Positions 1 through 64,000 of a DNA stretch of 64,000 bases are shown here, in pieces (within the stretch, counting starts at the first letter, position 1; each line of letters starts with the position of its first letter). The DNA is from Deltaproteobacteria bacterium (GTDB lineage Bacteria > Myxococcota > JACRCW01). The position numbers were made by a program, and so were the translations under genes. The stretch is from contig JACRCW010000040.1 of the NCBI GenBank assembly GCA_016218805.1, forward strand, positions 1-64,000, read 5' to 3'. The notes beneath the pieces were generated by a model. It did no database searches, was not told the origin of the DNA, and saw only the letters and a list, made by a program, of their open reading frames with translations.

Positions 1-1
1 C

Positions 2-916
2 ATGGTGGACAGCCGGGGGGCCTACGCGGTCAACGTGGAGGCGGTGGACGCCCAGGGGACCACGCAGTGCTCCCGGCAGGCGTCGCTGACGGTGAACGCG
101 CGCACCGGGCCGGAGTGGAAGACCATCCCGACGCTGGCAAGGCCAGAGGATGACCCCAATCTCTACTTGTGGGGTGAAATGCCAGAGGTCGTTCCCGTGA
201 GCCCGCTTCTGGGCGGGGGAACGATGGCTGTTGGAGTCGTCGGCAAGGAGTTTGACCGGTCAAGTTGGCGTCCCGTGACGATGCAACCCCAGGCCATCGC
301 CACAGACGCATTGCCGCTTCAAAGATGGGCGGGCGCGACCGAAGAGGGCACGGTGAGCGACCCGAGTGGCCCCAATGACGCCTTTGTCTTCGTCAAGAAA
401 GCGAACATCAGGGTGGAGCATGCCTATGTCGTGAACTTCTGGCTCCGCCAAGATGGAGCCAAGCCGGATCCGGTTTTCTCCCCGCAGACTGCCAACTTCT
501 GGGACCAAAACCAGCAGATGTGTGAGCCGACGAACGGGTTCTCGCCTGGGGAGTATGTCGCTGCGATCGCGGGTCATGAGAATGATGGCGCGTGGGAACC
601 GGGCACCGGCCACTTTGGCGTCATTGCGCGCCTCCTGGCGGAGAGGGATCCGCGCAAGATCGTGGAGGCAGAGTTTGACAGCAACAGCACAGACTTCCTG
701 CGCCTCATGGTGGCGCTTAATCTCAGCCGGCTGGAGAACGACTTCAACGACCGCGCGAGCGACGACGGTCCTTGGGTCAAGCCCGCTTGGCCACCCCCAC
801 CTGATGCATCGCGATTGTGCAATCCGGGCCCTTGCGACCTGACGCGAGCGTCATTCTGGCGGTCCACCACGGCATACGCGCCCGAATGTGGAACACGGTT
901 AGGCCTTGGTTACTGA
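2..916 (+). CDS. C-terminal part of a larger protein (probably starts left of the window); end of an Ig/PKD-like beta strand followed by an unknown domain
   Basis: Open frame from the window edge to TGA at 914-916. Begins YAVNVEAVDAQG...SLTV (Ig-like C-terminal strand pattern) and contains AIAGHENDG...GH. Codon context differs from core genes. Confidence 0.6.
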   Translation: MVDSRGAYAVNVEAVDAQGTTQCSRQASLTVNARTGPEWKTIPTLARPEDDPNLYLWGEMPEVVPVSPLLGGGTMAVGVVGKEFDRSSWRPVTMQPQAIATDALPLQRWAGATEEGTVSDPSGPNDAFVFVKKANIRVEHAYVVNFWLRQDGAKPDPVFSPQTANFWDQNQQMCEPTNGFSPGEYVAAIAGHENDGAWEPGTGHFGVIARLLAERDPRKIVEAEFDSNSTDFLRLMVALNLSRLENDFNDRASDDGPWVKPAWPPPPDASRLCNPGPCDLTRASFWRSTTAYAPECGTRLGLGY

Positions 917-930
917 ACACGGAGGCGAAG

Positions 931-1908
931 ATGAACTGCGTTGCCACGGTGTTGGTGCTCTGGGGGACTGTCGCCCCTTCCGCGGTGGAATCCGCACCAC
1001 AGTTTGTGGGGGTCTCGGACGCTCAACTGATACCCATGTTGGCGAATGATGATCCCTACAGCCAGGCCGTGTCCGTCGAACTCGACCTGCGGCTTGGGTT
1101 GCCTCCTGGTCCGAGCGCCTACCCGGCCGCCCAACGCCGCGGGTTGGTCAATTTGTTGATTGCCAACGCCGAGACAAACCCGGACCAACGGATTCGCATA
1201 GGCTCCTCCGCAACCCTGTGCCTCGCTGCCACCTTCATGGACGCGGACCGGGATGTGATCGCGCAACATATGAGGCGCATTCTCAGCGACAGCACGCAGG
1301 GGTACAGACGCCAAGCCGAGATGTATCTCCGTGATCTGGTTTCCTTCGACAAGAGCGCCGAGGCCTTGTCGGCCATTCAAGCGTTCCTTGAGAACCAAGA
1401 CCCACAGCGACCCAACGCAAGGGCGGAGGAACTCGCCTTGCTCGCGATCGGAACGAGTGGGGAAGCAGGACTACCGTTTCTCATCGGGTACATGCCGAAG
1501 AACGGGATAGACGCAGCCCGCGCGATCGCGGAAACCGGTTCATGGAAGGGCTTTCGCTTCCTGAGGAAGGAGGCCCTTCGCAGGGACAACCGTCACCGCT
1601 GGGCCTGCACCAGCGCGCTGCGTTTCTGGGCGGAGAAGCAGCCCACAGATTCCCAGGGGAGAGCCAAAGCCGTACGCACCTTGCAGCGGCTGGGCTGTGA
1701 TGACGACCTGCGAATCAAACAGACGGCGCTCTCCCTCCTTGCCAAGTTGGGCGCCAGCGCTCCCGCGCACTGTCCCGCCGAGGACGACGACGAGGATGAA
1801 GGGCACGACGAGGGTGACCATGATGGCGACCGCGTGCGAAAGGAGCGTGACGACAGGCCGCGCAGTCGCAGCGCCAAGGATGAGCAGGGGGGACACCCGC
1901 GGCACTGA
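931..1908 (+). CDS. Exported HEAT/ARM-repeat-like hypothetical protein with an acidic His-containing tail
   Basis: GGAGG RBS at 921-925, ATG at 931, hydrophobic N-terminus. HEAT-like segments ALLAIGTSGEAGLPFL, AARAIAETG and DDDLRIKQTALSLLAKLG. Tail EDDDEDEGHDEGDHDGD. Confidence 0.65.
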   Translation: MNCVATVLVLWGTVAPSAVESAPQFVGVSDAQLIPMLANDDPYSQAVSVELDLRLGLPPGPSAYPAAQRRGLVNLLIANAETNPDQRIRIGSSATLCLAATFMDADRDVIAQHMRRILSDSTQGYRRQAEMYLRDLVSFDKSAEALSAIQAFLENQDPQRPNARAEELALLAIGTSGEAGLPFLIGYMPKNGIDAARAIAETGSWKGFRFLRKEALRRDNRHRWACTSALRFWAEKQPTDSQGRAKAVRTLQRLGCDDDLRIKQTALSLLAKLGASAPAHCPAEDDDEDEGHDEGDHDGDRVRKERDDRPRSRSAKDEQGGHPRH

Positions 1909-2243
1909 GCCACCACTTGTTTCGCCGTCACCATGACGCCGGTACGGTGGTGGCAGCGCAGTGCAAGCAGCATGGGGCGGTGGTGTTGGCGCTGGAGAGG
2001 CACTGGAGCATGGAGGACGCGGTAGAGGAGGCTGCGGTCCCGTTCGGAGTGGCAGCGCGCAGCCAGCTGGATCTGTCAGGGACCACGTTGACGCGCGCGC
2101 AACCGGGGACGCTCACGGCCAGATTCGATTGATCCCCCTGCGCAGCGCGCCGGGCAAGCGCCGGACCAGGCGTCCGCGGCCCCGCCCGTTCACCGCGCCC
2201 GGGCAAACATGATAAGGCGCGCCCTCCTTGTCGACGGGAGCGT

Positions 2244-4154
2244 GTGATGCGTCAGGTCGCTGGCTGGCTGGTGGCGGGTGGTCTTCTGGCGGGTGGTGTG
2301 GCGGTGGCGGCGGCGGCCTTTGTGCCGGACGCCAACATGGAGCGGACCAAGGTCCCCGACGCGTACAAGTGGAAGCTGGACGCGCTGTTCAAGGATGACG
2401 CGGCGTTTGAGGCAGGGTTTGCGGCGGCCAGCGCGGACCGCGAGAAGCTGGGCGCATTCAAGGGCAAGCTGGCGGACGCCGCGCAGCTGCGCGCGTGCCT
2501 GGAGGCGTATTTCAAGGTGCGCCTGGCCATCAACAAGCTCACCTTGTACGCGCACCTGCGGCACGACACTGACGTCAAGAACACCGCGCTGGGTGCGCTG
2601 GATGAGCGCGCGCAGAAGCTGATGGCGGCGCTGCTGTCAGACGCCACCTTCATCCGTACTGAGGTGCTGCACCTGGATGACAAGGCGTACGCGGACGTGG
2701 TGGCGCGGGAAGCGGGTCTCAAGGAGTACCGCCCGTACCTGGACGAGTTGCGCCGCCGGAAGGGCCGCATGCTGTCCGACGATGCGGAACGCGTGCTGGC
2801 GCTGGGCGGTGACAACCTGTGGGCAGAGATTGACCTCAACGAACTGCCCTCAGACCACGAGAAGACCTTCCACGCCATGCTGGCGGACCTCCCGCTGCCG
2901 CGCATCAAGGACGAAGCCGGTGCCGAGGTGCAACTCACCCTGGCCAACTACGGCAAATACCGCGGCAGCCCGGACCGGCGCGTGCGGGCGGAGGCGGTGG
3001 ACGCGCTGTTCGGGACGCTGCGGCAGTTCCAGCATGCGTTTGCGGGCAGCATTGCCGGGCAGGTCAACCACAGCATCTTCCTGGCGCGCGCGCGCGGCTA
3101 CCCCACGGCGCTGGAGGCCTACCTGGACAAGGACGACATTGACCCCAAGGTCTACCGCAACCTCATCAGCGCGGTGCACCAGAACCTGGCGCCGCTGCAG
3201 CGCTACGTGGAGCTGCGCAAGAAGGTGATGAAGGTGGCGGACCTGCACCTGTATGATTTGTACGTGCCGCTGGTGGCCGGCTCGCGCGCGGAGTTCAGCT
3301 ACGAGGACTCCGTCAAGCTCATCCCGGAAGCGCTGGCGCCGCTGGGCCCCGAATACCTCAAGACGCTCAAGGCCGGCCTGGCGCCGGGCGCCGGCTGGGT
3401 GGACGTGTTCCCGCACAAGGACAAGGCCAGCGGCGCGTTCTGCGCGTCGGTGTTCGGTTTGCACCCGTTCATGAAGCTCAACCACTTCAATGATTTTGAC
3501 GGGCTTTCCACCGCCGCGCACGAGCTGGGTCACGCCATGCACAGCCACCTGTCCATGACGCACCAGCCGTACGTCACCTCAAGCTACGTGCCGTTCATTG
3601 CGGAGATTGCCTCCACCTTCAATGAGAAGCTGCTGTCTGACCACCTGGTGAAGAAGGCGAAATCCCCGGCGGAGAAGCTGTCCGTCCTCAACAAGCTGGT
3701 GGAATCCATCCGCACCACGATCTACCGGCAGACGCTGTTCTCTGAGTTTGAGCTGGCCATCCACACCGCGGCGGAGCAGGGTACGCCGCTGACCGCGGAG
3801 TTCCTGGACAAGACGTACGCGGACCTGGTGCGGACGTACTACGGGCCGGGCTTCAGCGTGGGTCCCAATGACGGGATGGAATGGGCGTATATCCCGCACT
3901 TCTATTACAAGTACTACGTCTACGCGTACGCCAACGGCCTGTCAGCGGGCATTGCGCTGGCGGAACTGGTGCAATCCGGCAAACCCGCAGCGCGGGATGC
4001 GTACCTGGGGATGCTCAAGGGCGGGTCGTCAAAGCCCCCGCTGGTGTTGCTCAAGGGCGCGGGCGTGGACCTGACGCGCCCGGACGCCGTCACGGCGGCG
4101 GCCAGACTGATGGACCGCACGTTGACTGAGATGGAGAAGCTGCTTCACAAGTGA
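2244..4154 (+). CDS. pepF: Oligoendopeptidase F (M3B metallopeptidase) with signal peptide
   Basis: HELGH zinc motif, AEIASTFNE, YRQTLFSEFE, WAYIPHFY, N-terminal YKWKLDALF; hydrophobic leader ending AAAA. Confidence 0.93.
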   Translation: MMRQVAGWLVAGGLLAGGVAVAAAAFVPDANMERTKVPDAYKWKLDALFKDDAAFEAGFAAASADREKLGAFKGKLADAAQLRACLEAYFKVRLAINKLTLYAHLRHDTDVKNTALGALDERAQKLMAALLSDATFIRTEVLHLDDKAYADVVAREAGLKEYRPYLDELRRRKGRMLSDDAERVLALGGDNLWAEIDLNELPSDHEKTFHAMLADLPLPRIKDEAGAEVQLTLANYGKYRGSPDRRVRAEAVDALFGTLRQFQHAFAGSIAGQVNHSIFLARARGYPTALEAYLDKDDIDPKVYRNLISAVHQNLAPLQRYVELRKKVMKVADLHLYDLYVPLVAGSRAEFSYEDSVKLIPEALAPLGPEYLKTLKAGLAPGAGWVDVFPHKDKASGAFCASVFGLHPFMKLNHFNDFDGLSTAAHELGHAMHSHLSMTHQPYVTSSYVPFIAEIASTFNEKLLSDHLVKKAKSPAEKLSVLNKLVESIRTTIYRQTLFSEFELAIHTAAEQGTPLTAEFLDKTYADLVRTYYGPGFSVGPNDGMEWAYIPHFYYKYYVYAYANGLSAGIALAELVQSGKPAARDAYLGMLKGGSSKPPLVLLKGAGVDLTRPDAVTAAARLMDRTLTEMEKLLHK

Positions 4155-4345
4155 GCCGTGGCAGGGGTGCGCCACCGCGCCGCCACCGCGCGTGCTGGGG
4201 CAATTGTCCTTCCTGGGTGTGGGAGGGGTGTGCGCCACCCGGTGCGAACCCGCGGTGGCAGCGGCAAGGGCCCCCGACGTGACAGTTGGGGGATCTCGCG
4301 CATTTGCGTGTTGAAAGCCAACCGGCGCTGTGTCAAAAGGCCCGC

Positions 4346-4360
4346 CGGCACGGCGGTTGC
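4346..4360 (+). promoter_or_regulatory. Putative sigma-54 (-24/-12) promoter
   Basis: CGGCACGGCGGTTGC: GG-N10-GC with GGCAC and TTGC, 38 bp before the ATG at 4399. Confidence 0.6.
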
Positions 4361-4398
4361 GGCACCCCGCTGCCATCCGGGCGGGAGAACCGGCTGTC

Positions 4399-5511
4399 AT
4401 GATGGAACGCAAGATCCTCTTCACTCCAGGCCCGGTCATGATTTCACCGGCCGTCAAGGAGTCCCTGCTCCACCCTGAAACGGCGCACCGGCGGCCTGCG
4501 TTTGAGGCGCTGTTCCGCTCCGTGAGCAACCGCCTGTTGGCGGTATCCGGCGCGGACAACAACTACGCGGTGGCGTTGGTGACGGGCAGCGGGTCCGCGG
4601 CCAATGAGTGCGCGCTGTCCAGCCTGGTCCGTCCCACCGAGGAAGTGGTGGTGGTGGCCAACGGGCCCTTTGGCGACCGTTTCAAGGAGATCCTGGCGTG
4701 TCACGGCATCCGCCACCACGTGGTGGGTGACCGCTGGGGCGTGTACCCGGACGTGCGGGCGGTGGAGCGCGCGCTGCGCGAACACCCGGCGGCGCGTTGG
4801 CTGGCGGTGGTCTGGCACGAGACGGGTTCCGGCATGCGCAACCCCGTCCCCGCGCTGTGCGAAGTGGCGCACCGGTTGGGGCGGCGCACGTTTGTGGACT
4901 GCGTGAGCGCGTTGGGGGCGGAGGACATCCACCTGGTGCGGGACCACGTGGACGTTGCCACCAGCGTGGGCAACAAGGCGCTGGGCGCCATCACCGGTGT
5001 GTCCTACGTGATCTGCCGGCGGGACGCGGTGCCCCCGCTGGGGCCGGACATGCCGCGGCGGACCATGTACCTGTCCCTGCAGAACCACCTGCGCTGGGCG
5101 GACGAACACGCCCAGACCCCCAACACGCCCGCCGTGACCGCCATGGTGGCGCTGGACACGGCGCTGGCGGAGCTGCTGGCGGAGGGCGTGGCCAACCGCG
5201 TGCGCCGGGTGGCCGCCCTGGCGCGCACCGTGCGCGACGGTGTGCGCGCGCTGGGGTGGGGGCTGCTGCTCCCGGAGGAGCAGTCGGTGCACGCGCTGAC
5301 CAGCGTGCTGCTCCCCCAGACGATGAAGGCGGAAGCGTTTATCGACGCGCTCGACGCGCGGGGCTTTGTCCTCTACCCCGGCAAGGGCGTGTTCCAGGAC
5401 CGCAACGTGGTGCAGGTGGCGGTGATGGGGCACCTTTCGCAGGAGGACTGCCGCGCGCTGCTCAAAGCCATGCGTGAGGTGGCGCGCGAGCTCGAGCGCG
5501 CCGCGGCGTGA
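4399..5511 (+). CDS. Class V PLP-dependent aminotransferase (PhnW / serine-pyruvate transaminase-like)
   Basis: ILFTPGPV, TGSGSAANE, HETGSG, VDCVSALG, SVGNKALG (PLP Lys), TPNTP, GFVLYPGKG. Confidence 0.88.
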   Translation: MMERKILFTPGPVMISPAVKESLLHPETAHRRPAFEALFRSVSNRLLAVSGADNNYAVALVTGSGSAANECALSSLVRPTEEVVVVANGPFGDRFKEILACHGIRHHVVGDRWGVYPDVRAVERALREHPAARWLAVVWHETGSGMRNPVPALCEVAHRLGRRTFVDCVSALGAEDIHLVRDHVDVATSVGNKALGAITGVSYVICRRDAVPPLGPDMPRRTMYLSLQNHLRWADEHAQTPNTPAVTAMVALDTALAELLAEGVANRVRRVAALARTVRDGVRALGWGLLLPEEQSVHALTSVLLPQTMKAEAFIDALDARGFVLYPGKGVFQDRNVVQVAVMGHLSQEDCRALLKAMREVARELERAAA

Positions 5512-6395
5512 CGCCGGGCCCCCTGGTCCGGGCACGCCCCCCACCCGAGCGGCAACACGTCATTCCCCTCCCCGGCCGTCCCGGCCACGCGCTGAGCCTG
5601 GGCGTGCTGGCCGGGCTGGCTGCCACCGTGCTGACCGCGCTGGGCACCCTGGCGGCGCCGGTGGCGGTGGTGGCGTGGGCGGCCGCGTGCGGGGGCGCGT
5701 CCTGGTGGTTTGGGCGCGGGCGGGCGCGGCTGCGCGTGGACCGCGGCCGGCTGGTGGTCACCGGGACGGGGAGGCGGCAGCAGGTGCCGCTGTCACCACC
5801 GGGGTGGGTGACGGTGACCGAGCAGCCCGCCGTGCCCGGCGTGCGGCACCTGGTCCGCCTGGAGGGCGAGGGTGGAGCGCCGGTGGTGCTGGGGCGCTAC
5901 ACGTCGGTGGAGGACGCTTGGCGCGCCGCGCGTGGTGCGGCGGGGGCGGCCGGTTGGCCGCTGTCCTGGGGCGCGCTGGACGGACAGCCGGTGCGGCTGC
6001 CGGCGGGCGGGACGGGCGTGCCGCTGCGCCGGCGGGAGCCTGCGGCGGACGCGCCCGCGGCGCCGCCTGCGGGGGCGGTGCGCGGTGAGGACGGGAGCTG
6101 GGCGCTGGCGTCGCCGGCCGGGCGGCTGGGTGTCAGCGGGTACCTGGTCACCTGGCACGGTGCCGCGCACGCCTGGCAGGTGCCGGCGGACGAGGTGGTG
6201 TGCGCGTTCTGCGTACGCAGCTGGGCGGGGACCACGTCGCTGGCGGTGGCCACCGCCTCGCGCGTGTTCCTGGCCGGGCCGCTGCCCGCGCCGGCGGACT
6301 GGCCGGTGTTCCTCAGTTGGGCGCTGCGCGCGGTGCGGACGCTGCCGGGCGCCGCCGGCGCACCCAGCGGGTCACCGGTGGCCGGTGCGCGGTGA
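5508..6395 (+). CDS. Hypothetical membrane protein (two N-terminal TM segments, beta-rich soluble part)
   Basis: GTGA overlap with the upstream stop; GC3-rich frame; hydrophobic LGVLAGLAATVLTALG and AVVAWAAACGGASWWF. Confidence 0.6.
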   Translation: MTPGPLVRARPPPERQHVIPLPGRPGHALSLGVLAGLAATVLTALGTLAAPVAVVAWAAACGGASWWFGRGRARLRVDRGRLVVTGTGRRQQVPLSPPGWVTVTEQPAVPGVRHLVRLEGEGGAPVVLGRYTSVEDAWRAARGAAGAAGWPLSWGALDGQPVRLPAGGTGVPLRRREPAADAPAAPPAGAVRGEDGSWALASPAGRLGVSGYLVTWHGAAHAWQVPADEVVCAFCVRSWAGTTSLAVATASRVFLAGPLPAPADWPVFLSWALRAVRTLPGAAGAPSGSPVAGAR

Positions 6396-6407
6396 CCAGG
6401 GCGCGGT

Positions 6408-8048
6408 TCAGGGCGCGTAGCAGAACACGACGTGGGAACCCCACTGGCCGTTGTTGTCACAAGCGGTAAGCGGGCCAAAGATGGACCGCACCCACGCCCC
6501 CACGGTGCCCGCCGGGCAGGTGCACGCGCCGGTGTACGGGTTGGCGGCAACGCAACCCGCGGCGCCGTACCCCTGGTGGTCGCTCTGCGTGAACGCGCCC
6601 CCAAAGGTGGAGACGGGCGGGCGGTAGCAGACCGTCAGCTCGGTGCGCTGGAAGCAGGAACCGGACACCGGCATGTCCACGGCCGTGGTCCCCGCGGCGC
6701 AGGAGCACGCACCGGTGTACGGGTTGACGGCCAGGCACAGCAGCCCCTGGTGGTGGTAGACGCCGCCAAAATCTGCCGGGACCAGCGCGGGGGCGACGCA
6801 GCCGTACAGCGTCGCCCAGCCATACCCGTTGCCGGCGCAGTTGCTGTCGTCCAGCAGGTCCCCGTAGCTGACCGGGGAGAACCCCGCGGGGCACCAACAC
6901 CCGCCCGTGTACGGGTTGTTGGTCATGCAGCCGCGGCAGTTGGTGCGGTACACGCCCGCGAAGCTGGCGCAGTGACCGTTGAGGTTCACCAGCCCAGCGC
7001 TGCAGGAGGTCCCGCAAGCGGATCCGGCGCAGTACGGCGTGAAATACGTCGGCGCGCCACAACCCGTGCACCCGCCGCAGTGGTTCACGTCACCCGTTGT
7101 GTCCATGCAGCCGGCGCCGCAGTCAGCAAAGCCCGCTGCGCACGGGTACTGGCAGCCACCCGGTCCACAGGCGCGCGAGGCGCCCGGCGGGGCGGCCGCA
7201 CAGGAGACCGCGCAATCCCCGCAGTGGTCCGGGTCCATGGCCAGGTCCACGCAGGTGGACCCGCAGGCGGTCTGCGTGCCCGGGCACACCAGCGTGCACC
7301 CGCCGTCAACGCAGCCCGGGGAGGCGCCCGCGGGAGCCGTGCAGGGGGAGGCCTCGCAGGCACCACAGTGCAGCGGGTCCGTGCGGGTGTCCGTGCACAC
7401 GCCGCCGCACAACTGCTGGCCGTCCGGGCAGGGTGGCGCGCTGCTGGAGGGCGCTGAGGACGACGCGCCGACCGCGGACGACGGCGCGGCGCTGGACGGG
7501 GAACCCCTGCTGCCGCTGCTGGCGGTGGACGCGGGAGCGCTGGATGGGAGCGTTGCCGCCGAGCCCGAGGACGCCAGGCGGGAGGATGCGGCGGGCACCG
7601 ACGACGATGCGGCTGCGGCAGACGACGCGGGCGGACCCGACGATGACGACGACGCGGGTGCGGCCGAGGAGGTGCTGGCCGGGGTGGGGAACGCCGAGGA
7701 GGCGGAACCGGCCGGCGCGCTGCTGCCAGCAGAGTGCGGGCTTGCGGCGGACGTGGCGGCGGCGGTGGATGGGCGCGATGACGACGACACCCGCACCCCG
7801 CCGCCATCCCCGCCGCCGGCGGCGCGGCAGGCCCCCCCGGTGCAGCCCTCGCCCCCCGGGCAGTCCGCGTCGGCCCCGCACGGCCGCTCGCACCGGCCGT
7901 CCACGCAGGCGTAGCCCGCCGCACAGTCCGCGGTGCTGGAGCACGCAAACTCCAGCGTGCTGGCCGGGCACGCCGTGCCCACGGCCGCCCACGCGGCGAG
8001 CATGACGACACTCAGGAGGCGGGGATGCGGTGGCATCACCCGCGCCAT
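6408..8048 (-). CDS. Cys-rich lipoprotein: EB/Dickkopf-like Cys modules, Ser/Ala linker, three D-x-x-HCG-x-C repeats, three C-terminal FGG...NPYTG-C-C-AG repeats
   Basis: Start just after the TAG of the upstream kinase gene (ATG 8048 or 8036). Lipobox-like AAVGTA-C; CSSTADCAAGYACVDGRC; DPLHCGAC, DPDHCGDC, DVNHCGGC; three NPYTG repeats. Confidence 0.8.
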   Translation of the reverse strand: MARVMPPHPRLLSVVMLAAWAAVGTACPASTLEFACSSTADCAAGYACVDGRCERPCGADADCPGGEGCTGGACRAAGGGDGGGVRVSSSSRPSTAAATSAASPHSAGSSAPAGSASSAFPTPASTSSAAPASSSSSGPPASSAAAASSSVPAASSRLASSGSAATLPSSAPASTASSGSRGSPSSAAPSSAVGASSSAPSSSAPPCPDGQQLCGGVCTDTRTDPLHCGACEASPCTAPAGASPGCVDGGCTLVCPGTQTACGSTCVDLAMDPDHCGDCAVSCAAAPPGASRACGPGGCQYPCAAGFADCGAGCMDTTGDVNHCGGCTGCGAPTYFTPYCAGSACGTSCSAGLVNLNGHCASFAGVYRTNCRGCMTNNPYTGGCWCPAGFSPVSYGDLLDDSNCAGNGYGWATLYGCVAPALVPADFGGVYHHQGLLCLAVNPYTGACSCAAGTTAVDMPVSGSCFQRTELTVCYRPPVSTFGGAFTQSDHQGYGAAGCVAANPYTGACTCPAGTVGAWVRSIFGPLTACDNNGQWGSHVVFCYAP

Positions 8049-8049
8049 C

Positions 8050-10620
8050 CTAGCCCACCCCGGCGGCCCGCCGCGGATCCGCGCGGCGCAGCGCGGAGAC
8101 CAGGGCGCCCAGCTCCGGCCCACCCTCGACGTGACCCGCCGCGCGGCGGGCGTTGTCCAGGGACTCGGCCATCTCGCGCGCGCTGATGAAGCGGTCCTCC
8201 GGGTGCGGAGCCAGCGCCCGCTCCAGCACCTGGCGCAGGGCGGCATGCAGGCCGCGCGGCAGGGGCGCGGCACGGCACTGCTGGTGCGCGGCCAGGACCT
8301 CGCCGTCGTCACGGCCCTCCACGGGGAAGGCGGGTTCCCCCGTCAACAGCAGCTGCAGCACGCACCCCACGGCAAACACGTCACTGCGGGCATCCAGCAC
8401 ATCCAGCCGCGCCTGCTCGGGTGAGAGGTAACCGGCGCTGCCCACGACATCCAGCGGCGGTGCATCCACGTGCGTGAACACGCACGCGCCGAAATCCGTG
8501 ATGCGCACCGTCCCGTCCAGGCCCAGCAGGACGTTGCGGGGCGCCAGGTCACGGTGGACCAGGCCCAGCGCGCCCGCCGCTCCGCGCGCGCGGTGCGCGT
8601 GTTCCAGCCCCAGCAGCGCCTCCATCACCACATGGGTCCACACCCCCGGGGCCACGGTGACGCCGCGGCGCCGCGCCGCCTGCCACGCCCGCTCCAGGTC
8701 CAGGCCGTCCACCAGCTCCATGACCAGGAACGGCTCGCCCGCCGCTTCGCCACGGGCCAGCGCGCGGACCACGTTGGGATGGTTGAGCCGCTGCATCACG
8801 TCGCTTTCGCGCATGAACCCGGTGACCGCGGGGATGTCCATCTGGACCTCGGGCCGCAGGCGCTTCACCACCACCAACTCGCCGGTTGTCAGCGCGCGCG
8901 CGCGGTAGACCTCCGCGGCGCCGCCCACCGCCAAGCGGTCCAGCAGTTCGCAGCCGCCCACCACGGGGCCGCGCGGTGCACCCGCCGGCGCCGGGACCGG
9001 GGGTGGCGTCAGCGGGGGCGGCGTCAGCGGCGCGGGCAGCGGCGGCGGCCGCCGGACGCGCGCGGCCACTGCGGCGCGGGCGTCCTCCCAGGCCTGCAGG
9101 TGCCGGGCGTGGACCTCGCCGTCCAACAGCGTGCGGGCGGCGGCGTCCCGCCGGGTGCGGATGACCTCCAGGGCCACGCGTGCCGGGCCGGTGCGCAGGC
9201 CAGCGTCCAGGGCCGGCGGACCAAACTGTCCGCGGTGCGCCTCGGCCGCCGCGTCCACTTCCTCCGGGCCCGCCTGCTCCCCCACGCCCAGCACGGCCCA
9301 CGCCGGCGCGCGGTGGGTGCGCAGGAATTCCTCCGCCACCCGGTTGCGGACCGCGCGCTCCTCCGCCGCCGTGGACTCACCCACCCAGTCCCGCCCGTCC
9401 TCCGGCGTCCCCACCACCGGCCGCTCCTCCAGCCCACCGCCCGCGGAGCACAGCAGCGCCACCCACTGCCGGCGCTCTGCACCCAGGGCGGCGCTCAGCA
9501 TGGCTCCCACGTTGGCCGCGGGGAACAGCGTGGGTGGCAGCTGGCAGGCGGCGCCACCTTCGGCGGCCACCGCGCGCAGCAGCGTGGGCACGACGGCCGG
9601 GATGCTGGTGGCCCGGGGGGGAGCCGCGCACCGGCGCGCCAGTTCCGCTTCCACCTGGTCCTCCGGCAGCACGTGGAGCACCGCCTGCTGGATGGCCATC
9701 ACCGGGTCCAACCGCAGCGTGGCGTGCAGGTCCGCCAGCGCGTCGTACGCGGTCATGTCATGCACGCCGTCCCACGCGCACAGCGCCTCCAGGATGATCC
9801 GCCGGGCATGGCGCTGCACCGCCACCGCCACCACCCAGGGCTCCACACCCGCCAGGTGCGCCACGGCAAGCGGGAAGGGCTGGTCCTGCTCGCGGGCCAG
9901 CCGCGCGGCCGCGGCCACCTGCGCGGGTGCCAACATGCAGGCGGTGCGCAGGGCGGCGGCCAGGCTCTCATCCGGCACGCTGCTCTCCGCGGCGACCAGC
10001 AGGCCGTCACGCACCACCAGGCGCCGCACGCCCGCGGCATCCCGCACGTCAACCTGGCAGTCCGCCCGGCGGGCGCGCGCCGCCAGCAGCAGCGCCGCCA
10101 GTGCACCCTCCGCGTTGGCATGCGCCGCCCCCGGGCCCTCCGCCGCCAGCGCGTCCGCCAGGTCGCCCGGTTCGGTGTGGCGCTCGTCGTGGTTGGGCTC
10201 ATGAGCCGCACCTCCGGCCGGCGGCCCGCTGGCCGCCTCCTCCATGCAGCGGTCCAGCACGCCCATCATCTCCCGGAGTGCCAGCGGTTTTCCCAGCGCG
10301 GCCTGGACGCCCAGCCGGTCGCGAATTTCGTCCGCGCGGCCGGGTGACACGGACGCCGAAGCCACCACCACCGGCACCGCCGCGCCGCGCGGGTGACTGC
10401 GGATCAGGCGCACCAGCTCGCCGCCGGTCATCCACGGCAGCATCAGGTCAGACAGGACCAGGTCCGGGACGTCCTGCTGGAACATCTCCCACGCCTGGCG
10501 GCCGTCTGACGCCCGGCGCACCGTCACGCCCTGCGCGGTCAGGTAGCGGCTGATGAGCAGCGCGGTGTCGGCATCATCCTCAACAACGAGGACCGAGTAG
10601 CCGCGCGTGGGGTTGACCAT
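8050..10620 (-). CDS. Hybrid signalling protein: receiver domain + DUF4388-like region + degenerate J-like region + Pro linker + Ser/Thr protein kinase
   Basis: VLVVEDD...PDLVLSDLMLP...GKP (REC). Kinase motifs LAVGGAAEVY, VVVKRL, HRDLAPRNVLL, TDFG, GYLSPEQ, SDVFAVG. Confidence 0.85.
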   Translation of the reverse strand: MVNPTRGYSVLVVEDDADTALLISRYLTAQGVTVRRASDGRQAWEMFQQDVPDLVLSDLMLPWMTGGELVRLIRSHPRGAAVPVVVASASVSPGRADEIRDRLGVQAALGKPLALREMMGVLDRCMEEAASGPPAGGAAHEPNHDERHTEPGDLADALAAEGPGAAHANAEGALAALLLAARARRADCQVDVRDAAGVRRLVVRDGLLVAAESSVPDESLAAALRTACMLAPAQVAAAARLAREQDQPFPLAVAHLAGVEPWVVAVAVQRHARRIILEALCAWDGVHDMTAYDALADLHATLRLDPVMAIQQAVLHVLPEDQVEAELARRCAAPPRATSIPAVVPTLLRAVAAEGGAACQLPPTLFPAANVGAMLSAALGAERRQWVALLCSAGGGLEERPVVGTPEDGRDWVGESTAAEERAVRNRVAEEFLRTHRAPAWAVLGVGEQAGPEEVDAAAEAHRGQFGPPALDAGLRTGPARVALEVIRTRRDAAARTLLDGEVHARHLQAWEDARAAVAARVRRPPPLPAPLTPPPLTPPPVPAPAGAPRGPVVGGCELLDRLAVGGAAEVYRARALTTGELVVVKRLRPEVQMDIPAVTGFMRESDVMQRLNHPNVVRALARGEAAGEPFLVMELVDGLDLERAWQAARRRGVTVAPGVWTHVVMEALLGLEHAHRARGAAGALGLVHRDLAPRNVLLGLDGTVRITDFGACVFTHVDAPPLDVVGSAGYLSPEQARLDVLDARSDVFAVGCVLQLLLTGEPAFPVEGRDDGEVLAAHQQCRAAPLPRGLHAALRQVLERALAPHPEDRFISAREMAESLDNARRAAGHVEGGPELGALVSALRRADPRRAAGVG

Positions 10621-11031
10621 CCGGAGGGGCTCCCAAAGTCCGCGCCACGGGCCGCGAACCGGACGGCGCGAGCATAGGAGCGTGGCCCCGCTGCCGCCAC
10701 CGGCCTGCCCGGGCGCTTGCTCCATCGTCACGGACCGCATTGGAATGAAGGGCGGCGCTGTGCAGGGCCAGGCTGTTGTCAGCGGCCGCCGCCCAGGCGT
10801 CTGTGGGACCGCACCCGTGCCTCAGAGAGCGCCTCCGAGTCGACAACCTGGTTCCTTGACCTCCGTGAACATTGCGGCGCGGCGGCGTGGGTTTCGCTGC
10901 AATGCGACGCCGACAGGAACGGACCACCAACGGGGATGCCCGCATGCGAATCCATGTTCCGCTCCTGACCCCACGCGGCGAGGAACCCGCCTGGCTCCGG
11001 ATCGTTTTCCGCTACCCCCGCGCAGCCATCC

Positions 11032-11345
11032 GGTGACCGCCCGGGGCAGCATCCGTGGGCCCTGGCGACCGCCCGGTGACGGACCCGGACCCCATCCGTG
11101 CCCCAAGGCGACCCCTTCCGTGACCCCAGGCGCCCCGTCCGTGACCCCCGGCGACGGCCTGGTGACCCCACCTCCACCTACAGGTGACGCCCTTCCACCT
11201 ACCTGGTGACCCCCACTTGCCAGGGCGGTGACCCCCATCAGCCCCGCCGGTGACCCCCGCCTACCCCCACACATGACTCCACCCACCTACATCCTGCCCC
11301 CGGAACCAGGCACGGGTGACCCCCGGAAACCCCTCCGGTGAGGCC
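11032..11345 (+). repeat. Helically phased non-coding repeat array: 15 units of about 22 bp, each starting with an SGTGACCCC-like core
   Basis: Units start at 11032, 11054, 11075, 11097, 11119, 11140, 11161, 11183, 11205, 11227, 11249, 11272, 11293, 11315 and 11337 (intervals 21-23 bp). The top strand is strongly C-rich. Confidence 0.9.
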
Positions 11346-11415
11346 AAGTTGCACCCGTGTCGGGCGCGGGCAACAAGTGGCAACCCAAACCAAGAACAAC
11401 GAGGGGAGCGAACCC

Positions 11416-12216
11416 ATGGCAACGAACGTGGAGGAGTTGAACACCCTGGAACTGTATTTCTTTGGCCCGCTGGCACTGGTGGTCCTGCGGCGCCACAAAA
11501 CCGTCATTGGCGCCCTGATGATCGCCGAGGGAACCGCTCAGTGGCTGGCGGACATTGAACGGTCCGTTCCCCAGACCCGGGACGCGGTGGAGAAACAGAT
11601 CAAGGAGGAAGCGGACGTCACCGCGGCGCTGGCGGCGGCCGGGGTGCACCTGGAGAAGTTGGGGCCGTGGCGGCGGGTGATTGAGCGGACGGCGTTTTCC
11701 ACCAAGGACAAGACGCGCCGAGAAGAACTGCTCAAGGTGGCGGGCTACGGCCTGGGGCAGGTTGAGTCCCCCAAGGAAGCCAAAGAGTTCCTGGTGAACG
11801 TCAAACCGCTGGTGGAAATGCGGAAGGACATGCTGCTGGGGCGGGGTCTGGCGCCTGCGGTGGTGGACTTCCCGATCAACACCTTGGCCGCCATGGAGTC
11901 GGAATCAGGCAACGTGGCCAAGGAGAAGGCGGAGGCGGCGCTGGCCGGCACTCACACGCGCAAGTGCCGGGCGGAGTTGAGCTCCATGTTGGACCGCGCG
12001 GATGACTCCGTGGAGATCCTGGTGCAGCAGTCCCTGTTCCTTGACCCGGCGCAGCGCAAGGCGGTGGAGGACCTCAGCGCGGAGTGGTTGGCGGCGCTGA
12101 ACGAGGCGCGGGTGCTCACGCGCAAGCGCGTGGAGCAGGGGGACGTTCCGCCCAGCCTGGTGGACGGCCCCTCCACCACTCCACCCGCCACCACGCCCGC
12201 GGGTACGCCGGGCTGA
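11416..12216 (+). CDS. Hypothetical all-alpha protein (266 aa) with apparent two-fold internal repeat and Pro/Thr tail
   Basis: GAGGGGAG RBS at 11401-11408, ATG at 11416, strong GC3 bias, amphipathic helical composition, tail PSTTPPATTPAGTPG. Confidence 0.85.
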   Translation: MATNVEELNTLELYFFGPLALVVLRRHKTVIGALMIAEGTAQWLADIERSVPQTRDAVEKQIKEEADVTAALAAAGVHLEKLGPWRRVIERTAFSTKDKTRREELLKVAGYGLGQVESPKEAKEFLVNVKPLVEMRKDMLLGRGLAPAVVDFPINTLAAMESESGNVAKEKAEAALAGTHTRKCRAELSSMLDRADDSVEILVQQSLFLDPAQRKAVEDLSAEWLAALNEARVLTRKRVEQGDVPPSLVDGPSTTPPATTPAGTPG

Positions 12217-12324
12217 AGGGCACAGATTACCCACCTGACCGCGGTGCTCACGGCCTGTCCACGTACTCAACCGCCGCGGTCTTCCGGTCCCCAACCCATC
12301 ACCCCCCTCTGCGCCAAGCGCCGT

Positions 12325-13539
12325 TCAGGGCATTGGCTGGTCCGAAGTGGGCACAGCAGGGCTGTACTCGCCCAGGAGGCTGTTCACGGCTTCTATGTCT
12401 GCCGGGTACAACTTCCGCCCGTCGACACACACTTCGAACTGGAGCAACCCTGCAGGGCCACCGTCGAACGCGTCGACGGTGACGCAGCCGAGGACGAGTT
12501 CGAGACGGCGCTGGAGTTCCACGGCGTCCCGCTCAAGGAGACGACGAGCTGTCTCTGCCGGTGTTTCGCTCGACTGAGCGCCCATGGTCAGGAGGCGGAC
12601 CTGCGTGCATTCGGCGTCAACACAGCGCCACTCGTTGGAAGACTGAAGGGTTGGGCGAGGGGCATCGCCAGGGTGGTCGGCCAACGGTAGGCCGCCGTCA
12701 ACGTCCGCGTACCGATTCGCGGCGAGAACCTCATACTTCCGTCGAAGCTCGCCCGAACTTCCGTTGAGGGTGTCAATGACTAGAGGCCTTCCATCGGCAT
12801 AGCCGGTCGCGACCAGGTCGTCCACGTCCAGTTCCGTAGCTTGGCGGACCCGTCGCCACACCCGGACGGTGGCATGAGCGCCCTCAATGGTAGGACCAAT
12901 CTTGATCAGCCTTTGCCAGAAATCCGGAGTTGACCGCGTTGGCTCCTGAAAGCCGGAGTTCCATTTCGGAGCCGCCTCTGAGACTGATGCCAGCTCGCTA
13001 GGCGAAACAGAGACCCTGTCGTCACGGTGTCGGGAGCCAAGCTCAATCACGATCTGCTCGATGCGAGCCGGTGCGACAATGTCGAAGACCCACTCCCGGA
13101 AGATCTCGTTGGCAAACGGGATGACCCTATCGCCCGTTCGCAGCGGGATCGGCACGCGGGAAAACACGCGCGACACAATGTCGCTGGTGCGCTGCACTCG
13201 TGAGCCATCCGCAGGAGGTGACAACACCCCGACGAGACTGGGAATCCAGACCACAAGGCAGGCGACGTAGACAGAGCGCCGAACGGCAGGCGAGAGCGAT
13301 GATATCCGCGCTTTCGATCCTCCGAACGCCAGCACAAGACCATATCGCTTCGCATAGAATGCGGTACCTGCATAGGCCAACAGAATCACAATCATGACGG
13401 ACACGGCTCGTGTGGGGGTTCCCAGTGCAGAGCGGAACGCGGACCACGCCTGCAGCAGGGCCCCGAGTCGGTCCACAAAAGTGATACCGAGCACCACGAC
13501 GACAAAGAGCACGTACTGCCATCGACGGAGCTTGTTCAT
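12325..13539 (-). CDS. Hypothetical membrane protein (three N-terminal TM segments), compositionally foreign
   Basis: Long ORF, ATG at 13539 (MNKLRRWQYVLFVVVVLGITF). Lower GC and many TCGA sites compared with neighbouring genes. Confidence 0.65.
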   Translation of the reverse strand: MNKLRRWQYVLFVVVVLGITFVDRLGALLQAWSAFRSALGTPTRAVSVMIVILLAYAGTAFYAKRYGLVLAFGGSKARISSLSPAVRRSVYVACLVVWIPSLVGVLSPPADGSRVQRTSDIVSRVFSRVPIPLRTGDRVIPFANEIFREWVFDIVAPARIEQIVIELGSRHRDDRVSVSPSELASVSEAAPKWNSGFQEPTRSTPDFWQRLIKIGPTIEGAHATVRVWRRVRQATELDVDDLVATGYADGRPLVIDTLNGSSGELRRKYEVLAANRYADVDGGLPLADHPGDAPRPTLQSSNEWRCVDAECTQVRLLTMGAQSSETPAETARRLLERDAVELQRRLELVLGCVTVDAFDGGPAGLLQFEVCVDGRKLYPADIEAVNSLLGEYSPAVPTSDQPMP

Positions 13540-13648
13540 CGGAAAGGCCCTGAGGGCAAACAAAGAGACAGGTAGCCGCGCACTCGGGGCCTGCCCCGAC
13601 GTCCGTGATGACAGCCGAGGGGAGCCTAGGTGGCATTCTGTTGGTGGG

Positions 13649-14455
13649 CTAGCCCATCACGGCGATCAACTGCCGGCACTGCCCCACCAGTTCGCCGCCC
13701 TGGGACCACATCTCCGTCAGTTCCTCGGAGTAGCCCTCCGCCGCCCAGCGCGACCGCGTGGACAGCAGCCACGGGGCGTCACCCGGCAGGCCCGGGGACG
13801 GAAAGCGGCCAAGGAAGTGCATGGTGAAGTCCACCGACGCGCCCGCCACCGGCGCCTCCGCACGGGAGAAAAACGCGGGCGGCATGGCGTCCAGCAGTGC
13901 GGCCGCGAAGGGCGCGTCCGCCGTCACAGGCTGCCGCGGCCGCAGCCACGCGGCCATGTGCGCCTCGGGGGCGCCGGCGTACGGCGGCGCGCCCCCGCAG
14001 AAGCGGAACTCCAGGTGCCGAGCAAACGCGGGCAGCATGGGGTGGTCCCCCACCACGGGCGTGGCGTCATCAAACGGGACCACCTTGGGCATCACGGCGT
14101 CCTGGTAGTGCAGCGCCCGCGCGCGCCCCGCTGCCACCGTGGCCGACGCAAAGCACACCACCGCGCCGTCCTCCTGCTCCAGGCGGGCGGACAGGTGGCT
14201 CACCAGCGAGCCGCGGCGCTCTTCGCGCACGCGCAGCACCGCGGGTCCCTGCCGCGCGGGCGCACAGAAATGCACGGTGAGCGAGCGTGGCACGCGCGCC
14301 GGATCATCCACGGTGTCCATCACGCCGCGCACCAGCGTGGCCGCCAGCAGCCCGCCGTAGACGCCACGGCCCTGGTACCAGTCCGGCGTCCAGCGCCCCG
14401 TGAACAACCCGGGCGCGGTGCGCTGGAAGCGGTGCGCCGCATCAAACGGCTGCAT
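13649..14455 (-). CDS. Acyl-CoA thioesterase, double hot-dog (TesB-like) family
   Basis: WYQGRGVYGGLLAA, RSLTVHFCAP, ALLDAMPP, SVDFTMHF, GELVGQCRQ. Confidence 0.85.
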   Translation of the reverse strand: MQPFDAAHRFQRTAPGLFTGRWTPDWYQGRGVYGGLLAATLVRGVMDTVDDPARVPRSLTVHFCAPARQGPAVLRVREERRGSLVSHLSARLEQEDGAVVCFASATVAAGRARALHYQDAVMPKVVPFDDATPVVGDHPMLPAFARHLEFRFCGGAPPYAGAPEAHMAAWLRPRQPVTADAPFAAALLDAMPPAFFSRAEAPVAGASVDFTMHFLGRFPSPGLPGDAPWLLSTRSRWAAEGYSEELTEMWSQGGELVGQCRQLIAVMG

Positions 14456-14456
14456 G

Positions 14457-16376
14457 TCAGGGACCCGCGCTCCACAGCGCGTCCGTGCCGCCCGCCAGGC
14501 CGGCGCGCACCAACTCCGCGGGGGACGGGTTGAGGCTGAGGGTGTGCGAGCCCACCGCCTGCGCCCGGTGGGCGCGGCCCGGCGGCGCCAGCGCGGGCAC
14601 GCGGGTGCCCGGCGTCACCAGCGGCGCATCCCCTGCCAGCGTGGCGGTGGGGTCGGTGACCGGGGCCAGCGCGCCCAGCACCACCGGGCTGGCGTTGGGG
14701 TAGTGGCGGGTCCCGTCAGACACGGGCGGGTTGAAACCACCGGAAACAAACGCCAGCGCCAGCCGCGCGGTCAGCAGGTCCACTTCCGCCAGGGCCAGGT
14801 CCAGCGACGCGGAGATCACCAGTTGCTCGGCGTCCAGCACCTCGAGCTGGGTGGCGGCACCCACCTCAAAGCGGGAGCGCGCGTCACGCGCGTTCTCCTC
14901 GGCCAGCTTCAGCGCGGTGCGCTGGTTGACCAGGTTCTCCTTGCGCACGGACACCTCGCGCAGGTTGCCGCGCACCGCCATCTCCAGCTTCATGCGCGCC
15001 TGGTCCAGCGCCAGGCGCGCCTCGCGCACCTGCGAACCGCTCTCACGCCACGCCGTGTAGCGCTCACCGCCGTCATACAGGGGGAGCGACGCGTTGAGCA
15101 TCACCGAGTAGGTCACCGGGTCCTTCTGGAAGCCGCGGATGTTGGAGGTGGCCCGCGCCGCCGCCGTCAGGCTGACGGTGGGCATCCAGCGCATGAGCGC
15201 GTCTATCCGGTTGCGCTCCGCCATGGCCAGCGCCAGCCGCGCGGCGGCAAAGTCCGGGCGCGTGTCCGCGGCGTGCGCAATGAGCGCGTCCTCCGTCATG
15301 CCGTCTTCAAACGGCGGCATGGGCGGCAGGGCGCCCACGTCAAACCCCTCCTCCACGCCCAGCATGGAGCCCAGCGCGGCCACGGCGGACTGGTAAGCGC
15401 TGCGCGCGGAGCGCACGGAGGCCTTGGCGCGCTCCAGGTCGCTTTCGCCGCGGCGCGCGGCCAGCGGCGGCAGCGTGCCCACCTCCACACGCACGCGCGT
15501 GACGTCCAGGTGGTGCTGCAGGTTCTCCACCTGCTTCTCCGCAATTCCCACCAGTTTGCGCGCGCTCACCGCCTGGAAGTAGCCCAGCGCCACCATGTAC
15601 AGCGCGGTGTCCCGGCCCCGCCGGATGTTGGCGCCCGCCTGCTTCACGCCGTCATACGCGTTGTAGATGAGCGGCACGGCGCGCCCGTTGAACAGCACCA
15701 GTGAGAAGTTGAGGCCAGCGGTGAACACGTGCGCCGGGTTGATGGCCACCGGGTCCGGCGCCTTGCCGGCGGAAATGCTGCCTTCGCGCGCGCGCAACTG
15801 CGCGGCCAGCGCGCGGTTGGCGTACTCGGTGTTGTAGTTGCCGTCCGCCGCCGCCGCCGCCGCCTGCGCGTCATAGATTTGCGCCTGGCCCTCCAGCTGG
15901 GCGCGCTGCGCGCTGGCCTGCGCGTCCAGCTGCTCCTGCGAAACGGCCTGGAATTCAATCACCGGCCAGCTGAACGTGTAGCCCGCCGTGGCCGTGAGGC
16001 GCGGCAGCACCGCGGACCACGCCTTGCGGATGTACAGCTGCGCCTGGAACAGCTTCTCGTGCGCAATGCGCAGGTCGTAACTGTTGCGAAGCGTCATCCC
16101 CATGGCCTCGTCAAACGGGATGACCCGGCCCGTGCCCGGCTTGAGCCCCAGGGTGCCGTCTGGGCTGGCAAAGCCCGCGCCCGCGGACCGCGCGGCGCCC
16201 GCGGCGGTGGCCGGCGCGGCGGTGGACGGCGCGGCGGCGGCGGCGGCCTGGGACGGGTCCATGCCCTGCGCACCGGACATGTCAAACTGCGCGTGCGCCC
16301 ATGCCGGCGCCAACAGCACCCCGGCAACCGCGGACAGCGTGGGGCTGGACACCATGCGCGAGGTGGGCTTGGGCAT
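14457..16376 (-). CDS. TolC-family outer membrane efflux protein
   Basis: Signal peptide ending AHA-Q; two OEP halves (SAVLPRLTATAGY; WMPTVSLTA...LPLYDGG); ARSRFEVGAATQLEVLDAE. Start uncertain (16376 or 16355). Confidence 0.88.
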   Translation of the reverse strand: MPKPTSRMVSSPTLSAVAGVLLAPAWAHAQFDMSGAQGMDPSQAAAAAAPSTAAPATAAGAARSAGAGFASPDGTLGLKPGTGRVIPFDEAMGMTLRNSYDLRIAHEKLFQAQLYIRKAWSAVLPRLTATAGYTFSWPVIEFQAVSQEQLDAQASAQRAQLEGQAQIYDAQAAAAAADGNYNTEYANRALAAQLRAREGSISAGKAPDPVAINPAHVFTAGLNFSLVLFNGRAVPLIYNAYDGVKQAGANIRRGRDTALYMVALGYFQAVSARKLVGIAEKQVENLQHHLDVTRVRVEVGTLPPLAARRGESDLERAKASVRSARSAYQSAVAALGSMLGVEEGFDVGALPPMPPFEDGMTEDALIAHAADTRPDFAAARLALAMAERNRIDALMRWMPTVSLTAAARATSNIRGFQKDPVTYSVMLNASLPLYDGGERYTAWRESGSQVREARLALDQARMKLEMAVRGNLREVSVRKENLVNQRTALKLAEENARDARSRFEVGAATQLEVLDAEQLVISASLDLALAEVDLLTARLALAFVSGGFNPPVSDGTRHYPNASPVVLGALAPVTDPTATLAGDAPLVTPGTRVPALAPPGRAHRAQAVGSHTLSLNPSPAELVRAGLAGGTDALWSAGP

Positions 16377-16549
16377 GAAGGCTGGCTCCGGGGCGAAGGC
16401 TGGCCCGACGGGCGCCGAGGTAGCCAACCCAGCCGGGTGACGCAAGGCGCCCGACGGGACCGCCAACACTTCTTCATGTGGCGGCGGCGGGGCCGTTGCC
16501 GTGGGCGCAGTTGGACACGCGGCGGGACCCGCGGGATAACGGCGGGCGC

Positions 16550-17317
16550 ATGAGCCTGCTGGCCGCGCTGCTGCTCACCAAGGCCCTCGCCGCCCAGGAC
16601 CTGGACGGTGACGTTGCGCCGCCCGCCCCCCCGCCCGCCGCCGCGCCGGCAGCGCCCGCCGCCGCCGCGCCCGCCCCGGCACCCGCCGCCGTGACGCAGC
16701 CCACCGCACCGGTCACCGGCGCGTGGTCCGCGGGGCTGGTCACCGCGGCGTCCGCGACGGGGGCGCTGCTGGGGCTCTCGCTGCTGCTCGGCCTCACGCC
16801 GCTCGTCGTGGTGGCGCCGTTCATCGCGCCGGCCGCGGGCGCGGTCGCCGGGCTGGCCGCCGTGGCCGTTGCGGGGGCGCAGCGGCGGCGCGTGCCGGTC
16901 CTGGGCGTCGTGCTCGCCACCGCGCTGGCGCAGGCCGCCGGTTGTATCGTGGGTGTGCCGTTTGGCTGCACCGCGGCCGCGCTGGGGCTGCTGTCCTTCC
17001 AGGATGACTCGGTGCGGTGGCCGCTTTTGGCCGGCACCCTCCCCATGCTGGGTGCAGCCGCGGCCCTGCAGGTGGTGGCCGCGCTGCTGGGGGGCTTCTG
17101 GGTGCTGACGCTGGCCGGGCCGTGCGCGCGCCCGCGCGAACCGTGGGAGGACACGTGGAACGTGGACCTCACCGGTACCCCCACCGTCCGGGAGGCCCAA
17201 CCGCGCTGGCTGCGCCATATTGAGGAATTGAAGAAACTACCTGATTGGGAGGAACCGCAGCCGCGCAAGAAGCGGGCGCCACGCCGGCGCGTGGAGCGCA
17301 AGGACCCGGAGTACTGA
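16550..17317 (+). CDS. Hypothetical multi-pass membrane protein with signal peptide and Pro/Ala linker
   Basis: MSLLAALLLTKALA leader, PAPAAAP linker, about five hydrophobic segments, charged C-terminal tail. Confidence 0.7.
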   Translation: MSLLAALLLTKALAAQDLDGDVAPPAPPPAAAPAAPAAAAPAPAPAAVTQPTAPVTGAWSAGLVTAASATGALLGLSLLLGLTPLVVVAPFIAPAAGAVAGLAAVAVAGAQRRRVPVLGVVLATALAQAAGCIVGVPFGCTAAALGLLSFQDDSVRWPLLAGTLPMLGAAAALQVVAALLGGFWVLTLAGPCARPREPWEDTWNVDLTGTPTVREAQPRWLRHIEELKKLPDWEEPQPRKKRAPRRRVERKDPEY

Positions 17318-17330
17318 ACCGGTCTTCGCC

Positions 17331-18314
17331 TCAGTCACGCGCCAGGTGGAACAGCGAACGCTTCTTCTCCGCCACCACCCACAGGTCGCCCTTGTCATCA
17401 AACGCAAGCCCCTCGGGTTGCAGCCGCTTCCCGTCGACCTCGTAGGGCAACTCGCAGGTGCCCACCACGCGCAGGTCCCAGCTCACCGCCCCGCCGCGCG
17501 CCTTGCGCGTGGCCACCAGTTCCACCTCGGCAACCGCCGCGCTCTCGTCAGACAGGAGGAACAGGTGGCCGGTGCGCGGGTCCACCGCCACGTCCGCCAG
17601 GTCCGCCAGGTGGTCCTTGAGCCGCTGCGTGAGGGACAGCGTGCCCTCGGCGTGGAGCGTGCGGCGGTCCATGACCACCAGTTTGCGCGGGTCGCCCTCG
17701 TGGATGGCCAGCAGACGCGGTTTGCCGTCGGGTGTGTTGGCGCCGGGCAGCAGGGCCAGTCCCTCAAACCCCTTGTTCCCCGTGCGCGAAATGTCCGGCA
17801 GCTCGCCCAGCTTCTCCGCCTTGCCCAGCGCCAGGCCGCGGCGGTCCAGGCTCACCTCGCCCACCTGGTTGCGGTCCTCGGAGAGCACCAGCACGGAGCG
17901 GCTTTGACGGTCATAGGCGACCCCCTCCAGCCCCGTGAGGTGCTTCTTGCCGCCGTCCGCCTTCAGCTTGAGGGTCTCCGTGTCCAGGCCGCGCCCCTCG
18001 GGCACCGGCACGCGGAACAACGCGTCCTCGCAGTCGGAGACCACCAGGAACCCCTCGGCCGGGGACAGGAACGTGATGCCGGAGGGCTCCGGCACGTCAA
18101 TGCGGTATTCGCCCGCGGCCCGGAACTTCACGGGCTCCGCGCGGGCGGTGCCCTCCGCGGACGCGGCGCGGGCCGCCCGGGCGGGCCGCGTAGAACCATC
18201 AAACGCGTCCGCGCGCGGCGGAGTGCGGGTGGACGCCGCGCGGGCACCGCGGGCGGCGGGCGCCTCCGCGGCACGGGCGGCGGAACGACGACGGGAAATG
18301 CCGGTCACGGTCAT
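17331..18314 (-). CDS. SdiA-regulated (YjiK-like) beta-propeller domain protein
   Basis: Repeated blades EPSGITF, GLEGVAYD, NKGFEGLAL, DLADVAVDP...LFLLSDES, QPEGLAFD...LWVVAE. Confidence 0.82.
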   Translation of the reverse strand: MTVTGISRRRSAARAAEAPAARGARAASTRTPPRADAFDGSTRPARAARAASAEGTARAEPVKFRAAGEYRIDVPEPSGITFLSPAEGFLVVSDCEDALFRVPVPEGRGLDTETLKLKADGGKKHLTGLEGVAYDRQSRSVLVLSEDRNQVGEVSLDRRGLALGKAEKLGELPDISRTGNKGFEGLALLPGANTPDGKPRLLAIHEGDPRKLVVMDRRTLHAEGTLSLTQRLKDHLADLADVAVDPRTGHLFLLSDESAAVAEVELVATRKARGGAVSWDLRVVGTCELPYEVDGKRLQPEGLAFDDKGDLWVVAEKKRSLFHLARD

Positions 18315-18318
18315 GGTG

Positions 18319-20997
18319 TCACCCCTGCAGCGCGCGGAGACCCGTCACGCCCTTGGACGTTTCCGTCTGCTTCCATTCCACGTTCCCCAGGCCCGCGTCC
18401 TTGAGCACGCGCTGCACCCGGTCACCCTTGGCCTTCACAATCTCCTGCTGGATGTCACGGTATTGCTCAAACACAAACCGCGCCCCTTCCAGCGCGCGCT
18501 CGGTGTCCGGCGTGGTGCGCACCGCCTTGTCCCGGTTGGCCACGGCGAACGCGGTGGCCGGCAGCAGCCCCAGCGTGGCCGCATCCAGCGGCTTGAGCGC
18601 GCTGTGCTGGTCCACCAGGAACGCGTTGAGCTTCCGGAGGTCCGCGTCACGCTCCGCGGCCGGCTTGCCCAGCAGCGCCTTGAGCGCCGCGCCGTAGCTG
18701 GCCGGGTCCGCCGCGTTCACACCCGCCGCGTTGGTGGCCCCCAACCACTTCATCACCAGTGACGCCTGGTCCTCGTGGATCTTGCCCGCCAGGTCCGCCA
18801 GGCGGTCCAGGTACGGCTTCTCCAGGCCCAATTCGATCTGCGTCTCATTGACCAGCATGACGTGGAATACCTTGTCCTTGGGCAGCTGGTCTTTGGGCGT
18901 GCGCTTGTCCGCGGGGATGGCGTCCCAATCCTTGTGCTTGACGAATTCGGACATATCCGTCGAATCGATGAGGAAGTTGCCCGTGTTGCGCGTGGAGCCG
19001 GGGACGTAGAACGCGCGCGCTTCGTCAAACCACAGCGACACCGCCATGGAGCCCGCGGCTTCCAGCTGCCGCTGGTTGATGCGCAGCACCTCGTTGTGGA
19101 GCTGTGGGCGCAGCGCCTTGAACCCGGCCTCGTCCAGCGGCTTGAAATCCCGGAACGCGCGGCTGCCGGCGTCCTTCTGCGTTGTGCCGTAGTCGTTGAA
19201 CGCCTTGAGGTCCGCCTGGAAGTCCGCGGGCGCCTTGGCCATCACCGCGTCATACCGGGCCAGGAATGGGTCAAACGTGGTCTTGTTGAGCAGCGCCTTG
19301 TCCGTGCTCTTCTGCCACGCCATGAACATGTCCGGGTACGCCTCCAGCGCCCGGTCGGTGGACTGCGTGAGCACGCGCCGCGCGCCGTCCAGCTGCGCGG
19401 AGAAGTCATGCATGGCCTTGTTGAGCGCGTCCGCCACCACGCGCTTCTTGTCAATGGCCAGCTGCGTGTTGCTGGTGCTGCCCCCCCAGCTGGAGCGCGT
19501 GAGATCCGGGAGCAGCGCCTTGATGGCGTCCGCGTTCACCGTCATGGCCGGGTCCAGCTTCTTGAGGCCCTCCTCGGCCAGCTTGGCCACGGCGCTGTTG
19601 TCCTGCAGCGCTTTGGCCGCGCTTTCCAGGTCCGTCACCGCCTTGAGGTCCGCCCCGGACAGGCCCGCTTTCACCTTGGCCGCCTGGTCCACCACCGCCT
19701 TGAGTTGCGGCTCTGAGCAGTCCTTGAAGAACTTCTGCATGGCGCCCAGGTCGGTCTCATTGAGGTGGTAGCGGCTGCGGACGCTGCGCACGTGGAGCTG
19801 CGGCTGCAATTGCAGCACGCCCTTGTGGGTGCCCACGTCCGGCAGCGCGCCCTTGGCCGCCAGCCCGTCGTACAGGCCCTTGAGCGGCTTCACCGCCTCG
19901 TCACCGCTGTTCCAGCTGGTCTTGCCGCGGCGCACGTCATTGTCCAGCGCGGCAATGTCCGCGGCGCTGGCGCTGTCATTGCGCACGTCCACCTTGTCAC
20001 AGCGCTTGTTGCCAAACTCATCCATCACCACGTTGGCCTTCACGCCAATGAGCAGGCGCCGGATCTCCGTGTCGGTGTCCCAGCGTGCGCGGCCGCGGAC
20101 CTCGTAGTCGTTCTTCAGCAGGTCAAACTTCGCCGTGTCGTAATACACGTCGTCCATCTTGTCGGTGCCAATGGACAGTTCGCGCTTGCCGGTGGCCGCA
20201 TCCGCCTCAAACCGCCCGCTCTCAATGGTGAGTGACACAAAGCGGTTCTTCTCCCGCATCTTGTGGGCGTCCGAGTCCCACTTCACCTCGTCCAGCGGCA
20301 TGCCGCTGTAACCCACCGTGTAGGCCTCACTGGCCTCTGGCTTGCGCAGGCGCTGGAACGCGGTGCGGCCTGCCGCGTTGGTGGACCGCAGCGCCTCCAG
20401 CAGCTTGGCGGGCTCCGCGCCGGACACGCCAAACACCTGCTCCAGTTCCACGCTGTCACGCGCCCACTGGTAGGACGGCATGGCGGCAAACGTGGTGGCG
20501 TCCATGAACACCTGGCCCTTGAGCGGGTCCACCGGCGCCGCCGCACGGCTGAGCTGGATCCCCAGCACGCTGAAGGTCTGCCCCGCCGGTGCGGTCCCAA
20601 ACGGCGTCTTGGTGCCCGCGTAGGTCACCCGGGTGTCCAGCCCCAGCGCCCTGCTCATCTCGCTGCTGGGCCCAAAGTCCAGCTTCTTGTCGGCCAGGTC
20701 CGTCGTCGGCTTCACGCAGTCATCCAGCGCCTGCATGAGGTCCGTGATGTACTGCTCAATCTTCACGCCGGCGGGCAGCCCAATGGCCGTGGCCAGCGCC
20801 GCCTTGTCCTGCTGGTAGCGGGTGAGCAGCGCCACCGCGTCGTCCGCGTTCTTGATTTCAATGCCGGGGCCCACCGTGATGGTCAGCTTGCGCGCGGCCA
20901 ACTCGGTCCCCACCTGCTTGAACCATTCGGTGCGGTCGTTGGCGCCGTACAGCTCCGGCTTGAACTGGATGCGCCGCTCAACGTGCAGGATGCTCAT
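18319..20997 (-). CDS. Large hypothetical protein with a CYTH/VTC-like triphosphate-tunnel signature interrupted by helical insertions
   Basis: MDDVYYDTAKFDLLKNDYEVRGRAR (CYTH D-x-YYDT...L...R-x-R), RSVRSRYHL, FLIDST, ETQIELGLE, terminal SKG; strong GC3 bias. Confidence 0.65.
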   Translation of the reverse strand: MSILHVERRIQFKPELYGANDRTEWFKQVGTELAARKLTITVGPGIEIKNADDAVALLTRYQQDKAALATAIGLPAGVKIEQYITDLMQALDDCVKPTTDLADKKLDFGPSSEMSRALGLDTRVTYAGTKTPFGTAPAGQTFSVLGIQLSRAAAPVDPLKGQVFMDATTFAAMPSYQWARDSVELEQVFGVSGAEPAKLLEALRSTNAAGRTAFQRLRKPEASEAYTVGYSGMPLDEVKWDSDAHKMREKNRFVSLTIESGRFEADAATGKRELSIGTDKMDDVYYDTAKFDLLKNDYEVRGRARWDTDTEIRRLLIGVKANVVMDEFGNKRCDKVDVRNDSASAADIAALDNDVRRGKTSWNSGDEAVKPLKGLYDGLAAKGALPDVGTHKGVLQLQPQLHVRSVRSRYHLNETDLGAMQKFFKDCSEPQLKAVVDQAAKVKAGLSGADLKAVTDLESAAKALQDNSAVAKLAEEGLKKLDPAMTVNADAIKALLPDLTRSSWGGSTSNTQLAIDKKRVVADALNKAMHDFSAQLDGARRVLTQSTDRALEAYPDMFMAWQKSTDKALLNKTTFDPFLARYDAVMAKAPADFQADLKAFNDYGTTQKDAGSRAFRDFKPLDEAGFKALRPQLHNEVLRINQRQLEAAGSMAVSLWFDEARAFYVPGSTRNTGNFLIDSTDMSEFVKHKDWDAIPADKRTPKDQLPKDKVFHVMLVNETQIELGLEKPYLDRLADLAGKIHEDQASLVMKWLGATNAAGVNAADPASYGAALKALLGKPAAERDADLRKLNAFLVDQHSALKPLDAATLGLLPATAFAVANRDKAVRTTPDTERALEGARFVFEQYRDIQQEIVKAKGDRVQRVLKDAGLGNVEWKQTETSKGVTGLRALQG

Positions 20998-21210
20998 GGT
21001 GGCCCCGTAGGCCCCGGTTCCGAACGCGTGTTCAGTGACCGGGCCGGAATGAAATCGTGGAGGGCTAGCACGCCATCAGGCGACGGCACAGCGGCCGGGA
21101 TGACACAGTGCGTTGCGCGCGGGCGGCGTGGAAGGGTCCCATGTCGTCGGCGCGGCGCCTGTCGCCCGCGGTCCGCGGTGAGGTAGAGCACCGCCCGGAG
21201 GAGGAGGCGC

Positions 21211-22425
21211 ATGACTCCCTGGTGGTCGTTGTTGGTGGTGGCCCTGGCGGACGCGCCCGGGGCGCCGGCGGAATCCGTGGCGGTGCTGCCCTTTCACGCG
21301 CCGGACGCGTCAGTGGGCGAAGACGGGCTGGACCTGTTGTCAACGGTGCTGGCGGCGCAACTGGCGGAGCAGGGGCACCTGCGGGTCATCAGTGCGGAGG
21401 AGTTGCGCGCGCTGATGCGCAACGAGCAGGACCGGCAGGCGCTGGGCGGCGGCGAGGACGACGCGCTGCGCGAGATGAGCGGCGCGATGGGCGCCAGCGC
21501 GGTGGTGACGGGGAGCGTGGCGCGCACGGGCGCGCGGCTGGTGTGGCAGGCGGCGCTGGCGCCGTCTTCGGACCCGGAGAAGGCCCGGCGCGCCGAGGTG
21601 TCCGGCGCCACCCTGCAGGCGCTGGCCGCCCGTGCGGACGAAGTGGCGCTGGCGCTGCTGGGGCGCGGCACAGAGGCGGACAGCGAGGAGACCGCGAAGC
21701 GGCTGGGTTTCCGCGACGTGGCCGACGTGAAGGACTTCGCCGGGTTCCGCGCCGAGCACCCGGAGATGGGCGTGCAGGAGGCGCTCACGCAGTACATTGT
21801 GGAACACAACGTGGAGCCCAACCGGCTGTCCCTGGCAGAGTCCGGACTGTTTCTCGGCGGCGGCGGGCTGACAACGCTGGCGATGGTGACCGCGTCTGCC
21901 GCGTTCCTGATGGCTCTCTACCTCCCGCTGGGCCCGCTGGCCCTCCCCATCTCGTGCGGCTCCTGCGTGCTGGGACTGTCCGGCCTGGGCCTGATGCTGA
22001 CGTCCGCCGGCGTGTCGGCGTGGGACGGTCTGAACCGCCAGTTCCGTCGTGTGCAGCGCAAGGGGTGCTGCCGCGACGACGCGCGCATCCAGGACGCCGT
22101 CAGCGCCTCCACGCTGCGCAAGGGCACCGCACTCGCGGTCTTGGTCGGCGGCCCCGCGTGGACGGTGCTGACCTTCTCCACGCTGATCTGGCTGGGCGTC
22201 GGCGCCTCGGTGTTCAACACCCTGCGAAGCGCCTACGGCATCAACCTGCAGCCCGGGTGGTACACGGCCAGCCCGGCCAGCTACCTGACAAGCCCGTTCA
22301 CCGGCACGACGTACGCATGCGCCGTGTGCGGCTGCATCACGCCCTGCCTCATCGGCGTGCCACTTGGCTCCCTGCTGCTGTTCTGGCCGGACCCGCAGGC
22401 CGTGCAGGGCGTGGAGGGCACCTGA
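21211..22425 (+). CDS. Exported/membrane protein: N-terminal TolB-N/CsgG-like alpha-beta domain plus multi-TM region with a GCCRD motif (paralog 1)
   Basis: GGAGG RBS, signal peptide, SVAVLPF...LRVISAEELRALM...LREMSGAMGASAVVTGSVARTG, RKGCCRDDARI. Confidence 0.75.
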   Translation: MTPWWSLLVVALADAPGAPAESVAVLPFHAPDASVGEDGLDLLSTVLAAQLAEQGHLRVISAEELRALMRNEQDRQALGGGEDDALREMSGAMGASAVVTGSVARTGARLVWQAALAPSSDPEKARRAEVSGATLQALAARADEVALALLGRGTEADSEETAKRLGFRDVADVKDFAGFRAEHPEMGVQEALTQYIVEHNVEPNRLSLAESGLFLGGGGLTTLAMVTASAAFLMALYLPLGPLALPISCGSCVLGLSGLGLMLTSAGVSAWDGLNRQFRRVQRKGCCRDDARIQDAVSASTLRKGTALAVLVGGPAWTVLTFSTLIWLGVGASVFNTLRSAYGINLQPGWYTASPASYLTSPFTGTTYACAVCGCITPCLIGVPLGSLLLFWPDPQAVQGVEGT

Positions 22426-22427
22426 CC

Positions 22428-23765
22428 ATGTCCACGGTCCTGCTCCTTGTCAGCGTGCTGGCCAGCCAAGCCCCGACCCCCGCGCCCACGGGGGCGGCCC
22501 CCACCGCACCGGCCGCGCCGGCCCCCTCCGCGGCACCCACGGTGCAGACGAAGCGCAGCGTCCTGGTCCTGCCGCTCACGCTGGATGAGGGCACTTCCGA
22601 CGACGTGGCCCGCGTGGCGGAGACCGTTGAGCGCGGCCTGGCCCGGGCCATCGAGCGCCAGGGCACCACCACCGTGGTGCGGTCCCGCGAGATACGCGAG
22701 CGGATCGGCGAAGCGGCGGCGAAGCAGATGACCGGTTGCGACGAGCTGTCGTGCCTGGCGGAACTGGCCGGCTCCCTGGGGGTGGACCGCATCCTGCAAA
22801 CCCGCCTGCGGATGCGCCCCGGCGTGTGGGAGCTGCGCGTCAGCGTGCTGGACCGGCTGAAGGCGGACGTGACCCTCCGGCGGGAGCTGAGCGCGCGCTC
22901 AGTGGACGCGCTGCTGGCCTCCCTGGACACGCTGGCCCGCGAAGTCGCCGGGGGCACGGCGCTGGTGGCGGATGACCCGAAGCTGGCCGAGCGGCTGGGT
23001 ACCGATGCGGAGGGTGCGGACCGACTGCGCAAGGCGCTGGCCGGCGGGGCGGCCAACCCGGTACAGGCCTGGACGGACGAGGTCATCCGGGCCAACGCGG
23101 AATCCGAGGGCCTGGCCATGGCCGAGGGCGCGCTCATCGGGGTGGGCGGCGCCGCCGTGCTGGCCACCTTCCCGCTGTTTGTGGTGGCTGCGGTCCTGTC
23201 CTCGTATTCGACGATGGGGAGTGCGCCCCCGTGGGCAGGCGGCCAGATGGGGACGCACGACACATACACGTTCCCGGTGCTCCTCGTGGTCGCCCAAATT
23301 GTCAGCATGGGCACGCTCCTGGCGGGCGTACCGTTCATCGCTGCCGGCGTGCTCTTGCTCGTCGTTGACCGCCTGGACCTGGGACGCATCCGCGTGGCGC
23401 GGGAGGGTTGCTGCCGCGACGAGCCGCGCATCCGCGCCGCCGCAAAGCCCGGCTGGGGCCGCCGGGCCGCGCCCATCGTCGCCGTCGTCGGCGGGGCGAT
23501 GGGGCTGTTCGTGCCGCTGGTGGGATTCCTCGGCACCACGGTGATCGCGTTGATCGCCACGCCGCTCTATGCGGCGGGGGCCATCCCCATCATCGCCACG
23601 CCGGGCCCCGCCGTGGACGAGGGGACTTGGGGCGCCCTGTACATCGCCCTGATGGTGGTGTCCGGATTGTCCACGCTCGGGCTGCTGGGGCTGGGGGCCA
23701 CCGCCGCCGCGCTGGGGACCATCCTCACGGTCAGCGAGTACTCCCCCCTGGTGGACGCCGAGTAG
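22428..23765 (+). CDS. Exported/membrane protein: TolB-N/CsgG-like domain plus multi-TM region with a GCCRD motif (paralog 2)
   Basis: ATG 2 bp after the paralog 1 stop; SVLVLPL...GCDELSCLAELAGSLGVDRI; REGCCRDEPRI. Confidence 0.75.
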   Translation: MSTVLLLVSVLASQAPTPAPTGAAPTAPAAPAPSAAPTVQTKRSVLVLPLTLDEGTSDDVARVAETVERGLARAIERQGTTTVVRSREIRERIGEAAAKQMTGCDELSCLAELAGSLGVDRILQTRLRMRPGVWELRVSVLDRLKADVTLRRELSARSVDALLASLDTLAREVAGGTALVADDPKLAERLGTDAEGADRLRKALAGGAANPVQAWTDEVIRANAESEGLAMAEGALIGVGGAAVLATFPLFVVAAVLSSYSTMGSAPPWAGGQMGTHDTYTFPVLLVVAQIVSMGTLLAGVPFIAAGVLLLVVDRLDLGRIRVAREGCCRDEPRIRAAAKPGWGRRAAPIVAVVGGAMGLFVPLVGFLGTTVIALIATPLYAAGAIPIIATPGPAVDEGTWGALYIALMVVSGLSTLGLLGLGATAAALGTILTVSEYSPLVDAE

Positions 23766-23785
23766 CGCGCGCCGCAGCGTGCGCC

Positions 23786-24931
23786 TCAGAACATCACCAC
23801 CATGGTCCCGGCGGTCACGCGTTCATACAGCTCCCCAATCTCCGCGGGCTGCAGCACCACGCAGCCCCAGGACAGGTGCGCCTCCCCGGGGCCCGCATCC
23901 CACGGCGCAATCCAACCGTGGAACCCAATGCCCCCGCCGAGTTTTGTCCGCTGGCGGGTGGGCCGCCGGCGCTCCCACGCCGCGGCAATGGCCGTGCGGG
24001 TTTCCTCGTCAATGAGGCCCAAGTCCCGGCCCCGCTGGGCGTCAAACGCGTTGGGGTAATTCACCTTGATCCAGTGACCGCCGTAGAAATCCGCGTAATC
24101 CCCCCCAAACGGCCCGGTGCTCTTGTCCACCACAAAGTACATCCCCGCGGGCGTCCTGAGGTCCCCCAGTTGTTCCTTCACCCCCGCCGCCTGCCCTAAC
24201 GCAATGCCGCGCTCCAGCACCTTGCGGCCGGATTCGTACACGCGCACGCGGTAGGACGCGTGGTCCACCAGCACCAGCACCGGCTCTGACGGCGGTACGG
24301 GCAGCGCGCGGCGCGCGCGGATGAACGCGGACGGGTCCAGGTACGCGGTGCGCACGCGCTCCTGGTCCCAGCCGGTGGCGGAGGGCCAGAAGGTGGAATC
24401 CAGGGACGGGTCCGTGCGGATCTCCAGGTGCAGGTGCGCGGGGTAGCTGCCACCCGGGTCCTTGCCGATGGACCCGATGCGCTGCCGCCGCGTCAGCACC
24501 TCGCCCACCTCCACGTCAATCCGGGACAGGTGAACGTACACGGAGCGCACGCGCAGCTTGCGGTGGTTCTCGTAGTACATGTGCTCCACGACGATGACCC
24601 CGCCCCACGGGTCCGGCTGCTCACCCGCCTCCACCACGCGGCCGTTGCCAATCACGTGCACCGGCTGGCCCAGGTCCGTGTCCCCGCCGCCGCGCCCGTT
24701 CCAGTCATCCCCGGTGTGGATGCCCAGCGCGTAGCGGTACAGGAACCCCGCGGCCACGTACCACCCGCGGTGTTTCTTTCCGTTCCCGTCCACGTATGAC
24801 CCGCGCGCGTCCTTGTCCCCAACGGGGAAATCAAACCCGTCCGCCGGAGGGAAGTCGTTGTGCAGATAGTCATCCAACGCGTCCGGTGGGGACGCGGCCA
24901 GCAGCAGCACCAGCGCGGAGAGACACGTCAT
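23786..24931 (-). CDS. M23 metallopeptidase fused to an L,D-transpeptidase (YkuD) domain
   Basis: Signal peptide; M23 motifs HTGDD, YVHL, AHLHLEIR; YkuD motifs GDLRTPAG, YPNAFD, IGFHG...SWGCV. Confidence 0.87.
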   Translation of the reverse strand: MTCLSALVLLLAASPPDALDDYLHNDFPPADGFDFPVGDKDARGSYVDGNGKKHRGWYVAAGFLYRYALGIHTGDDWNGRGGGDTDLGQPVHVIGNGRVVEAGEQPDPWGGVIVVEHMYYENHRKLRVRSVYVHLSRIDVEVGEVLTRRQRIGSIGKDPGGSYPAHLHLEIRTDPSLDSTFWPSATGWDQERVRTAYLDPSAFIRARRALPVPPSEPVLVLVDHASYRVRVYESGRKVLERGIALGQAAGVKEQLGDLRTPAGMYFVVDKSTGPFGGDYADFYGGHWIKVNYPNAFDAQRGRDLGLIDEETRTAIAAAWERRRPTRQRTKLGGGIGFHGWIAPWDAGPGEAHLSWGCVVLQPAEIGELYERVTAGTMVVMF

Positions 24932-25001
24932 CAGCGTGTTGGACAACGCAAAGCGCGGCGCGTTCCCCCACCACCGCTTGCCGACTGACGTCGGCAAGCT
25001 G

Positions 25002-25022
25002 CCTCCCCCCGCGAGGGGGAGG
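25002..25022. other. Short GC hairpin in the intergenic space (possible terminator or REP-like element)
   Basis: CCTCCCCC-CGCGA-GGGGGAGG, 8-bp stem; no U-tract. Confidence 0.3.
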
Positions 25023-25087
25023 CTGCACGATTGCCCCCGCGTCACCCCTGGGTGGCCCTGTGGGCCGACTCGCGAGGTGAACCAGAT

Positions 25088-26299
25088 TCAGAAGACGTGC
25101 AGGAACAGCCCGCTGCGCAGCTTGGGTTCAAACCAGGTGCTCTTGGGCGGCATGATCTCTCCGGCATCCGCAATGGCCATGAGCTGCGGCAGCGTGGTGG
25201 GAAACATGCTGAACGCCACCGCCCAGCCCTCCTTGTCCACCAGCTTCTCCAGCTCGCCCATGCCGCGGATGCCGCCCACAAAGTGGATGCGCTTGTCCGT
25301 CCGCGGATCACCAATGCCCAGCAACGGCCCCAGCACGTTCTCCTGCAGGATGTTCACGTCCAGCTCACCCAGCACCGTGGCCTTCCAGGAACCCGGCCGC
25401 GCCGTCAGCCGGTACCAGTTCCCACCCAGGTACATGCCAAAATCATGCAGTTTCCCCGGCTGCTTCTCCGTCGTGGGCGTGACCGTGAAGTGCTGCTCCA
25501 CCGCCTTGAGGAACGCCGCGGGCGCCTGCCCCCGGAGGTCCTTCACCACGCGGTTGTAATCCATGATCTGCATCTGGTCGTGCGGGAAGATCACCGCCAG
25601 GAACGCGTCGTGTTCGCCCGGCTTGCCCTTGCGCAGCGCGTGCACGCGGGAGGCCGCCGCGGACCGGTGGTGCCCATCCGCAATGTACAGCACCGGCACC
25701 TCCGTGAACGCGCGCTGGATGCGCTCCCCCATGTCCCGGGCAATCACCCACAGCGTGTGCCCAATGCCGTCCTCCGTCACAAAGTCGTACTCCGGCGCGC
25801 CGCTCACCACGTGCGCCATCAGGCCGTCCAGGTCCGGGCGCGCGCGGTAGGTCAGGAACACCGGTTCATCATTCCCGCCCAGCACATCAATGTGCTGCGT
25901 GCGGTCATCCTCCTTGTCCTTGCGCGTCAGCTCGTGCTTCTTGATGAGCGCCTGGTCGTATTCCGCCACGGAGGCGCACGCCACCAGGCCCACCTGCACG
26001 TGCTTCCCCATCCGTTGCCGGTACGCATAGAAACGCGGCGAATCATCCGCCACCAGCGTCCCGTTGCTGATCAATTCACGCAGATTATCCCGGCCGCGCG
26101 CGTACACCTGCGCGCTGTGCTCGTCCGTCCCCGCGGGGAAATCCACCTCCGGGCGGCTCACGCGGAAGAAGCTCCGGGGGTTGCCCCGGGCGTAGGCGCG
26201 CGCCTCGTCTGAATTCACCACGTCATACGGCGGCGCCGCCACCTGCACGGCCAGCCCACGCGGCGGACGGAGGGCGGCAAACGGCATCACGCGACTCAT
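25088..26299 (-). CDS. DUF1015 family protein
   Basis: PFAALRP, APPYDVV, IKKHELTR, YIADGHHR, IMPPKSTWFEPKLRSGL; GAGG RBS. Confidence 0.92.
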   Translation of the reverse strand: MSRVMPFAALRPPRGLAVQVAAPPYDVVNSDEARAYARGNPRSFFRVSRPEVDFPAGTDEHSAQVYARGRDNLRELISNGTLVADDSPRFYAYRQRMGKHVQVGLVACASVAEYDQALIKKHELTRKDKEDDRTQHIDVLGGNDEPVFLTYRARPDLDGLMAHVVSGAPEYDFVTEDGIGHTLWVIARDMGERIQRAFTEVPVLYIADGHHRSAAASRVHALRKGKPGEHDAFLAVIFPHDQMQIMDYNRVVKDLRGQAPAAFLKAVEQHFTVTPTTEKQPGKLHDFGMYLGGNWYRLTARPGSWKATVLGELDVNILQENVLGPLLGIGDPRTDKRIHFVGGIRGMGELEKLVDKEGWAVAFSMFPTTLPQLMAIADAGEIMPPKSTWFEPKLRSGLFLHVF

Positions 26300-26470
26300 G
26301 GTTTCCTCCTCGGGAAGGTGCGCCGGACGCCTAGCAGGACGGGCCGCCTGCCGGGTAGCGGCGCCCCACGCCGCAGACCCCACAGCGGCGGCCGGACACT
26401 CCCCAGGCCGCCCACCACCGCCTCCCCACCACAATCCGACTTCTCCGCGACCTCAAGCTGCATTTTTCCC

Positions 26471-26486
26471 TTGGCACGCGGGTTGC
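26471..26486 (+). promoter_or_regulatory. Putative sigma-54 (-24/-12) promoter upstream of lptA-lptB-rpoN
   Basis: TTGGCACGCGGGTTGC matches TGGCAC-N5-TTGC exactly. Confidence 0.7.
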
Positions 26487-26507
26487 CCGGGGGTTACGTT
26501 CCCCGCC

Positions 26508-26993
26508 GTGGCACCGTCCTTGCTGATCCTTGGTGTCTTTGCGCTGTCAAGCGCCGCGGGTGCCCCCTCCACTGCCCCGGGGCTCCAGCAGAAGAAACCC
26601 GTTGGATTCCGTTCAGATGCCTGCAAGATGACGCCGGGAACGGGCGGCACCCGCACGCTGACCTGCGCGGGCAACGTGAAGGTCTGGCGGGATGACCTCA
26701 GCCTCACCTGCCAGCGGGCGGTGCTGGAGTTTGGATCAGACAGCACGCTGCGCACGGCCCATTGCGTGGGTGCGGTGCGCATCCAGGGCCCGCAGGGGAC
26801 CGCACAGGCCGCCGAGGCGCGGTTTGACGCGGCCCGCAACAGCGTGACGCTGACGGGCCGGCCGCGCGCCGCCCAGGCGGGCAGCGTGCTGGAGGGCCAG
26901 GTCATCCGGCTGGACGTGGTCACCGGGGAGATCACGGTGGAGGGCGCCACCGGCGTGGTGGACCCCGGCCTGGCCCCGGGGGTGAAGCCATGA
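26508..26993 (+). CDS. lptA: LptA/OstA-family LPS transport periplasmic protein
   Basis: Signal peptide, GNVKVWR, VTLTGRPRAAQAGSVLEGQVI; directly upstream of lptB with ATGA overlap. GTG start inferred. Confidence 0.8.
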   Translation: MAPSLLILGVFALSSAAGAPSTAPGLQQKKPVGFRSDACKMTPGTGGTRTLTCAGNVKVWRDDLSLTCQRAVLEFGSDSTLRTAHCVGAVRIQGPQGTAQAAEARFDAARNSVTLTGRPRAAQAGSVLEGQVIRLDVVTGEITVEGATGVVDPGLAPGVKP

Positions 26994-27754
26994 GCCAGGC
27001 CGCCGCCGTCCCGGCCACCACGCCCACCGCTGCCCGCACGGCGCTGCGCGCCTCCGGCCTGGTCAAGCGGTACGGCGCGCGCACGGTGGTGGACGGGGTG
27101 TCCTTTGACGTCCTTACCGGCGAGGTGGTGGGCCTGCTGGGCCCCAACGGCGCGGGGAAGTCCACGTCCTTCCACATGGTGGCGGGCCTGGTCACGCCGG
27201 ACGGCGGCGAAGTCACCCTGGCGGACCGCCCGCTGCACGGGCGCCCGCTGTATGAACGCGCGCGTTCGGGGCTGGGCTACCTGCCGCAGGAGGCTTCCAT
27301 CTTCCGCGGCCTGAGCGTGCGGGACAACCTGCTGGCGGTGCTGGAGGGGATGCCGCTGGGACGCGCGGAGCGCGCGCGCGAGGCGGACGCGCTGCTGGCG
27401 GAGTTCTCACTGGCGCACGTGGCGGGCAACAAGGGCAGCGAGCTCAGCGGCGGCGAGCGCCGGCGCGCCGAGATTGCCCGTGCGCTGTGCACCCGCCCCA
27501 CGCACCTGCTGTTTGACGAGCCGTTTGCGGGGGTGGACCCCATTGCGGTGGCGGAGATCCAGCGGGTGATCATGTCCCTCAAGGCGCGCGGCCTGGGGAT
27601 CCTCATCACGGACCACAACGTGCGCGAGACGCTCAACGTGTGCGACCGCGCCTACCTCATCAGCAAGGGCCGCATCCTGCTGGCCGGCTCGCCGCGGGAG
27701 ATTCTGGAAAGCGCGGTGGCGCGCGAGGTGTACCTGGGGGAGGGATTCCAGTGA
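26990..27754 (+). CDS. lptB: LPS export ABC transporter ATP-binding protein
   Basis: GPNGAGKS, GYLPQEASIF, LSGGERRRAEIARAL, DEPFAGVDPI, ITDHNVRETL, VYLGEGF. Confidence 0.96.
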   Translation: MSQAAAVPATTPTAARTALRASGLVKRYGARTVVDGVSFDVLTGEVVGLLGPNGAGKSTSFHMVAGLVTPDGGEVTLADRPLHGRPLYERARSGLGYLPQEASIFRGLSVRDNLLAVLEGMPLGRAERAREADALLAEFSLAHVAGNKGSELSGGERRRAEIARALCTRPTHLLFDEPFAGVDPIAVAEIQRVIMSLKARGLGILITDHNVRETLNVCDRAYLISKGRILLAGSPREILESAVAREVYLGEGFQ

Positions 27755-27791
27755 TGAACAACGCAATGACGTGGGACCGAGGAGGTGGGCC

Positions 27792-29330
27792 ATGGCCATG
27801 GAAATGAAACAGAGCCTGCGCATGACGCAGTCCCTGGTCATGACGCCGCAGCTCCAGATGGCCATCAAGCTGTTGCAGCTCAACCAGATGGAGCTGGTGG
27901 AGGCCATCAACCAGGAAATGCTGGAAAACCCGCTGCTGGAGGAGAAGCAGGAACGCGCCAACGAAGAGGCCGGCGTGGAGGCGGACGCCGCCAAGGAGAA
28001 CCCCGTGCCCCCGCCGGCGGAGGCCCAGCCCTCCGAGGTGCGCCTGGACGCGCCCGACACACAGGAACGCGCCCAGAAGGAACTGGACATTGACTGGGAG
28101 CGCGTGGCGTCCGACTACAGCTACCAGCCCACCGGCACGGGCGTGAAGATCCCCGACGAGGAATTGCCCGGATATGACCAGACACTGACCCGCCGCGAGA
28201 CGCTGCACGACCACCTGGCCTGGCAGCTGCGCATGAGCGGCATGAACAGCCAGGAGCTGGAGATTGGCTTCCGCATCATTGGTGACATTGACCCGGGCGG
28301 GTACCTGCGCACGCGGGAGGACGAAGAGGCGGCCGAGGACGCGCTGGACATCATTGCCGAAGAGATGGACGTGCCCAAGAGCTGGGTGGAGAACGTGCAC
28401 CAGCGCATCCTGCGGTTTGACCCGCTGGGCGTGGGGTCACGTGACCTGCGCGAATGCCTGATGGTCCAGCTGGACGTGGGCGGCTACGACGCGGACGACC
28501 TGGTGTACCGGCTGGTGGCAGACCACCTCAAGGACGTGGAAAAGCGCGCTTTCCACGCGGTGGCCAAGGCCCTGAAAGTCCCACTGGAGGAGATTGGCGA
28601 GGCGGTGAAGATCATTGCCACCATGGAGCCGCGCCCCGGGCGCAATTTCTCATCCGGCGGCGAGGTGGTGGAGGACGCGCAGTACATCACGCCGGACATT
28701 GCGGTGCAGAAGGTGGGGGACAGCTGGGCCATTGTGCTCAATGAGGACGGCATGCCGCGGCTGCGCATCAGCCGCTTCTACGCCAACCAGATCCTCAAGC
28801 AGGCGCAGCGCGGGGACCCGTCCAAGGCGTACATCCAGGACAAGCTGCGCAGCGCCACCTGGCTCATCCGCTCCATCCACCAGCGGCAGCGCACCATCTA
28901 CAAGGTGATGGAGAGCATCCTGAAGCACCAGCGGGAGTTCTTTGACAAGGGCGTGAACCACCTCAAGCCGCTCATCCTGCGTGACGTGGCAGACGACATT
29001 GGCATGCACGAGTCCACCGTGAGCCGGGTGACGTCCAACAAGTACGTGCACACGCCGCAGGGGATCTTTGAGCTGAAGTACTTTTTCAACAGCACCATCA
29101 AGGGCACCGGCGCGCAGGATGACCTGGCCAGCGAGGCCGTGAAGAGCCACATCAAGGAACTCATTGGCAAGGAGAACCCCAAGAAGCCGCTGAGCGACCA
29201 GCAGATTGTCAACCTGCTCAAGCAGCGCGACATAGACATTGCGCGCCGCACCGTGGCGAAATACCGGGAAATGATGGGCATCCTCCCGTCCTCCAAGCGG
29301 AAGGACGTGTTTGGCAGTCCCGCCGGGTGA
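27792..29330 (+). CDS. rpoN: RNA polymerase sigma-54 factor
   Basis: MTPQLQMAIKLLQL, HESTVSRV, ELKYFF, RpoN box ARRTVAKYRE; GGAGG RBS. Confidence 0.98.
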   Translation: MAMEMKQSLRMTQSLVMTPQLQMAIKLLQLNQMELVEAINQEMLENPLLEEKQERANEEAGVEADAAKENPVPPPAEAQPSEVRLDAPDTQERAQKELDIDWERVASDYSYQPTGTGVKIPDEELPGYDQTLTRRETLHDHLAWQLRMSGMNSQELEIGFRIIGDIDPGGYLRTREDEEAAEDALDIIAEEMDVPKSWVENVHQRILRFDPLGVGSRDLRECLMVQLDVGGYDADDLVYRLVADHLKDVEKRAFHAVAKALKVPLEEIGEAVKIIATMEPRPGRNFSSGGEVVEDAQYITPDIAVQKVGDSWAIVLNEDGMPRLRISRFYANQILKQAQRGDPSKAYIQDKLRSATWLIRSIHQRQRTIYKVMESILKHQREFFDKGVNHLKPLILRDVADDIGMHESTVSRVTSNKYVHTPQGIFELKYFFNSTIKGTGAQDDLASEAVKSHIKELIGKENPKKPLSDQQIVNLLKQRDIDIARRTVAKYREMMGILPSSKRKDVFGSPAG

Positions 29331-29420
29331 GTTCCGGTTCAGTCCCGTGGATTCCGCACGGTGGTGGACGTGCGGCTCATGGCGCGGCAGCCGGGATGAG
29401 CACCGGCGGGTGCCGCCACC

Positions 29421-29957
29421 TCAGGCGGGGAACTTCTTGAGCGCTTCCGCGCTGGCCCGCCCCGTGGACAACAGCGTTTCCAACATGGCGCGGCCTGCGC
29501 CCGCCAGCAGCAACAGGGAGCGCATGGCCTGGCGGAGGTGCCGGGTCTCCGCGTCCTGCGGCGCGTCCGCCAGCGCCTCCAGCGCGGTGCGGATGACCTC
29601 CTCCGTGCGCCGCACCATCGGCAGTTCGCGCTGGCGCAGGACGTTGCTGACCATGCCCCACACGTCACTCTCCGCGCGCCAGCTCTGCGCGCGCCGCGTG
29701 CGCGTGGACAGCACCACCGCTTCGTGCACCACACCCCACCGCTTGAGCTCCGCCAGCGCCACTGAAATGGCGGACGGGCTCAACGCCAGCCGCCGCCCAA
29801 TCTCCGCCGCGGTCAACGGGCGTTCCGACAGATACAGCACCGTCCAGATGCGCCCCAGCACGCGCTTGAAGCCCCAGAACTCCATCAGCGAACCGACGTG
29901 CTCCGCCACAAACAGGCGGACGTCTTTCAGCGGATCCTGCGGCGCGGGATGAGCCAT
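29421..29957 (-). CDS. GbsR/MarR-family winged-helix transcriptional regulator
   Basis: MEFWGFKRVLGRIWTVLYLSERPLTAAEIGRRLALSPSAISVALAELKRWGVV. Confidence 0.85.
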   Translation of the reverse strand: MAHPAPQDPLKDVRLFVAEHVGSLMEFWGFKRVLGRIWTVLYLSERPLTAAEIGRRLALSPSAISVALAELKRWGVVHEAVVLSTRTRRAQSWRAESDVWGMVSNVLRQRELPMVRRTEEVIRTALEALADAPQDAETRHLRQAMRSLLLLAGAGRAMLETLLSTGRASAEALKKFPA

Positions 29958-30004
29958 GGCTTGATGCACGGTTAGCAGATGGGGCGCGCGCGCCGCACGC
30001 GCGT

Positions 30005-31012
30005 TCAACGGTCGCGCCGGCCCAGACCCGCACACACCGCCGCCAGCACCTGCCGCGCCGCGGACGCGGGCAACCCGGCCAGCGCTTCCTGCACGGGGTC
30101 CAGCTCCGCGGCGGCGGTCTGCAGCGCGCGCGGCACCGCGTGCGTCCGCGCCACCGCGTGGCTCACCACGCGCCCCAGGCCGCGCTCGTCCAGGCCGGTG
30201 CGCAGGGCCAGCCGGAGCGCTTCGCGGTGCAGGGGCGCGGCGTGCAGCGCCAGCGCCAGCGGGAAGCTGACCGTCCCCTGCGCAATGTCCTTTCCAACCG
30301 CTTTGCCGACGACACTCGCGCTGCCCGCCAGGTCCAGCACGTCATCCGCAACCTGGAACGCAATGCCCAGGTGCACAAACGCCTCGCCCAGCGTGACGGC
30401 GTGGGACAGCTCCCGCCCGGCGGTCAGCGCGCCCACCTCCGCGCACAAGCGCATGAGCGCCCCCGTCTTCAGCGCGGCCACCCGCAGCGCGCCGGCGGGC
30501 TCCAGGTCCACGTCACCGCGCTGCCGCAGCTGGAGCAGCTCCCCGGTCACCAGCTGCTGCAACGCGTGCACCGTGCGCTCCACCACGTCACGGCCCAGCG
30601 CGTGCGCCTGCGCCATGGCGCGGACCACCAGCGCATCCCCGCCCAGCACCGCCGCCGCGTTGCCCATGGCCGCCGCCGCGCTGGGCGCACCCCGGCGCGT
30701 GGGGGCCTCATCCACCACGTCATCATGCAGCAGCGTGGACAGGTGGATGATCTCCACCAGCGCCGCCGCGTCCGCGCACGCACGCCCGCCCGCGCCACCC
30801 AGCGCCCGGTGCACCAGGCCCACCAGCAGCGGGCGCACCAACTTGCCCGGGCGGTCCGTCATCAGGCGCGCCGCCGCGCCACCCGGACCCGGCAGGCCCG
30901 CCGCGGCGTCCTCCACGCCCTGCCGGACCTGGCCCACCTCGTCGGAAAGCAGCCGCAGCGCCGCCGCGTGGGCGTGGGCAAAGTCCTGGGGGGGAAGGTG
31001 CGCGGTGTCCAT
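30005..31012 (-). CDS. Polyprenyl diphosphate synthase (quinone side chain; IspB/HepT-like)
   Basis: GKLVRP, LLHDDVVD...RRG (first DDxxD), KTGAL, FQVADDVLD, GKDIAQG. Confidence 0.92.
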   Translation of the reverse strand: MDTAHLPPQDFAHAHAAALRLLSDEVGQVRQGVEDAAAGLPGPGGAAARLMTDRPGKLVRPLLVGLVHRALGGAGGRACADAAALVEIIHLSTLLHDDVVDEAPTRRGAPSAAAAMGNAAAVLGGDALVVRAMAQAHALGRDVVERTVHALQQLVTGELLQLRQRGDVDLEPAGALRVAALKTGALMRLCAEVGALTAGRELSHAVTLGEAFVHLGIAFQVADDVLDLAGSASVVGKAVGKDIAQGTVSFPLALALHAAPLHREALRLALRTGLDERGLGRVVSHAVARTHAVPRALQTAAAELDPVQEALAGLPASAARQVLAAVCAGLGRRDR

Positions 31013-31021
31013 GGGTTGTAT

Positions 31022-31043
31022 TGTTTCAAAAACTTGTGAAATA
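31022..31043. promoter_or_regulatory. AT-rich palindrome, candidate operator for the GbsR-like regulator
   Basis: TG-TTTCA-AAAACTTG-TGAAA-TA (TTTCA-N8-TGAAA), about 10 bp upstream of the polyprenyl synthase/regulator unit. Confidence 0.55.
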
Positions 31044-31096
31044 TTCAACCATCAAGACAGTGGACCGCCGGGCACGGCAACCGCGCTGCCGCGGGT

Positions 31097-32401
31097 TCAT
31101 CCGGACGGACCTCCCGCCAGCCCGCGCAGGGCGGCGCGGTCCAACTTGCCCAGCGCCGTGCGCGGAAGCGCCGCCACAAACCGGAAGCGCTCCGGGACCT
31201 TGAAGCGCGCGAGCCGGTCCGCGCACCAGGCCCGCAGCACGGCCTCGTCCGCGCCCGCCACGACGAGCGCGACCGGGACCTGGCCCAGGCGCGCGTGCTC
31301 TTCCGGCAGGACGGCGGCATCCTGGACCGCCGGATGCGCCAGCAGCACTGCTTCCACTTCGGCCGGGTAGACGTTCTCACCGCCGCGCAGGACCAGGTCC
31401 GTCCTACGGCAGTGCACGGTGAGGCGGCCCTCCGCATCCAGCGACCCCACATCCCCGGTCCGCAGCCACCCGTCGTGGTGCGCCGCCGCGGTCGCGCGCG
31501 GGTCATCCAGGTAGCCGTCAAACAGCGTGGGACCGCGCAGCTCAATTCCGCCGGTCGCGGCCGGAGACCCCGCGTCATCCACAATGCGCACCGTGGTCCC
31601 CGGCAGCGGCAGCCCCGCGTCCAGGCCCCGGGGCGCGCGTTGGGTGGTCACCTGCGAGCATCCTTCGGTGAGGCCATAGGTGAGGCGCACCGGGACGCCC
31701 GCGGCACGGGCGCGCGTGACGACGTCCGGACGCGCGGGCCCGCCGCCCACCAGCACGGCGCGCAGTGCGTGTTGCCACACGGGCGTACCGTCCAGGAGCC
31801 GCAGCAACGTGGTTCCCACCAGGCTGGCGTGCGTGATGCCATCATGCTGCAACGCCGCGGCGGTCATGCGCGGGTCAAACCGCGGGTGCAATTCCAGGAA
31901 CGCGCCGTCGTGGAGGACGCGCCACAGCATGGCCAGGCCGCCCACGTGGCACAGCGGGAGGTTGCAGAGCCACCGTGATCCTGCGTCCGTTCCCAGGACC
32001 TGCGCGGAGGCCGCGGCAGAAGCCTGCAGCGCGCGCGTTGAAAGAATGGCGCCGCGCGGCGTGCCGGTTGTACCCGACGTGAACACCACCACCGCCGGCC
32101 CCGCGGCGGGCGCGCCCACCTGTGACTGCGCCATCCGCGCGCGCGCCTCCGGCGCCGCAAGACCCGGATGGATCACCACGGTCCACGCGCGCCGGCGCGC
32201 CGCTGCGAAAAGCCGGAACACGGTTTCCGGAGTGTTGTGCGCAACCAGCACGTTCCGGCCGCCGGGCCGCACATGCTGCTCCGCGGCGGTCACTTCCTCG
32301 TCGAGATCACGCCAACTCCAGCGCCGGCCTTGAAACGCCAGGGCCGCATCCGCCGGGCGCGCGGCAGCGTGGCGGGCAACCGGGCACTCCGGGGCTTTCA
32401 T
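31097..32401 (-). CDS. menE: o-succinylbenzoate-CoA ligase
   Basis: FTSGTTGTPRG, LPLCHVGG, TYGLTEGCSQ, GWLRTGDVG, GGENVYPAEVE, LPRTALGK; men cluster context. Confidence 0.9.
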   Translation of the reverse strand: MKAPECPVARHAAARPADAALAFQGRRWSWRDLDEEVTAAEQHVRPGGRNVLVAHNTPETVFRLFAAARRRAWTVVIHPGLAAPEARARMAQSQVGAPAAGPAVVVFTSGTTGTPRGAILSTRALQASAAASAQVLGTDAGSRWLCNLPLCHVGGLAMLWRVLHDGAFLELHPRFDPRMTAAALQHDGITHASLVGTTLLRLLDGTPVWQHALRAVLVGGGPARPDVVTRARAAGVPVRLTYGLTEGCSQVTTQRAPRGLDAGLPLPGTTVRIVDDAGSPAATGGIELRGPTLFDGYLDDPRATAAAHHDGWLRTGDVGSLDAEGRLTVHCRRTDLVLRGGENVYPAEVEAVLLAHPAVQDAAVLPEEHARLGQVPVALVVAGADEAVLRAWCADRLARFKVPERFRFVAALPRTALGKLDRAALRGLAGGPSG

Positions 32402-33450
32402 GCGAAGGCGTCCTCCTGGAAACCCAGTCCGCTGGCGGCGGGAAGCTCCGCGCCGCCGTCCACAGGCGCTGCGGGATCGGCAGCGTACTCGCCGTCAAAG
32501 TGGGACCCGGTGGCCAGCCCCGCCGGCAGGTCACCGGGCAGCGCACACGCCAGGTGAAGCGCGGCCAGGCGCGCCACCACGCCGTCAAGCGTGGAGGTCA
32601 CCACGCAGTCCATCCCATGCTCCGCGGCGACGGCGGCGATGCGCATGGACGGCAGCACGCCGCCCTGCACCGCCGGCTTCAGCACCACCACATCCGCCAC
32701 CCCGCCCCCCAGCACGTGCTGGCGCGCTGCTGACATCCACATGTCCGCGGCAATGGGAACGCGCGTCTGCGTGCGCAGCCCAACCGCTTCCGCGGACGAG
32801 GCCACCGGATCCTCGCAGTACGCCAGGCGCGCCGGTTCCATGGACCCGAGCATCCGCGCGGCGGTGGCGCCGTCACAGGCACCGTTCGCGTCAACGCGCA
32901 GCACCGCGTCACCACCCGCCGCGTCGCGCGCGGAGAACACGCGCCGGGTGTCGGCGCTGCCAATGCCCACTTTCAACTTGAACGCGCGGAATCCCTCACG
33001 GCGCAGCCGTGCAATCTCCGGCGCCGGATCCACGTCACCGGCCACCACCGCGTTGAGCTCAACCCGGCGTCTGAAGCTCCTCCCCAGCAGGAACGCAACC
33101 GGCACGCCCTGGAGCCGCGCCAGCGCGTCCAGCAACGCCGTCTCCACGGCGAACCGCGCACACGGAGCGCCCTCCAAAGTCACATGGGACGCCACCCTGT
33201 CTACGTCACGCACGTTGTCCACTTGGGCATTCGGCAACAGCCCTTGCGCGCGCTCCAGCGCGCGGCGCGCGTGCTCCACGTCCTCCGTTCCCGCAGCCGC
33301 CAGCGGCGTGCATTCGCCCACGCCGACCACGCCGCCCAGCTCAATGAACAAGAGCCACCCGTCCCGCGTGTGCTGCACGCCCGCCGACGTGACGAACGGG
33401 CGCCGCAAGGTCATCTGCACCGGACGGATGTGAACACGGGAGATCTTCAT
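32398..33450 (-). CDS. menC: o-succinylbenzoate synthase (enolase superfamily)
   Basis: FKLKVG, LRVDANG, EDP, IAAD, VVLKP; ATG at 33450 overlaps the menA stop. Confidence 0.88.
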   Translation of the reverse strand: MKISRVHIRPVQMTLRRPFVTSAGVQHTRDGWLLFIELGGVVGVGECTPLAAAGTEDVEHARRALERAQGLLPNAQVDNVRDVDRVASHVTLEGAPCARFAVETALLDALARLQGVPVAFLLGRSFRRRVELNAVVAGDVDPAPEIARLRREGFRAFKLKVGIGSADTRRVFSARDAAGGDAVLRVDANGACDGATAARMLGSMEPARLAYCEDPVASSAEAVGLRTQTRVPIAADMWMSAARQHVLGGGVADVVVLKPAVQGGVLPSMRIAAVAAEHGMDCVVTSTLDGVVARLAALHLACALPGDLPAGLATGSHFDGEYAADPAAPVDGGAELPAASGLGFQEDAFA

Positions 33451-34346
33451 CCGGTAAGAATTCCAAACGCGAGGAGGACGCCGTAGGCGGCGTGCAACCG
33501 CGCCGTGCCGGCCAGGGCGGCATTCAACGGCGCGCCGCGCTGGCGCCACACCAGGCGCAGCGGCCCGGCGCACAACAGCAGCGCCCCCAGCGCCAGTGAC
33601 GACGACCAACTGCCCACCACCACGCCTAGGAGCAGCGGCCACGCGAACGCCGCGGTGACAAGCACTGCGTATTGCACCCGCGTTGCGCGTTCACCCAGGC
33701 GCACCGCCAACGTGCGTTTGCCCGCACGCGCGTCGGTGGAGACGTCACGCAGGTTGTTGACCACCAACAGCGCCGCTGCGAGCAGTCCCACGGGTACGGA
33801 AACCCACGCGGCCAGCGGGGAGAGCCGCACTGCCTGGACCCAGTGGGCCCCCATCACCGCCACCGGGCCAAAGAACACAAACACAAACACATCGCCAAGG
33901 CCGTGGTACGCCAGTGGCCAGGGGCCGCCGGTGTACGCGTAACCGCTCAGCAGCGAGGCGATTCCGACGACGAGAATGGGCCACCCACCGCGGTCCACCA
34001 GGTACAGGCCAATGACGAACGCCGCGGCAAAACACCCCCCGGCTGCCAGGAGCACCGCCCGCGGTGAAACCAGCCCCAACTGGGTCACGCGCGGAGGCCC
34101 GAGCCGTTCCGCCGTGTCCGCACCGCGTTGAAAGTCGTAGCAGTCGTTCACCAGGTTGGTGCCCACCTGAATGAGCAGCGCCGCCATCAGCGCCGCCAGC
34201 GCGGACGGGCCGTGCAGCGCGCCTTCGCGCCAGGCCACTGCCGTTCCCACCAGCACGGGGATGACGCCCGCGGTGAGCGTGCGCGGGCGGGTCGCCAACA
34301 ACCACGTCGTGACCCGGCCCGGTGCCAGCTGCGCCGTGGCGCTCAC
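33447..34346 (-). CDS. menA: 1,4-dihydroxy-2-naphthoate polyprenyltransferase
   Basis: [54 protein letters not shown]. Confidence 0.95.
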
Positions 34347-35161
34347 GGCAGCCTCGGAAACTTGCGGAAATCCGGACGGCGCCGTTCCAGAAAGGCGTTC
34401 TTTCCCTCCTTAGCCTCCTCCGTCATGTAGTAAAGCAGCGTGGCGTTGCCCGCGAGCTCCTGCACGCCCGCCTGTCCATCGAGATCCGCATTGAAAGACG
34501 CCTTCAACAGCCGGAGTGCGAGCGGGCTGAGCGTGAGCATCTCGCGGCACCAGGTCACCGTCTCCTCTTCCAGCCGCTCCAGCGGCACCACCGTGTTGAC
34601 CAGACCCATCTGCAGCGCCTGCTGCGCGTCGTACTGGCGGCACAGGAACCAGATCTCCCGCGCCTTCTTCTGGCCGACCATGGACGCGAGGAACGACGCG
34701 CCAAAGCCACCGTCAAACGAGCCCACCCGCGGCCCGGTCTGGCCGAACCGTGCGTTGTCCGCGGCAATGGTGAGGTCACAGACGACGTGGAGCACGTGGC
34801 CGCCGCCGATGGCGTAGCCCGCCACCATGGCAACCACCGGCTTGGGCAATGAGCGGATCTGTTTCTGCAGGTCCAGCACGTTGAGGCGCGGCACACCGTC
34901 TTCGCCGACGTAGCCGGCATGCCCGCGGATGCGTTGGTCACCGCCGGCGCAGAACGCGTCGGGGCCTTCGCCCGTGAGAATGACCACGCCCGTCTCCGGG
35001 TCCTCCCGCGCGTCCATGAACGCCTGGGACATCTCCGTGAGGGTCTGCGGCCGGAACGCGTTGCGGACCTCCGGGCGGTTGATGGTGATCTTCGCAATGC
35101 CCTCGAGCTTTTCGTAGCGGATGTCCTTGAAGTCGCGGACGTGCTTCCAGGGGTACTTCAT
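34343..35161 (-). CDS. menB: 1,4-dihydroxy-2-naphthoyl-CoA synthase
   Basis: [53 protein letters not shown]. Confidence 0.97.
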
Positions 35162-35937
35162 GGCGTGGCCTCCGTGGCGATACCGTGTTGGCGGGTGAAT
35201 GTGAGGACGACGTCAGACCAGCGCGCGGCGGCGCTGGCGTGGATGGCGTGAAAACCGGGAAGAGCAATGTGCTGTGCGCGGGGAAACAACCGCTCCATGC
35301 GCACGTTGCGCTCCGCCGCGCGGGTGTCGCTGGCGCCGTTGAGGAGCAACACCGGGCACCGCACCTCCTGGAGCGCGTCCCAGCACGGCGGCATCCGCCC
35401 CGTCCCCAGGCAGCGCAGCGCCGCCGCAAGCGCGTGTGCGTCCTGCGTGCTCCGTTGCTCCGCCGCCTCCGGATCCACAAATCCGCCGAAAGCCGGCTGG
35501 GCCACCCACGCTTCCGTGAATGCCTGCACGCCGCCGGACTCCAGCAGCGCCATCCAGCGTTCATCGTCTGCAAGGCGGCGTGCGCGGTCCGCGTCCTCCG
35601 TGATGCCCGGTGACACACCGTCAAGCACCAGACCCGCCACGCACTCCGGGTGGCGCGCCGCGAGGCGCAACGCGACGCGTCCGCCCATGGAGTAGCCAAC
35701 GACCACATGGGCGCGCTGCAAGCCCGCGGCGACGGCGTCCACGACGTCGTCAAACGTCACGGCGGGCCCCGGCGCCGCGGACCGGCCGTGGCCCGGGAGG
35801 TCCGGTGCCACCACGCGCAGGTAGGGACTCCAAACGGCACGGAAGCGGGACCACATGCGCGCGTCACGCGTGAAGCCGTGCAGCAGCAGCGTGGGGACGC
35901 CGCCGGTTCCCCACGGATGCACCGACATACCCATCAC
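35158..35937 (-). CDS. menH: SHCHC synthase (alpha/beta hydrolase)
   Basis: [30 protein letters not shown]; between menD and menB. Confidence 0.88.
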
Positions 35938-37643
35938 GGCGCACGCTCCACCGCGCGGCGGACCGCGGCGAACGCCGCGTCATGGTCCGCGCGGACGCGG
36001 CTGGGATCCACCTGGACCTCCACGACGTGCACCCCGCCCTCCAGGCCTTCCTGCACCGCCCGCGTCAGCGCCGTGCCGGTGGCGGGACGGTGCAACCGCG
36101 CCCCCGCCAGCGCGGCGGCATGTGCCAGGTCCACGCCATGCGGCATCACAAAGAGTTCATTGAGGCGGGTGGTTGCCGACGCCACCGGGAGGAACTCAAA
36201 GATGCGGCCACCCGCGTTGTTCACCACCACGATGCACAGCGGAATGCGCAAGCGCGCCCCCCACGCGAGGCCCCCGACGTCATGGAGAAACGCCGTATCC
36301 CCGGTGAACAGCACGGTGCGCCGCCCGCTGCCGGCGGCCACACCGAACGCGGTCGACACGATCCCGTCAATCCCGCTCGCACCCCGGGAGGCGAACACGT
36401 CAACGGGATCGCTACGCCGGGAGACGAACGCGTCCAGGTCACGGATGGGCATGCTGCTGGAGACAAACAGCGCCGCACCGCCGGGCACCGACTCCATCAC
36501 GGTGCGCGCGAGCGAAGGCTCAGTGCACGGCGCGGCCGCGGGAAGCTCCGCCGACAACACTTCAGTTGCCACCGCGTCCAGCCGCATCCACCGTTCCCAC
36601 CACCCGCGCGTTCCGCCGCGGGCGAGCGTGCGCGCCAGCACATCCAGGACTGCGGTTGGCTCCGCTTCAACGGTGAACCGCGAAACCCGCGCCGGGTCAC
36701 AGACGCGTCCCGGATCCGCCAGCGTGATGACCGTGGCGCCCGCCAGGTCCACCCAGGACTGCAGGCACCGCGTGGTCACCGGCCCGCCGACGCGGACGAT
36801 GACGTCCGGGCGGAGTTCCTCTCCCAGCGACGGAACACGCAGCAGCGCCTCGTAGTGCGCGATCGACGAAGTTGCGTGCGGACCGAAACGCAGTCCCGAG
36901 GTCGCTTCGGCCAGGACGGGTGCGGCCAGCGCGGCGGCGAACGACTGCGCCGCGGCGGCAAACGCAGCATCCGGCCGGCGCGGGCCGGCAACGACGACGG
37001 GCCGGGAAGCCGCGGCGAGAATGTCCGTGAGGGATGCAAGGTCCGCGGGCTGCGCCGGCGCAGTGACGAAGTGGCGCGCAGACGCCGACGACCCGCGCGG
37101 CAGCGGCCCGGTCTCCGGCGCCAGCGGTTCCCGCAAGGGCACGTTCACGTGCAGCACGCGCCCCGCCGCCGTGGCGTGCGCCAGCGCACCGCTGATGCGA
37201 ACGCGCGCGTACGCCGCCTGCACGTCCGGCGGCGGCAGGTCCACGCAGTCCGCAAACGCACCGAACAGCGGCACCTGCGGGATGGTCTGCAGCGCGCCGC
37301 ACCCGTGCAGCTCGGGCGGGCGGTCCGCGGTGATGATGACCATCGGCACGTGCGACATCGCCGCTTCAATCACCGCCGGGTACGCGTTGGCACCCGCGGT
37401 ACCCGACGTGCAGATCATGGCCGCCGGCCGCCGGCTGGACAGCGCCAGGCCCAGCGCGAGGAACGCGCCGCTGCGCTCATCCACGACCGGGAACGTGCGC
37501 AGCCCGCCGTGTGCATCCGCGCACAGCGCCAGCGGTGCGGAACGCGCTCCTGGGCAAATGACGACGTCACGCACACCCCCGCCGGCCAGCGCGTCAAGCA
37601 CGGTGGCGGCCCACGCGTAGGTGACCTCAGCCGGGGACGGCAT
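35934..37643 (-). CDS. menD: SEPHCHC synthase (ThDP-dependent)
   Basis: CPGARSAPL, DERSGAFLALG, CTSGTA, TADRPPEL, SMPIRD, RGASGIDG, GDTAFLHD, NNAGGRIF. Confidence 0.95.
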   Translation of the reverse strand: MPSPAEVTYAWAATVLDALAGGGVRDVVICPGARSAPLALCADAHGGLRTFPVVDERSGAFLALGLALSSRRPAAMICTSGTAGANAYPAVIEAAMSHVPMVIITADRPPELHGCGALQTIPQVPLFGAFADCVDLPPPDVQAAYARVRISGALAHATAAGRVLHVNVPLREPLAPETGPLPRGSSASARHFVTAPAQPADLASLTDILAAASRPVVVAGPRRPDAAFAAAAQSFAAALAAPVLAEATSGLRFGPHATSSIAHYEALLRVPSLGEELRPDVIVRVGGPVTTRCLQSWVDLAGATVITLADPGRVCDPARVSRFTVEAEPTAVLDVLARTLARGGTRGWWERWMRLDAVATEVLSAELPAAAPCTEPSLARTVMESVPGGAALFVSSSMPIRDLDAFVSRRSDPVDVFASRGASGIDGIVSTAFGVAAGSGRRTVLFTGDTAFLHDVGGLAWGARLRIPLCIVVVNNAGGRIFEFLPVASATTRLNELFVMPHGVDLAHAAALAGARLHRPATGTALTRAVQEGLEGGVHVVEVQVDPSRVRADHDAAFAAVRRAVERAP

Positions 37644-38742
37644 GGGCGGCTCCTTCCAGCGCGCGCATTGCCGGCGCCGACTTGCGGGCGGTCTCCGCCC
37701 ACTCCGCCCCGGGTTCAGACGCGTCCATGATCCCCGCCCCCACAAACACCTGCGCCTCCGCGCCGCGCAGCAACACGCACCGCAGCGCCACGGCCAGGTC
37801 CACGTCACCGGGCGCCACGCGACCGATGGCGCCGGCGTACCAACCGCGGTCAATGGTCTCGTGCTGGCGGATGAACGCCAGCGCCGCCTCACGCGGAGCG
37901 CCGGCAACGGCGGGCGTGGGAAACAACGCGCGCAGCAGGTCTGCGACAGACGCATCAGGCGCCAGCGTTGCCGACAGCCGGGTGTGCAGGTGGCGGATGT
38001 ACCCCAGGTCCATCACGCGCGGCGCGCCGGGCCGGTGCACGCGCCGCGCAAACGCATCCAGGACCGCGGTGATGGCGTCTACGACGACGCGGTGTTCGTG
38101 GCGGTCCTTCACGGTGAACGCGCTCCCCTCCACCTGCGAGCCCGCCAGCGCATCCACCTCCACACGGTCACCACGGATGCGCAGCAGCGTTTCCGGCGTG
38201 GCGCCAACAAGCGCCGCGCCGTCCGTACCGCGCAGCAGGAACACGCGGCGGCCACCCACGTGCCGCAGGAACCCGTCAAACACCTCGTGGGCGTCCCACG
38301 CCGTTGCCGCGCGGCGCGCAATGGCGCGTGCCAGCACCACCTTCTCCATGCCACCCGAGCGGATGCATCCGCGCGCCCGCGTCACCGCATCCAGCCAGGC
38401 GGGATCCGGTTGCTCGTCCGGTGCGCCGCCCACCGCCCGCGGTCCCCCGGCAACGGGCAGCGCGCCCTGCCACGCCCGGGACGGCCGCACGAACCGCACC
38501 GCCGGAAAACCGGCCCACAGCGGCGTCCACCGCGCCCCGGGAAACGCGATCCCCCCGAGCCACGTCCCGCCGCCGCGCCGGCCCGCGTGGATATCCGCCA
38601 CCAGCTCCGGGCCATCCGCCGGCGACCCCGAGTTCACCTCCGCGCCGACGCCACGCCCCGTCCAGGCCGAGCCCGCGTCCCGGTCCACCCACGCGACGTC
38701 CCACGTGCGGCTTGCTAGGGTCTGCGCGGCGGCGGGTTCCAT
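37627..38742 (-). CDS. menF: Isochorismate synthase
   Basis: KVVLAR, GATPETL, ALAGS, KDRHEH, PTPAVAG, RGWYAG, AVALR, GAGI, EWAET. Confidence 0.9.
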   Translation of the reverse strand: MEPAAAQTLASRTWDVAWVDRDAGSAWTGRGVGAEVNSGSPADGPELVADIHAGRRGGGTWLGGIAFPGARWTPLWAGFPAVRFVRPSRAWQGALPVAGGPRAVGGAPDEQPDPAWLDAVTRARGCIRSGGMEKVVLARAIARRAATAWDAHEVFDGFLRHVGGRRVFLLRGTDGAALVGATPETLLRIRGDRVEVDALAGSQVEGSAFTVKDRHEHRVVVDAITAVLDAFARRVHRPGAPRVMDLGYIRHLHTRLSATLAPDASVADLLRALFPTPAVAGAPREAALAFIRQHETIDRGWYAGAIGRVAPGDVDLAVALRCVLLRGAEAQVFVGAGIMDASEPGAEWAETARKSAPAMRALEGAAHAVPG

Positions 38743-38802
38743 GGCAGCCGCAATATGTGCGGTTGACAGATATTTTTCAAGTATGAGAAAGATTTAAACA
38801 CG
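38743..38802. promoter_or_regulatory. AT-rich divergent promoter region between the men and aro operons
   Basis: A 60-bp AT-rich gap in a GC-rich background. TTGACA at 38763-38768 (no clear -10 at canonical spacing) and an imperfect palindrome TTTTTCA-AGTA-TGAGAAA at 38773-38790. Confidence 0.55.
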
Positions 38803-39723
38803 ATGACACGACCTCCTTCTTCCAAGAACCCGATGTCGGCCATTCCGCTGTGTGGTGATGGTGGCCCGGTGCTGGCGCTGGCCGGGACGGGCACGCAACG
38901 TGCGGTGGTGAGTGTGGGGACGGTGGCCGTGGGCGGAACGGGGTTCACCGTCGTGGCGGGACCGTGCGCCGTGGAGAACGCGGAGCAACTGTCGCTGTCG
39001 GCGGCATCCGTGCGGGCGTCCGGGGCCCACGTCCTGCGCGGCGGCGCGTTCAAGCCGCGGACCAGCCCGTACGCGTTCCAGGGGCTGGGACGGGACGGCC
39101 TGGCGCTGCTGCAGGACGCGGGGCGGCGGCACGGGATGCCGGTGGTGGCGGAGGTGGTGGACGCGGCGCAGGTGGCGGAGATGGCGGAACGCGTGGACCT
39201 GCTGCAGGTGGGTGCGCGCAACATGCAGAACTTCACGCTGCTCAAGGAGCTGGGGCAGGCGCGGCGGCCGGTGCTGCTCAAGCGCGGCCTGTCCGCCACG
39301 GTGCGCGAATGGCTGCTGGCGGCGGAATACGTGCTGGCCGGGGGCAATGAGCGCGTGATCCTGTGTGAGCGCGGCATCCGCACATTTGAAACAGGTACGC
39401 GCTTCACGCTGGATCTGTCGTCGGTGGCGCTGGTGAAACAGCAGTGTCACCTGCCGGTGATTGTGGACCCCAGCCACGCCACCGGCATGCGCGAGCTGGT
39501 CACGCCCATGGCGCTGGCGGCGGCGGCTGCAGGGGCGGACGGAATCATGGTGGAGGTGCACCACGATCCGGCACACGCGTTGTGCGACGGGCCGCAGGCG
39601 CTCACCCCCGCGATGTTTGAGGAACTCATGGTGCGCCTTGCCCCGGTGGTCTCCGCCGTGGGACGCACGCTGGCCGCCGGCCGGCCGGCGCGTGACGCCG
39701 TCGGGGTGACGGAGGACGCATGA
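38803..39723 (+). CDS. aroF: DAHP synthase, type I-beta
   Basis: AGPCAVE, LRGGAFKPRTSPYAFQG, GARNMQN, LLKRG, LCERGIRTF, DPSH, EVH, CDG. Confidence 0.93.
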   Translation: MTRPPSSKNPMSAIPLCGDGGPVLALAGTGTQRAVVSVGTVAVGGTGFTVVAGPCAVENAEQLSLSAASVRASGAHVLRGGAFKPRTSPYAFQGLGRDGLALLQDAGRRHGMPVVAEVVDAAQVAEMAERVDLLQVGARNMQNFTLLKELGQARRPVLLKRGLSATVREWLLAAEYVLAGGNERVILCERGIRTFETGTRFTLDLSSVALVKQQCHLPVIVDPSHATGMRELVTPMALAAAAAGADGIMVEVHHDPAHALCDGPQALTPAMFEELMVRLAPVVSAVGRTLAAGRPARDAVGVTEDA

Positions 39724-40409
39724 GCGCGCAGGTGCAGGGGATGTTTGCGGCCATTGCGCACCGTTACGACGTGGCGAACAGCGTGCTTTCCCTGGGCATC
39801 CACCACGGCTGGCGGCGGGTGGCCGTGGCCGCCTCCGGCGCAGCGGTTGGGCACAGCGTGCTGGATTGCGCCACGGGCACGGGGGACCTGGCGCTGGCCT
39901 TCAAGCGCGCCGTGGGACACTCCGGGCACGTGGTGGGCACGGACTTCTGCGCGCAGATGCTGGCGCACGCGCCGCGCAAGGCGGAGCGCGCCGGGCTTCA
40001 GGTGGAGTTCTCCGTCGCCGACGCCATGAACCTGCCCTACGCGCCCGGGCGGTTTGACGTCGCCTCCATCGCGTTTGGGATCCGCAACGTGACCGACCCG
40101 GTGCGCTGCCTGCGCGAGATGGCGCGCGTAGTGAAGCCCGGCGGCCGCGTCGTTGTGCTGGAGTTTGGCCAGCCGGGCGGCGCGTTTGGCGCGCTGTACC
40201 GCTTCTACAGCCGGCACGTGCTGCCGTGGGTGGGCGGCCTGCTCAGCGGCAACCGTGATGCGTACCGCTACCTGGACCGCACGGCGGCGGCCTTCCCCGC
40301 GGGTGACCGCTTCCTCGCGCTCATGCACGACGCCGCGGTGTTCTCGCAGGTTGAGGACCGGCCGCTGACGTTCGGAACCGCCCATGTCTACGTGGGCCGC
40401 GTCGCCTGA
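39720..40409 (+). CDS. menG: Demethylmenaquinone methyltransferase (MenG/UbiE)
   Basis: MFAAIAHRYDVAN, LDCATGTGD, AFGIRNV, EMARVVKPGG, AYRYL. Confidence 0.93.
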   Translation: MSAQVQGMFAAIAHRYDVANSVLSLGIHHGWRRVAVAASGAAVGHSVLDCATGTGDLALAFKRAVGHSGHVVGTDFCAQMLAHAPRKAERAGLQVEFSVADAMNLPYAPGRFDVASIAFGIRNVTDPVRCLREMARVVKPGGRVVVLEFGQPGGAFGALYRFYSRHVLPWVGGLLSGNRDAYRYLDRTAAAFPAGDRFLALMHDAAVFSQVEDRPLTFGTAHVYVGRVA

Positions 40410-40971
40410 CCTCCGCGCCATTGCGGACGCGCTGGATCCGCGCCTGCGGACCGCGTTTCTTGACGACGTCCAACGCGCGCACCGGGCCCCCGCGCCGGTG
40501 CTGGCAGACCGCGTGGTGCTGGTGGGCCACCGCGCCGCCGGCAAGACGCGGCTGCTGCCGGTGCTGGCCCGCCTGGCCGGGCGCGACGGTGTGGACCTGG
40601 ACGCGCGCGTGGAGCAGGACACCGGGCGCACCGTGCGGGCGCTGTTCCGTGAGGGAGAGCCGGTGTTCCGCGCACATGAGGCCCGCGTCTTCCGCGCCAT
40701 CACGGATCCTGTCGTCGTCGCCGCGGGTGGCGGTTTTTTTTTCCACCACGCGGCGCTGCTCAGCTCCTGCACGGCGGTGCTCGTTCCCGTGACGTTTGAG
40801 ACGTACCGTGAGCGGTTGCTCTCCGACGCGGAGCGCCCGCGCCTGCGCCCGCAGCTGACGCTGGAGGAGGAAGTCCGGGCCGTCCATGCGGAGCGCGAAG
40901 CGGTCTTCGCGCGCGCCACCACCGTCCCGCTCGCATCGTGGGTGGCTTCCCTGCTGAGGGAAACTCTGTGA
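40384..40971 (+). CDS. aroK: Shikimate kinase
   Basis: Walker A GHRAAGKT, VDLD, GEPVFR, AAGGG, RPRL. Confidence 0.85.
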   Translation: MSTWAASPDLRAIADALDPRLRTAFLDDVQRAHRAPAPVLADRVVLVGHRAAGKTRLLPVLARLAGRDGVDLDARVEQDTGRTVRALFREGEPVFRAHEARVFRAITDPVVVAAGGGFFFHHAALLSSCTAVLVPVTFETYRERLLSDAERPRLRPQLTLEEEVRAVHAEREAVFARATTVPLASWVASLLRETL

Positions 40972-42182
40972 ACCGTCCCCGTCTCGTCGTGACGCTCCCC
41001 GCCGGCATCGCGGGCCGGGATGCGCGCGCGTTCGCGGCGCGCGCACGGGCGCTGGGGGCGGACCTGCTGGAACTCCGCGACGATCTGGTGGACCCCGCCG
41101 CGCTCGACGGGAACGTGCTGGCGAGCGAACTGCCATTGCTGCTGGCGGCGCGCGGTGGGTTGGGCTTTCCTGCGTCGTGGCCTGCCGCGCTGCGGGACCA
41201 TCCACTGGGCGGCCATGCTGGCGCGTCCGTGGTGTCGCTCCACTCGGCCGCGCCGCTGGCACCGGACCAGGCGCTGGCCACCTGGAACGCCGCGGCGCTG
41301 GGACCGGAGGTGCTCATCAAACACGTGGAGCCGCTGGGGGACGACCCGACGACGTGGATGCGGCTGCTTACCACCCAGCAGCGGCTGCGCGGGCGTTTCG
41401 GGGACCGCGTCACCGTCCTGGCCACCGGCGCGTGGGCCCTCCCGTTCCGGGCGCTCCTCGCCGCGCACAACGCGTTGGAGTTCGTCGCGGTTGCGGCGGA
41501 GACCGCATCCGCCGCCGGCCAGCGCCTGCTGGAGGACGCGGCCCGGTCCGGTCATAGCGATGCCCCGCGCCGCGCCCTGATCGGGAGCCACATTGCGCAT
41601 GCGCGCTCACCGCGCGTGCACGAACAACCGTTTGACCGCTGGGACGTCCCGCAGGATGCGCCCGTGGGTGCGCTGATCGATGCGGTGCGCGCGCACTACG
41701 TGGGCTTCGCGGTCACCGCACCGTTCAAGCGGGTGCTTGCGGCACACGTTGGTTCGTCGCTGCCCGCCGTGAACACGCTGGTGCGCAGTGCAACGGGGTG
41801 GGACGCATTCAACACGGACGTTGACGGTGCGCGCGCTGCATTGGACCGCGCGCGCATGACGGAACTGACCGTGCTGGGTGACGGTGGCGCCGCGGCGCCG
41901 CTGCGGCTGGGTGCGCGCGGTGCGGTAAGGGTCCTGCGGGCGGCGGATGCAGGCGGCCGGCACGTCGGCGGCGACGTGGCGTGGACCTGGCCGGCACACG
42001 TGGAACCCCCGGCGGGGCTTTCGCTCGCGGGTGCGCGCGTGCTGGTGATCGCCTATGGACCGCCGGCGCGGGTCGTCGCGTCGCGCATCCGCGCACTGGG
42101 CGGCGAGCCGGTGCTCGCTGGCGCAACGTGGTTCGTGGCCCAGGCGCGGGTGCAACGCGAGCTGTGGAGGAGGGCGACATGA
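40968..42182 (+). CDS. aroE: Fused type I 3-dehydroquinate dehydratase / shikimate dehydrogenase
   Basis: N-terminal ADLLELRDD, VVSLH, LIKH, ASAAGQ (AroD-like); C-terminal GFAVTAPFK, AVNTL, NTDVDG, VLGDGGAA, VAQA (AroE). Confidence 0.8.
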   Translation: MNRPRLVVTLPAGIAGRDARAFAARARALGADLLELRDDLVDPAALDGNVLASELPLLLAARGGLGFPASWPAALRDHPLGGHAGASVVSLHSAAPLAPDQALATWNAAALGPEVLIKHVEPLGDDPTTWMRLLTTQQRLRGRFGDRVTVLATGAWALPFRALLAAHNALEFVAVAAETASAAGQRLLEDAARSGHSDAPRRALIGSHIAHARSPRVHEQPFDRWDVPQDAPVGALIDAVRAHYVGFAVTAPFKRVLAAHVGSSLPAVNTLVRSATGWDAFNTDVDGARAALDRARMTELTVLGDGGAAAPLRLGARGAVRVLRAADAGGRHVGGDVAWTWPAHVEPPAGLSLAGARVLVIAYGPPARVVASRIRALGGEPVLAGATWFVAQARVQRELWRRAT

Positions 42183-43195
42183 ACACGCACGGGCGGATCT
42201 TCCGCGTGACCACGTTTGGCGAAAGCCACGGGCCGGCGGTGGGCGCGGTGGTGGACGGCTGCCCCGCCGGGGTGGCGTTGGACGCCGCGCGCATCCAGGC
42301 GGCGCTGGATCGCCGTCGGCCGGGCCAGTCAGCGTTGACGTCAGCCCGCGCCGAAGCGGACCGCGTGGAGATCCTGTCCGGCGTATTTGAGGAGCGCACG
42401 CTGGGCACGCCGATTGCGCTGCTGGTCCGGAACACGGATGCGCGGCCGCAGGACTACGACGCGCTGCGCACCGCGGACCGCCGCGGACACGCGGACGCGG
42501 CGTGGCGCACGCGGTTCAAGCACCGTGATCACCGCGGCGGCGGACGCAGCTCCGCGCGTGAGACGGTGGGTCGCGTGTTGGGGGGCGCCGTCGCGGAAGC
42601 GCTGCTGGCGCGCGAGTTGCCCGCCGCCCGCATCGTCGCGTGGGTTTCCGTCGTCGGAGCGTTGGAAGCGGCGGCCCCGGCGGACGTCACGCGGGACCTG
42701 GTGGACGCGCACCCAACGCGCTGCCCGGACCCGGCCACCCGCGAGGAAATGGCAGCGGCGATCGAGCGCGCGCGGGACGGTGGTGACTCGCTGGGTGGTG
42801 CGGTGGACCTGCGCGTGACCGGCCTTCCCGTCGGGCTGGGCGAGCCCGTGTTTGACAAGCTGAGAGCGACCCTGGGCGCGGCGATGATGTCCATTCCGGC
42901 GGTGGCCGGGACATGGGTGGGCCCGTCTGACCTGGGCGCGCGCCTGCGCCAACCGGGAAGCGTCTTCCACGCGGATGAGCGCGCGTGGGGCGGCATCCAG
43001 GGCGGGATGTCCAACGGCGCGGCGCTGGAGCTGCGCGTGCTGTTCAAGCCGCCCGCAACGCTGGGAGCCACCGCGCGCGCCGGCCGTCATGACCCGTGCG
43101 TGCTCCCGCGCGCGGTCCCCATTGTCGAAGCGATGGCGGCGCTGGTGCTGGCCGACGCGTGGCTCCACGTCTGCGCACTGCCCCACCGGTCATGA
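42179..43195 (+). CDS. aroC: Chorismate synthase
   Basis: TTFGESHG, RRRPGQS, RGGGRSSARET, GGIQGGMSNG, RHDPCVLPRAVPIVEAM. Confidence 0.96.
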   Translation: MNTHGRIFRVTTFGESHGPAVGAVVDGCPAGVALDAARIQAALDRRRPGQSALTSARAEADRVEILSGVFEERTLGTPIALLVRNTDARPQDYDALRTADRRGHADAAWRTRFKHRDHRGGGRSSARETVGRVLGGAVAEALLARELPAARIVAWVSVVGALEAAAPADVTRDLVDAHPTRCPDPATREEMAAAIERARDGGDSLGGAVDLRVTGLPVGLGEPVFDKLRATLGAAMMSIPAVAGTWVGPSDLGARLRQPGSVFHADERAWGGIQGGMSNGAALELRVLFKPPATLGATARAGRHDPCVLPRAVPIVEAMAALVLADAWLHVCALPHRS

Positions 43196-44271
43196 CGCGC
43201 GCCGCACTCGCCGCACCGGGCTCCTGGCGTCCCACGTTGGACCGGTGGGGGACGTTCCACGCGTGCGCCGCGGCCCTTCCGCGCGGCGCGCTGTGCCTGG
43301 TGGACGAGCGCGTGGCCACGCTGCACCCGCCCGTGGTGCCGGCGCTGACGCGCCGCGCGTCCAACGCGGTCCTGCTGCTGCGGGCCGGGGAGCGCGCGAA
43401 GTCGCTGGCCGCGCTCGGGCGCGTGTCGGAACGCGCGGCACGGCAGTCGCGGAACGCGCCGCTCGTCGTGGTGGGCGGCGGTACGCTGGGCGACCTGGGC
43501 ACAGTGGTGGCGCACCTGGCCCGCCGGGGCGTGCCGCTGGTTCTGGTCCCCACCACGCTGCTGGCCGCCGTGGACTCCAGCGTGGGAGGCAAGGGCGCGC
43601 TGCACGCCACGTCGGGCGGACGCCTGGTGAAGAACGCCTGGGGATGCTTCCACTACGCGGACGCCGCGTGGCTGTGCCCGGAGCTGTGGACCACGCTGGA
43701 CGCGCGGCACCTGCGCCAGGGCGCGGTGGAAGCCGTGAAGATGGCCGCGTGTCTGGACGCCGGTGCGTTTGCCCGCTGGGCCCTGGCGGTTCCCGCGCTG
43801 GAACAGATGGTGCGTGACGCGCGCGCGTTGAAGGCGCGCGTGTGTCACAGCGACCCGTACGAGATCACCGGCGCGCGGCGCGTGCTGAACTTCGGGCACA
43901 CCTTTGGGCACGCGCTGGAGTCGCTCACCGGGTTCCGCTTGGCGCACGGGGACGCGGTGGCGGTGGGCATGCTGTGTGCGCTGGATGTGGGACGTGCGGC
44001 GGGTGTGACGGGGGAACGGCTTGCTGCGGAGTTGGAGCGCATCCTGCGCGAGCACCTCCGCGCACCAGGCCGCCGCCGTCTCACCGGGATCCTGCGGCGC
44101 TGCAGCGACGACGATGTGGCGGCACTGCTGGCGTCCGACAAGAAGGGCGCCGATGCAGGCGGGTTGAACATGGTGCTGCTGGAGCGCGCGGGACGCGCCG
44201 GGACGCACCGCATTGCCGCCCGCGCATGGCGGCGCCTGGCACGTGCGTGGCGCGAAGGCGTGACACCGTGA
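43192..44271 (+). CDS. aroB: 3-dehydroquinate synthase
   Basis: GERAKS, GGGTLGD, PTTLLAAVDSSVGGK, EAVK, DPYE, LNFGHTFGHALE, HGDAV, SDKK. Confidence 0.93.
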   Translation: MTRAALAAPGSWRPTLDRWGTFHACAAALPRGALCLVDERVATLHPPVVPALTRRASNAVLLLRAGERAKSLAALGRVSERAARQSRNAPLVVVGGGTLGDLGTVVAHLARRGVPLVLVPTTLLAAVDSSVGGKGALHATSGGRLVKNAWGCFHYADAAWLCPELWTTLDARHLRQGAVEAVKMAACLDAGAFARWALAVPALEQMVRDARALKARVCHSDPYEITGARRVLNFGHTFGHALESLTGFRLAHGDAVAVGMLCALDVGRAAGVTGERLAAELERILREHLRAPGRRRLTGILRRCSDDDVAALLASDKKGADAGGLNMVLLERAGRAGTHRIAARAWRRLARAWREGVTP

Positions 44272-45509
44272 CGCGGCTCCTTGTCGACGCGACGGCGTTG
44301 CACGCGGCGGACCTGCACCCGCCGGTCTCCAAGTCGGACGCGCACCGTGCGCTGATCCTGGCGTCCATCACGGGGGCGCCGCCGCCGGACCTGGGGCCGC
44401 AGGACGCGCTGCCGGACGACGTGCGCGTGCTGGCCCGCGGGCTGGAGACGCTGCAGGCGGGCTCCGCCGATACCGTGGTGGATTGCGCGGATGGGGGCGC
44501 ACCGTTCCGTTTCCTGCTCGCCCTGGCGGCAACGCACGCGGGCCGCACCACCACGTTCACCGGCAGCGCCCGCCTGGCCCAGCGCCCACACGGTGCACTG
44601 CGGGACGCGCTGGAACGCGCGTTGGGAGCCCGCCTGGAGGACTCCGCCGGCTGGCCCCTGCGCGTGACCGGGGGGCCGCCGCGCGCCCGCCTGTTCAACG
44701 TTGATGCGGAGGCCAGCAGCCAGTTCGCCAGTGCCATGCTGCTGGCCGCGTGCCGCCTGGTCGTCGTGAACGGGCCACCGTACGCGGTGCGCGTGACGCA
44801 TGGGTCAACCAGCCGTGGTTACCTGGAGATGACGCTGCAGTGGGCCCGGCGCGCCGGGTTCGTGGTGGTGGTGGAAGGTGATGTGCTGTCCGTGACCGGT
44901 TGGGCACCGTCGGCGGTGCCGCCGGCCGTGCCCCCGGACTGGTCCGCCATGGGCTACCTGCTGCTGGTGTCCTGGGCGTGCGGCGGCCAGGTGATCGCAC
45001 CGGGTGCAGCGTCCTGTGAACACCCGGACCGGGCCATCCTGCGCCATGTTGCCGCGCTGGGCCTTGACGTGGAGGTCACGGGTGATGTCCAGCGTGTGAG
45101 CGGCCACGCGCGTGGTGGGCTGCATGCGTCCGCCGCCGGCGCGCCGGACCTGGTGCCCACGCTGGTGGCGCTGGCCTGCACGCTGGAGGCGGCGTCCACC
45201 TTCACAGACCTGGATGTGTTGCGGCACAAGGAGAGTGATCGTTTGTCCGGCGTCGTGGCGCTTGCCCGCGCAGCCGGGGCGCGCACGGACCTGGAGGGCG
45301 ACCGCCTGGTGGTGGTTCCCGGAGCTACGCCTGCCGGCGCGCCGGTGGTGCACTGCGGGAATGACCACCGGATGATCATGGCCGCCACCGCGCTGGCCTG
45401 CCTGCGCCGCTGCACCGTGCAGCTGGACAACGCGTTTGGTCTGGCCAAGAGCTTCCCGCGCTTCTTCAGCGAATTGGGTGGTGCCGGGGTCCGCGTGCAG
45501 GCGGCCTGA
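44268..45509 (+). CDS. aroA: EPSP synthase
   Basis: SKSDAHRAL, RLAQRP, SSQFAS, PDWS, PDL, LRHKESDRL, DHRM, KSFPRF. Confidence 0.92.
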   Translation: MTRLLVDATALHAADLHPPVSKSDAHRALILASITGAPPPDLGPQDALPDDVRVLARGLETLQAGSADTVVDCADGGAPFRFLLALAATHAGRTTTFTGSARLAQRPHGALRDALERALGARLEDSAGWPLRVTGGPPRARLFNVDAEASSQFASAMLLAACRLVVVNGPPYAVRVTHGSTSRGYLEMTLQWARRAGFVVVVEGDVLSVTGWAPSAVPPAVPPDWSAMGYLLLVSWACGGQVIAPGAASCEHPDRAILRHVAALGLDVEVTGDVQRVSGHARGGLHASAAGAPDLVPTLVALACTLEAASTFTDLDVLRHKESDRLSGVVALARAAGARTDLEGDRLVVVPGATPAGAPVVHCGNDHRMIMAATALACLRRCTVQLDNAFGLAKSFPRFFSELGGAGVRVQAA

Positions 45510-45515
45510 GGCCCC

Positions 45516-47543
45516 TCACCGCGCGCGGATGCTGGCGGGCAGTTTGATGAGACCGGCAGCCACCCCACCGGCAACGCCGGCGGCGGTCATCAACGCGGCC
45601 AGGAACACGCCCAACAGCATGGCGGCAATGGGGTGCATCCGCCGGCGTCGCGTCGGCGGCGGTGGCGGCGCCGGCTCGTCGTCCGCGCGCACACGCACCG
45701 TGGGTTCCGCGGGCGGCTTGGGCGTCGCTGCCGCTGGCGCGCTCTTGGCAGTGCGGACCGACAGCGACAACGTTTCGACGATGGGCTCAAGCGCGGAATT
45801 GCTCACCGGTGGCGGCGGCAGCTCGTCCATGATCGCGTCCAGCCCGGGGTCGGTGACGGGCGGCGGCGGCGGCGGCGGGCGGGCCGCGGGGCGGCGCGGT
45901 TCGGGTGGTGCGGGCTCGTCGTCGGGCGGGGGCGGCGGTGGCGGCCCGGGTGACGGCGGCGGCGGTGGATCCGCGCGGATGTCCAGCTCGCGCACGCGGG
46001 CGCCCCGGTTGGTAGGAGAGTCAAACGTCTCACCCGGGTCGGATTCCAGGTCCACGGCGAACCCCGGCGACGTCACGGGTGGCTCCACCATCCCCGGAGC
46101 AATGGACGGGACCTCCGCGGTTGCGGACATGTCCTCCATCGCCTGCTTGATTGCCGCCTCCACGGCCGCGCGGTCCTCCACGCGGGTGGCGCCCTCGGTC
46201 CCGTCGTCAAACCCGGCGGGCGCTCCGGTGTTCTCGTTCTGCAGGAGCGCCATTTCCTCGGAGCTCAGCATCACCGCCTGGGTCTTGACGTCTGAGGACG
46301 ACGGCTCAGCGGGCGGCGGCGGCGGCACGCGCGCGGCAGGCACCGCGGGCATGGTGGGCGGCGGCCGCGGCGGGGCCGGGCGCGGTCCGGCCGCGGCGGG
46401 TTGCGGCGGATCACTGCCGGGCATGGTGGGCCCGCCCACCATGTCCTCCAGTTGCAGGGCGCGGCTCCACGCGGGCCCGGTCTTCTTCCCCGGTTGGGTG
46501 TTCTCCGCGGCACGGTCGCGCACCACCGGCGCTGCGGCGGGCGTGCGGGTGCGCGCGGGCGGCGCCGCCTGCTGCAGTTCCGCCACCCGCACGCGCTCCT
46601 TGTCCGTGCCGCGCGGGAACAGCGCCTCCATGAACGCCGCCACGTAGCTCTGTGTGGACCCCTTGCCGGTGCCCTTCACAAACGTCTCCAGCGCGTTCTT
46701 CATCTCCCCCGCGGACGCCCACCGCTTCACCCGGTTCTTCTCCAGGGCGCGCATGCAGATCTGGTCCAGCGCTACGGGGACGGACGGATTGAGCGCGCGC
46801 GGTGACTGCGGGTCCCGCGTGGTGATGGCGGTGAGGACCTCCACCTCGTTGGTCCCGGAGAACGGGACTGTGTAGGTCAGCAGTTCATAGAGCGTGACGC
46901 CCATGGCAAACACGTCCGCCCGCCCGTCCAGCTTCTCACCGGTGATGGCCTCCGGTGCCACGTAGCCCAGCTTGCCCTTGATGACGCCCTGCTGCGTGCG
47001 GCCCTCCATGTTGGCCGCCTTGGCAATGCCAAAGTCCACCACCTTCACCTGGCCCTCGTAGGTGATGACAATGTTTTCCGGGCTCATGTCACGGTGGACC
47101 AGGTTGAGGTGGCTGCCGTCCTCCGCGCGCAGCGTGTGGGCGTGCTCCAGGCCCGCCAGGCTGTCCGCCACAATGCGGCCCATCAGTTCATACGGGACAT
47201 ACGCGCGGCGCTGGTAGCAGGCGCGCGCCACGCGCAGCAGGTTGCGGCCGTCCAGGAACTCCATCACCAGGGCGTGCACGCCGCCCTCGTCACCCACGTC
47301 AAACACGCGCACAATGTTGGGATGTTCCAGGCGGCGGGCCACGGAGGCTTCGTCCAGGAACATGCGCACAAACTGGGGGTCGGACACCAGGTTGGGACGG
47401 ATGCGCTTGATGACCACGGGCGGGCCCGCGCCGCGGCGCGCCAGGTACACCTCGGCCATGCCGCCCTGCGCCAGCAGGCCCAGCACCTGGTAGCCCAGCA
47501 CGGAGGTGCCGGGCTTCAAGGATGGCGTCTGCGTCTCCGTCAC
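45516..47543 (-). CDS. Ser/Thr protein kinase with long Pro-rich region and C-terminal TM anchor
   Basis: LAQGGMAEVY, VVIKRI, HRDMSPEN, VDFGIAK, GKLGYVAPE, DVFAMG; C-terminal hydrophobic helix. Confidence 0.93.
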   Translation of the reverse strand: MTETQTPSLKPGTSVLGYQVLGLLAQGGMAEVYLARRGAGPPVVIKRIRPNLVSDPQFVRMFLDEASVARRLEHPNIVRVFDVGDEGGVHALVMEFLDGRNLLRVARACYQRRAYVPYELMGRIVADSLAGLEHAHTLRAEDGSHLNLVHRDMSPENIVITYEGQVKVVDFGIAKAANMEGRTQQGVIKGKLGYVAPEAITGEKLDGRADVFAMGVTLYELLTYTVPFSGTNEVEVLTAITTRDPQSPRALNPSVPVALDQICMRALEKNRVKRWASAGEMKNALETFVKGTGKGSTQSYVAAFMEALFPRGTDKERVRVAELQQAAPPARTRTPAAAPVVRDRAAENTQPGKKTGPAWSRALQLEDMVGGPTMPGSDPPQPAAAGPRPAPPRPPPTMPAVPAARVPPPPPAEPSSSDVKTQAVMLSSEEMALLQNENTGAPAGFDDGTEGATRVEDRAAVEAAIKQAMEDMSATAEVPSIAPGMVEPPVTSPGFAVDLESDPGETFDSPTNRGARVRELDIRADPPPPPSPGPPPPPPPDDEPAPPEPRRPAARPPPPPPPVTDPGLDAIMDELPPPPVSNSALEPIVETLSLSVRTAKSAPAAATPKPPAEPTVRVRADDEPAPPPPPTRRRRMHPIAAMLLGVFLAALMTAAGVAGGVAAGLIKLPASIRAR

Positions 47544-47642
47544 GACGTCCGCCGAAACCCCATCCCCCGTCGACCGGGGGTCTCCCGCACACTAGTTCAG
47601 GCCGCGGTTCCGCCCCACTTTTCGGCGCGCAGCCGCACGCCC

Positions 47643-48731
47643 TCAGGCCGCCGGGGCCCGCTTCCAGCTCTGCAGCAGGCCCACGGTGGGCGGCGTGGGT
47701 CCGCGGAAGTACCAGTTGGTGGACTGGGACACGTACAGGCCCCACGCGTGCACCAGCGTGCTGCGCGGGTAGCGGGCCAGGCTGACCAGCGCCTCGCGCC
47801 ACATGCGCGGCCGGGTCAGCGCAGCGCGCTGGATGACGCCCAGGCAGAACTCGGCGCTCAGCCGGTAGTCCTCGCTGATGTCCTCCTCGCGCTCCAACCT
47901 GAAGTGCGGCTCCCCGCGCGCGGCCAGCCGCTCCTGCACGGCGGCCAGCTCGCCCCGGCACGGGTGCCAGCCGTTGTACATGTGGTGCAGCCACCCAAAG
48001 TGGTACGCGTCCGAACCGGCCGGGTGCCGGAACGGGCTGCGCAGCAATTCCGCCGGGTCCGGGCGCCGCAGGAAGTGGATGGTGGAGTTCACCACCCGGC
48101 CCGCGGCCGAGCGGGGATCCAGCACGCGCGCCAGGATGCGGAACAGCTGTTCGTGAATGGCTCCGTCCCGCCCCGCCACCACGTCCCGCGGCTGCACAAA
48201 GTGCTCCAGCGACCCCTTGAGCACCACCGCATCAAACTGCCCGTCCCACTCCGGGCCGATGTCCCGGTAGTTGAGGCGGTAGGCCGTCAGACCGCGGCGC
48301 GTGCATTCGTCCACCTGCGCCGGCACCAGCGTGATGCCCACGGCCTCCGCGCCCAGCGCCGCGGCCTCCGCCAGCAGTTCACCGTTGCCACACCCTATGT
48401 CCAGCACCCGCGGCCGGCCCGGCCCTTCCCACCGGCCACCCTCGCGCCCAAACAGGCCCAGCTCCACAATCTTGCGGTTCTGCAGCCGGTGCGCCTCGTC
48501 GTGCGGGCGCTTTGGGTCATCCGCGTAACGGCCCTCGTTGTAACCGGCCAGGCCCGCGCCCTTGAACACAATCCGGTGGAACGGACCGCTGTAGCAATCC
48601 ACCACGCCCGGCTCCCCCGTGGACGTCGCCAGCGCGCGCGGCGGCGGCAGCGGTCGGGCGCGCGCTCCGTCGGCGGGACCTCGCTCCGCCGCGGGCTTTT
48701 CCGGTTGCGTCGTCGTGGTCGCGTCCAGCAT
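47643..48731 (-). CDS. Class I SAM-dependent methyltransferase (cyclopropane-fatty-acyl-phospholipid synthase-like)
   Basis: RVLDIGCGNG, GITLVPAQ, NYRD, QFDAVV...SLEHF, EDYRL. Confidence 0.78.
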   Translation of the reverse strand: MLDATTTTQPEKPAAERGPADGARARPLPPPRALATSTGEPGVVDCYSGPFHRIVFKGAGLAGYNEGRYADDPKRPHDEAHRLQNRKIVELGLFGREGGRWEGPGRPRVLDIGCGNGELLAEAAALGAEAVGITLVPAQVDECTRRGLTAYRLNYRDIGPEWDGQFDAVVLKGSLEHFVQPRDVVAGRDGAIHEQLFRILARVLDPRSAAGRVVNSTIHFLRRPDPAELLRSPFRHPAGSDAYHFGWLHHMYNGWHPCRGELAAVQERLAARGEPHFRLEREEDISEDYRLSAEFCLGVIQRAALTRPRMWREALVSLARYPRSTLVHAWGLYVSQSTNWYFRGPTPPTVGLLQSWKRAPAA

Positions 48732-48907
48732 CGCTCACCCCCTGCGTGGCACGCCGTCCGGCGGCACCCGGGACGTTCTCCAATACCGGTTCGGCGTGCA
48801 AGGCACGCGGCCACGCGCCCGTTCCCCGGGCCGTGCTGCGCCTTGTGGGCGGACGCGCCCCTTGGCAGAGTGGCCGGACTTCCACACAGCCGGAGCGTCC
48901 TCCTCCC

Positions 48908-50104
48908 GTGCAGTCACCCTTCATCCCCGCCACCTCGCCCCGGTCCACCGGCAAGGGACGCGTCCTCATTGTGGATGACGAACCGGCCGTCCTGGCCGTG
49001 TTCCGCAAGCTGGTGGCGCGGGACGGTTTTGACGTGGAGACCGCGGAGAGCGGCGAAGCCGCGCTGGAACTGGTCCGGGCTTCCCGGTTCGACGCGATTG
49101 TCAGTGACATCGCCATGCCCGGGATGAGCGGGATTGACCTGCTGCGCGCCGTGCGCGCGCATGACCTGGATGTCCCGGTGCTGTTGCTCACCGGCGGTCC
49201 CAGCGTGGAGACCGCGGCCTACGCGGTGGAACTGGGCGCGTACCGCTACCTGCTCAAGCCCATTGAAATCGGCGTGCTGGTGAAGACCATTGGTGACGCG
49301 GTGGCGCGGCACCGCCTGGCCCAGGTCCGCCGCGAGGCCGCCGAGCAACTGGGCGCCACCGCCGGTCCCATCTCGGACCGCGCGGGCCTGGAGGTGCGTT
49401 TCCAACGTGCCCTGGACACGCTTTGGATGGCTTACCAGCCGGTGGTGTCCTGGTCGGAGCGGCGTATCTATGGCTACGAAGCGCTCATGCGCTGCCGGGA
49501 GCCGGCGCTGCCGCACCCCGGGGCCGTCCTGGACGCCGCGGAACGGCTGGGGCGGCTGGACGACCTGTCCCGCGTGGTGCGTGACCAGGTGGGCCGCGCG
49601 GTGGCCTCCCTGGCCGACGGCGAGTTCATGCTCATCAACCTCCACGCCAACGACCTGCTGGATGAGACGCTGTACGCGGCGGACTCGCAACTCACGCGCC
49701 ACGCGGCGCGCGTCATCCTGGAGATCACCGAGCGCGCGTCACTGGAGCACGTCCACGACGTGCGCGCGCGCGTGGTGCGGCTGCGCGCCCATGGCTTCCG
49801 CGTGGCTGTGGATGACCTGGGCGCCGGCTACGCGGGCCTCACCAGCCTGGCCCAGTTGGAGCCGGACGTCGTCAAGCTGGACATGTCCCTGGTGCGCGGC
49901 GTCAACCTGGAACCCATCAAGCAGCGGCTGGTCGGCTCGTTTGCCACCCTGTGCCGGGACCTCCACATTGAGGTCATTGCCGAGGGCGTGGAAACGGCAG
50001 AGGAACGCGACGCGGTGGTGGCGTGCGGTGGCAACCTGCTGCAGGGGTTCCTGTTCGGCCGGCCCCAACCGGGCTTTCAGGGAGCGACCTGGCCGCGAGG
50101 GTGA
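48908..50104 (+). CDS. Response regulator with EAL c-di-GMP phosphodiesterase domain
   Basis: VLIVDDE...DIAMP...KP (REC); YQPVV, YEALMR, INL, LEITE, DDLGAG, KLD, AEGVE, QGF (EAL). Start uncertain. Confidence 0.92.
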   Translation: MQSPFIPATSPRSTGKGRVLIVDDEPAVLAVFRKLVARDGFDVETAESGEAALELVRASRFDAIVSDIAMPGMSGIDLLRAVRAHDLDVPVLLLTGGPSVETAAYAVELGAYRYLLKPIEIGVLVKTIGDAVARHRLAQVRREAAEQLGATAGPISDRAGLEVRFQRALDTLWMAYQPVVSWSERRIYGYEALMRCREPALPHPGAVLDAAERLGRLDDLSRVVRDQVGRAVASLADGEFMLINLHANDLLDETLYAADSQLTRHAARVILEITERASLEHVHDVRARVVRLRAHGFRVAVDDLGAGYAGLTSLAQLEPDVVKLDMSLVRGVNLEPIKQRLVGSFATLCRDLHIEVIAEGVETAEERDAVVACGGNLLQGFLFGRPQPGFQGATWPRG

Positions 50105-50160
50105 GGCCGGCGTGCGGGAACCACGCCCGGTTTGCGTTGTCCTCCCTGTGGGAGGTGCGC

Positions 50161-50610
50161 ATGGGTGGTGCCATCACCGCAGAACCGGGCCGGACGGGGC
50201 GCAAGCCGGTGGATGCGGTACTGAACCTGGTCCCGTTCATTGATCTGCTGTCCAGCCTGATTGCGTTCCTGCTCATGACGGCGGTGTGGGCGCAGTTGTC
50301 CGCCCTGGCCGCGTCGTCGGCAGGCGGCGCCGCGGTGCCGGATGTCCCCGCGCCGGGGGTGACGGTGTATGCGGGATCAGCCGGTTTCACTGTGCACGCC
50401 GGTGACCTGCGGCGGGAGATTCCCAAGGTGGATGGCGTCCATGACGTCAAGACGCTCAGTGAGGTGCTGTCCGGATTGCGGCACACGCTGGAGGGAGAAC
50501 CCACGGTACAGGTGATGCCCGACGACGACGTCAGCTACGAGTCCGTGGTGGGCGTGCTGGATGCAAGCAACGCAGCGGGGATGCCCAACGTCACGGTGGT
50601 GGGACGGTAG
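50161..50610 (+). CDS. ExbD/TolR-family biopolymer transport protein
   Basis: GGAGG RBS; LNLVPFIDLLSSLIAFLLMT TM segment with the conserved Asp; PDDDVSYESVVGVLD. Confidence 0.88.
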   Translation: MGGAITAEPGRTGRKPVDAVLNLVPFIDLLSSLIAFLLMTAVWAQLSALAASSAGGAAVPDVPAPGVTVYAGSAGFTVHAGDLRREIPKVDGVHDVKTLSEVLSGLRHTLEGEPTVQVMPDDDVSYESVVGVLDASNAAGMPNVTVVGR

Positions 50611-50857
50611 CGTCCTCGACGGGTCCGCCCCGCTCCAGTCACCCCAGGCGCAGTGCTCGGTCGGACTTGGGGATCTGATAGCGTGTCGCCGTGGCCAGGC
50701 ACCAGCGTCATGGCCATCCACGACGACGGACGGATGTGCTGGTCATTGGCATTCCTTCGCGATCGGGCGTGATGAAGTTGGGCTGCTCGGCGCCCGTTTC
50801 ACCGACGATTCACACGGCGTGCGGGTGCGGTTCATTGCGCCCAGCGATCCTTTCGCC

Positions 50858-51334
50858 ATGCCGACATCACATGGCGCGCGTGCGCAGCGAACCACGACGA
50901 CAGGACCTTCAGACGGCGGTCGCTGCGGCGTCTGCGGCGTAGCGATCCGCCTCGGTGGCACGAGGATTCCGCGAATCGGGTCGGGCCGGCAGCGCGTGGT
51001 CTTCACCCTGCTCCACCTGGGCGCGTTCTCCGCGGTGGTCGCCGCCAGCGTGGCCATGAACGGCCTGGACTGCGGCATCGCCGAGGTGTTTGCGACCTAC
51101 GTTCTCGCGGCGGTCATCCTCCCGTTTGTGACGCTGGCCCTGGCCCGGGCGGTTGCAGGTCGGCGGGCCGTTGGCGGACTACGCGTGGCCTGTGTCCAGT
51201 GTGCGCCGGCCGAAGTGCGGTGGGAGTGGACCCGCTGGTGGGGGCGCTCCGCACGGTGGGCCTTGGCCCTCGCACTGGCTCCCTTCGCGCCGCTGGTGGC
51301 CGGGTTCTGCGTCTCCGTGCTTCAACGCGGGTAG
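50858..51334 (+). CDS. Hypothetical small membrane protein with CxxC pairs
   Basis: ORF with about three TM segments, CGVCG and CVQC; start chosen at ATG 50858. Confidence 0.45.
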   Translation: MPTSHGARAQRTTTTGPSDGGRCGVCGVAIRLGGTRIPRIGSGRQRVVFTLLHLGAFSAVVAASVAMNGLDCGIAEVFATYVLAAVILPFVTLALARAVAGRRAVGGLRVACVQCAPAEVRWEWTRWWGRSARWALALALAPFAPLVAGFCVSVLQRG

Positions 51335-51432
51335 CTTCTTCCAAGCAGGGGAAAACACTGAGACCGCCGTCCGTTCTGCGCGTCAACGAGGGGGCACTGG
51401 CCAAGGCCGCCGCGACCGCCTATTCTGAAAGT

Positions 51433-51693
51433 ATGAAAGTCGGAAATGAAGTGGTGCAGGTGTCCCCGCGGGGCCAGATCACGCTGCCACAGCACGTCCG
51501 CAAAGAACTCGGACTGGAGCCCGGAGATGCACTGTTGGTGAGCCTGGTGGATGGCCGCATCGTCCTCCAACCGGCGTCGGTGCTGCCCATCGAGACCTAT
51601 TCCGAGGAGCGCATCCGGGAGTTCGACGCGGCTGCCAAGGTGACGCCCGCGGAACTGGCGAAGATCGACAAGCGCTGGGGTCTGCGCCGGTGA
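51433..51693 (+). CDS. vapB: AbrB/MazE-type antitoxin
   Basis: VSPRGQITLPQHVRKELGLEPGD...GRIVLQP; GTGA overlap with the PIN gene. Confidence 0.9.
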   Translation: MKVGNEVVQVSPRGQITLPQHVRKELGLEPGDALLVSLVDGRIVLQPASVLPIETYSEERIREFDAAAKVTPAELAKIDKRWGLRR

Positions 51694-52115
51694 AGGGCGC
51701 GGCACGGGTGTTCCTCGACGCCAACGTGCTGTTCTTTGCGGCCCTCGGCGGGCCGCTGTTTCAGCGCCTCTGGCTTCTGGCGGAGCATCAGCGTGTGGTG
51801 CTGCTCACCAGTGCACATTGCCTGGACGAGGCACTGCGCAATGTCACCCGCAAGCGACCGGTCGCGACGGACGCGCTGACGCAGTGCGCGGCGGCGGTCC
51901 TCATCGTGGCGGAGGGCGACGTGGAACGGCAGGTGTGGGCGCGCGCGTTGCTGCCCGAGCATGATGCGCCGGTGTTGGCCGCCGCCGTTGATGCGCGAGC
52001 CCACGCCCTCATCACCGGCGACGTGAAGCACTTCGGTCCCCTGATGGCGCGGACGGACCTGCCGTTGCGGGTTCGCACCATTCGCAACTTCTTTCTTGAG
52101 GGACCAGGACGCTGA
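51690..52115 (+). CDS. vapC: PIN-domain toxin
   Basis: VFLDANVLF, E, LPEHDAPVLAAA, LITGDVKHF. Confidence 0.9.
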   Translation: MKGAARVFLDANVLFFAALGGPLFQRLWLLAEHQRVVLLTSAHCLDEALRNVTRKRPVATDALTQCAAAVLIVAEGDVERQVWARALLPEHDAPVLAAAVDARAHALITGDVKHFGPLMARTDLPLRVRTIRNFFLEGPGR

Positions 52116-52378
52116 CCGCGGCCAGGACGGCCCAGCCGCGGCAGCGCGCTTGCGCCTCGCGTCGCGTCCACGGACGTCCCATGAGAGCCAGTCCAGGTTG
52201 CGCGCGTTGGCAGCCGCTCGCACCCGCTCGGCACGTTCCAGCAGAACCGGAAGGACGTGATGTCATCACGCCGTGCACGACAACGAAGACAGCAGCGCTG
52301 AGCAAGTCTTGCTTTCGTGGGCTCTTGAATACACGCTCCGCCTGCCGTCATGTCGCGCAATGAAGACCCTGCACCACT

Positions 52379-52829
52379 CTAGAAACCAGGCCACCACATG
52401 TGGAGACAATAGGACGCCAAGAACTCATCGAAATCACGGGCAACACACACGATTTCCCCGCCATCATGGTCCGCGAGCATCAGGCTGCCATTCCGGTCGA
52501 GCCCGATGGGATTGCCGGAGTGATCAGCGGATACCACGATCCAATCCGCGACACCTGGCCACCCCTGCGCGCGATATCGCTTGGTTACGTCGACATCTGA
52601 CCAAGAGCTCTTGCCCATCGGCTCCGCCTTTCGCAGCCCGAACACGGGATAGCCGCCCACCATCCCGCCGCCGTAGGCCTGGAGAAAGGCGCGGTAGGAA
52701 TCCGGGAACCGCATTTCCTATCGTTCTCTCCGCGACAGCAATCTCCGCCTCGGATGGCACCTCTGCTGCCCTCATGACTGGAAAGCGGCGAAATTGTTCA
52801 TCGAGCGCAACACGAATGGCTGTCTTCAT
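52379..52829 (-). pseudogene. SMI1/KNR4 (SUKH) immunity protein, frameshifted
   Basis: MKTAIRV...PSEAEIAVAERTIG in one frame continues as MRFPDSYRAFLQAYGGG...DHSGNPI...VARDFDEFL in another. One extra A sits in the run at 52714-52716. Confidence 0.8.
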
Positions 52830-53030
52830 TCCACCCCTCGTTTCGAATGCGGCCAATGGTCTTCCCTCCACGCATTGAACTCGGCGCGGTCCTTCTTCGT
52901 CAGTCCGGAGCCGATGACGAAGCGTCTTGCCACCGCGCTGAAGGCAGCACTCTGGTGCACCGGGAGAACGCGACCGCGCTGCCCGATCAGGCGCGCGAAA
53001 GCGGGTCCGCATGGCGCTCCAGGCATTGGA
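52826..53030 (-). pseudogene. Decayed polymorphic-toxin C-terminal tip (LHH-type HNH/EndoVII nuclease-like)
   Basis: Ends SGLTKKDRAEFNAWREDHW with an ATGA overlap onto the SUKH gene. Upstream fragments LER-MRT..AP-IGQRG...VHQ are spread across frames. Confidence 0.5.
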
Positions 53031-53104
53031 GACATGTTGGAGACAGGCCTGATCTCCGTGCTCAAGGTAAAGTTAGGTCGGTGATACAAAAGAGGAAAAA
53101 GGCA

Positions 53105-53191
53105 CGGAGGGGGAGGGATTCGAACCCTCGGTGACGTTGCCGCCACGCTGGTTTTCAAGACCAGTTCCTTAAGCCGCTCGGACACCCCTCC
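53105..53191 (-). tRNA. tRNA-Ser (anticodon TGA), CCA not encoded
   Basis: GGAGGGG/CCCCTCC acceptor stem, anticodon arm CTGGT-CTTGAAA-ACCAG, long variable arm, GGTTCGAATCC T-arm, G discriminator. Confidence 0.97.
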
Positions 53192-53319
53192 AGGGCGCGC
53201 GTGTTCCTATCCCGCGCGGCGAAAAATTTGGAGAGCGCCGCCACTTGGTGTCCACTGGAGCCGGGTGGAGCGCGCGGGTGCCGCTTGGATGCACCCACCG
53301 CCACCGACGGGAGGAAACC

Positions 53320-54603
53320 ATGGAAACCGGCGAATCCCGCATGCACGAACGGGTGCCGTTCACGGGCAGGGTGGCGGTGCTGGCATCGCCCTCCTCGCCG
53401 CCGCTGCGGCTGCTGGCGCGTGACCTGGGCGAGGGCGGCATCAGCCTTGCCTCAAACCACCCGTTCCGCCGCGGGGACCGGGTGGGCCTGCGGCTCACCA
53501 CCGCCGCGCATGAACTCACCATCCCCGTCAGTGAAGTGGCGTGGGTGGTGCGCGAGGTGAAGGGCAGCAGCCGGATCCCCACCGTGGGACTGCGCTTCAT
53601 CAACCTGCGCCCGCACGAACGCCAGGCGCTCAAGCGAATTGTCGACGAGGCGGGCGGAGCGCACGCCGCGCTGCCGCCCCTGCAACCCGCCGGGGATTCC
53701 CCTCCCCTGCCCAGCACCGAGCCCGCCATGCACGCCGAACCCACCCTCGCCTCCTCCCGTTCCTCGCTGCCGCCCCTGGAGTCGGACCTGCCCGCTCCGT
53801 CGGGCGCGCCGTTCTCCAGCCTGCCGCCGCTGGAGCCGTCCATTGGCCATGCGCCCGCGCCGCGCACGCCGCGCTGGGAGCTGAGCCAGGAAGAGCTGTC
53901 CCGCCCGTCCGGGCCGCCGCGCGCCGGCGGCAACCCCTCGCTGGTGTTTGCGGGCGGGCTGCTTGTCGTTGGGACGCTGGCGGGGCTGGTGTTTGGCGTG
54001 CTGGACCAGCGCGGCCGCGCTTCCCCCGACGGTGCCCGCACGGCGGCGGCCAGCCCCGCCCCCCGTGATGAGCCCGCGCCGGTGGATCCCGTCACGGCCC
54101 CGGCGGAGGACGCGCGTCCGGAGCCGGCCCCCGCCATGGTGGCCCCCGTCCGGCAGGCACCCGTGGCGCGGGCAGCCCCGGTGCGCACCGAACCGGTTGC
54201 CACCGCCATGGTCCTGCGCCCCGCCGCCGCGGCCACCGCCGTGGAACGGCGCCCGGCCGTCGTGGAGAAGCCGCTGCCGCTTCCCAACCACCGTCCCGGG
54301 CGCGTGGCGCTGGGCACCCCGGCCGTGCAGGGCAAGGAGGTCGTGATTGCCGTGCGCGGCGCCCGCGCCGTGGACAAGCAGTTCATCCTGCGCGCACCGG
54401 ACCGCGTGGTGCTGGACCTGGCGGCGGACGGCTTTGATGGGGCCAAGGAACTGGCGGGGCGCGCCTCCGTCAGGAAGCTCCGCCTGGGCCAGCGGCCGGG
54501 CGGCGTGCGCCTGGTGGTTGACGTCGCAGATGCCCGCGTGGCCGCGGCCGCCAAGGTGATCCGCCGGGCGGGCACGCTGCTGCTCGTGCTGCCGGCAAAG
54601 TGA
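53320..54603 (+). CDS. Bitopic membrane protein: PilZ domain, Pro-rich linker, TM, Pro/Ala linker, AMIN domain
   Basis: RMHERVP (RxxxR) and DLGEGG (PilZ), VGLRF, single TM; FILRAPDRVVLDL...VRLVVDV (AMIN). Confidence 0.82.
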   Translation: METGESRMHERVPFTGRVAVLASPSSPPLRLLARDLGEGGISLASNHPFRRGDRVGLRLTTAAHELTIPVSEVAWVVREVKGSSRIPTVGLRFINLRPHERQALKRIVDEAGGAHAALPPLQPAGDSPPLPSTEPAMHAEPTLASSRSSLPPLESDLPAPSGAPFSSLPPLEPSIGHAPAPRTPRWELSQEELSRPSGPPRAGGNPSLVFAGGLLVVGTLAGLVFGVLDQRGRASPDGARTAAASPAPRDEPAPVDPVTAPAEDARPEPAPAMVAPVRQAPVARAAPVRTEPVATAMVLRPAAAATAVERRPAVVEKPLPLPNHRPGRVALGTPAVQGKEVVIAVRGARAVDKQFILRAPDRVVLDLAADGFDGAKELAGRASVRKLRLGQRPGGVRLVVDVADARVAAAAKVIRRAGTLLLVLPAK

Positions 54604-54645
54604 CGCGCGCTTGCGTTCGGGCCGGCGCGCGGCCACATCAACGCC

Positions 54646-54990
54646 ATGGCACGTTTCCAACGGCACGCCTTCGTCTGTGAAAACGAACGCGACCCCGCCA
54701 ACCCGCGCGGCTGCTGCAAGCACAAGGGCGGCACGGAGCTGCGCCTGGCGATGAAGAAGATCGTCGACGAGGCCGGGCTCAAGGGGTGCGTGCGGGTCAA
54801 CGTGGCGGGGTGCCTGGATGCCTGCGAGAACGGCCCCGTGGTGGTCATCTACCCGGAAGGCATCTGGTACACGGTGCCCACCCCCGCTGACGCGGAGGAG
54901 GTGGCCCGCGAACACCTGGTGGGCGGCCGCGTGGTGGACCGCCTGCTGATGCAACCCGTGCCTGAGCGCGAGAAGAAACCCGCGCCCTGA
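54646..54990 (+). CDS. Thioredoxin-like [2Fe-2S] ferredoxin
   Basis: HAFVCENER...GCC...AGCLDACENGPVVVIYPEGIWY...EHLVGG. Confidence 0.92.
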   Translation: MARFQRHAFVCENERDPANPRGCCKHKGGTELRLAMKKIVDEAGLKGCVRVNVAGCLDACENGPVVVIYPEGIWYTVPTPADAEEVAREHLVGGRVVDRLLMQPVPEREKKPAP

Positions 54991-55004
54991 CGCACCATCC
55001 CAAC

Positions 55005-56207
55005 GTGGCCGGCCCCTCCATCTTCCGCGTGCTGCGGCACCGCAACTTCCGCCTGTACTGGGCGGGACAGGGCGTCTCCCTCGTGGGGACGTGGATGCAG
55101 GTCATGGCGCAGGGCTGGGTGCTGACCGGTTTGTCACCGGAGGCCTGGGCCCTGGGGGCGTTCAACGTCGCCGGGTCACTGCCCATGCTGCTGCTGGGCG
55201 CGCGCGGTGGCGAGCTTGCGGACCGGCGGGACAAGCGCGTGATCCTGCTGTGGACGCAGCTGTGCATGATGGCCCTGTCATTGGGGTTCGCGCTGCTCGT
55301 TGCCTCCGGCGCGCTGCTCCTGTGGCACGTGCTGCTGTTCGGCGCGGTCGCCAGCGTGGTGGAGGCGTTTGAGTTTCCCGCGGCACAGGGGTTTGCGCCG
55401 GAACTGGTGGACAAGGAGGACATCCCCGCCGCGGTGGCCATGGTGCAGACGGTGTTCCAGGGAGCCCGGCTGGTTGGTCCTGCGCTCGCGGGCCTGGCCA
55501 TCAAGCACCTGGGCGAGGCCAGCGCGTTTGTGTTCAATGGCCTGAGTTTCTTGGCCGTCATCGGCTGCCTGCTGGCCATACGCCGTCCCCCGGCGCGGCC
55601 CGCCGGCGAACCGGGGGCCCCACCGCGTTTCTCCGAGGGCTGGCGCTACGTGCGCAATGACGGCGTCACCGGCGCCCTGCTGGGCCTGATGGTGCTGGGT
55701 ATGGTGCTGGTGTTCCCGTTCATGGTGATGATGCCGCACCTGGGGCGCCACGTCCTGGGCGCCGACGCGGCGGGGATGGGGGACCTGCTGTCCGCATCGG
55801 GCGTGGGCGCGGTGGTGGGAAGTGTGCTGCTGCTGCGTCTCCCCGCGGAATCCTGGCGGCCGCGCCTGGCGGCCACGGTGGTGGTGTTGGCCGGCTCCCT
55901 GTTTGCGCTGGCGCACGTGCATGCGCTGACCGGCGCGCTCGTCGTGGTGGGCGCGCTCTCCGGGGCGATGGCGGTGCTGATGGGCAGCGTGAACCAAACC
56001 GTGCAGGCGCGCGTGCCCGCCGAGTTGCGCGGCCGCGTCACAGCGGTGTTTGGCATGGCATTCACCAGTGTCCTGCCCTTCAGCGCCATGGCGCTCTCCC
56101 TCGCCGCCGACGCGGTGGGCATGGCCCTGCTCCTGCAAGGATGCGCGGGGCTGTTCCTGTTGGCGGGTGCCGCCGTCCTCACGGCCGCCCACCGCGCGCG
56201 CGATTGA
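55005..56207 (+). CDS. MFS transporter (MFS_3 / DHA3-like)
   Basis: LRHRNFRLYWAGQGVSLVGTWMQ, GGELADRRDKR, ARLVGPALAG, VPAELRGRV; about 12 TM segments. Confidence 0.92.
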   Translation: MAGPSIFRVLRHRNFRLYWAGQGVSLVGTWMQVMAQGWVLTGLSPEAWALGAFNVAGSLPMLLLGARGGELADRRDKRVILLWTQLCMMALSLGFALLVASGALLLWHVLLFGAVASVVEAFEFPAAQGFAPELVDKEDIPAAVAMVQTVFQGARLVGPALAGLAIKHLGEASAFVFNGLSFLAVIGCLLAIRRPPARPAGEPGAPPRFSEGWRYVRNDGVTGALLGLMVLGMVLVFPFMVMMPHLGRHVLGADAAGMGDLLSASGVGAVVGSVLLLRLPAESWRPRLAATVVVLAGSLFALAHVHALTGALVVVGALSGAMAVLMGSVNQTVQARVPAELRGRVTAVFGMAFTSVLPFSAMALSLAADAVGMALLLQGCAGLFLLAGAAVLTAAHRARD

Positions 56208-56231
56208 GGGTGGGTGAATCGCCCGGGCAGC

Positions 56232-58220
56232 TCACGCTCCGCGGCACCGGGCCCCTGACCCGCAGAACGCGCGCCGCCGCCGCCAGGCCAGCGCGCTCAC
56301 GCCAACCAGCCACCACGGTGCGCCACGGCCCACGCGCGTGGCCGCACAACCCGCGCGCGGGGGCGGCACGGTGGGCTCAGGGGCGGACGACGCGGAGCTT
56401 GCAGTGGGTGCCGGTGATGACGACCCGGCCGCGGAGGACGCGGATGAACCGCCGCCGCTGCTCGCCGCGCCGCCATCCAGCGGCGGTGCTGGCGTGCACG
56501 TCCCGGCGCTGCAACGCCAGCCGGCGCCGCAGTCCTCATCACCGCGGCACCCGGGACAGCTCCCCGCGTCACAGAACACGGGCACCTCCACCAGCACCTC
56601 CGCGCTGGCCATCAGGTGCCCAAAGTGCGGCGCCGCCACGTCCTCCAGCGGTGACCCGTGGCCCGTCTGGGTCCAGCCCTTCTGCAGCACCAGCGCGCGC
56701 CATGCGCGGCGGTAGATGACGCGCGCGCGCACGTGGATGTTGCCGCCACCGGCGGGCGCTTGGAATTCGTACGCGGTCACGTCCGCCTGCAGCGGCGCCA
56801 GGCGGTTGTCGTCGACAATCGCCGTGGCCTCCGTGAAGAACACCGGGGCGTTGCCCGCTTCATCCCGCGCAACCTTGGCATACAGGCGGCCGGGCATCCC
56901 CGCGTAGTCCCCGCGGGCGGGGTCACCCAGCCCGCCCAGCGCGTGCACCGTGGGACCGCCCAGGAACGCCAGCGGCGCGCTCCCCGGTGTGCGCCACGCC
57001 TCCACCACCAGCACCACGTTGCGCATGGTCACGCCCGTCGGAACGCGGTGCCCGGCGCGGTCATTCACCAGCGTCACAGTGGCAACAATCCGCCCGTCCA
57101 GCAGGCGCGCCTGCAGCGCCAGGGACACCGCGTGGTCCAGGTAGCGCGCGCTCGTTCCCTCCAGGCGGTGGTCCGTCACGTCGCCCAGCGGGCGGAACAG
57201 CACCGGCCCCAGCACCCCGCACGCCTGCCGGTCGGGGAGCGCGGGCATGTGGCAGTCCGCGCAGGTGGCGTGCAGCGGCGAGTCCGGATCGCCGTACGGC
57301 GACTCCTTCCACTCCAGGTAGGTCGGCTCGCTCACCACGCCGTCGTCCTCCTCAAAGTCCCCGTCCCCGTCGGGATCGTTCTTGTCCTGGTGGCAGGTGG
57401 CGCACAGCGCAGCGGGCAGCTGCGGCTGGTAGCTGGCGCGCATCAGGCCCTCCTGGCGGTAGGTGACATCTCCCAGCGCGCCGTATTCCACGTTCCACCC
57501 GTCATACGGGCGCGTCACCTCCACCACGCCCGGCCACATGCCGGGAAAGTTGGGCCGCGTCTCATCCACGCGGGCCACCTTGTGGCACACGTCACACGCC
57601 ACGCCCATGGCGACGTCACCGTCTGCCGCGGACAGGGGCGACAGCGGCGTGTACGGATTCTTCAGCCAGGCCACCGGCTGGTGGCACGCGCGGCATTCGC
57701 TGGCCGGGTTGGTTCCCGCGTGGATGGAATCCCGCGTGTAGACGAACCCACCCGCCCCGCCGTCCGTGCCGCTGCCGTCATACAGGTCATACACCCAGCG
57801 GTTGGTCCCCGCGTGCGCCATGGCGGAATCCCGCCACGCCGGCGCCTGCCGCGTGTGGCAGTTCCCGCACGTGTCCGGCCGCAGGAACGCGTAGGCGGCG
57901 TTGTCACCCACGGGGACCGGGTCCAGCGCCAGCTCCATCCCCACGCGCGGCGCCACCACGTCCGCCCCGGCGTTGAAGTAGCCCACGCGGCCCGCCACCA
58001 CCTTGACGCGTGCCCCGTCGTCCACGGCCAGCCGGAAGGTGCCGTCTGCGTCCGTCGTCACTTCGGTGGCCGTGGCCTGCAGGGTCACCCGCGCGCCGGC
58101 CACTGGCAGGCGGGTTGGCCCGTCCAGCACCACGCCGGAAACCTGGGCCGCGGCCGGTAGGGCCGCCGCCATCCCCGCCATCCCCACCACCAACACGCAG
58201 CCTCTGGCGTGGCCCGCCAT
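56232..58220 (-). CDS. Exported pentaheme c-type cytochrome with carboxypeptidase-regulatory-like N-domain and MYXO-CTERM-like tail
   Basis: Signal peptide; VSGVVLD...PVAGARV...TTDADGTF; CGNCH, CRACH, CDVCH, CATCH, CADCH; AGHRVPTG; C-terminal GCAA...WWLVGVSALAWRRRR. Confidence 0.88.
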   Translation of the reverse strand: MAGHARGCVLVVGMAGMAAALPAAAQVSGVVLDGPTRLPVAGARVTLQATATEVTTDADGTFRLAVDDGARVKVVAGRVGYFNAGADVVAPRVGMELALDPVPVGDNAAYAFLRPDTCGNCHTRQAPAWRDSAMAHAGTNRWVYDLYDGSGTDGGAGGFVYTRDSIHAGTNPASECRACHQPVAWLKNPYTPLSPLSAADGDVAMGVACDVCHKVARVDETRPNFPGMWPGVVEVTRPYDGWNVEYGALGDVTYRQEGLMRASYQPQLPAALCATCHQDKNDPDGDGDFEEDDGVVSEPTYLEWKESPYGDPDSPLHATCADCHMPALPDRQACGVLGPVLFRPLGDVTDHRLEGTSARYLDHAVSLALQARLLDGRIVATVTLVNDRAGHRVPTGVTMRNVVLVVEAWRTPGSAPLAFLGGPTVHALGGLGDPARGDYAGMPGRLYAKVARDEAGNAPVFFTEATAIVDDNRLAPLQADVTAYEFQAPAGGGNIHVRARVIYRRAWRALVLQKGWTQTGHGSPLEDVAAPHFGHLMASAEVLVEVPVFCDAGSCPGCRGDEDCGAGWRCSAGTCTPAPPLDGGAASSGGGSSASSAAGSSSPAPTASSASSAPEPTVPPPRAGCAATRVGRGAPWWLVGVSALAWRRRRAFCGSGARCRGA

Positions 58221-58386
58221 CCCGGGGACGTCCTCTCCAATCCTACGGCGGGAGCACGCCCGCGCCGCCAGCAATCTGGGTCCACCGGTGCGCGGCACGC
58301 AACCTGGGGCCACATTGCGCCCTGCCGCCCGCTCACGTATGGCGCCGCCCCGACGACGGCGCGCCCGTGCGCGCCACAGGTGAAGC

Positions 58387-59637
58387 ATGACGGGCGCGCT
58401 CACCCATACGCTGGAGGCTCGGCTGGCCCAGGCGGTCCCGGACGCGGATGAACGCGTGCGCGTGACCCGGCTGCTGGAGTCCTGCATGCGCGCCATCGCG
58501 GACATGTCCCGCATGGATGAGTCGCTCTACGAGCGGCTCGCCGCCGGCGAGGGGTCACTGCTGGCGCAGCAGGAGGCCGGCGCGCTGCTGCTGCAGCTGG
58601 CGGCGGTGACCCTGGACGGCCTGGGTGAGCTGGTGGGCGTGCTGTCCCGCGAGGGCTACCTGCAGGCGCTGCCCGGCAGCACCACGCTGCCGGATGACCT
58701 GGAGTTTGACCTGGGCGGCGGGCACGCACCGGAGCCCGCGCAGCTGGGACTGGACGAGCTGGACATTGACGGCGCGCTCGCCGGGCTGTCGCCAGCACAG
58801 GAGAGCAGCGCGCGGCGCACCCAGGAAGTGGCCGAAGCGGCGCGCTCCATCGGGTACGGAATACAAAGCCAGCTGGACGGGTTCTACCGGCGGTTTGACG
58901 CCGCCGTCCGCGGTGGCCATCTGGGGCAGGCCATGGAGGACCTGGATGACACGCGCAACGCCACCGGCGACGGAGTGTTTGCGCTCATCACCGCGGTGAT
59001 GAAGGCGTACCTGCCGGAGCTGTCGCCGGACGTGGTGGTGCCCACGCACCGCAGCACGCTGCAGCGCGCCCTGCTGGTGCGCATTGGCGTGGCGGACCTG
59101 TGCCGCCTGGTGGAGCGGGACAACGGCATCTTCCAGGACGCCGCCGGCGCGCGCGCGGACCAGGAGGGAGCGCTGGCGCGCCTGTGCCACACGCTGGAGA
59201 ACTACATCGCCTCGGAGGCCTTCCGGATGATGCGCCCCGCGGACCGCTGGGAGCTGAGCAAGGCGCTCACTGCGCTCAACGCCGGCGGGCCCGGGCTGGC
59301 CACGCGCCAGGCCGCGGAGGGACTGGCCAAGTTCCTGGACAGCCTGTCTTCCATCAACCAACGGGACGCGCTGCGCCGGCATGACCTGGAGGTCCTGCGG
59401 GAGTTGGAGCAGGCGCTGGACGCCGCCCGTGACGTGGCCGGCGTCAGCTTCTCCGGCGCCATGAGCCTGGTGCAGCAGGCGCAGGCGCTGGCCGTCCGCC
59501 TGTACGGTCTCAGCCGCGAACTGGACCTGCTGCTCATCCGCTGGCGCCTGGACCCGCCCCAGCTCAACCGCCCGGGAGACCTGGAGCAGGTTGTCAGCCA
59601 ACTGGGCGCCCTGGTGCGCGCACACGCCCGGAGTTGA
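58387..59637 (+). CDS. Hypothetical all-alpha cytoplasmic protein
   Basis: 416-aa ORF with strong GC3 bias, Leu/Ala/Glu/Arg-rich helices and an acidic linker DDLEFDL...LDELDID. Confidence 0.8.
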   Translation: MTGALTHTLEARLAQAVPDADERVRVTRLLESCMRAIADMSRMDESLYERLAAGEGSLLAQQEAGALLLQLAAVTLDGLGELVGVLSREGYLQALPGSTTLPDDLEFDLGGGHAPEPAQLGLDELDIDGALAGLSPAQESSARRTQEVAEAARSIGYGIQSQLDGFYRRFDAAVRGGHLGQAMEDLDDTRNATGDGVFALITAVMKAYLPELSPDVVVPTHRSTLQRALLVRIGVADLCRLVERDNGIFQDAAGARADQEGALARLCHTLENYIASEAFRMMRPADRWELSKALTALNAGGPGLATRQAAEGLAKFLDSLSSINQRDALRRHDLEVLRELEQALDAARDVAGVSFSGAMSLVQQAQALAVRLYGLSRELDLLLIRWRLDPPQLNRPGDLEQVVSQLGALVRAHARS

Positions 59638-59694
59638 CCGCCGGATCCCGCACGCACGCTTGCCGCGCACCCGCTCACCGGGGAGATACCCGTC

Positions 59695-60261
59695 ATGGCC
59701 GGCTACGAAGTGAAGGGGTTTCATTTCCGCGGCATCCTGGCGGCGCTGGAGTCCGAAGGCCTCACCGCAGAGGTCCGCGACCGGCTGGCGCCGGGCGAGG
59801 CCGCGTTCATGGAGCGGCCGCCGTTGCCGGGCGCATGGGTGGAGGGGCGCGTGATGGACGCCATCAGCGAAGCCGTGCTGGCACTGCGCGGCCCGCAGGT
59901 GCTGCGGCGCGTCCACAAGCTCGCCGTGAACCGGGGCGCCATGACGGTCCTGCGGCCGGTGGTGGAGTCGGTGATGCGTGTGCTGGGCGTGTCCCCCGGC
60001 ACGCTGCTGGCGCAGCTCAACACGCTGCAGGGCGCGGCTGCGCGCGGCATTGAGCACCGGTTTGAGGCGCGCGGTCCCGCCGAGGGCGTGCTGGCGACGT
60101 CCGTGGTGGGCAACGTGCCGGACTCGTTCTTTGAGGGCACAGCGGGCAGCATGGAGGCGCTGTGCACCCTGTGCGGCGTGACCCCGTTGATTTCCGCGCC
60201 GGAGGTGACGCGCACCGCGGACCGCACCACGGGGCGGTTGCAGCTGAGCTGGCGGCGGTGA
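59695..60261 (+). CDS. Hypothetical protein resembling the myxobacterial DUF2378/TIGR02265-like family
   Basis: GGAG RBS; EVKGFHF, PLPGAWV, FFEG...EALC, terminal LQLSW. Confidence 0.6.
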   Translation: MAGYEVKGFHFRGILAALESEGLTAEVRDRLAPGEAAFMERPPLPGAWVEGRVMDAISEAVLALRGPQVLRRVHKLAVNRGAMTVLRPVVESVMRVLGVSPGTLLAQLNTLQGAAARGIEHRFEARGPAEGVLATSVVGNVPDSFFEGTAGSMEALCTLCGVTPLISAPEVTRTADRTTGRLQLSWRR

Positions 60262-60278
60262 CCCGCCCGCCGGTGGCG

Positions 60279-62375
60279 TCAGTACCGCGCCAGGTCCCGC
60301 AGGGCCGCCACCACCTGCTGCGGCTGCACCAGCGTGGCGTTCTCCAGGATGCGGTTGAAGGCCACGCCGGCCGCGTCCTTGCTGGCCAGCCGGCGCACGG
60401 GCGCATCCAGGAACTCAAACGCCTTCTCCGCCGCCAGGGCCGCCACCTCGCCGCCCAGGCCGCCAAACAGGCGGTCTTCGTGCAGCACCAGCAGCTTCCC
60501 GGTCTTCTTCACCGTTGCCAGGATGGCCGCCTCGTCCAGGGGGCGCACGCAGCGCAGGTCCACCACCTCCACGCTGATGCCTTCCGGCTCCAGCGCCTTG
60601 GCCGCCTCCAGCGCAAAATGCACGGTATTGCCGTACGTGACCACGGAGACGTCCGTGCCCTCGCGGCGCACGCGCGCCTGGCCCAGCGGGATGCAGTGGT
60701 CCGGGCCCAGGTTGGGACCGCGCGCCTCCGGGCGGTTGTACAGGTACTTGGGCTCCAGGAAGAAGGTGACCCCGCGGGACCGGACGGCCGTGCGCAGCAG
60801 ACCCGCCGCATCATCCGCAAATGCCGGGGCAATGACGCGCACGCCGGGCAGCGTGCCCAGGATGCCCTCCACGTTCTGCGAGTGATACGGCCCCCCGCCA
60901 ATGTACCCGCCCGAGGCCAGCCGGCACACCACATTGGGCACGAATTGCCCATTGGTGCGCCAGTATTCATGGCTGATCTCCACCACCTGTTCCATGGCGG
61001 GCCACACGTAATCAGCGAATTGCGCCGCCTCAATGACGACGTGAATCTTGGGGTCATAGCGGCACATGCCGTTGGCGGTGGCCACAATGTAATTCTCGGC
61101 AATGGGCCCGTTGAACACGCGCCCCGGCCCAAACTCCGCCTGCATCCCCTTGGTCAGGTTGAACACCCCGCCCTTGTCCTTGCTGGCCACGTCCTGGCCC
61201 CACAGGAACGTGTCCGGGTTTCTCCGGAATTCCTCCAGCATCGTGCGGGTGATCGCTTCGCGCAGTTTCTCTTCCTTTCCACCGTCACGCGGAGCGTCCA
61301 GCGCCGCGGGCGCGTAGGGCTCCGGCACATTGAACTGCAGCACGGTGGCCGGATCGGGCTCCGCGCTGGCCTCACCCTGTGCGCAGGCCTGCTCCACCTC
61401 GGCCAGCACCTCGGCTTCAATCTCGCGCAGCGCCTTGTCATCCGCAAAGCCGTGGCTCAGCGCGGTGGCGCGCAGCCGCGCCAGCGGGTCATACCGCTCC
61501 GCGTCCTTGATCTCCTCGGGGCTGCGGTACAGCTCGTGCGCGTCGCTGTTGGAATGTGCGCCCATGCGGACGCACGCGGCGTTGATGACCACCGGCCCGC
61601 CGCCGCGCCGCACGTGCTCCACCGCGTCGTGCATCGCGCGCGTGGAGTCAAAGATGTCCGTGCCGTCACACATGACCAGCTTCAGCCCCTTCAGGCCGCG
61701 GAAGTTCTCCGCAACAACCTCGTTGGCGGTCTGGTCAGACGTGGGCACGGAGATGCCATAGCCGTTGGCCTGCAGCACAAAGATGGCGGGCACCCGTTCA
61801 CGGCTGGCGCCGTTGAGCGCCTCAAACACGTAGCCTTCGGACGCGGAGGATTCCCCCTGGCTGCTGAACACCACCGCGTCTGATTTGTAGTACTTCACCG
61901 CGCGCGCCAGCCCCGCCGCCTGCGAGGCATGGTTGCCCGTGCAGGACGACACGTTCTGGATGCCAATGGCGGGCTTGCCGAAGTGGTTGGACATCCCGCG
62001 GCCGCCGCTGCACACGTCCGCCGCTTTGGACAGGCCATTGAGCACAATCTCCAGCGGGGTGAGCCCCGCGGCCACGGTGGTGGCCATGTCGCGGTAGTAC
62101 GGGAACAGGAAGTCCTTGTTGGCGCGGAAGGCCAGACCCAGGGCCACCTGGATGCCTTCGTGGCCGGCGCAGCGTGCCAGGTAGCTCCAGCCCTTGCCCA
62201 GGCGAATGAACTTGCTGGCGCGGTCCTCCAACTGCCGCGTGAGGAACATGAGCCGGTACCAGTGCCGGACTTCCTGGGCGGTGGCCTTGTACGCCTTGAC
62301 CTTCAGGGGCGGCAGTTCGGCGTGGGCGGCGTGGGCCGGCTTGTCCGCGGACTTGGTGTTCTCAGTGGCAACCAT
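60279..62375 (-). CDS. 2-oxoacid dehydrogenase E1, fused alpha/beta subunits (branched-chain type-like)
   Basis: AGHEG, FPYYRD, GESSASEG...N, AHSNSD, GQDV, PIAE, EAAQFADY, GGPYHSQ, VVDLR, KTGK. Confidence 0.93.
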   Translation of the reverse strand: MVATENTKSADKPAHAAHAELPPLKVKAYKATAQEVRHWYRLMFLTRQLEDRASKFIRLGKGWSYLARCAGHEGIQVALGLAFRANKDFLFPYYRDMATTVAAGLTPLEIVLNGLSKAADVCSGGRGMSNHFGKPAIGIQNVSSCTGNHASQAAGLARAVKYYKSDAVVFSSQGESSASEGYVFEALNGASRERVPAIFVLQANGYGISVPTSDQTANEVVAENFRGLKGLKLVMCDGTDIFDSTRAMHDAVEHVRRGGGPVVINAACVRMGAHSNSDAHELYRSPEEIKDAERYDPLARLRATALSHGFADDKALREIEAEVLAEVEQACAQGEASAEPDPATVLQFNVPEPYAPAALDAPRDGGKEEKLREAITRTMLEEFRRNPDTFLWGQDVASKDKGGVFNLTKGMQAEFGPGRVFNGPIAENYIVATANGMCRYDPKIHVVIEAAQFADYVWPAMEQVVEISHEYWRTNGQFVPNVVCRLASGGYIGGGPYHSQNVEGILGTLPGVRVIAPAFADDAAGLLRTAVRSRGVTFFLEPKYLYNRPEARGPNLGPDHCIPLGQARVRREGTDVSVVTYGNTVHFALEAAKALEPEGISVEVVDLRCVRPLDEAAILATVKKTGKLLVLHEDRLFGGLGGEVAALAAEKAFEFLDAPVRRLASKDAAGVAFNRILENATLVQPQQVVAALRDLARY

Positions 62376-62509
62376 GGTGAATCCATCTGCCCCCGCGTTG
62401 GGGGGCGCCGTGTTGGGTCGTTTGAAGGGCGGGGGAACCTAGAGAACGGCCCCACCCTCCGCAACACCCACCCGCGCGTTGGCACGCCCTGCGGCGGACG
62501 CCGGCCCCC

Positions 62510-63202
62510 TCAGGTCCCCGCGTCCGCATCATGACGACGGCAGCGGTTCTCCCCGGACACCTGGGCCGCGCGCGCCGGCACCCGCGCCGCGGACCGTTCC
62601 GCGTCCCGCCGCGCCTGCGCCCGGGTGCCCCCGCAGCCCGGACGCGTGGCCAGCACCTCCGCCGCGGTGCGCCCCTCCCCGTCCCGGCCAAACGCGTCCA
62701 GCGTCTCCGCCACCGACAGCACGCACTGCAGGTCCCAGACGCGCTCTGCGTCAGCGTCCAGGACCCACAGCGCATGCGCGTCCGTGGGCCAGGTGAACGG
62801 TTCGGGGGGGTCCATGCCGCAGGTCACCGCGTATTGGGACGGGTCATCCGGGCCCTCCACGCGGCCGGCGTAGACCGCACGCGGCACCGGCCCAAACAAC
62901 GCCGTCAACGTCTCCAGCACGCGCTGGGGCAACAGCAGCCGCCCCACCTCCAGGCGGCCCACCCAGTCCTCCACCGGGAGCACGTCCATGCGTTCAAACT
63001 CCGCGCTGGACGCGCACCAGGTCAGCACCGCGCAGTTGGTGGCGCGCGTCAGCGCAATGACGCCAATGACGTGCGCTTCATCCAGGGTGCTGTCCGCCAG
63101 CACCGGCGCCGGCGGCCCCGCGTCCACGCTCCCGCCGCCCCCACCGCTGCAGGACCACAGCGCCAGCACGAGGGCGGTGGACGGCGGGACGCGGCAGCGC
63201 AT
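62510..63202 (-). CDS. Hypothetical lipoprotein
   Basis: MRCRVPPSTALVLALWS-C lipobox followed by GGGGG; GC3-biased frame. Confidence 0.6.
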   Translation of the reverse strand: MRCRVPPSTALVLALWSCSGGGGGSVDAGPPAPVLADSTLDEAHVIGVIALTRATNCAVLTWCASSAEFERMDVLPVEDWVGRLEVGRLLLPQRVLETLTALFGPVPRAVYAGRVEGPDDPSQYAVTCGMDPPEPFTWPTDAHALWVLDADAERVWDLQCVLSVAETLDAFGRDGEGRTAAEVLATRPGCGGTRAQARRDAERSAARVPARAAQVSGENRCRRHDADAGT

Positions 63203-63289
63203 GGGCGGCAGTGTAGAAGGGGAGGAACGGGGCGCAAGCGGGCGAACCGCCCCGCAGGCGGGCGGCACCGCCGGGCCGGAGGCATGGGC

Positions 63290-64000
63290 ATGGCACGGGT
63301 GGTGGTCAGCGGGGCAACCGGGCTGGTGGGGTCCGCGCTGGTGCGCGCGCTGCACGCGCGCGGTGACACGGTGGTGGTGCTGGCGCGGGACCCGTCCCGC
63401 CTGGCGCTGCCGCATGAGGTGGCGTTCCGCTGGGACGGCCTGCGGGAGCCGCCCCCGGGCGAGGCGCTGGCCGGCGCGGACGCCCTGGTGCACCTGCTGG
63501 GCGAGCCCATTGCGGGCGCGCGGTGGAGCCCGGCGGTCAAGCAGAGGATCCTGGACAGCCGCGTGCGTTCCACGGGCGAGCTGGTGGCGGCACTGCGGTC
63601 CAGTGCGGCACGCCCCGGCGCGCTGGTGTGCGCGTCCGCCACGGGGTTCTACGGAGACCGGGGTGACGAGGAGCTGGACGAGCACAGCGCGCCGGGAGAC
63701 GACTTCCTGGCGCGCGTGTGCGGGGCGTGGGAGGCAGAGGCCACGGCGGCGGAGCAGCTGGGAGTGCGCCGCGTGTCGCTGCGGCTGGGCGTGGTGCTGG
63801 CCCGCCGCGGTGGCGCGCTGGAGCGGATGCTGCCGGTGTTCCGGCTGGGCCTGGGAGGGCGGCTGGGGCACGGCCGGCAGTACTTCCCGTGGATCCACCT
63901 GGATGACCTGGTGGCCCTGTTGCTGCGCGCCGTGGATGACGCCGCGTGGTCCGGCCCGGTGAACGCGGTGGCGCCCGGGGCCGCCACCAACGCGCGCTTC
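63290..64000 (+). CDS. TIGR01777-family NAD-dependent epimerase/oxidoreductase (runs off the window end; absent from the ORF track)
   Basis: GGAGG RBS at 63278-63282. Read by eye: MARVVVSGATGLVG, VHLLGEPI...RW, SRV, SATGFYG, FLARVCGAWE, RLGVVL, FRLGLGG, GRQYFPWIHLDD, GPVNAVAP. Confidence 0.9.
   Translation, partial: MARVVVSGATGLVGSALVRALHARGDTVVVLARDPSRLALPHEVAFRWDGLREPPPGEALAGADALVHLLGEPIAGARWSPAVKQRILDSRVRSTGELVAALRSSAARPGALVCASATGFYGDRGDEELDEHSAPGDDFLARVCGAWEAEATAAEQLGVRRVSLRLGVVLARRGGALERMLPVFRLGLGGRLGHGRQYFPWIHLDDLVALLLRAVDDAAWSGPVNAVAPGAATNARF

Follow-up and report, generated by a model that had tools for sequence, protein, structure and literature searches.

The window analyzed here, a 64,000-nucleotide stretch from a Deltaproteobacteria bacterium (contig JACRCW010000040.1), carries at positions 11010..11345 of the forward strand a satellite whose repeat unit is as long as two helical turns of DNA and which lies upstream of the gene for an all-alpha-helical protein, P0001. 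The pair is one of about 30 array-and-gene cassettes in this genome (G000), in which several protein families of one helical type take part. We favor, at a probability of roughly 0.45, the view that these are two-part cassettes, each composed of a cis satellite locked to two helical turns and a helical protein gene, the product of which putatively assembles on the phased cores of the array. The period lock, the association of array and gene across genomes and the placement of arrays on either side of the gene are observations. What is new is the link between array and gene; the satellite class itself has already been published.

The array and the helical protein beside it

The array consists of 15 units and one degenerate unit, 21-23 bp in length and built around the phased core SGTGACCCC, as judged by its periodicity and by homologous arrays elsewhere in the genome. 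All of the units that a first-pass annotation of the sequence had listed, including the degenerate one at 11010, were found where it had placed them, and the spacing that it had reported holds as well: every step is 21-23 bp, and 305 bp over 14 intervals gives a mean of 21.8 bp. When positions 11000-11350 were compared with 1000 dinucleotide shuffles, autocorrelation at a lag of 22 bp gave z=6.9, with harmonics at lags of 43 (z=4.4), 44 (z=3.5) and 65 (z=3.7); the maximum among the shuffles over every lag was z=4.4. Matches between 5-mers peaked at lags of 21-23, 32, 43-44 and 65-66, of which the peak at 32 fits a GGCGAC motif at the half period. That motif is found in the gene-distal sub-array (11032..11160, + strand), whose units are the more homogeneous, as judged by comparison of copies and by a spacer consensus of 69%. 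The gene-proximal sub-array (11161..11345, + strand) has diverged spacers, among which CACCTAC recurs, and the order of these spacers is the same in all three genomic copies (3/3). Over the whole array, 88% of cells agree with the consensus at core positions 2-9 versus 54% at positions 10-21, the figures for the right half being 90% for the core and 50% for the spacer. The earlier claim that spacer sequence is not conserved is therefore correct only in part: spacers vary inside the array, but the same spacers recur, in order, across its genomic copies.

We confirmed that the array is genuine and non-coding. Stop codons interrupt frames +0, +1, +2, -1 and -0, only frame -2 being mostly open, and none of the ORFs over the array is accepted by a codon model built from this genome, in keeping with the prior assertion that this is not a peptide repeat. 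The second 22-bp array that TRF detects in the window, at 47920-47973, falls inside a called gene.

Beyond the array end at 11345 is a leader (11346..11415, + strand) with a Shine-Dalgarno-like GAGGGGAG at 11401-11408, and the ATG of P0001 lies at 11416, 70 bp past the array. No match to a sigma-70 promoter or to a terminator was seen in the leader. Divergent from P0001 across the array is a gene (8050-10620, - strand) for a receiver domain fused to a Ser/Thr kinase; another gene that starts with a receiver domain, similar to this one, abuts a 22-bp array at G000:C44:65545. Convergent with P0001 is a 412-aa ORF (12325-13563, - strand; ~60% GC, in a genome assembly of 6.43 Mb and 70% GC), which has no Pfam or NCBIfam match and looks like a recent acquisition. 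The neighbors (receiver-kinase, orphans, a thioesterase and an outer-membrane efflux protein) bear out the observation that no Rep or Par gene is nearby. Parts of the locus are covered by contigs from four DNA sequencing runs; the junction 11350/11600, of the type found in the C19 copy described below, recurs in one of them.

P0001 (11416..12216, + strand), which we take as the cassette partner of the array, is a 266-aa orphan of a family, alpha, that has 26 representatives at 50% clustering. The model (pLDDT 95) is all-helical, without strands, and has long helices at residues 43-94 and 152-208. Relative to its C19 copy P0001 has a dN/dS of 0.35, and it is acidic (pI 5.5, net charge -5; the alpha-family median pI is 5.6). 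Pfam and NCBIfam searches returned no family, no DNA-binding domain and no transposase, and a Foldseek search with the model found nothing in the PDB at E<=0.001 and nothing in BFVD. By VIA-align, the best match for P0001 was a chemoreceptor sensor domain (Z 8.8, rmsd 4.1, 192 residues aligned) and the best for a model from the delta family reached Z 8.7; all lie within the range of generic helical bundles, and we do not accept them as a specific fold identity. Nor do we accept the Avd/IVS four-helix bundles (2RLD, Z 6.5 and 8.0), which are in the same noise range. The alpha and delta models match the same generic bundles with a constant offset of ~17 residues, and the signal for an internal two-fold repeat is moderate in the kappa and delta families (41-47% and 5-33%) and weak in P0001's own (2-4%). 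No match to P0001 was found in phages and none to the delta family in plasmids. An alignment of five sequences detected no related locus among genome contigs and one metagenome locus, with only 52 bp of upstream sequence.

Arrays and helical orphan genes across genomes

A periodicity scan of G000 yielded 64 candidate regions. Among 115 intergenic tandem arrays detected by TRF (at least 3 copies and at least 60 bp), 72 have a period of 20-23 or 42-44 bp, and 32 of the 43 intergenic arrays whose period is not divisible by three are at 22, 43 or 44. With five scan regions excluded as coding or doubtful, 88 arrays were grouped into 16 multi-member sequence families and 50 singletons, the units of which are mostly unrelated between families; homogeneous, young-looking sub-arrays coexist with degenerate, old-looking ones. 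The proposal that period is conserved and sequence is not, which had been made for the window array, is supported genome-wide in G000 and between paralogues.

Several other features of this landscape were noted. In five arrays (G000:C75:14566-14821, C141:31691-31969, C158:97181-97500, C60:50148-50358 and C167:8795-9015) the two halves are inverted, as exemplified by a 22-bp array of CACCAGCA units followed by TGCTGGTG units, and because the halves are in opposite orientation large hairpins are possible. Two arrays with a 71-73-bp period at G000:C59:44293-45848 combine a constant repeat with a variable part and are CRISPR-like. A dispersed repeat of ~200 bp is present in more than 15 copies (G000:C10, C31, C54, C148 and many contig ends); several cassette genes adjoin or contain a copy, and it causes breaks in the assembly. 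Finally, AAA-ATPase-like and DUF262-like genes, labeled by eye from N-terminal motifs and of a type found in defense islands, abut arrays or cassettes at G000:C10:3394-4647, C167:7600-8754, C59:38206-39354, C96:46345-47415 and C133:99054-100640.

Many other arrays in G000 abut orphan genes of 130-310 aa that are rich in helix-forming residues and make up about 10 small families, and in 12 of the 16 multi-member array families at least one array lies next to a gene of this kind. Using a flank periodicity score and threshold of our own, we found a score of at least 20 for 27 of 31 helical-orphan family members versus 169 of 4760 genes in G000, a count that is circular because the families were seeded from array neighbors. 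As an independent test we turned to other genomes, where an array is present within 600 bp of 29 of 70 helical-orphan genes (alpha, gamma, delta and kappa); in the controls, taken from 400 kb of nine genomes, the figures are 3 of 183 for genes and 2 of 94 for gaps. The Fisher p value, 1e-15, is overstated because kin are not independent. The external set came from four family alignments run against 250-400 genomes of the phylum, with 50 of 57 external delta matches included; its 87 entries were reduced by two fragments and by 15 of 16 same-genus presumed orthologues (all 16 of which were negative), and with no same-genus exclusion the count is 29 of 85. The dominant periods near the external genes are 21, 22, 42, 43 and 44, and 41 of the 70 genes have no array at our threshold.

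For the alpha family, the first-pass suggestion of a tie between the array and the gene downstream stands at the level of the family: an upstream array with a period of ~22 bp is present at all six alpha loci with flanking sequence (6/6, one of them weak; locus L029, which has no flank, is not counted). All three near-full alpha genes in G000 (3/3) have an upstream array, with periodic scores of 105, 183 and 48, and the C35 paralogue of P0001, which is 29% identical to it, has a different one. Elsewhere, L025 has strong 22- and 21-bp arrays (score 229, shuffle p 0.005), L021 a degenerate array (score 23, shuffle p 0.005) and L023 a weak one (score 14, shuffle p 0.01). L021 and L025 are paralogues in a single genome (G021) whose proteins are 83% identical; they have the distal flank and the leader in common, and the arrays in between align poorly.

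Profile comparison by hhalign joins several of the helical families: gamma to kappa at 75-84%, kappa to zeta at 96-97%, delta to beta at 76-86% and delta to the C141 protein at 92-94%, with controls at 0-1%. P0001's family is linked weakly, to iota at 21-65% and to delta at 4-20%, and showed no profile link to gamma. The array-linked proteins are, like those of DUF6261 (PF19775), all-helical and of ~250 aa; gamma members in genome G032 pass the Pfam cut-off for DUF6261, and a delta protein compared by structure with a DUF6261 cluster gave a TM of 0.56 over 199 residues. The nearest named Atlas cluster for P0001 is 16% DUF6261 (score 0.92, 181 shared features) and is absent from its structure hits. 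P0001 and seven relatives differ from DUF6261 in having no PF19775 match, as found for P0001 (E<=1), for the C35 paralogue and for six other relatives. Because the links are weak or indirect, we call P0001 DUF6261-like in type and not a member. The papers found for DUF6261 look unrelated. The hagB gene product is probably DUF6261-like, and its gene probably has 42-bp upstream repeats.

The core itself is not confined to these genes. Sets of three phased GTGACCCC cores are present in many phyla, at 122 loci or more, and on 13 viral contigs, and a search with 11 helical-family profiles gave a match at one of these 135 loci (full flanks being available for only 80 of the 122 genome loci). That locus belongs to a Myxococcota MAG and has a beta-family gene, with the array on its downstream side; the same MAG has a second copy of the GTGACCCC array with no helical-profile match. 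Many 21-bp GTGACCCC satellites without such a match were also seen in Sinomonas species (L163, L166-L167, L171, L176 and other loci). Given this spread, the core is not an operator specific to one family, and satellites of this kind are often without helical genes.

Copying and decay of the cassette, and its relation to known repeats

The window array (contig C159) has homologs in C19 (90% over 260 bp) and C67 (84% over 236 bp). Array homology among the three starts and ends inside the array, and gene homology among genomic copies stops no more than 3 bp from the stop codon. The number of gene-distal units varies, C159 being without one ~21-bp unit that is found in C19 and C67. The copies are in different states of decay: in C19 the leader and the first 60 codons have been replaced by ~900 bp containing an oppositely oriented lipoprotein-like ORF, in C97 only a frameshifted 3' piece of the P0001 gene is left, and in C67 only the array. 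Among other families, the seemingly solo arrays of C76 and C44 have protein-level remnants of a parent gene, and C1 has a short DNA remnant of one. The cassette duplicates as a unit, and the sequence of its array turns over under a fixed period. The simplest reading is that array and gene are copied together and that the gene is lost first, leaving solo satellites. At G000:C97:20290-20640 (approximate coordinates) an AT-rich palindromic element is present twice ahead of the 3' gene remnant.

Iterons and plasmid centromeres such as sopC are direct repeats set at integer helical turns beside a gene, a geometry that the first-pass annotation had invoked. A one-off site of that type is not supported, given the lack of a Rep, ParA or ParB partner and the dozens of unrelated chromosomal arrays of the same period; unlike in iterons and sopC, moreover, the core of the window array is not family-specific. 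In REPIN-RAYT systems the parent gene is flanked by its own repeat family and solo repeats lie elsewhere, and the cassette resembles them in having a gene with its own repeats nearby and solo repeats. It differs from them in that the repeats are direct and phase-locked and that at least some of the solos arose by decay of a cassette and not by independent movement of a repeat. We rejected the REPIN-RAYT assignment, as P0001 is all-helical without strands, shows no HUH transposase signature and has no Pfam or NCBIfam transposase match. A CRISPR array, in which repeats of ~23-50 bp would alternate with unique spacers about as long, was also rejected: the core here is 9 bp and the spacers are 12-14 bp, and there is no Rfam match at E<=1.

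The array does belong to a class of satellites defined by Subirana and Messeguer, whose earlier survey in bacteria is PMC6749651. Repeats of 20-23 nt, equivalent to two helical turns, with constant size and variable sequence are present in many bacterial groups (PMC8161180). The window array is non-coding and has 15 units spaced 21-23 bp apart, where the class calls for four or more of about 20-23 nt that mostly agree in length to within 1 nt; its genome holds several families of like length and different sequence, and the arrays of G000 have in common with that class an intergenic location, many families per genome, two-turn units, doubles near 40-44, unrelated sequences and short characteristic motifs; the array as such is thus of a known kind. 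The sections of PMC8161180 considered here report no known function for constant-size satellites and name no linked gene, whereas the arrays described here are tied to genes for small helical proteins; unlike the satellites described in those sections, the window array has diverged spacers around a kept core. Section 4.1 of PMC8161180 suggests a protein that requires a constant repeat size in order to polymerize on DNA.

BrickBuilt, a mobile 23-nt minisatellite-MITE of Porphyromonas gingivalis, is like the arrays here dispersed and intergenic, close to two turns in unit length and variable in unit number, with copies that do or do not have flanking parts (PMC4596501). As described in the portions of that paper considered here, it has a leader and a tail with IS5-like terminal inverted repeats and a single repeat family; in the cassette, by contrast, homology ends at the array ends and a non-transposase gene is attached. 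We rejected a MITE of the BrickBuilt type, as no shared terminal inverted repeats were seen and both limits of the homology among C159, C19 and C67 lie inside the array. A pairing of arrays with helical-protein genes was not found in the literature searched, outside of which were the 2020 J Bacteriol satellite survey and supplements.

How array and protein may work together

Our best guess is that the array is a putative same-face loading platform, as was proposed at first pass. The cassette protein, alone or with a host factor, would assemble in a cooperative manner on the short cores, whose phasing puts them on a single face of the DNA; assembly on one face would place spacing under selection and leave the core free to drift. 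The two long helices of P0001 have 52 and 57 residues, or ~8 nm at 0.15 nm per residue, and one repeat of 21.8 bp is ~7.4 nm, such that helix and repeat may match in length. Candidate roles of the nucleoprotein complex would be self-regulation, protection or spread of the cassette, and anchoring of the nucleoid. Counted in favor of this explanation are the period lock, the association of array and gene in the alpha family and in other genomes, the differing arrays of the G021 paralogues, the core and spacer contrast between C159 and C67 given below, the array families with a gene-linked member, the gene remnants at solo arrays and the polymerizing protein suggested in PMC8161180. Counted against it are the acidity of P0001 and its lack of a DNA-binding domain, the 41 external genes with no array and the negative same-genus loci, the many GTGACCCC loci without helical genes, the lack of a core and spacer contrast between C159 and C19, and the weak homology of the alpha family to the other families. 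A bolder proposal, which we regard as doubtful, is that helical orphan and DUF6261-like proteins are the missing partners of constant-period satellites, forming widespread, transposase-free selfish cassettes; in each, an ~8-nm rod would measure two turns, build a phased filament on its own array, drive the birth and turnover of 21-22/42-44-bp satellites and seed solo arrays.

The alternative that survives best, although we consider it unlikely, is that the array serves regulation or silencing through multiple sites, is read by a host factor (a nucleoid-associated protein or a transcription factor) and controls the neighboring gene, the job of the helical protein being unrelated. This would suit the acidity of P0001, the position of the G021 arrays, which have conserved sequence on both sides (the distal flank and the leader), and the promoter activity that BrickBuilt segments show in E. 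coli (PMC4596501). Placement gives a divided answer. Alpha-family arrays are all upstream, but the external arrays lie upstream and downstream, respectively, in 2 and 0 cases for alpha, 3 and 4 for gamma, 6 and 7 for delta and 6 and 1 for kappa. The idea of a specifically upstream element accordingly fails, arrays being downstream about as often in related families. Dozens of unrelated cores per genome would also need many readers or a reader of DNA shape, and arrays outlast the gene.

Turnover of the array raises an improbable but distinct explanation, namely that the cassette protein, or a process involving it, generates the satellites by acting as a length ruler for local duplication in steps of 21-22 or 42-44 bp, in which case the period would be a mutational signature and not a selected binding geometry. 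Array sequence has been replaced between close paralogues with flanks and gene kept, the gene may have its array on one side or the other, different families have unrelated units and young-looking and old-looking sub-arrays lie side by side, all as a ruler would produce. On the other hand, no catalytic motif and no nuclease or polymerase fold was found, and satellites of the same size exist at loci without helical genes. Of two comparisons between copies, one shows stronger conservation of cores than of spacers: between C159 and C67 differences fall at 7 of 80 core sites versus 28 of 127 spacer sites (p=0.013), and between C159 and C19 the counts (6 of 80 versus 12 of 127, p=0.80) show no such contrast.

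We think it quite improbable that the association is neutral, with satellites created by slippage piling up alongside orphan genes in hot spots that tolerate insertions. Several cassettes do have clusters of other dispersed repeats and of foreign-looking genes nearby, and flanks of less than 65% GC are found at 22% of 37 cassette genes versus 10% of 4752 genes, with medians that do not differ (p=0.44). But slippage leaves the lock on periods of 22, 43 and 44 unexplained, and this reading is already weakened by the frequency of arrays in gaps, which is 74 of 1029 in G000 (gaps of at least 200 bp) and 2 of 94 in the control regions, versus 29 of 70 for helical-orphan genes. Least probable of all is that the array works as RNA, either as the repeat-structured leader of the first-pass alternative or as a trailer, and that the protein binds it to form a ribonucleoprotein. 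The array does abut the leader, and z is < -3 for the folding of 9 among 27 gene-linked arrays (20 shuffles each), but the window array folds like its shuffles (z=+0.31) with no Rfam match, periods cluster at integer B-DNA turns, GC skew relative to the gene ranges from -0.39 to +0.49, and neither palindromes nor strand skew are consistent among the 27.

The locus offers candidate partner proteins for a class of bacterial repeats that is known and unexplained. That satellites of unrelated sequence in bacteria have one repeat length in common is a puzzle to which a compact unit of array and gene is a concrete candidate answer, a polymerizing protein having been suggested in PMC8161180. Natural variants are at hand in near-identical proteins that lie beside different arrays and in solo arrays that have no gene. 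If the cassette protein does assemble on its phased array, this would be the first function for DUF6261-like helical proteins and would account for the origin of many solo intergenic satellites.
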